Positions 1-24,000 of a stretch of DNA of 24,000 bases are shown here, piece by piece (the stretch's first letter is position 1; each line of letters opens with the position of its first letter). Under the pieces are notes generated by a model that worked only from the letters and a program-made list of their open reading frames with translations, was not told the DNA's origin and ran no database searches. The translations under genes and the position numbers were made by a program. The stretch spans positions 1 through 24,000 of the forward strand of contig JAMOVR010000296.1 in assembly GCA_027061945.1 (NCBI GenBank). Direction: 5' to 3'. The stretch comes from Candidatus Heimdallarchaeota archaeon (lineage in GTDB: Archaea > Asgardarchaeota > Heimdallarchaeia > Heimdallarchaeales > JAJRWK01).

Positions 1-2
1 TA

Positions 3-824
3 CTAATATTCACGTTTATTCCATTATGTAGTTATGCTGAAGATTCTTCTTATCCCTCATACTACTATTTGCTTTCATCTGTTCCAGTTACAATCAATAT
101 ATCCCAAAGCCAAGACAATACTTATCAAAAATTTATGCCTTACCCTAAAATAACGCTTCATAAAGGGCAATTATTAGCATTAGAAATCAAGGTATCTCAT
201 ACCACAAAAATTAGGCTTACAACTTCAAAATTAGGTCTTATAACAGAGGAGTTAATTCTGCCTGAAAAAATATTCTTTTGCCCATTGACGCAGTGGGAAA
301 AAAAAGACATCAATTTAGACGTAATCATAGAAGTAATGTCAATAGAAATTTCTACTATCGAATTAGTCCTAAAAACGTTTCAAATAGTATATTCTTCTCA
401 ACCCAAAGGGACCATTACTGCATTATCATTTTATGAAGGAGTAAAAGATCAATTCTCAGTAATAGGAGTAATTCTTCCCCCAATAGAAATCCAAGCAGTT
501 CTTCAATTAACTATTAGTCCGGTCCCCAAAAATATTACTCTGAATAATATTCCTTTACAAAAATCTCCTGATGGGAAAATTAGAGTTCAACTTTCAAAAA
601 ATGCTTTGTACATGGAATTTTTGGTCAATGGAAGTGTGTCTTGGGTATTGGCTGTTGTCCGGTACTTTTACTCTTTAACGCCTTCCACTGAAAAACAAAA
701 CTCCGATGTATTATTGGGAACGCTTAGTGTTTTATTATTCTTGATTCCTTTAGTTTTAAGACACCATTCTATACAAAAAGCTAGTAATAAAAGAGTCAAC
801 AACTTTTCTGAGAAACATAAATAA
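3..824 (+). CDS. Hypothetical surface/secreted protein, probably 5'-truncated by the window edge; single C-terminal TM anchor
   Basis: The frame of track ORF 69..824 stays open back to base 3 with no stop, so the TTG at 69 may be internal. The C-terminus VLLGTLSVLLFLIPLVLRHH followed by KASNKR looks like a TM helix plus basic tail. No family motif recognised. Confidence 0.45.
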   Translation, partial: LIFTFIPLCSYAEDSSYPSYYYLLSSVPVTINISQSQDNTYQKFMPYPKITLHKGQLLALEIKVSHTTKIRLTTSKLGLITEELILPEKIFFCPLTQWEKKDINLDVIIEVMSIEISTIELVLKTFQIVYSSQPKGTITALSFYEGVKDQFSVIGVILPPIEIQAVLQLTISPVPKNITLNNIPLQKSPDGKIRVQLSKNALYMEFLVNGSVSWVLAVVRYFYSLTPSTEKQNSDVLLGTLSVLLFLIPLVLRHHSIQKASNKRVNNFSEKHK

Positions 825-851
825 ATAAAATAATAAAAAAAAGGTAAGAAT

Positions 852-864
852 CTTTTTTATTTTT
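852..864 (+). terminator. Oligo-T tract (T6-A-T6) downstream of the 3..824 CDS
   Basis: The sequence ttttttatttttt begins 28 nt after the stop codon. Archaeal termination typically occurs at oligo-T runs. It overlaps the outer end of the left inverted-repeat arm. Confidence 0.35.
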
Positions 865-899
865 TACTTGTTGGCTTTGATCCCATTTTTCTTCTGGGA
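861..899. repeat. Left arm of a 39-nt inverted repeat
   Basis: ttttacttgttggctttgatcccatttttcttctgggac is the reverse complement of 1284..1322, apart from one position (38/39). Confidence 0.9.
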
Positions 900-1082
900 C
901 AGAGGGAATAGTAGTTGGAAGCCAATACTGGCACAATATGCTAAGAGTTTTTTGTAGTAGTATTGATACAGGGCTAGAAAAGCTCGTCTTATAGTAATTG
1001 TGAATTTGTCCTATAAAATCCACTCTAAACCATACAAAAAATTGGTTTTTGGGATAATTGGGATAAGTCCTCTATAAGAAGC

Positions 1083-1121
1083 AGAAAACCACTTGCGAAA
1101 GCAATGTGTAGTTTACTTGAA
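1083..1121. repeat. Copy A of a short dispersed motif AGAAAACCAYTTGCGAAAG...
   Basis: agaaaaccacttgcgaaagcaatg... matches 6442..6480: 18/19 over the first 19 nt, 21/24 over the first 24 nt, 27/39 ungapped overall. It contains a cac-ttgc-GAAA-gcaa-t-gtg hairpin with a GNRA-type loop. Confidence 0.5.
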
Positions 1122-1179
1122 CATAGCGTATCAAACCAATTGATTAGTGATATCTTGATTATTAAACGAATCTACTCTC

Positions 1180-1187
1180 TTTATAAA
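1180..1187 (+). promoter_or_regulatory. TATA-like box upstream of GC-rich element R1
   Basis: tttataaa lies 26 nt upstream of the conserved GTGAACT block at 1206, which fits archaeal TATA-to-TSS spacing. AT-rich background makes chance TATA-like strings common. Confidence 0.35.
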
Positions 1188-1203
1188 TAAGAACAATGGC
1201 TTT

Positions 1204-1290
1204 CTGTGAACTCTCCTAGCTTACGCGGGGGGCTTTCCGGCCGTGCTTTCACAGTGTTAAGGCAATCCCACGCGGGTCTATCAGTCCCAG
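1204..1290 (+). ncRNA. Candidate structured small RNA or leader element R1 (paralog of 19203..19282); class unknown
   Basis: This is a GC-rich island in AT-rich intergenic DNA. An outer stem ctgtgaa (1204-1210) / ttcacag (1248-1254) encloses a hairpin ctcctagc-ttac-gcgggggg (1213-1232). Blocks GTGAACT, GGGGCTTTC, TTCACAG and GTCCCAG are shared in the same order with R2. Confidence 0.35.
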
Positions 1291-1322
1291 AAGAAAAAGG
1301 GGATCAAAGCCAACAAGTAAAA
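1284..1322. repeat. Right arm of a 39-nt inverted repeat
   Basis: gtcccagaagaaaaaggggatcaaagccaacaagtaaaa is the reverse complement of 861..899, with one mismatch. Its inner end (GTCCCAG) is also the 3' conserved block of R1. Confidence 0.9.
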
Positions 1323-1366
1323 TTTCAGGAGATATTAAGAAAAATTAAGTTTATACTTGTAAATAG

Positions 1367-2170
1367 GTGTTAAGAATGGTGGCTCCTATATTTGATTTCC
1401 TCTTAGAATTAATTGTTTCCAGCTCAAGACTTATTATCCTCTTAATATTAGTTACCGCTGTAATATCAATTATTATACATGTTCTATTATTAATAATTGA
1501 ACGCATAATAAAAATTTCTGTCCGCCCTATTGTTGACACCATTACGTTTCCAGGAGTATTAATGAAAAATGCATGGATCAAACTAATCGCACTTTTTTTT
1601 GGATACAATATTAACATGCCTATCCATTCAAGAAGTAATCAAAAAAGAATTGAAATGATATTATATCCTGTTGTTAGATCTCCTCTACATCTCTTTACTA
1701 TTATTTTCTCACCATATCTAAATTTAGTATTTGCAGCTATATTAATTGCTACAAGGCATTTCATTATTAATTTATTACCACAAACAATTATTGCCGCATA
1801 TAATATAGCTATAATTTATTTGTCTTTATCCATTGTAGTTTCCGGTACACCCACCGCACAAGATGTGTACTTATTCATAAGCACAATTGTACAAAATTCT
1901 CCTTGGTTCTTTATCTTAACCGTTTGGGGAATAATTGCAACGACCTTTATGAAACAAATCTTAGGGTTATTTCCTGCTATAACATTCATGACGTTCTATG
2001 AAATTTTATTAATACTTTTAGAGCTGAAAAATGATAATATCATAATTCATAGACCTAAAAAACAAAATTTCACCGCTAATAACTTCTATAATTATCTTCA
2101 AAATATTAAAGATAATAATTCAAAAATTATGATGATTATTATAGATCCAGAAAAAGAACGTGAAAATTAA
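1367..2170 (+). CDS. Hypothetical polytopic membrane protein
   Basis: Long ORF with several hydrophobic helices (LIILLILVTAVISIIIHVLLLII, LVFAAILIATRHFIINLL, IIAAYNIAIIYLSLSIVV, WFFILTVWGIIATTF and others). The GTG at 1367 or the ATG at 1376 could be the start. An oligo-T run follows the stop near 2208-2219. No family recognised. Confidence 0.5.
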   Translation: MLRMVAPIFDFLLELIVSSSRLIILLILVTAVISIIIHVLLLIIERIIKISVRPIVDTITFPGVLMKNAWIKLIALFFGYNINMPIHSRSNQKRIEMILYPVVRSPLHLFTIIFSPYLNLVFAAILIATRHFIINLLPQTIIAAYNIAIIYLSLSIVVSGTPTAQDVYLFISTIVQNSPWFFILTVWGIIATTFMKQILGLFPAITFMTFYEILLILLELKNDNIIIHRPKKQNFTANNFYNYLQNIKDNNSKIMMIIIDPEKEREN

Positions 2171-2254
2171 TTTAAAAAAGCGCTTCTCTCGATTTATAAC
2201 TAAAATTCTTCTTTTTTTTATGAAAAAACAATTAAGTCGTAAAGTGAGTGAATT

Positions 2255-2680
2255 GTGATGAGACCGAAAGCCCGGTTGTTGGTTAGTATTACCTTGACCA
2301 TACTGACTTATTTGATAGTTCCCCCTCCCGACATACTAAAAATGTTTACTTCAATAATGATTGGGCTTTCTTCATATTTCTTACTAAATACCTCCTCAGA
2401 ATTAAAAGAAAATAATTTTTCTAAAAAGATTGTTTATGAAAAAATAAATTCTTCTTATAAAAGAAATTATAGTATAGTTTCAGATAATGAGAAATTAAGA
2501 ATAGAGGGCATTCCAATTACATTTTTTGATAACGGAGAAGATTGCTTATTAGTAGTTAACGATGATAAAAAAATAGTATTTTCATTTTTCTTTACAGAGA
2601 ATAACAAAAGCCCATCTAAAAACGTCATTGTTATTCCTGAGGAAGAAGAAAAAACGGAATTAGAGTCTCTGTTAGATTAA
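2255..2680 (+). CDS. Hypothetical membrane-anchored protein
   Basis: Two N-terminal hydrophobic segments (LLVSITLTILTYLIV, MFTSIMIGLSSYFLL) are followed by a soluble region with an acidic tail (PEEEEKTELESLLD). The start is GTG 2255 or ATG 2258. Confidence 0.45.
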   Translation: MMRPKARLLVSITLTILTYLIVPPPDILKMFTSIMIGLSSYFLLNTSSELKENNFSKKIVYEKINSSYKRNYSIVSDNEKLRIEGIPITFFDNGEDCLLVVNDDKKIVFSFFFTENNKSPSKNVIVIPEEEEKTELESLLD

Positions 2681-2817
2681 TGTTAGAAAAACACCAGAAC
2701 TAAAGGGCGCAAATAATTAAAATAATTAATATATTTTCGAATAATTGCATATATTTGTGGGACTTATAATACTTTTTTCATGAAATAACAAATACTTTTT
2801 CAATCAAATGCACTAAT

Positions 2818-4140
2818 TTGTTTTTGATGTTTATGGCTGGTTCCCAAGAATGCATGAAATATAAAAGAATCATTGGTTTTGCATGGGCGGGATGGATCTT
2901 TGATTTTTATGACCTAATACTCTATTCTTTTTTATTGATACATATAAAGACTGATTTTAATTTGACAAAAATTGAACTTGGTTTAGTATATTCTGCGTCC
3001 TTAGCAATAACTGCTGTTGGTGGAATTGTTTTAGGATGGGTCGGTGATAAAATTGGTAGAAAACCTGCAATAATATTATCAGTGTTAGTATTCACAATTG
3101 GGACTGTTTTCTCTGCAATTTCATGGGATCTTTATAGTTTGTTAATATTTAGAATTATTACTGGCTTCGGGATAGGTGGTGAATGGGCTGCGGGACATAC
3201 TTTGGTTAATGAAACTCTATCAAAAGGCCAAAGGGGGAAAGCCAGTGCAATCATTCAGTCAGGTGCTCCTATTGGGGTAGCATTGGCTTCTATAACTGGG
3301 GGATTTATTACCCCTACAATTGGTTGGAGAGCGAGTTTTCTATTAGCCGCAGTTCCATCACTATTGTTAGTTATTTTGATGGTGTTATATCTCCCTGAAT
3401 CACCAAAATTCTTAATATTTAAAGCGGAAGCGAGAGATAAGCATTTTATTGAGGGTAGAAAAATTCCTTCTGGAACTAGTTATGTTAGAGAAGCTACAAA
3501 GCACTCTTTACATTATCTGTGGGAAGTAAGGAAACCTCTCTTTTATGGAACTATATTATCTTTATGGGGCATGTTAGCTTACTGGGTAATTTTTTCGTGG
3601 ACACCAGAGTATCTCGGGCAGATTGGCTTTACTGATGCAGAAATTGGTTATTGGATGTTATTATCACAGATTGGGGCGTTCATAGGATATCTTTCTTTTG
3701 GTTTTGTAGCTGATAAAACAGATAATTTCAAAATTACTTTTGCAGGATATGCGTTAACATTTTCTTTTGGAGTGCTAATTTTTATTCAAGCATTACTTAA
3801 CAATAATCTCGAGATTTCCTTGATGGGCATATTCATAACGGGACTAGGAACTGGGTTTTTCTCAGGTTATGGTCCCCTTTATTCTAAAATATTTCCAACA
3901 AGGATTAGAAATACTTCTGCAAGCTTTTGTTTTAATACTGGTAGATTAGGTGCGTTCATAGCACCAATATTAGTCACATTCGCTTCAGAGATAATTGGGT
4001 TTGGTTATGCGATCGCCTTGGGTTCAATTTTTGGATTACTAGTTGCATTATGGGTATTAATTATCCCCATTAAAAAAGAACATTTGGACACTGAATTTCA
4101 AGAAGAAACATTATTCTTAACTCAATCAATTATCTCATAA
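2818..4140 (+). CDS. Major facilitator superfamily (MFS) transporter
   Basis: MFS motif A between TM2 and TM3 (GWVGDKIGRKPAII). About 12 hydrophobic helices in two halves around a central charged loop (KAEARDKHFIEGRK). The GFGIGGEWAAG...GQRGKASAIIQSGAPIG region is typical of metabolite:H+ symporter-type MFS. Possible starts are TTG 2818 and ATG 2827 or 2833. Confidence 0.85.
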   Translation: MFLMFMAGSQECMKYKRIIGFAWAGWIFDFYDLILYSFLLIHIKTDFNLTKIELGLVYSASLAITAVGGIVLGWVGDKIGRKPAIILSVLVFTIGTVFSAISWDLYSLLIFRIITGFGIGGEWAAGHTLVNETLSKGQRGKASAIIQSGAPIGVALASITGGFITPTIGWRASFLLAAVPSLLLVILMVLYLPESPKFLIFKAEARDKHFIEGRKIPSGTSYVREATKHSLHYLWEVRKPLFYGTILSLWGMLAYWVIFSWTPEYLGQIGFTDAEIGYWMLLSQIGAFIGYLSFGFVADKTDNFKITFAGYALTFSFGVLIFIQALLNNNLEISLMGIFITGLGTGFFSGYGPLYSKIFPTRIRNTSASFCFNTGRLGAFIAPILVTFASEIIGFGYAIALGSIFGLLVALWVLIIPIKKEHLDTEFQEETLFLTQSIIS

Positions 4141-4434
4141 ATTTCTCTTCTGTTATTAGTAGCTATTTCCCGCATATTCTACTTAAATTATCACTGGCTT
4201 ACGCACTGGTTTTTATTATTCATTTAGAAAAGTTGCTCGGTATTCTCCTATTTTCCTTGTAGAGTATGATGGGTTAGAAGTAAGTATCGGTTATCTTTTC
4301 CCCTTCACTATTTACCTCCCCATGAATCTAGCATATTTAGGGATTCTATAACTTTATCGTCTTCTAATTTGTATTTATATTAAGTCTTGGGATAGATAAT
4401 TGTTTTTGATACCTCTTACCTCTTAGAAAGGATT

Positions 4435-5322
4435 TTATGCAGAGTGAGTTAAAAAGTAATGACTAGTAATTATTGTATGAATTGCTCTTGCTGCTAAAAA
4501 AGAGGTGATCTCTGAAACATCATATTTAGGTATATATTCAGAAATCTCCATGCCAATAGTTTTACCTGCTAACTCATTTAAAAAGAAAAATACTTGTTGA
4601 GGAATTAATCCCATTGGTTCAGGATTTCCAACACCAGGTGCAACAGAAGGATCAAAGACATCTAAGTCGATACTTACAAAAATCGCATTGGACTCTTCGG
4701 CGATCTTTATACCTAAGTCTCTTATTTCTGAAATACTTTGTTTTAAAATGTCTTTGGCCCAGAAAATGGTGGTATTTAATGCTTCTATGGATTTTTTTTC
4801 TTCTATGGAAATTGCTCTTAGGCCAAATATTATTATTTTTTCAAATTCATTATTCATAATAGCCCTTTTAACCGCACATGCATGAGAATAAGCATTTCCT
4901 TCATATTCATTACGGAGGTCTGCATGTGCGTCCAGTACCACTAAAGTGCTTTTTGGAGGTAATGCTTTGCTATTAGCTGCAAGTATACTATGTTCTCCTC
5001 CAATTATAATTGGGTACATGTTTTTTCTTAATATATTATTGGTTGTTTTGGAAATAGTATTTATTTTACTTTTTATGTTTTCCTTTTCCCAATTTAAGTC
5101 TCCTGCATCATAAATAAGTAATTCTGCAATATCTTGGTGGTTAAATATGTTCAGAGTTTCGATGTTTGCATTGGCTTTTCTAATTGCCCGAGGAGCATCT
5201 TTATACCCATTTCTATAAGAACCGGTTTCATCTAATGGAGCACCAAATACAAAGTATTCAGCTTTTTCTATTTTTGCTTGAAACCCACCGAATGGATATT
5301 TAGTTGGGATAAAAGAAGTCAT
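4435..5322 (-). CDS. speB: Agmatinase / ureohydrolase (arginase family)
   Basis: The Mn-binding signature blocks of the arginase/agmatinase family occur in order: IIIGGEHSIL, VVLDAHADLR, FVSIDLDVFDPSVAPGVGNPEPMGL. Length is typical at 295 aa. Confidence 0.85.
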   Translation of the reverse strand: MTSFIPTKYPFGGFQAKIEKAEYFVFGAPLDETGSYRNGYKDAPRAIRKANANIETLNIFNHQDIAELLIYDAGDLNWEKENIKSKINTISKTTNNILRKNMYPIIIGGEHSILAANSKALPPKSTLVVLDAHADLRNEYEGNAYSHACAVKRAIMNNEFEKIIIFGLRAISIEEKKSIEALNTTIFWAKDILKQSISEIRDLGIKIAEESNAIFVSIDLDVFDPSVAPGVGNPEPMGLIPQQVFFFLNELAGKTIGMEISEYIPKYDVSEITSFLAARAIHTIITSHYFLTHSA

Positions 5323-5343
5323 TGTTTTTCTTTTAGATTTTGA

Positions 5344-6114
5344 TCATTTAAACATACGGTTATTTTCTTCACGGCATAAATCCTTGCCTTTTCCTTCTCC
5401 ATAATAAGATCCTACCCCTCTGATTATTACTACAGGAATCGCTTCGTCGCTTTCACCCATTATTATCTCTGCAGCGCTAGCCAGTTCGTCCCCAATAGCT
5501 ATTTGAGTAACTCTTAAAACATAATCAAACAGATCTTTTTTTCCGATCTCCGTTTTAATTGAAAAAACATTATATGTACCAATAGCGACGTTTATTGCTC
5601 CTTTTCTCAAAGTCCTTCCTAGCGTATCACTAATGATGATTCGTGGTTCAAAACCAAGTATTTTGCCGATTTTTTTTCCTACTTGTTCGGCTAATTCATC
5701 AGGGTCTCTAGGAAGTAAAATTACAGTTCCTGGCTCAGCATTAGAACGATCAACACCAGCATTTGCAGCAACATGGGAGTAATAATTTTCAGTAATCATT
5801 ATTCCTCTTTGTAACTTGATCAATTTTGCCTGGTCAAGTACTACCTGTACATGTCGAGGGTCTTTATCATAAGATTTTGCAATCGCAAGAGCTAAGGGAG
5901 TCGGCTCGATTTTTTTAAGGTCTGCAACATATCCTTTTGCACGAGACAGAATAGTGTGTGCAATAACTATTATGTCCTGAGAATTGATATCGGGTAATTC
6001 TTCTAAAATTTTTTTAGCAATTATTTCTTCAACAGCATCTCCAAGCTTAATTATCGGTATTCCCGTTATCCCTATTATCTCAATTTTGTTGTTAGTCAAG
6101 CGATGACACTCCAA
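5344..6114 (-). CDS. cofE: Coenzyme F420-0:L-glutamate ligase (CofE family)
   Basis: CofE-like blocks: IIGITGIPIIKLGD, DIIVIAHTILSRAKG, KDPRHVQVVL, ANAGVDRSN, LLPRDPD, IISDTLGRTLRKGAINVAIG, DELASAAEIIMGESDEAIPVVIIRG. The track start is TTG 6114, and a nearby in-frame TTG is also possible. Confidence 0.8.
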   Translation of the reverse strand: MECHRLTNNKIEIIGITGIPIIKLGDAVEEIIAKKILEELPDINSQDIIVIAHTILSRAKGYVADLKKIEPTPLALAIAKSYDKDPRHVQVVLDQAKLIKLQRGIMITENYYSHVAANAGVDRSNAEPGTVILLPRDPDELAEQVGKKIGKILGFEPRIIISDTLGRTLRKGAINVAIGTYNVFSIKTEIGKKDLFDYVLRVTQIAIGDELASAAEIIMGESDEAIPVVIIRGVGSYYGEGKGKDLCREENNRMFK

Positions 6115-6441
6115 ATTATTTATTTTTAATTGGATTCTTTTTTCTATTCTATTTATATAGGTAGATTTTTACAAAATGCATTTCTTATAATTTTATATTG
6201 TGTATATCTATGCGACTATATTAACTCTATCGACAGAAAATCTTCTTTCAATGTAAAAAGAAGTGACAAAAACTTACCGTCTCACATTGTTGTATTTATT
6301 AGACATACATATTTAATGTATGACTGAACCAACTCATTTTGTAGGACTTGTAAAAGATAATAAAATCCATAAACTATTTCAGATAATTTCTTCCTCACAA
6401 GATAAAGAAGCGATTCTGAGGACAAGTGCTATTGATAAAAA

Positions 6442-6480
6442 AGAAAACCATTTGCGAAAGTCATGGTAGGTTATTTAGAA
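6442..6480. repeat. Copy B of the short dispersed motif AGAAAACCAYTTGCGAAAG...
   Basis: agaaaaccatttgcgaaagtcatgg... matches 1083..1121 (see copy A). It sits directly upstream of the probable true start (6514) of the HTH/Zn-ribbon regulator gene. Confidence 0.5.
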
Positions 6481-6792
6481 ATATATGTTAAGGTTCATGT
6501 CACTTATTTTTTCATGATAAGAAAAGATTTGATAAACCTATTATTAGACCGGCCGACGAGGTTGTCCGATTTAGCGCAGATATTAGACGTTTCGCCCAAG
6601 GACTTGGCTAACGACCTCGATCATTTGTTTAAGTCTTTAAAACGATCGGACTATAAGATCGTTGTTAAACCTGCTACTTGTTTAAAATGTGGTTTTATCT
6701 TCTCAAAAAATAAACTTACTAAGCCTAGTAAATGTCCTAAATGCAAATCCACTTGGATTGATGATCCATTAGTTAAAATAGTCAGAAAATGA
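6463..6792 (+). CDS. Transcriptional regulator, winged-HTH fused to a C-terminal Zn-ribbon (COG3357-like)
   Basis: MIRKDLINLLLDRPTRLSDLAQILDVSPKDLANDLDHL is HTH-like. CLKCG...x18...CPKCK is a four-Cys zinc ribbon. The first 17 residues of the track ORF look non-native, so the start is more likely ATG 6514. Confidence 0.7.
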   Translation: MVGYLEIYVKVHVTYFFMIRKDLINLLLDRPTRLSDLAQILDVSPKDLANDLDHLFKSLKRSDYKIVVKPATCLKCGFIFSKNKLTKPSKCPKCKSTWIDDPLVKIVRK

Positions 6793-6841
6793 GATTGTTA
6801 ACCCCGTTGCAGTTATAAGGATGGACTAGTAATTTCAGTAC

Positions 6842-7543
6842 ATGTTACTTGCAGGAATATTATCTATAATAATTGGTTATTTTTTGGGATCTATCCCAAC
6901 AGCTTATTTAGTAAGTAAGTATGGCTATGGAATAGACATTAGAAAAGTAGGATCTGGTAATGTAGGAGGTGCAAATGCCCTTAGAACAATGGGTACCAAA
7001 GCTGGCCTTATAGTAGTTATTGTAGATGTCGGAAAGGGGACCGTAGCTGTTTTAATTGCTAAATATTTACTAAAATTACCCACCTTGAATAATTTTAATT
7101 ATTTTGATTTGTCTTATTGGGGGTGGTTAGGACTAGTAGGCATTGCTGCGGTCTTGGGGCATTGTTATCCCGTATGGTTGAAATTCCAAGGTGGAAAAGG
7201 TTGGGCAACAACTATTGGTTTTACCTTAGGTTTAGGATGGCTTCCTTTCTTGTTAGTATTTATCCCCTGGGTTTTTATCGTGCTTATTTCGGGTTTTACT
7301 TCCTTGGCAAACATTTTAATTGTGATACTACTTCCTTTTGCCTTAAGAGTAGCAATTCCTGATAACACATTATTTGCAGTAAGCTTATTATTTATGCCAA
7401 TTATCTGGTGGAGGCATAGAGAAAATATTTCTCGTTTATTAGAGGGTAATGAAAGGAGAATATGGAAAAAAGAGCTGGCAATTAAAAAAAATGGTGAACA
7501 AGAAAAACAAGGAGAAAATAAAACTACGGAGGAGAAGAAGTAA
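6842..7543 (+). CDS. plsY: Glycerol-3-phosphate acyltransferase PlsY (acyl-phosphate dependent)
   Basis: All three PlsY signature blocks are present: GSGNVGGANALR, DVGKGTVAVLIA and GHCYPVWLKFQGGKGWATT. The protein is multi-TM and carries an extra charged C-terminal tail (KKNGEQEKQGENKTTEEKK). Confidence 0.85.
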   Translation: MLLAGILSIIIGYFLGSIPTAYLVSKYGYGIDIRKVGSGNVGGANALRTMGTKAGLIVVIVDVGKGTVAVLIAKYLLKLPTLNNFNYFDLSYWGWLGLVGIAAVLGHCYPVWLKFQGGKGWATTIGFTLGLGWLPFLLVFIPWVFIVLISGFTSLANILIVILLPFALRVAIPDNTLFAVSLLFMPIIWWRHRENISRLLEGNERRIWKKELAIKKNGEQEKQGENKTTEEKK

Positions 7544-7570
7544 TTAGCTTAAAAATTTAAAAATAAGCCG

Positions 7571-7576
7571 TTTTTT
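7571..7576 (+). terminator. Oligo-T tract after plsY, within a convergent intergenic region
   Basis: gccgttttttcaat lies 28 nt after the plsY stop. A-runs at about 7550-7568 could serve the convergent minus-strand operon. Confidence 0.3.
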
Positions 7577-7625
7577 CAATATAAATTTATAGTTAAAGAA
7601 TTACTACTACGTGATTTTTACGTTT

Positions 7626-10154
7626 TTATTTTAATACGTCTAATTTTATCGGGGCTATTTTTTTATATGTGTTTACTATGTCTGAAAAGGTTTCGTATTC
7701 ATTAAGTTCTAAAAGATTTATTCCAAATAATTGTTGATTCTTCTTTAGAAAGCAGTTAATAAGTTTTTTATCTTCTTCTCGGAGATCGAATATATCTCCA
7801 CCGTTTAATTGATCTTTCTCGATCATGTTTTTAGGATCTCTTATGTAAATCGCTCCTCCTGAAGCTAAAGAAAACAAATTACTGCCGTGATATGGTGTAG
7901 GTATTTGTCTTACTTCTCCATTTTCATCGAAGAATACCGCATTAACAATAACAAAACCTCCTCCTTTTAGAGGATCTCCTGCCATAAACGACTCCGCCAA
8001 ATAATCTAAACTTGTGCCATTAATGACAACTTTAGGTTTACCTACAGCATTAATAAGTGGCCTTCCGGCAGTATTTCCTAAAACATAGATCTCACCTCCT
8101 TTAGCACCATATAAAAATGCTTGTCCTACATCACCATAAATAACTAGTTTTCCTCTCCGCATGATTTGTCCTACTTGATCTTGTGTTGAACAATGAACAT
8201 AGACTTCTGCCCCATCTAAACCAGATCCTAAATAATCCCCTGGATTCCCATAGACATCAACCCTCAAGTCTTCAGTATTTGGCCCCAGTCCTGAACAGCA
8301 AAATCTTTGGCCTCTCCAGTCAAAAGTATATATCCTTTTCCATCCTTTTTTATATGCCTCTATAATTATTCTTGCTGCGGAACTGTTTCCCTCAGCTGGA
8401 AAATCTCGGATGTCAATTGCCAAAGAAGCGTCCATTTGTTTTGGAGGTTCCAGTTTGTTTTTAATATCCCAGTTAAGTAAATAGATCCTACTTTTTTCTT
8501 CGGAGTTTATTAAGGGAAGACTTCGAAAGAATGAAAATAATTCTTGTTCTATTTTTGCTCGTGCCCATCCTACGTTATTATATTTTGATAAATGAAGACG
8601 ATCTAGTAGAAAAGTATAGTACGTGATAATCTCTTCGATGTTAATATGTTTCCCACGGATGAGTGTTAACAACTGGTCTAAATTATTTGCTTTGCTAATA
8701 ATTTTATTGAGCCTCTCTGAAAAATCATTTACATTTTCAAAAGCCTTCGCTGGTACTAACTCGTCTTTAGCAGGCTTCCTTACTTTTATTTTTTCTCCAA
8801 ACTTATTTTTGCATATTAATTGAATATTTTTTTCATTAAACGTGTTTTCTAAACTGAAAACAAAAGCTCCTCCATCGGTATGACTTCCTCCACGAGCTAC
8901 CCAATATTTATCGGCTTTAGCATAGAATCTCTTATCTTCATTAGATAGGCTTGCTAAGAATGCATCTATCGCTTGTCTTTCTGAAGCTACTAAACCAATT
9001 GTGGCGTAGTCATTTTGCTGTATGGCAAATACCTGTGGTCTTAACATTGAAGTGTCAGTGATTCCGATTAATTCTATATTAGTATTTTTAGTATTAGAAT
9101 ATCCAATTATAAAAAACCATGGGCCGTCAGGAGATCCATGAAAATGTTTTGTTTGTATTGCTTGATACTTAAGTTGTTTATCTCCGGGTAGTAATTTAAA
9201 GTCCCTTTCTGTAGTTGGTGCCATAGCTTCTATTACAGACTCTAAGGTATATCCATATACTCTTTTCCAAAGGTCAAACAAGTAAATAGCGACTTCTGTG
9301 TCTGTAAGAAATAACGGTTCAATTTGTTTTTGTTTTAGATATTGAGTTATTGAATAATAATTTGAAAAATCCCCGTTATGCACTAAAGCAGAGTTAACAG
9401 ATACAAATGGATGTGCTCCACCAGGATGCCAAACTCTTCCTTTTGTTGGATAACGATGATGACCGATCCAGATATTTCCCTCAAAATCTTCTAATTTATA
9501 ATATCTTATTACGTCATGAGCATATCCTACAAGTTTGAAAACAACAATATTTTTTCCAGCAGATAACACAAAAGCTTTTTTTTCACCTAAAGACGCATAA
9601 AACTGATTATTTAATTTATATGTGACTTGAAATATTATTTCATCATCTATTTCTTTGATATCAATATCATGTAATTTATTATTTTCAATGAATTTTTTTC
9701 TCCAATTATTCTTAACAGAACAAAAGTATCGTTTTATTTTAGGAGGGCTCGTTTCTAGACCTAAAGATTCATAGTTATCTAGTGTATCAACCCAATATTC
9801 TTTAGATATTTCTAAAAAGGGCTTAATATTTTCGTTCTCTAATGTTTCTACTATTGTGTCATCTAGAAAAGCAATTTGTAGAATATATTTTTCTTTTAAT
9901 TCCTCTTGTGAAACACCTAACTGTCTTGGATTTAACCCTAAAACAGCAACGCCTCCGCCTTTACCGTTACCACGATTTTTCATCTGGATTAAAGCATCAA
10001 AAAAATATTTTCCTTTTAGTTTTTGTGTGCTAGCCACACCAATAACACCACAGCCGCCTTCTGCGGCTTCCAATCTATGAGATGACAAATTATTACTTGT
10101 TTTAATAAGGTGTTTTCTAGAAAAAATGAGTTTTCTTATTTTTTCTTCTTGCAT
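7626..10154 (-). CDS. gltB: Glutamate synthase subunit: N-terminal class-II (Ntn) glutamine amidotransferase fused to C-terminal GXGXG domain
   Basis: A propeptide is followed by the catalytic Cys context GGCGVIGVAS. Ntn-GATase blocks are IGHHRYPTKG and ALVHNGDFSNY. The C-terminal GXGXG repeats are GNPGDYLGSGLDGAEVYV...YGDVGQAFLYGAKGGEIYVLGNTAGRPLINAVG...ESFMAGDPLKGGGFVIV. Its ATG lies 2 nt after the upstream gene's stop. Confidence 0.8.
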   Translation of the reverse strand: MQEEKIRKLIFSRKHLIKTSNNLSSHRLEAAEGGCGVIGVASTQKLKGKYFFDALIQMKNRGNGKGGGVAVLGLNPRQLGVSQEELKEKYILQIAFLDDTIVETLENENIKPFLEISKEYWVDTLDNYESLGLETSPPKIKRYFCSVKNNWRKKFIENNKLHDIDIKEIDDEIIFQVTYKLNNQFYASLGEKKAFVLSAGKNIVVFKLVGYAHDVIRYYKLEDFEGNIWIGHHRYPTKGRVWHPGGAHPFVSVNSALVHNGDFSNYYSITQYLKQKQIEPLFLTDTEVAIYLFDLWKRVYGYTLESVIEAMAPTTERDFKLLPGDKQLKYQAIQTKHFHGSPDGPWFFIIGYSNTKNTNIELIGITDTSMLRPQVFAIQQNDYATIGLVASERQAIDAFLASLSNEDKRFYAKADKYWVARGGSHTDGGAFVFSLENTFNEKNIQLICKNKFGEKIKVRKPAKDELVPAKAFENVNDFSERLNKIISKANNLDQLLTLIRGKHINIEEIITYYTFLLDRLHLSKYNNVGWARAKIEQELFSFFRSLPLINSEEKSRIYLLNWDIKNKLEPPKQMDASLAIDIRDFPAEGNSSAARIIIEAYKKGWKRIYTFDWRGQRFCCSGLGPNTEDLRVDVYGNPGDYLGSGLDGAEVYVHCSTQDQVGQIMRRGKLVIYGDVGQAFLYGAKGGEIYVLGNTAGRPLINAVGKPKVVINGTSLDYLAESFMAGDPLKGGGFVIVNAVFFDENGEVRQIPTPYHGSNLFSLASGGAIYIRDPKNMIEKDQLNGGDIFDLREEDKKLINCFLKKNQQLFGINLLELNEYETFSDIVNTYKKIAPIKLDVLK

Positions 10155-10156
10155 TT

Positions 10157-11488
10157 TTAGAACACCTGCTTCTTATAATAAAGAACTTCATTTTTTCCGA
10201 CTAATTCTCTTATTGAACTTAGACCTAAAGCCGCCAAAATTTTTCGCCATTGTATTATCCAAGATTTATACATGTTGATTATCCTTTTTGAACCCCAAAT
10301 TGGGTCTATAAATAAGGATAGCTCCGGATCTGTGGTTGTTATTCCTATTTGACAGCCTCTACCTCTCTCACAATTACCACAATGAGTACAACCTACTGCA
10401 ACTGCTTCACTAGTGCCTATCACGACCCCATCTGCTCCAAGAGCAATTGCTTTCGCCGCGTCAAAAGCAGTTCTTATTCCTCCACTTGCTATTAATGTAA
10501 CGTCATCCCGAACTCCTTCTTTAATTAAGTATTTATGGACAATAGGAATCGCATATTCTATGGGCATAGCAATATTCTTCTTAGCAATTTCCGGAGCAGC
10601 ACCAGTACCTCCATATGCTCCATCAATATGTATTATTTCTGCCCCTGCATAATAACTACCAATTGCGACCATATCTACATCTCGAGGCGTAGATACTTTC
10701 ACAGATACCAATGCGTAGGGATTGATAGTTTTAACCCAATCTACATGTTTTTTGTGATCTTCTACAGAATATACACTATGGAATGGAAATGGAGAATATA
10801 AACTTGTAAATTCTGTTGACTCACGCATTTTGGCTACTGCTGCAGTAACTTTGTCAGCAAGTAAGTGCCCACCAAGTCCTGGCTTAGCACCTTGAGCATA
10901 TTTGAATTCTATAACTGGTGCTATTTGTAACGTTTCTTCTCTAACACCAAACATGCCAGTCGCCAACTGGACTATTATATGATCTTTAAACTTCATTAGA
11001 GGTTCAGGGTATCCCCCTTCACCGGTACATGTTAATGTCCCCAATTCTTTAGCGGCCATAGCTCTTGAAATCATGAAATTCAAGCTAACAGAACCAAAGG
11101 ACATTCCCCCGCCATATGCTGGAATTTTAATATCAAGTTTTCTCCCGACTTTTTTCTTATTTAACGAGATACTTAGATCAATATTCTTTTCATCTGTCCT
11201 ACTAATCTCGGTCTCAAGGATTTCTTTTTCTCTTTTAAAATGTATACAATCAAAACCACCTTTAGAAGCGCCAGTTAAGTAATTTAAACCATTATTGGGA
11301 GGGTTCCCGTTTTTTGCTTGATAATAAGTTGAAAGAATCAGGTCTGAAGTCCATCGGACATTTCCCATGCCTGATGGAACGCCATATTTAAGACTCGGTA
11401 AGACATCTAATCCATTTCTTATGTTATTACTATGTTTAGCAACTTTTTTCGCTAAAATTTTATCATTAACGCCATTCAAGGTCTCCAA
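10157..11488 (-). CDS. gltB: Glutamate synthase FMN-binding (domain 2) subunit with Fe-S cysteine motif
   Basis: GGGMSFGSVS, CTGEGGYPE, YAQGAKPGLGGHL, IHIDGAYGGTGAAP and ASGGIRTAFDAAKAIALGADGVVIGT are characteristic GltB FMN-domain blocks. A cysteine cluster GCTHCGNCERGRGCQ is present. The TTG start overlaps the upstream gene's 3' end. Confidence 0.85.
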   Translation of the reverse strand: METLNGVNDKILAKKVAKHSNNIRNGLDVLPSLKYGVPSGMGNVRWTSDLILSTYYQAKNGNPPNNGLNYLTGASKGGFDCIHFKREKEILETEISRTDEKNIDLSISLNKKKVGRKLDIKIPAYGGGMSFGSVSLNFMISRAMAAKELGTLTCTGEGGYPEPLMKFKDHIIVQLATGMFGVREETLQIAPVIEFKYAQGAKPGLGGHLLADKVTAAVAKMRESTEFTSLYSPFPFHSVYSVEDHKKHVDWVKTINPYALVSVKVSTPRDVDMVAIGSYYAGAEIIHIDGAYGGTGAAPEIAKKNIAMPIEYAIPIVHKYLIKEGVRDDVTLIASGGIRTAFDAAKAIALGADGVVIGTSEAVAVGCTHCGNCERGRGCQIGITTTDPELSLFIDPIWGSKRIINMYKSWIIQWRKILAALGLSSIRELVGKNEVLYYKKQVF

Positions 11489-12965
11489 ACGCCTCCTGTT
11501 CTAATTCATAATGAAACATGGCTCTGCCAATATCCCCCCTTAATCTTCTTACGTCTTTCATTCCCATTGCACTAAGAATTTCTATTAGTTGACTGTGCCA
11601 AGAAGAAATTAAATTTAATAATCGTTTTTTTCCCCATGAAATGTCTATTTTCTCTTCTTTAAGCTGGTCATGATCTCTGTTTATTACTTCTCCTACAAAT
11701 TCAAGCTGAAGTGCAACCGCTACAGAAGTGTCTATAGATATTGCATCTGCACCCATAATAATCGCTTTTGGGACATGTTCAGCCATAGTTATCCCCCCAC
11801 CAGCAATAATAGTAATTTCTTCCCTAATCGAATTATTAACAAGCAAAGAATGTAAATCATAAATCACGTTTTTGATAAATTGCTTCTTTCCACTCTTTGA
11901 GAATATCCCATGATAATTTGACACTATATGTACGCCATCAATTATTTTTTCTCTAAAATTTTCTACAATATCATCAAAATTGTTACTTTTAGTAATTCTA
12001 TAAAATACAATACTTTTATTGAACTGCTCTCTGATTTCTGGCAATAATGTCTCAATTTCAGGGTTAATTTCGATCATTAGTGGGGTGTATCTTAAATTTA
12101 TTAATTTTTCAAAGTCATTTTTGGATTTTAGCAAGGGGACCCATAAACGGCGGTCACATGATGTTTTCAACTTTGAAAAAGCATCAATTGTTTCAATAAA
12201 AAGAGTTGGTATCTGCATACTTGCTAAGAGTATACTCTGTAACACTGTAACTTCTTTAATTAGTGGGGACATTGTGTCAAAGATTATAGGTACTGGGATT
12301 TTTACTATTCTAAAACTATTTTTTGCAATGTCTTGTTCTATTTTAGCCGAAAATTCTGCTTTTCGGCCTAGATCAATGGTAGTTGAAATGTATTCCCTAC
12401 CATGTACACCATCTCTCGTTGGCCTAACTATTTCAGACATATCTGTCCACATTGAGTCCCAGCCATCACCAGCAAACGCACCTTTATAACCCATGCCCTT
12501 AATCGGGATTTTACCAGTTTTTGCCTCGTAATTAACAACGTACATTGGACTGGAATAAGCAGTACTTGGTGCTTTGGGAATCCAATAGCTATCTCCAAAC
12601 TTCAAGAACTCAGGATTCCGGTCAACAGTGCAAATATTAGGGTATTCAAGAACACAACGCATGCAACCAGTACAATATTCCCTTCGGGGAGCTAATCCTC
12701 CTAAAGGCCCTCCGAAGACACCATAAATACAAGGTCTACTGAAAATTACTTTTCGTTCTTCTTTGGTGAAAAATTTGAGCCCTGCTTTTAAAGATTCTTT
12801 AGTTATCATAGTAATTAGCTTTAGCTTTTTAATTTTAGGATAATACGGATTAGGGATTTTTTTACGGTCTTCAACTGTGCGAGTTTTTAAGTGAAATTTT
12901 TCATGAGGAAGAATTAAGGGTGTAATTCCTATCTTTGTTAAGTTTTCTTTAATAGATTCAGACAC
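11466..12965 (-). CDS. Glutamate synthase domain-2-related flavoprotein paralog with N-terminal Cys-rich (Fe-S-like) segment
   Basis: N-terminal Cys motif CTGCMRCVLEYPNIC. The C-terminal TIM-barrel end IIAGGGITMAEHVPKAIIMGADAISIDTSVAVAL parallels the ASGGIRT...GADGVVIGT block of the neighbouring gene. The MSFG and GEGG blocks are degenerate (PIIFDTMSPL). It is the first gene of the operon and uses a GTG start. Confidence 0.65.
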   Translation of the reverse strand: MSESIKENLTKIGITPLILPHEKFHLKTRTVEDRKKIPNPYYPKIKKLKLITMITKESLKAGLKFFTKEERKVIFSRPCIYGVFGGPLGGLAPRREYCTGCMRCVLEYPNICTVDRNPEFLKFGDSYWIPKAPSTAYSSPMYVVNYEAKTGKIPIKGMGYKGAFAGDGWDSMWTDMSEIVRPTRDGVHGREYISTTIDLGRKAEFSAKIEQDIAKNSFRIVKIPVPIIFDTMSPLIKEVTVLQSILLASMQIPTLFIETIDAFSKLKTSCDRRLWVPLLKSKNDFEKLINLRYTPLMIEINPEIETLLPEIREQFNKSIVFYRITKSNNFDDIVENFREKIIDGVHIVSNYHGIFSKSGKKQFIKNVIYDLHSLLVNNSIREEITIIAGGGITMAEHVPKAIIMGADAISIDTSVAVALQLEFVGEVINRDHDQLKEEKIDISWGKKRLLNLISSWHSQLIEILSAMGMKDVRRLRGDIGRAMFHYELEQEAFGDLEWR

Positions 12966-13080
12966 TTGTCATTCCACGTTTCTCGCTTTGTATGGATGCA
13001 CAAAATCTGCATTAATAAAGTTCACGTTTTTTTAAAAAATTTTTAACTATTTTTGAGTAGGATAAAATGAAAAAAGCATT

Positions 13081-14016
13081 TTAACTGGTAAAACCGATAA
13101 TATTTACGTTTTCGGCCCATAATACTTTTCTTTGCCTCGGATAAAATACTGCAGCGGGACTACGCATGAACTCTACTACAGTGTAATCAATACTACCCCA
13201 TTGGACCACATTAATTGCTCTTTCGAAAACATCAACAATAGTCCCTAAAACTAACATAATTTTATCTTTAGCGTCATTGTCTTGCCCCTTAGCTTGTGCC
13301 CATGTTTCATGTGGAATTGGCTTCTTTGGTTTACTGATAGATGCAATGATTATTTTACGTGTCCATTCAAACTGGAACACATATCCTGCAGAACAATAAA
13401 CAAAGAATCTCTCAACTAAATCAATTTGTCTTGATATTGGTGCCCATACTGCTTTTGCGGTTTCTACCATTAATGGTCCTAGCAAAGCAGCAACATTTTC
13501 CTTTTGATGTTGACTAATTATCGGTGTGTCCATACATTCTTCAAGAATTATGTCATAACTCTTATTAAAAATGGTAATACCTAATGTCGAAGGTGATGAT
13601 GCTAACCTCTCAATAATTGAATAACCGTATTCTTTGAATATCTTATCTAAATCTACAGAAAATTTTTCATACTTATTAGTTTCAATAATTCCTCTTTTCA
13701 AGTCCTCAATGAAAATCTCTTCGAATTTTTTACCAATTTCTTTAGCGATGATTCTAAGAAAAGGAAATAACTTAGTTTTTCGAGATCTTAACGCAACATA
13801 TACATATTCGCCTTGCTCAATAAGATATTCAGAATTCTGTAATTCAACACTTTTAACTTCTTCTTCCGTGGTCTCCACAATTAGGTTTTGAATTGCTGTG
13901 AGTGCACCAGCAAAAAGGATGTTGTCATTGTCATTATCATAAACGTAATCTCTCATGAATAATGGTACGCCAGTCTTTGTAACGACGAGCAGTGCATCGA
14001 TTAGTTTTTCCACCAC
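13081..14016 (-). CDS. Hypothetical protein, possibly tandem longin/roadblock-like alpha/beta domains
   Basis: The N-terminal pattern IDALLVVTKTGVPLFMRDY...ILFAGALTAIQNLI...VELQNSEYLIEQGEYVYVALRS...LRIIAKEIGKKFEEIF resembles the strand-helix-strand layout of longin/roadblock (LC7/MglB) folds. A second similar unit is LGITIFNKSYDIILEE...VAALLGPLMVETAKAV...FFVYCSAGYVFQFEW. The fold assignment is by eye only. Confidence 0.55.
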   Translation of the reverse strand: MVEKLIDALLVVTKTGVPLFMRDYVYDNDNDNILFAGALTAIQNLIVETTEEEVKSVELQNSEYLIEQGEYVYVALRSRKTKLFPFLRIIAKEIGKKFEEIFIEDLKRGIIETNKYEKFSVDLDKIFKEYGYSIIERLASSPSTLGITIFNKSYDIILEECMDTPIISQHQKENVAALLGPLMVETAKAVWAPISRQIDLVERFFVYCSAGYVFQFEWTRKIIIASISKPKKPIPHETWAQAKGQDNDAKDKIMLVLGTIVDVFERAINVVQWGSIDYTVVEFMRSPAAVFYPRQRKVLWAENVNIIGFTS

Positions 14017-14225
14017 AAAAAATATTCTGCAGAGGTAGATTAAAAATATGGTCTAATTAGACTGCGAATAAATATATTTTTTCTTGAAAACAAATTGAAA
14101 ACTAATACATATTTTTATGTTCTTTAATACTAATTTTCTAAGAGTTGTTTTTACGTTGAATTTAACTTTTTCTATTTTTTAGAGAGAATAACTGTAAATA
14201 TTAGTTCTTAGATATATTACTTAAT

Positions 14226-14678
14226 ATGACACCCACAGAAATTCATGACCGGGAAATAATATATTCAGAAAATGCACCTAAAGCAATTGGACCTTATTCC
14301 CAAGCAGTGAGGGTAGGAGGAATGGTATTTACTGCAGGGCAATTAGGGATAGACCCCAAGACAGGAGAATTAGTTTCTGGGGGAATAGAAGCGGAGACTA
14401 GACAAGCATTAGAGAACATTAAAAACATTCTTTCTCAATGTTCTTGTTCGTTAAAGGGAGTAATCAAAACAACTGTTTTCTTGAAAGATCTTGGAGACTT
14501 CCAAAAATTCAACAAGGTATATGCCGAATTTTTCCCCGAAGAACCACCTGCAAGGACAACAGTACAAGTTGCTGCTTTACCTAAAGGAGCAAGCATAGAA
14601 ATTGAGGCAATTGCAGTTCAACCGCAGTTATTACTCCCTGAAGAAAAAGAAGGTGAAGCAAGACCAGACTATGCATAA
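14226..14678 (+). CDS. ridA: RidA / YjgF / TdcF-family reactive enamine-imine deaminase
   Basis: Near-canonical RidA sequence: [93 protein letters not shown]. It carries a roughly 20-aa C-terminal extension. Confidence 0.9.
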
Positions 14679-14735
14679 AAAAGAGTTAAAAGATTATAAT
14701 TAGATAAATAAAAACAATTTTAATGCCTTTTAGCA

Positions 14736-15914
14736 CTATGGTTTAAATTGTTTTCTAGCTTTTACTGCTTCAAAAACAAGATTCTCTATTTTAGTATTGA
14801 TCTTTTCTATGTTTTGTAACGAAAATTCTTGTAACTCGTCAAAACTTAGTCCTTCCCGGACTAATAATTCTTTTTTAGCATATTTTGCTTGTTGCATGGT
14901 TTTGACTATTCTTGGGGCTACTTCTAGACCACTTATTATTGCTCTTAATGCTCTTTCTCCGACTTCTTCCTCAGAAATAAATTTTAGATATGGTCTTGTA
15001 TATTCAAAGGACGAAGAAAGTTTCTTTGCTTCAAAATTGGTTTGAAAGTCTAACTCAACATTAAACCACGCAATATAAGCACCTTTTGCTTTATAGATCT
15101 CTTCTTTTTTAATTTTAGTAACATAGTGCACAGAATCAATAATAAGATCATTTACTCTAACAGCTTTTTGTTTTTCATTTAACTTTCCAATGGTTCTAGA
15201 GACTATTATAGATAATCCTTTGATAGTTAGGACTTCAACTAAGTTGTTAAGAGTTGCTTTATAGTCTTCAGAAATAGATGGAAGATATGAACTAATAATC
15301 AAATCTCTGAGAGTAATTGCTAGTAAGTTGTTTTTTTTGGCTACGAATTCTTCAAAACTCAAACTTTTTTCTTCTTCTCCTGGGCTACTGTCATACAGTA
15401 TGACTGGTAAGTTCAACGCTTTTTCAGAGTATAGTGCGTAGAATAAAAATTCAGAGCTATTAAGTAAGGCCGTTGCGGGTTCTGAAAGGTCAGGATAAAT
15501 ATAGAGCACCACAGGAACTATGCCAAACTTTTCTTTTAAGTAATTAGCGTACCAAAGTCCTACACCAGAGCTAAAAGTGCCACTACTAACTAAGATCATA
15601 GTGAATTTATTTTCTTTTTTAATAATTTTCTGCGTATTTTTTCTTATTTTCTCTTCTAGTTCTGTGTCTATGTTATTTTTATAGTCATCTACTCTTTTTG
15701 GTCTTCTCTCAAGATCTTCTTCAAAAGATACTTCGTTGTCAAATTTTTTGGATAAAAGGTTTTTTTGTTTTGTGCGTCTTAGCCATAAAGAATGAACTTT
15801 TGCATCATATTCTTTCATGGAATTAATGATATCAACTCCCATCTTTCCAGCGAAGTCTCCAATGGCGATTAATGAAAATTCCATTTCTATTTTACCAAAT
15901 AGTCTTTTGAACAT
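14736..15914 (-). CDS. Divergent FtsZ/tubulin-fold protein, paralog B (third gene of operon)
   Basis: Collinear with FtsZ blocks. T1-like: SLIAIGDFAGKMGVDIINSM. T4-like: FTMILVSSGTFSSGVGLWYANYL. Next strand: IVPVVLYIYPD. IPND-like strand: LNLPVILYDSS. There is also a T7/H8-equivalent region and a C-terminal domain (GAYIAWFNVELDF...LRAIISGLE). Clear paralogy to 17283..18542. A GGGAG Shine-Dalgarno-like motif lies 10 nt upstream of the ATG. Confidence 0.55.
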   Translation of the reverse strand: MFKRLFGKIEMEFSLIAIGDFAGKMGVDIINSMKEYDAKVHSLWLRRTKQKNLLSKKFDNEVSFEEDLERRPKRVDDYKNNIDTELEEKIRKNTQKIIKKENKFTMILVSSGTFSSGVGLWYANYLKEKFGIVPVVLYIYPDLSEPATALLNSSEFLFYALYSEKALNLPVILYDSSPGEEEKSLSFEEFVAKKNNLLAITLRDLIISSYLPSISEDYKATLNNLVEVLTIKGLSIIVSRTIGKLNEKQKAVRVNDLIIDSVHYVTKIKKEEIYKAKGAYIAWFNVELDFQTNFEAKKLSSSFEYTRPYLKFISEEEVGERALRAIISGLEVAPRIVKTMQQAKYAKKELLVREGLSFDELQEFSLQNIEKINTKIENLVFEAVKARKQFKP

Positions 15915-15942
15915 TTTTTATCAACTCCCGAATAACTTTACC

Positions 15943-17271
15943 TTAGCCTCCTGCAATCTTTGGTAAGAATTTGAATAGATATCCAATGTATACTAAGATC
16001 ATCTGCGTTAGTTTAACAGGATCTACGGGTGATGTTTTCATTTGATAGATGTACTGCCTCAAAGAAAATAGGACTAATGTTTCATGTTCCATTCGTTCTT
16101 TTCTTCCTAATGCAGTGTCTTGTATTTCATCAAAAATATACGGATCGAGCTCTTTTAGTGCTTTTATTCGGAATTTGCGGATTACCCACCATAATTTAAA
16201 TAGAGGAATAATTATCCGTGATAAAGAGAAGAAAACAGTGATCAATAATAAAATTAAGAATAGGAACCCGACGGGAGAGAAATACGTAACTAATGCACCG
16301 AGAACTGGCGTATTATTATTTTTGGCGGCATTAAGGAAGCTGTTTACTTCACCAAGCACTGGAATTAACATATTATATATGAATGAATTGAGTACCAATA
16401 CTAAAGATCCAAGTCCTAACAATGGGATGTCTCCTAATTCTCTTAAAGAATGCCCTGGAGTATTTCCTAAGATCATTACTACTTCATAATTATTCTTAGT
16501 CAAAATACTTTCAAATCCCTCGTTATAACCCACAACACGGTTTTTAATGGGTTCAATTAGTTTATCATAAATCTTTGTATTGTTTTGGATAGTGATTAGT
16601 GAAAGTATTAAAATGGACTGTACTGGTAAAACGAAAAGTAACGCAATACTGCTAAGCACTAAACCAATTGTTGCATTCATTGGACTTACTCCCTGGGAAA
16701 CAATTTGATGAACTGCTTTGTAAATGAAGAGTATAAATGGAATCATCATGGAAGCTAAAGCATATCCAAATACTTTCTTTGTATAAGATTTCCTATAAGC
16801 TTCTGAGAAAGGTGCTTTAACTGCTTCTGCTATCCATGGAAACCTTGTTGTTTGTAATAAGTTTGAAAATAGTCCATATGTTAATTTAATTGCACCAATC
16901 GCCGCCCAATATCCAATTACTCCAATTACTGCAGTAATTACTAATGGGCCTGTAGGCATTTTCATTAGTGAAAAACCGATTGGTAACAATATGAATGCGG
17001 GAATATATCCTAAAAATAATATTCCTGATATAATCAGATATGGTTTCCAAGGCACCGAGAGAATAACACTTAATGGTAATTTTCTTAGTGCATTAGGGAT
17101 TCTAAATACATTATGCAAGGGATCTTTTAACTGCTCGAGTAAATGAACTTGTTCGGGTTCAATATCTTTAGGTAAATTTTTCTCGTATTCCTCCAAGAAC
17201 TGGTCGAAAACGAAGTGAATTTCTTCCGGCCGACGAGGAATTGTTAAAGGCACGTTTTTCATAATTCTCAC
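15943..17271 (-). CDS. Orphan polytopic membrane protein (middle gene of the FtsZ-like operon)
   Basis: About 8 hydrophobic helices, a soluble N-terminus of about 65 aa (PRRPEEIHFVFDQFLEEYEKNLPKD...) and a soluble C-terminal region (KALKELDPYIFDEIQDTALGRKERMEHE...). The track start is GTG 17271, but ATG 17262 is preceded by GGGTGA with a 5-nt spacer and is the more likely start. No family recognised. Confidence 0.6.
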   Translation of the reverse strand: MRIMKNVPLTIPRRPEEIHFVFDQFLEEYEKNLPKDIEPEQVHLLEQLKDPLHNVFRIPNALRKLPLSVILSVPWKPYLIISGILFLGYIPAFILLPIGFSLMKMPTGPLVITAVIGVIGYWAAIGAIKLTYGLFSNLLQTTRFPWIAEAVKAPFSEAYRKSYTKKVFGYALASMMIPFILFIYKAVHQIVSQGVSPMNATIGLVLSSIALLFVLPVQSILILSLITIQNNTKIYDKLIEPIKNRVVGYNEGFESILTKNNYEVVMILGNTPGHSLRELGDIPLLGLGSLVLVLNSFIYNMLIPVLGEVNSFLNAAKNNNTPVLGALVTYFSPVGFLFLILLLITVFFSLSRIIIPLFKLWWVIRKFRIKALKELDPYIFDEIQDTALGRKERMEHETLVLFSLRQYIYQMKTSPVDPVKLTQMILVYIGYLFKFLPKIAGG

Positions 17272-17282
17272 CCTATCTAAGT

Positions 17283-18542
17283 TTACTCCTTCATTTCTTC
17301 AACACTAAAATCTGCATCCGCCGGGGAAATACCTTCTAGCTTGTCAATATTATGGACAGGTTTTCCTTGTATAAATGTATCTGCCTCTCTTTCTTTCATC
17401 CTAACAGTTAGTTTTTCAGTATTCTCCATCCACTCTTTGATGTATTTCTGGGCACCAAGTCCTGTTAATAATCCACGAAAAACAAATTGGTCATCTTCTC
17501 TAGTTGTGAAGTGCCAGTATATATCCGCATTAGAAAATAATTGTTGTGCGTTTAGGTAATCTTCTGCAAGGACTGAGTTCTTAGGAACTTGAAAAACAAC
17601 GTATCCTCTTGTTGATTTAAATGGATCTAAAGGAGCGGAAACGCTTTCTACTAAGTATTCACTGACGAACTCTGAAAGATTGTTTTTTAGTTCTTTAAAC
17701 ATGCCGTTTAATGAAAATAAGACTGATGGTCCACGTAGATAGTAAAATAATGAAGAAAACTCTGGATACCCCACATCAAATCCTTCTGTAGGACTATACA
17801 ATGAACTAATTATATCATCAATAACTGACGCTATCTTATCTGGGTATATCCTTAATATTTGATCGGCGGGAACTTTTTGTCCTTCATAAAAGCGATTTGT
17901 ATCAATTATTATAAATGGAATATTTAAAGAGGAATCAATAGGTGCAAGCCCTAATTTATACATAGCAACTGCTGCATTAAACTTGTTTGTAAGTGGTGCG
18001 CCTTTTTCTGGAAGCATAATTACTGGTATTGGCATGATATCCATTTCTAAAAGTGTTTGACAGATATAAAGTCCGCCTCCAACGCCTATTGAGTCAGAAC
18101 CAAAAAGTACAAGTGCTGTTTTTCCAAAGCCTTTTTTAGAAATTAACTCATGGACTTTCTCATTAACACCGGCACTGTTTTTCTCTATTAAATCATAAGC
18201 ATTCAAGTAGTTTCGAAGTTCATCTCCTTGCTTTTCACCTAAGCTAATGAACAGTTCAGTTTCTTTGGGATTATTTGTACCTAAATATCCAATTCCAAAA
18301 TGAAATATCTTTATTTTCTTCTCTGACAGCTTCTCAAATACTTGTCGGGCAATAGCGCCGCCCATCGAACCTATACCAAAAATAAATATTCCGGGAGCAT
18401 CTTTATCTTTTGTTTCATGAACCAAAAAATTTGGTTCCTTTCCTTCAATAAACGCTTTTAAATCATGAAAAACATGAATGTTTGCTTTCTTTTTTTGAAA
18501 TATTCCTAATAATCCTTTTTTCTTTGTCATTTTACATCGCAC
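17283..18542 (-). CDS. Divergent FtsZ/tubulin-fold protein, paralog A (first gene of operon)
   Basis: Full-length collinearity with E. coli FtsZ blocks: IFIFGIGSMGGAIARQV vs IKVIGVGGGGGNAVEHM (T1); ALVLFGSDSIGVGGGLYICQTL vs MVFIAAGMGGGTGTGAAPVVA (T4); IPVIMLPEKG vs VAVVTKPFNFEG; IPFIIIDTNRF vs SLITIPNDKL; FDVGYPEFSSLF vs NVDFADVRTVM (T7/H8); GYVVFQVP...FRGLLTGLG vs GVLVNITAG...VTVVATGIG. The start is GTG 18542 or ATG 18530. Confidence 0.6.
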   Translation of the reverse strand: MRCKMTKKKGLLGIFQKKKANIHVFHDLKAFIEGKEPNFLVHETKDKDAPGIFIFGIGSMGGAIARQVFEKLSEKKIKIFHFGIGYLGTNNPKETELFISLGEKQGDELRNYLNAYDLIEKNSAGVNEKVHELISKKGFGKTALVLFGSDSIGVGGGLYICQTLLEMDIMPIPVIMLPEKGAPLTNKFNAAVAMYKLGLAPIDSSLNIPFIIIDTNRFYEGQKVPADQILRIYPDKIASVIDDIISSLYSPTEGFDVGYPEFSSLFYYLRGPSVLFSLNGMFKELKNNLSEFVSEYLVESVSAPLDPFKSTRGYVVFQVPKNSVLAEDYLNAQQLFSNADIYWHFTTREDDQFVFRGLLTGLGAQKYIKEWMENTEKLTVRMKEREADTFIQGKPVHNIDKLEGISPADADFSVEEMKE

Positions 18543-18570
18543 TCGTCCTATGAATTAAATGATAGAACCA

Positions 18571-18578
18571 ATATATAA
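18571..18578 (-). promoter_or_regulatory. TATA-like box for the FtsZ-like operon
   Basis: TTATATAT on the minus strand lies about 30-45 nt upstream of the two candidate start codons, in an otherwise featureless AT-rich spacer. Confidence 0.3.
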
Positions 18579-18791
18579 CCGTAGTTTTCTCTCTTCATTC
18601 AAAAATTAGTTCCATCTAAAATAATTCATTTCTAAAAAGAAAAGATTCAAAACTAATAATCAATACCTAATAATTATAGTTTCTTTTAACAAAAACTTAC
18701 TTTATAAAAAACAATAATTCAATCAATAAATAGGGAAAAAGAAAAGAAAGCAAAAGTAAAATTAGAAGATAATATAAAAATAATTTTTTAT

Positions 18792-19058
18792 TTAAGGGGT
18801 CTGGTAGGGGCATGTTCCATTATTTTGTCCTTGCCCATTTTGCCCGTGGTATTGATTACCAGTACCATCTTGTGGAGCATCTCCTCTCATGTATTGATGG
18901 CCATTTCCTTGGCCATGTGGTCCAGTTCCATCGCATACATCAGTTTGTGTTCCAATTGTCATGTCATCTGCGAATGCATACATTACCATCCCAGAGACAA
19001 TTAATACTGCAAAAAACGCAGTTATGAGTGCTGTTCTGCGGTTCATGTTACTCACCAA
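18792..19058 (-). CDS. Small secreted G/Q/N/H-rich protein with signal peptide
   Basis: N-terminal MNRRTALITAFFAVLIVSGMVMYAFA-DD has the n-, h- and c-regions of a signal peptide. The mature part is low-complexity (GTGPHGQGNGHQY...GTGNQYHGQNGQGQNNGT) with two Cys. The gene is visibly more GC-rich than its flanks. The start is GTG 19058 or ATG 19046. Confidence 0.55.
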   Translation of the reverse strand: MVSNMNRRTALITAFFAVLIVSGMVMYAFADDMTIGTQTDVCDGTGPHGQGNGHQYMRGDAPQDGTGNQYHGQNGQGQNNGTCPYQTP

Positions 19059-19181
19059 TAATCTCTACTAAAAAGACTGCCTTAAAAACGCCGAAATAGA
19101 AAAGCTTTTCAAACCATTTCTGGCCTTTTCAAAACTAAAAATAGGTTTTTTACATATAAAGAACATAACAATTTTTTACTA

Positions 19182-19189
19182 TTTTTAAA
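19182..19189 (+). promoter_or_regulatory. TATA-like box upstream of GC-rich element R2
   Basis: tttttaaa lies 21 nt upstream of the conserved GTGAACT block at 19203, similar to the geometry at R1. Confidence 0.35.
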
Positions 19190-19202
19190 GATGGTACTTA
19201 AC

Positions 19203-19282
19203 GTGAACTACCCCTTGCTTTTGCGAGGGGCTTTCTACTTCACAGAGAAGACTCTCTCCACAGGCGCTACGGGCCGTCCCAG
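19203..19282 (+). ncRNA. Candidate structured small RNA or leader element R2 (paralog of 1204..1290); class unknown
   Basis: GC-rich island. An outer stem gtgaa (19203-19207) / ttcac (19239-19243) encloses a perfect 8-bp hairpin ccccttgc-tttt-gcgagggg (19211-19230). It has the same ordered blocks as R1 (GTGAACT, GGGGCTTTC, TTCACAG, GTCCCAG), followed by AAGAAAAA as at R1. Confidence 0.35.
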
Positions 19283-19319
19283 CCCTGCAAGAAAAAATAT
19301 ACAAAAAAACATATGATAT

Positions 19320-19370
19320 TTTCGGCTTTCATCCCCTCCCTTGCGGAAGGGAGAGGATTTCCCGCCGAGA
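19320..19370 (+). other. GC-rich two-helix hairpin of unknown role
   Basis: Outer helix tttcggc/gccgaga (7 bp including one G-U). An internal loop of 6 x 7 nt. Inner helix cc-c-c-tccctt / aaggga-g-a-gg (9 bp plus one mismatch) closing a gcgg loop. It lies 38 nt after R2 and 57 nt before the pyruvate kinase start. Confidence 0.4.
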
Positions 19371-19426
19371 AAGTTAAAAAAGAAACAATCCTAAACATTT
19401 TTTGCTACAAAAAATAACTAATTTTT

Positions 19427-20881
19427 GTGATAAAAAAAACAAAAATAGTTGCTACAATTGGTCCTAGTTCAGAGTCTGAAGATACTCTTTTGAAATTATT
19501 TGATGCTGGTATGAATGTTGCCCGTTTAAATCTTTCTCATGGCACTCTTGATCATCATAAAAAATTATTTGATAAAATTCGTGCATTAAATGATGAAATT
19601 GCTATTCTGTTAGACATAAGTGGTCCTAAAATACGGGTGGGTAAACTCAAAGAACCGATAGAGTTAAAGAAAGGACAAAAATTCATTTTAACTAAGAAGG
19701 ACATAGTTGGAGATGAAACAAAAGCTTCTGTTACCTACCCTGCGTTGATTGATGACTTAGAAATAGGTTCAATTATTTATCTAAATGATGGCCTAATTTC
19801 TTTAAAAGTAATAGAAAAGCATCCTGATTACTTGGTTACTGAAGTATTAGTTGGAGGAGTTCTGACATCAAACAAAGGAATTAATGTGCCTGGAAGTAAT
19901 ATTTCAGCATATACTCCAACCAAAAAAGATGAAAAAGACATTCTAGAAACTGCTAAGTGGGAACCAGATTTTTACTCCGTTTCTTTTGTTAGAAGAGTAA
20001 AAGATCTAGAAAATGTAAGAAAACTTATCTCGCAAGTTACAAGTGATAATATTCCTCTGATAAGCAAAATTGAGCATTTAGACGGATTAAAAAATTATGA
20101 TTCCATTGCAAAGGCTTCTCAAGGTATAATGGTTGCTCGTGGAGATTTAGGTGTAGAAATACCTTTAGAAAAAGTACCTCTCGTTCAAAAGGACTTAGTA
20201 CGGAAAGCCAATTACATGGGGATACCAGTGATCGTAGCTACTCAAATGTTAGAATCAATGATTGTGAGTCCTCGTCCCACTAGAGCAGAAGCAACTGATG
20301 TTGCTAATGCAATTTTAGATGGTGCTGATGCAGTAATGCTTTCTGCAGAAACTGCAACTGGAAAATATCCTATAAAAGCAGTACAAACGATGTCTAAAAT
20401 TTGTGTGGAAGCTGAAAATAATTATTATCCTTCATATGAAAGAAGAGAAGTTTCTTCTGGCGCTAGGATACCTATGAATATTGGGCGTGCAGCAGTAAAA
20501 CTCGCCAAAGACATAGAAACAGAAGCGATTTTAGCTATGACACAAACCGGAACAACAACTGCAATGGTCTCCACTTTTAGACCCCATCAAATTATTCTCG
20601 GTTTTGCTACAAATAAAAAAACGCTTAGAAGATTAGCTCTTCAATGGGGAGTACAACCAGTTCTTTTTGAGTTTATACCAGATACTGATGATATGATTTT
20701 ACAAGCAGCAATAAAAGCATATGAGGAGGGATACATTAAACGTAATCAGTCTTTTATTGTTGTAGCAGGTTCATTACTAGGACTTCCTGCATCTACAAAT
20801 TTGATACAATATCATACAATGGATGAGATTCTTCGTTCGGTAGAAGCCCAAAAAGAGTTCATTAAAGCATATTCTCTTTAA
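19427..20881 (+). CDS. pyk: Pyruvate kinase
   Basis: Canonical PK blocks: KTKIVATIGPSS, MNVARLNLSHG, DISGPKIRVG, ISKIEH, IMVARGDLGVEIP, VIVATQMLESMIVSPRPTRAEATDVANAILDGADAVMLSAETATGKYP. A C-terminal regulatory domain is present. GTG start. Confidence 0.92.
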   Translation: MIKKTKIVATIGPSSESEDTLLKLFDAGMNVARLNLSHGTLDHHKKLFDKIRALNDEIAILLDISGPKIRVGKLKEPIELKKGQKFILTKKDIVGDETKASVTYPALIDDLEIGSIIYLNDGLISLKVIEKHPDYLVTEVLVGGVLTSNKGINVPGSNISAYTPTKKDEKDILETAKWEPDFYSVSFVRRVKDLENVRKLISQVTSDNIPLISKIEHLDGLKNYDSIAKASQGIMVARGDLGVEIPLEKVPLVQKDLVRKANYMGIPVIVATQMLESMIVSPRPTRAEATDVANAILDGADAVMLSAETATGKYPIKAVQTMSKICVEAENNYYPSYERREVSSGARIPMNIGRAAVKLAKDIETEAILAMTQTGTTTAMVSTFRPHQIILGFATNKKTLRRLALQWGVQPVLFEFIPDTDDMILQAAIKAYEEGYIKRNQSFIVVAGSLLGLPASTNLIQYHTMDEILRSVEAQKEFIKAYSL

Positions 20882-20932
20882 ATACTTTGTTTTACAAACT
20901 CCTAGAAAAACAGCGTTACAAGTCGTGATAAC

Positions 20933-20940
20933 TTTTTTTT
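20933..20940 (+). terminator. Oligo-T (T8) tract after pyk
   Basis: aactttttttttc lies about 50 nt after the pyk stop. Confidence 0.4.
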
Positions 20941-21017
20941 CTAATTTACTTGGTCGTATGAGCAAAACTTAAAATCTTGCATACATAAGCCAACATAGAA
21001 TTCCTTGAGGGAATAAT

Positions 21018-21305
21018 ATGGCAAGTGACAAGTTTATCGGATTTATTATGACGATAATTGGGATAGCGGTAATTTTTGTAGAAGCTTATTATCTCATTTA
21101 CCAACCCATTATGGATACTCAATTGATCGCGGGATTCGCTGCTCAGTATTGGGCCTTAGCCATTCCCGTGTTCTTAGCAATACTCGGCCTGTTTCTTATT
21201 GTCATCTGGATTGGCTACACCATGATGACAACGCCTCCACCGGAAGAATTTGATTTCGAAGAATTCGAAAAAGAAATCAAAAAGGAAGAAGAGAAAAAAG
21301 AGTAA
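21018..21305 (+). CDS. Small two-TM membrane protein with acidic/lysine-rich tail
   Basis: Two hydrophobic helices (FIGFIMTIIGIAVIFV, WALAIPVFLAILGLFLIVIWIGY) followed by PPPEEFDFEEFEKEIKKEEEKKE. A GAGGG Shine-Dalgarno-like motif lies 7 nt upstream of the ATG. Confidence 0.55.
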   Translation: MASDKFIGFIMTIIGIAVIFVEAYYLIYQPIMDTQLIAGFAAQYWALAIPVFLAILGLFLIVIWIGYTMMTTPPPEEFDFEEFEKEIKKEEEKKE

Positions 21306-21323
21306 AGAAAGTTAAGTAAGTTA

Positions 21324-21349
21324 TTTTTTGCAACTTTTTGCACATTTTT
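21324..21349 (+). terminator. Three successive oligo-T runs after the 21018..21305 CDS
   Basis: ttttttgcaactttttgcacattttt contains runs of T6, T5 and T5. Confidence 0.4.
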
Positions 21350-21442
21350 AATGATTCTTGTTAAAAAAAAATTGTTTTTTACTGTTTCTTAAGGATTTCA
21401 TAATTCGGAGAGTTTTAGTAATATTAATCATATGCCTTAATC

Positions 21443-22177
21443 ATGACTGATTACTGGAAATGTCCAGAATGTGGGCACTTAAATGAGTCAAGTCTTAAAT
21501 TTTGTGAAGAATGTGGTACATCTAAAGATGTAATTATTGAAAAAGTATCAAAACAAAAAAAACAAAGAATTATTGAAGAAAAAATGAATTTTTGTCCGTT
21601 CTGTGGAAAAAAAATAAGATTTGATGAGATTAAATGTCCTCACTGCGGGGCAGATTTAACTGTTTCTTCTGTAGAGACGAATACAAAGGTAGATGTAATT
21701 ATGAAACCAGAAAAAGTAACGTATCTTTCTTCATTAAAATTTGCGTTTCTTTCAGTTGGAATTAGTTTTCCCTTAGTAATTGTGATTACTTCATTAATGT
21801 ACTTCTTTGCGACTATGTTATATTTAGGATCAACAGTAGTTGGAACAATTACTTATTTCTTGACTTTAATAGTAATCGGACTGGGATTCTCAGTAATTAC
21901 TTATTTTGTTACATATGTCTTGGTCAGAGAACTATTTATTGGGACAACTACTATGGTACCTGATTTCTTTTTCGAATTCAAAACACATATCAAACTAGCT
22001 TTTCCCTTCGTATTATTAACTATCTTCTTTTTGGGTTTTAATTCTAAGATTTTTATATTATTATCAATGATTTCAGGTTTAATTGCAATGTTCTTTCCAA
22101 TGATACACATTTCTAGGCTTTATATTGAAAAACTTAAAGAACTCTATGTTTATCCCGCTGAAAAAACCAAAGAATAG
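21443..22177 (+). CDS. Double zinc-ribbon membrane protein
   Basis: Two CxxC...CxxC ribbons (CPECGHLNESSLKFCEECG; CPFCGKKIRFDEIKCPHCG) are followed by about five hydrophobic helices. Confidence 0.6.
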   Translation: MTDYWKCPECGHLNESSLKFCEECGTSKDVIIEKVSKQKKQRIIEEKMNFCPFCGKKIRFDEIKCPHCGADLTVSSVETNTKVDVIMKPEKVTYLSSLKFAFLSVGISFPLVIVITSLMYFFATMLYLGSTVVGTITYFLTLIVIGLGFSVITYFVTYVLVRELFIGTTTMVPDFFFEFKTHIKLAFPFVLLTIFFLGFNSKIFILLSMISGLIAMFFPMIHISRLYIEKLKELYVYPAEKTKE

Positions 22178-22310
22178 TAAATCATTTTTATTTTTATGAA
22201 CAATAACCCAGGCAATTTTTATTACTAAGAGTCTCTATTTCTATATTATTTAAAGATTTAATTTTTTATGGGAGAATGCTTTTTAAAACAAAAAATAAAT
22301 TATTTCTCGT

Positions 22311-23081
22311 ATGTTCAGTACTCCTTCACAACCAACAAGAAGTTTTTCTTCATTGGTGACATTTGGGATCCCCCAGTTAGACCAGTCATTAGGGGGAGGA
22401 ATTGAGAGAGGAAGCGTTTTTGTTATTGAGGACACTTTAGCGGCCGATGCTCAGCCTTTTGTAAGTCAATTTTTGGTTCAAGGGCTAAAAACAACAGATT
22501 ATGTTTATGTAATGAATACTGATCTACCATACGAGTATTATGAAGAAAATTTCAAAAGATTAGGCGTAAATCCTGATATGCATGTGCGTACCGGTAGGCT
22601 AAAATTTGTAGATGCTTTCTCTAATCCTTACGGATATGAGGCAAAAATAGCTGAATATTCTGAGCCACTAAGAGACATTTCTTCTTCTAGAGATGCGAAT
22701 GAAGCAATTAGAAGAGCAATGCTCCATACAAGAGGACAAAACATTGGTGTAAGAGGTGCAGTGCTCACTATGTCCTCTATAATTCACGCCGCAGAATCAA
22801 TTAGGCACGTGTTTTCATTTGTAAGACAACGCTTAGCTGCAGATCACTATGAAAAATGGGTGTCTTTATTACTGATCCATGCAGATGCCCATGATCCAAT
22901 GTTAATAAGATCAATCGAGCACTTAGTTGATGGAGTATTAAGAGTCTCCCAAACAAAGAGAGAAACAGGAGAACAAGTAATAATGGCAGAAGTTGTCCAT
23001 GTAAGAGGAAAACCAGAGTTAACAGGAAATACTACTTATTATACGGTAAATGGAGGAATTTTATCTCCTTATAATCAATAA
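22311..23081 (+). CDS. KaiC/RecA-superfamily-like protein with degenerate Walker A and B (predicted pseudo-ATPase)
   Basis: FGIPQLDQSLGGGIERGSVFVIE matches the KaiC/Rad55-like lead-in (GIPGLD..LGGGIP.GS..L). The expected GxxGxGKT is instead DTLAADAQP. The Walker-B position reads GAVLTMSS with no acidic residue. The C-terminal VVHVRGKPELTGNTTYYTVNGGI matches the family's K.RG...y.I...GI ending. Confidence 0.6.
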   Translation: MFSTPSQPTRSFSSLVTFGIPQLDQSLGGGIERGSVFVIEDTLAADAQPFVSQFLVQGLKTTDYVYVMNTDLPYEYYEENFKRLGVNPDMHVRTGRLKFVDAFSNPYGYEAKIAEYSEPLRDISSSRDANEAIRRAMLHTRGQNIGVRGAVLTMSSIIHAAESIRHVFSFVRQRLAADHYEKWVSLLLIHADAHDPMLIRSIEHLVDGVLRVSQTKRETGEQVIMAEVVHVRGKPELTGNTTYYTVNGGILSPYNQ

Positions 23082-23346
23082 AAATACATTTTCGTAACTT
23101 TTAACCAGCTTATTTTATTTATTTACAGTAAGAAGAGATCTGGGACAAGACTTTTCTAATAAACATGAAATATCTTTAAAAAGAGAACCAGGGTGAGTTC
23201 AAAAATGCTCTAAGTTTCCCTCTATTTTTTTATCTTTCAAATTTTATAAAATAATTAAACGCATTTTGAAGAATCTTTTTTTAGAAAACAAACATAAAGA
23301 TGAAAGATGTATCTATTCACAGAATAACTTTCCAAAGGGGATAAAT

Positions 23347-24000
23347 TTGGCAGAAACAATAGTCCAACTATACTTGAAACTAGTGCAGATGGTAGTAATA
23401 ACCCTCATACTTGTCCTCTTAATTTATAGAAAAAGGCAGTATAAAATAAACGCTTTGTATTGGTTGATAACAATTTTTGCTCTTGCTGAGTTGCAAGGAT
23501 TAACTGAGATTTTAATTTTCATGTACAAAGTTTACTTTTTGAAACTACCAGAACCATCATTATTCCGCTTTAATGAACTTCATTCGATTCCCTATAGCCT
23601 GGCACTTTTTGCTCTTTATTTAATGGGTGAATATATGAGTCGTCTTCGTCCAAACCCTCAAAGACTAATAACTGTTTCCAGTATGTGGGGGGCGTATTTT
23701 GGACTATTAATGTACGATTCTTTTCATGGATTTAACTGGAATTTTACTCCAGAAAACTTAGTTCTTGATTCTCCTCAATATCTACATGAGTTTAACACAT
23801 GGTTTAATGTTTACCAATTTACGATTATGGCTTTTGTAACGTTGATCTTTTGGCAGTCTTATAGGACGTCCTATAGTGAAGCTAACAAAAGGGTTTCGTT
23901 GTTAATGTTTATTGGAGTGTTAATATATACAGTAGTTGCTTTTGAGGAATTAGTAGAAAGCTTGATTAGTTTTACTGGAACTGGTTTGTTATCCTATAAA
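23347..24000 (+). CDS. Hypothetical polytopic membrane protein, 3'-truncated by the window edge (not in the ORF track)
   Basis: I translated this frame by hand. It is open from the stop at 23194-23196 through base 24000. Candidate starts are TTG 23347, GTG 23383 and ATG 23389. Several hydrophobic helices are present (MVVITLILVLLIY, LYWLITIFALAEL, YSLALFALYLMG, FTIMAFVTLIFW, LLMFIGVLIYTVVAF). Confidence 0.5.
   Translation, partial: MAETIVQLYLKLVQMVVITLILVLLIYRKRQYKINALYWLITIFALAELQGLTEILIFMYKVYFLKLPEPSLFRFNELHSIPYSLALFALYLMGEYMSRLRPNPQRLITVSSMWGAYFGLLMYDSFHGFNWNFTPENLVLDSPQYLHEFNTWFNVYQFTIMAFVTLIFWQSYRTSYSEANKRVSLLMFIGVLIYTVVAFEELVESLISFTGTGLLSYK

What the first reader, a model, noticed from the sequence alone, without database searches (positions are those of the whole stretch)
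14736..18542. Operon of two divergent FtsZ/tubulin-fold paralogs bracketing an orphan polytopic membrane protein
Three minus-strand genes are separated by only 11 nt and 28 nt, and the second and third have Shine-Dalgarno-like motifs, so they look co-transcribed. The first (419 aa) and third (392 aa) proteins each align block for block with FtsZ: the T1 glycine loop, the T4 'tubulin signature' position, the following strands, the IPND-like strand, the T7/H8 region and the C-terminal domain. They are also clearly paralogous to each other. Compare KTALVLFGSDSIGVGGGLYICQTLLEMDIMPIPVIML...LNIPFIIIDTN with KFTMILVSSGTFSSGVGLWYANYLKEKFGIVPVVLYI...LNLPVILYDSS. Paired paralogs recall obligate heterodimers such as alpha/beta-tubulin and BtubA/B. 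The gene between them is a membrane protein of about 8 TM helices with soluble N- and C-terminal regions and no family I recognise. No canonical division genes (ftsA, sepF, min, cdv) lie nearby. Together this suggests a membrane-anchored cytoskeletal or membrane-remodelling module distinct from canonical FtsZ, CetZ or tubulin.
Basis: partly seen in the sequence, partly recalled or inferred. Interest (0 to 1): 0.85.

Follow-up and report, generated by a model that had tools for sequence, protein, structure and literature searches.

The report
Heimdallarchaeial tubulin-like pair with membrane partner
This Asgard (Heimdallarchaeia) locus encodes two ancient, divergent tubulin/FtsZ-superfamily paralogues flanking a 7-helix membrane protein; the three-gene module is conserved, unannotated and apparently undescribed, and probably links a tubulin-like assembly to the membrane in the closest archaeal relatives of eukaryotes.

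Summary
Three tightly spaced minus-strand genes encode A (415-419 aa), M (439-442 aa) and B (392 aa).

- **A and B are full-length paralogues.** hhalign gives 98.4% probability, E=9e-15.
- **Both belong to the tubulin/FtsZ superfamily.** Family profiles hit TubZ/RepX 4ei7 (E=1e-8 and 1.4e-9), then CetZ and FtsZ. A confident AlphaFold model of B (pLDDT 89) matches TubZ and CetZ best (E~1e-15).
- **They form their own small clade.** It has 100/100 bootstrap support against TubZ-like and CetZ outgroups, and only about 45 representatives among 1.84 billion proteins. It splits early into an A-lineage and a B-lineage.
- **The module is conserved.** M plus one A-type and one B-type gene recurs in all 13 independent related loci long enough to show it. 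All named records are Heimdallarchaeia or Hodarchaeota, and pyruvate kinase is usually adjacent. All three genes are under purifying selection.
- **GTP-binding and catalytic motifs vary by clade.** They are canonical in some clades and degenerate in others; in this window both copies are degenerate.
- **M has no sequence family.** Its model and topology weakly resemble 7TM ion channels of the insect odorant-receptor type.

Function is inferred: most likely a membrane-docked A/B hetero-assembly. Novelty: a new variant of a known kind.

The parts
17283..18542 (-). Gene A: A-lineage tubulin/FtsZ-superfamily paralogue (419 aa from GTG 18542; 415 aa from ATG 18530). T1 is 'GIGSMGG', T4 is the degenerate 'GSDSIGVGGG', and the T7 region 'GFDVGYPEF' keeps the catalytic-position Glu but has lost the preceding Asp. 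It ends in a long C-terminal helix and a conserved 'GKPVHNIDKL' tail motif.
15943..17271 (-). Gene M: polytopic membrane protein (442 aa from GTG; 439 aa from ATG 17262). It has 6 strong TM helices plus a C-terminal hydrophobic helix, and K/R bias places the N-terminus in the cytoplasm. The most conserved parts are cytoplasmic: the TM4-TM5 loop 'RVVGYNEGFESILTKNNYEVV..LG.TPGHS.RELGDIP', the post-TM6 segment 'KALKELDPYIFDEI', and 'ET..LF.LR.YIYQMKTSP'. No sequence family matches. The model weakly resembles 7TMIC channels.
14736..15914 (-). Gene B: B-lineage tubulin/FtsZ-superfamily paralogue (392 aa). T1 is 'AIGDFAGKMG', T4 is the degenerate 'SSGTFSSGVG', and the T7 catalytic position is Asn ('ATLNNL'). 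It has the full two-domain tubulin fold plus two long C-terminal helices.
17272..17282 (-). A-M spacer: 11 nt to the GTG start, or 20 nt (17263-17282) to the ATG start. It contains the SD-like GGGTGA.
15915..15942 (-). M-B spacer, 28 nt, containing the SD-like GGGAG.
18571..18578 (-). Candidate archaeal TATA-like box 'TTATATAT', 29-36 nt upstream of GTG 18542 and 41-48 nt upstream of ATG 18530. This comes from reading the sequence only and has not been tested.
14679..14735 (-). Convergent intergenic region between B and ridA, with oligo-T runs that could act as archaeal terminators. This is an inference.

Best explanation
The locus is a chromosomal three-gene module specific to Heimdallarchaeia. 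A and B are two ancient paralogues of a previously undescribed branch of the tubulin/FtsZ superfamily, whose nearest named relatives are TubZ and CetZ. M is a dedicated ~7-TM membrane protein with large, highly conserved cytoplasmic helical extensions. Shown here: the fold and superfamily membership, the paralogy, the monophyly of the family and its early A/B split, the conserved co-occurrence of one A-type gene, one B-type gene and M, purifying selection on all three, and the chromosomal housekeeping context. Inferred: A and B assemble together head-to-tail like other tubulin-superfamily proteins, as a heterodimer or heteropolymer, and this assembly is held on the cytoplasmic face of the membrane by docking onto M's conserved cytoplasmic loops or C-terminal region. 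It would then act as a membrane-attached scaffold or cytomotive element for shaping or organising the membrane, or for controlling M. In most clades at least one paralogue keeps a canonical GTP pocket and an acidic T7 residue, so one GTPase site per A/B interface is plausible, analogous to the division of labour in alpha/beta-tubulin. In the window's own lineage both pockets are degraded and B's T7 residue is Asn, so here the assembly is probably GTPase-poor and more static. My confidence is about 0.95 for the identity and family statements and about 0.4 for the docking and hetero-assembly mechanism; the single figure given is a compromise between the two.
For: Fold and family: PDB profile hits to TubZ/RepX, CetZ and FtsZ; Pfam PF00091 in 7/9 A and 3/9 B members; B model at pLDDT 88.9 with TubZ 4ei7 at E=1.7e-15 (TM 0.68-0.70) and CetZ 3zid at 4.9e-15. 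Paralogy. Distinct clade with an early duplication: whole set 100/100, A-lineage 78, B-lineage 83; only 83 hits in 1.84 billion representatives. Conserved module despite rearrangement: A-M-B in the window, L001, L004-L008 and L010; M-B-A' in L013/L014; M-B with A' divergent in L011; partial in L002, L009 and L016. Selection: dN/dS <= 0.04 for A, M and B. M topology places the conserved segments in the cytoplasm. Reciprocal motif degeneration between clades fits a partnership in which one subunit can lose catalysis: in L001/L004 A keeps the pocket and B has lost it; in Heimdallarchaeaceae B keeps it and A' has lost everything. No relatives of M or A were found on viral contigs, and the surrounding genes are housekeeping genes.
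Against: No direct evidence exists for an A-B or A/B-M interaction, for polymerisation or for GTP binding; no multimer prediction could be run. In the window's lineage both T4 loops are degenerate and B lacks the catalytic residue, which argues against classical GTP-driven dynamics here. In the Heimdallarchaeaceae clade a strictly alternating polymer would have no functional catalytic interface, because A' has neither a pocket nor an acidic T7 residue. The conserved N-terminal hydrophobic-polybasic peptides are not detectably amphipathic. The wider block PK-A-M-B-RidA is itself syntenic, so part of the adjacency could be inherited gene order. Two divergent family members (P0031, P0041) sit on short contigs with no M gene immediately adjacent.
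Confidence: 0.55

Rival explanations
1. M is a 7TM ion channel or receptor of the 7TMIC type, and A and B are non-polymerising, largely pseudo-GTPase accessory subunits. They would bind its cytoplasmic 'anchor' domain as gating, trafficking or assembly factors rather than forming a cytoskeletal filament.
For: M's only structural matches are insect odorant/gustatory receptors: 7 of the top 11 hits, with Foldseek probability up to 0.97. Its architecture fits the published 7TMIC criteria: N-in, about 7 TM, long intracellular loops, very long TM4-TM6, and a broken last helix. Heimdallarchaeota 7TMICs with eukaryote-like long helices have been reported. The GTP and T7 motifs are degenerate in the window's A and B, and are wholly lost in A'.
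Against: The Foldseek E-values are only 0.02-0.2 and the TM-scores 0.26-0.43. M has no sequence or Pfam link to 7TMIC families. Most clades keep canonical tubulin signature and T7 residues in at least one paralogue, together with full polymerisation-competent two-domain folds.
Confidence: 0.2
2. It is an alternative or auxiliary cell-division or cell-shape machine working like FtsZ/SepF or CetZ. A/B filaments would constrict or shape the cell, and M would simply be the membrane anchor.
For: It belongs to the same superfamily as FtsZ and CetZ. CetZ is among the closest structures. A membrane partner is required by all FtsZ-type systems. OdinFtsZ paralogues show that paralogue specialisation and distinct tethering modes occur in Asgard archaea.
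Against: No division genes lie nearby. There is no FtsZ_C or CetZ_C domain. The motifs are degenerate in several clades. This explanation overlaps with the best explanation and differs only in the cellular process, which cannot be resolved here.
Confidence: 0.1
3. It is a domesticated TubZ-type (type III) DNA-segregation system, in which A/B filaments move DNA.
For: TubZ/RepX is the top sequence and structure match for both families, including the C-terminal helix motif 'aGLPlPkR'. The nearest outgroup protein, P0046, sits in a phage/plasmid-like context next to a small TubR-like ORF.
Against: There is no TubR-like DNA-binding gene and no centromere-like repeats in the module. The third component is instead a polytopic membrane protein. 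The neighbourhood is chromosomal housekeeping genes conserved across a whole class. No relatives were found on viral contigs. TubZ-like_C is not detected.
Confidence: 0.05
4. The three genes are neighbours only through inherited gene order and have no functional link.
For: The wider block, with pyruvate kinase upstream and RidA downstream, is also conserved, which shows regional synteny.
Against: The trio stays together through changes of order and orientation (A-M-B, M-B-A', and divergent A'). Spacers are 11-28 nt, and in some relatives the genes overlap. The three families share the same narrow phyletic range and rarity.
Confidence: 0.05

Closest known systems
TubZ / RepX (type III plasmid and phage partition tubulins)
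   Same: It is the best sequence-profile and structural match for both A and B. It shares the two-domain tubulin fold followed by a long C-terminal helix carrying a similar 'GLP.P.R' motif.
   Different: The module is chromosomal and sits among housekeeping genes. It has no TubR adaptor or centromere, has two paralogues instead of one, and has a dedicated membrane protein. Pfam TubZ-like_C is not detected, and the family forms a separate clade.
CetZ (archaeal cell-shape tubulin-like proteins)
   Same: Both are archaeal, non-FtsZ, non-tubulin members of the superfamily. CetZ gives the second-best structural and profile matches, and the T7 'D..E' spacing is the same as in the A-lineage.
   Different: There is no CetZ_C domain. 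The phyletic range differs (Heimdallarchaeia rather than mainly Euryarchaeota). The paired-paralogue plus membrane-protein operon is not a CetZ feature.
alpha/beta-tubulin, BtubA/B and Asgard AtubA/B or Heim-alpha/beta heterodimers
   Same: Two adjacent, anciently duplicated paralogues differ at the catalytic T7 residue or in pocket integrity, which suggests a catalytic and a non-catalytic partner (concept).
   Different: A and B are not bona fide tubulins: PDB profile E-values to AtubA and OdinTubulin are only 0.1-0.5, and there is no Tubulin_C domain. The published Heimdallarchaeales tubulins were found by BLAST with OdinTubulin and have no membrane gene between them. Heterodimerisation here is untested.
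FtsZ with its membrane anchors (SepF, FtsA, ZipA; OdinFtsZ1 N-terminal helix)
   Same: It is a tubulin-superfamily protein that must be tethered to the membrane by a partner or a terminal peptide. A and B have conserved terminal peptides.
   Different: There is no FtsZ_C domain and no division-gene context. The presumed anchor is a ~7-TM protein, not a peripheral adaptor. The N-terminal peptides are not detectably amphipathic.
FtsZl1 / FtsZl2 (Makarova & Koonin 2010) and 'Asg.Tub' (Santana-Molina et al. 2023)
   Same: These are divergent prokaryotic tubulin-superfamily branches. FtsZl1 was proposed to work in membrane remodelling with membrane-associated operon partners. Asg.Tub is an Asgard-specific paralogue group.
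   Different: FtsZl1 operons carry vWA, GTPase and OmpA genes, and FtsZl2 has no conserved context. Tubulin_2 is not matched above threshold. Asg.Tub sequences score only 9-20 bits on the A/B HMMs, below the CetZ and TubZ-like controls.
7TMIC superfamily (insect Or/Gr-type 7-TM ion channels; 'Arch7TMICs' of Heimdallarchaeota)
   Same: For M only: about 7 TM, N-in, short outer and long inner loops, very long TM4-TM6, and a last helix split at 'PVDP'. The top Foldseek hits are insect Or/Gr structures.
   Different: The similarity is below significance (E >= 0.02, TM <= 0.43). There is no sequence-profile link. The reported Heimdallarchaeota 7TMIC accessions were not available for comparison.

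Membership tests
Tubulin/FtsZ superfamily | Significant sequence-profile match to the GTPase domain (Pfam PF00091 or solved members) | tested here: met
   Met at family level: 7/9 A members and 3/9 B members hit PF00091 (best E=1.2e-11 and 1.6e-5; P0003 and P0007 score above the gathering cut-off). The family profiles hit TubZ, CetZ and FtsZ in the PDB at E=1e-8 and 1.4e-9. The window's own A has no hit and its B reaches only E=0.14.
Tubulin/FtsZ superfamily | Two-domain fold: Rossmann-like GTPase domain, core helix H7, then the C-terminal activation domain | tested here: met
   The B model (pLDDT 88.9, pTM 0.84) shows the S1-S6/H7/S7-S10 order. Foldseek gives TubZ 4ei7 at 1.7e-15, CetZ 3zid at 4.9e-15, and FtsZ and tubulins at about 1e-11. 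A was not modelled; its fold is inferred from full-length homology to B and from its own profile hits.
Tubulin/FtsZ superfamily | Tubulin signature (T4) G-G-G-T-G-[ST]-G and a glycine-rich T1 loop | tested here: not met
   The window copies are degenerate (A: GSDSIGVGGG; B: SSGTFSSGVG). The motif is met in orthologues: Hod-clade A has GAGGTGVGAG, Hod-clade B has TGPGATGLGG, and the Heimdallarchaeaceae B-type has GSGGGTGSAG.
Tubulin/FtsZ superfamily | Acidic catalytic residue in the T7 loop | tested here: inconclusive
   The window's A keeps Glu but has lost the upstream Asp. The window's B has Asn. Other clades have D..E (A) and Asp (B), and A' has Asn. The assignment rests on alignment, not on structure or assay.
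FtsZ proper | FtsZ_C domain, a C-terminal anchor-binding peptide, and division-gene or ribosomal context | tested here: not met
   There is no FtsZ_C hit in any member, and no ftsA, sepF, min or cdv gene in the window. The family also branches outside the outgroups used.
CetZ | CetZ_C domain (PF21011) and membership of the CetZ clade | tested here: not met
   CetZ_C is found in the control P0052 (E=1.7e-36) but in no A or B member. The A/B set is monophyletic to the exclusion of P0052.
TubZ | TubZ-like_C domain, a TubR adaptor with a centromere, and a plasmid or phage location | tested here: not met
   TubZ-like_C is found in the control P0049 but not in A or B. The module has no small DNA-binding gene and its context is chromosomal. 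There were no viral-contig relatives.
Bona fide tubulin (alpha/beta, BtubA/B, OdinTubulin, AtubA/B) | Strong similarity to tubulins and a Tubulin_C domain | tested here: not met
   The B profile hits AtubA and OdinTubulin only at E=0.1-0.5. There is no Tubulin_C hit.
FtsZl1 / Tubulin_2 | PF13809 match and an operon with vWA, GTPase or OmpA genes | tested here: not met
   PF13809 is matched below its cut-off in only 1 of 9 A members. The described operon partners are absent.
Asg.Tub (Santana-Molina 2023) | Close sequence similarity to PWI48967.1, KXH77455.1, OLS26264.1 | tested here: not met
   The published fragments score 9-20 bits on the famA HMM, against 31-66 bits for the CetZ and TubZ-like controls.
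7TMIC superfamily (for M) | [quoted passage not shown] | tested here: met
   There are 6 strong TM helices plus a C-terminal hydrophobic helix. K/R counts are high in the N-terminus and in loops 126-162, 225-276 and 362-end (6-13 each) and low in the outer loops (0-1). Outer loops are 11-31 aa and inner loops 37-52+ aa. The seventh helix is weak in the window's clade.
7TMIC superfamily (for M) | Long TM4-TM6 helices forming an anchor domain, and a split TM7 | tested here: inconclusive
   The model has helices 194-247, 275-315 and 319-383, then helices 389-406 and 415-438 separated by 'PVDP'. This is consistent with the criterion, but it comes from a medium-confidence model (pLDDT 78) built on 8 sequences.

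The most novel reading that the evidence does not exclude
A and B form an obligate heterodimer analogous to alpha/beta-tubulin, with one nucleotide-holding subunit and one catalytic or structural subunit. This arrangement would have arisen independently of true tubulins within Heimdallarchaeia. The heterodimer would polymerise on the cytoplasmic anchor domain of a 7TMIC-type channel (M). The module would then be an archaeal example of direct coupling between a channel or receptor and a tubulin-like cytoskeleton, in the lineage closest to eukaryotes.
Probability: 0.2. Interest if true: 0.9.

Novelty: new variant of a known kind. Interest (0 to 1): 0.72.

Why it matters
Heimdallarchaeia, which include Hodarchaeales, are the closest known archaeal relatives of eukaryotes, so their cytoskeletal and membrane machineries bear directly on eukaryogenesis. 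This module adds a distinct, anciently duplicated branch of the tubulin superfamily that public records label only as 'hypothetical protein' and that Pfam does not capture as a family. It is hard-wired to a dedicated polytopic membrane protein, an arrangement not described for FtsZ, CetZ, TubZ or Asgard tubulins.

The clade-by-clade reciprocal loss of GTP-pocket and catalytic residues is a natural experiment on how paired tubulin-like subunits divide labour, which is the same question posed by alpha/beta-tubulin. If M proves to be a 7TMIC, the locus would also give the first functional context for the enigmatic archaeal members of that superfamily.

The system is small (three genes, about 3.8 kb). 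Some orthologues retain canonical motifs, so it is directly testable by co-expression, GTPase assays and electron microscopy.

Tried and rejected
1. **Single-sequence searches** with the window's A, B and M against Pfam, NCBIfam and PDB gave nothing significant. A spurious Dps hit for A at E=0.0025 was disregarded. Family profiles were needed.

2. **A concatenated A+M+B profile** submitted to the search for homologous proteins returned zero hits, not even the window's own proteins.

I worked round this with ids from the representative search and from the cluster look-up.

4. **An N-terminal amphipathic membrane-targeting helix** like that of OdinFtsZ1 is not supported. Hydrophobic moments are no higher than in shuffled controls. 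Only a hydrophobic patch followed by a polybasic run is conserved.

5. **Identity with known groups** was rejected for 'Asg.Tub', for FtsZl1/FtsZl2 and for the published Heimdallarchaeales alpha/beta-tubulins.

6. **A mobile-element origin** found no support: M and A have no relatives on viral contigs.

7. **The sigma-70 promoter and intrinsic-terminator scan** is uninformative for an archaeon, and its counts equal the shuffle expectation.

8. **M has no sequence link to any family.** The profile against the PDB and Pfam at E<=10 gave only noise.

10. **The first tree script timed out** and was rerun in vectorised form. It is a distance tree, not maximum likelihood.

11. **The neighbouring orphans are not part of the module.** The 311-aa ORF at 13081-14016 and the 63-88-aa ORF at 18792-19058 are not conserved next to the trio in other loci.

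Full report
**The observation**

A runs from 17283 to 18542 (419 aa from a GTG; the public gene call starts at ATG 18530 and gives 415 aa, P0001). M runs from 15943 to 17271 (442 aa from a GTG; the public call starts at ATG 17262, 439 aa). B runs from 14736 to 15914 (392 aa).

The spacers are 11 nt between A and M (20 nt if M starts at the ATG) and 28 nt between M and B. Each contains a purine-rich SD-like motif. An AT-rich 'TTATATAT' lies 29-48 nt upstream of A's candidate starts, and oligo-T runs follow B. I offer both only as candidate archaeal signals. The sigma-70 and terminator scan is uninformative for an archaeon and matches shuffle expectation.

**Organism and context**

The window has about 33% G+C. 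It is identical to part of a 54.6-kb metagenomic contig. Orthologous loci come from MAGs labelled Candidatus Heimdallarchaeota, Hodarchaeota or Heimdallarchaeaceae, so the source is an Asgard archaeon of the Heimdallarchaeia.

The rest of the window encodes housekeeping functions:
- an MFS transporter, an arginase-family enzyme, F420 glutamyl ligase and PlsY;
- three glutamate-synthase-like subunits, RidA and pyruvate kinase;
- a DPM2/PIG-P-like protein, a zinc-ribbon protein and a KaiC-like ATPase.

No ftsA, sepF, min or cdv genes are present.

**A and B are paralogues in the tubulin/FtsZ superfamily**

On their own the window's proteins are almost invisible to standard libraries. A has no Pfam hit and B reaches only E=0.14 to Tubulin. 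Neither hits FtsZ in the PDB by sequence.

They are nevertheless paralogous: BLASTP gives E=6e-7, and the two family profiles align over 338 columns with 98.4% probability and E=9e-15.

With orthologues added, both family profiles hit the superfamily significantly:
- A-family: TubZ/RepX 4ei7 at E=1e-8, CetZ 4b45 at 2e-7, and dozens of FtsZ entries at about 1e-6.
- B-family: 4ei7 at 1.4e-9, aligned as far as the C-terminal 'aGLPlPkR' helix; CetZ at 3e-4; AtubA and OdinTubulin only at 0.1-0.5.

Pfam Tubulin is matched by 7 of 9 A members and 3 of 9 B members, and by P0003 and P0007 above the gathering score.

An AlphaFold2 model of the window's B, built on a 48-sequence alignment, is confident (pLDDT 88.9, pTM 0.84). 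It shows the canonical order of strands and helices, followed by two long C-terminal helices. Foldseek against the PDB gives TubZ 4ei7 at E=1.7e-15 (TM 0.68-0.70) and CetZ 3zid at 4.9e-15, then other TubZs, CetZ2, FtsZs and tubulins at 1e-13 to 1e-11. The fold claim is therefore confirmed. The nearest named relatives are TubZ and CetZ rather than FtsZ.

**A distinct, tiny family with an ancient duplication**

Word-indexed searches of 5.8 billion clusters found only three clusters for each protein. An exhaustive HMMER scan of 1.84 billion representatives with a mixed A+B profile found 83 hits at E<=1e-3. They fall into three tiers:
- 24 core hits at E<=1e-30, split about evenly into A-like and B-like proteins;
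- about 20 proteins of roughly 420 aa that have lost the glycine loops ('A-prime');
- below these, recognisable TubZ-like (TubZ-like_C) and CetZ (CetZ_C) proteins.

A bootstrapped distance tree gives these supports out of 100:

| Grouping | Bootstrap support |
|---|---|
| Whole A/A'/B set plus two lone relatives, against TubZ-like and CetZ outgroups | 100 |
| A-lineage (A + A' + P0041) | 78 |
| B-lineage (B + the canonical protein of the third clade + P0031) | 83 |

The duplication therefore predates the divergence of the Heimdallarchaeial clades.

The family is not one of the previously described groups:
- It is not 'Asg.Tub' of Santana-Molina et al. Those sequences score 9-20 bits on the A/B HMMs, below the CetZ and TubZ-like controls.
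- It is not FtsZl1 or FtsZl2. FtsZl1 operons carry vWA, GTPase and OmpA genes, and FtsZl2 has no conserved context.
- It is not the Heimdallarchaeales alpha/beta-tubulins, which are true tubulins found by BLAST with OdinTubulin.

Recent Asgard papers and reviews that I could search do not mention it. Public records call all three proteins 'hypothetical protein'.

**The three-gene module is conserved**

I seeded on M's conserved peptides and on individual proteins. M together with one A-type and one B-type gene appears in every locus long enough to show it:

| Arrangement | Loci |
|---|---|
| A-M-B | window/L003, L001, L004, L005, L006, L007, L008, L010 |
| Truncated versions | L002 (A-M), L009 (M-B), L016 (PK-A-M) |
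| M-B-A' | L013, L014 |
| M-B on one strand, A' divergent | L011 |

HMM scores confirm each assignment; M-like proteins score E=1e-26 to 1e-62.

Pyruvate kinase is adjacent in nine loci and RidA lies downstream in several. The wider block is therefore syntenic, but the trio also stays together through changes of order and orientation.

Between L001 and L004, dN is 0.108 for A, 0.045 for M and 0.070 for B, against a saturated dS of about 2.7-3.0. dN/dS is therefore <= 0.04, although the ratio is imprecise. M is the most conserved of the three, and the motif-degenerate B is clearly constrained.

Neither M nor A has relatives on viral contigs. The nearest outgroup protein, P0046, does sit in a phage/plasmid-like setting. 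Two divergent relatives (P0031, P0041) lie on short contigs with no adjacent M gene.

**Motif states differ by clade**

| Clade | A-lineage T4 | A-lineage T7 | B-lineage T4 | B-lineage T7 |
|---|---|---|---|---|
| Hodarchaeota-type | GAGGTGVGAG (canonical) | CetZ-like D..E ('SADLNEF') | TGPGATGLGG (canonical) | Asp |
| L001/L004 | GAGATGVGGS (retained) | Glu | SSDGFSTAFAS (lost) | Asp |
| Heimdallarchaeaceae | lost (A') | Asn (A') | GSGGGTGSAG (canonical) | Asp |
| Window's lineage | GSDSIGVGGG (degenerate) | Glu kept, upstream Asp lost | SSGTFSSGVG (degenerate) | Asn |

This reciprocal loss is what one would expect if the two proteins work as partners and only one nucleotide site per pair is needed, as in alpha/beta-tubulin. 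That reading is an inference. The Heimdallarchaeaceae pattern does not fit a strictly alternating catalytic polymer.

All paralogues begin with a short hydrophobic patch followed by a polybasic run, but its hydrophobic moment is no higher than in shuffled controls. I therefore do not call it an amphipathic helix. The A-lineage also has a conserved tail motif ('GK.NPKID.L') after its C-terminal helix. It is a candidate docking peptide.

**The membrane protein M**

Hydropathy analysis gives six strong TM helices plus a C-terminal hydrophobic helix. K/R bias puts the N-terminus, loops 126-162 and 225-276, and the post-TM6 region in the cytoplasm. The most conserved segments are exactly these cytoplasmic parts.

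M has no Pfam, NCBIfam or PDB sequence match, even with a family profile.

An AlphaFold2 model built on 8 sequences has medium confidence (pLDDT 78, pTM 0.76). It is all-helical, with very long helices at 194-247 and 319-383 and a last helix broken at 'PVDP'. Foldseek finds no significant PDB match. However, 7 of the top 11 hits are insect odorant or gustatory receptors (E=0.02-0.2, probability up to 0.97, TM 0.26-0.43).

**Mechanism**

What is shown:
- fold and family membership of A and B;
- their paralogy and the ancient duplication;
- conserved co-occurrence of A, B and M;
- purifying selection on all three;
- a chromosomal context;
- a cytoplasmic location for M's conserved parts.

What is inferred: A and B co-assemble head-to-tail as tubulin-superfamily proteins do, and the assembly is held at the membrane by M's cytoplasmic domain. 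It would act as a membrane-attached scaffold or cytomotive element. It would be GTP-driven where the motifs are intact, and probably GTPase-poor in the window's organism.

Rivals:
- A and B are non-polymerising accessory subunits of a 7TM channel.
- The module is an FtsZ/CetZ-like division or shape system.
- It is a domesticated TubZ partition system. This is disfavoured: there is no TubR, the third component is a membrane partner, and the context is housekeeping genes.
- The adjacency is mere inherited synteny. This is disfavoured by the persistence of the trio through rearrangements.

**Verdict**

It is a new variant of a known kind: a new, anciently duplicated tubulin-superfamily branch wired to a dedicated ~7-TM protein and confined, as far as sampled, to Heimdallarchaeia.

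Noticed in passing
window 19427-20881 (+); also L001, L004, L005, L007, L008, L010, L013, L016: Pyruvate kinase lies immediately next to the module in nine loci spanning all clades. It is divergent in some and co-directional just upstream of A in others. Pyruvate kinases can phosphorylate GDP, so local GTP supply is a speculative link. It may equally be inherited synteny.
   Followed up: partly
window 14226-14678 (+); L006, L007, L008, L010: A RidA/L-PSP gene recurs downstream of B in several loci, at variable distance and orientation. The wider block PK-A-M-B-RidA is therefore syntenic.
   Followed up: partly
P0028-P0048 (about 20 representatives); L013:9177-10439, L011:3163-4455: The most numerous branch of the family is the 'A-prime' group of Heimdallarchaeaceae. 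These are tubulin-fold homologues that have lost the T1 and T4 glycine loops ('ENNAF') and have Asn at the T7 catalytic position, making them apparent pseudo-tubulins. They are still encoded next to M and a canonical B-type GTPase.
   Followed up: partly
window 13081-14016 (-): A 311-aa orphan ORF on the same strand, just beyond ridA, has no Pfam or NCBIfam match. It is not found next to the trio in other loci, so it is probably unrelated to the module.
   Followed up: partly
window 18792-19058 (-): A small ORF (88 aa; called as 63 aa) lies upstream of A. It has an N-terminal hydrophobic segment and a G/Q/N-rich tail. It is not conserved in L001, where only about 160 nt separate PK and A.
   Followed up: partly
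window 6842-7543 (+): A PlsY-type glycerol-3-phosphate acyltransferase gene (bacterial-type phospholipid synthesis) sits on this archaeal contig.
   Followed up: no
window ~21018-21305 (+) (L003:2049-2336): A 95-aa protein has precomputed PIG-P / DPM2-like Pfam hits. These are eukaryote-type glycosylation or GPI-anchor subunit families, so it may be an Asgard 'eukaryotic signature' gene.
   Followed up: no
L007:9896-10040: The M orthologue in L007 is interrupted near its 5' end. Homology starts at about 9944, but the open frame starts only at 10040. This could be a frameshift, an assembly error or a pseudogene.
   Followed up: no
L012:763-2010 (P0031); L015:2842-4074 (P0041): Two divergent single relatives of the family lie on higher-GC contigs (46% and 51%) with no M gene adjacent. 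P0031 branches at the base of the B-lineage and P0041 at the base of the A-lineage. They may represent other lineages or stand-alone versions.
   Followed up: partly
L017:5752-7122: The nearest outgroup tubulin-like protein (P0046) is preceded by an 81-aa ORF and surrounded by an HTH repressor, a UvrD helicase and a phage pRha gene. This is a typical TubZ/TubR-like mobile-element setting and contrasts with the chromosomal context of the module.
   Followed up: partly
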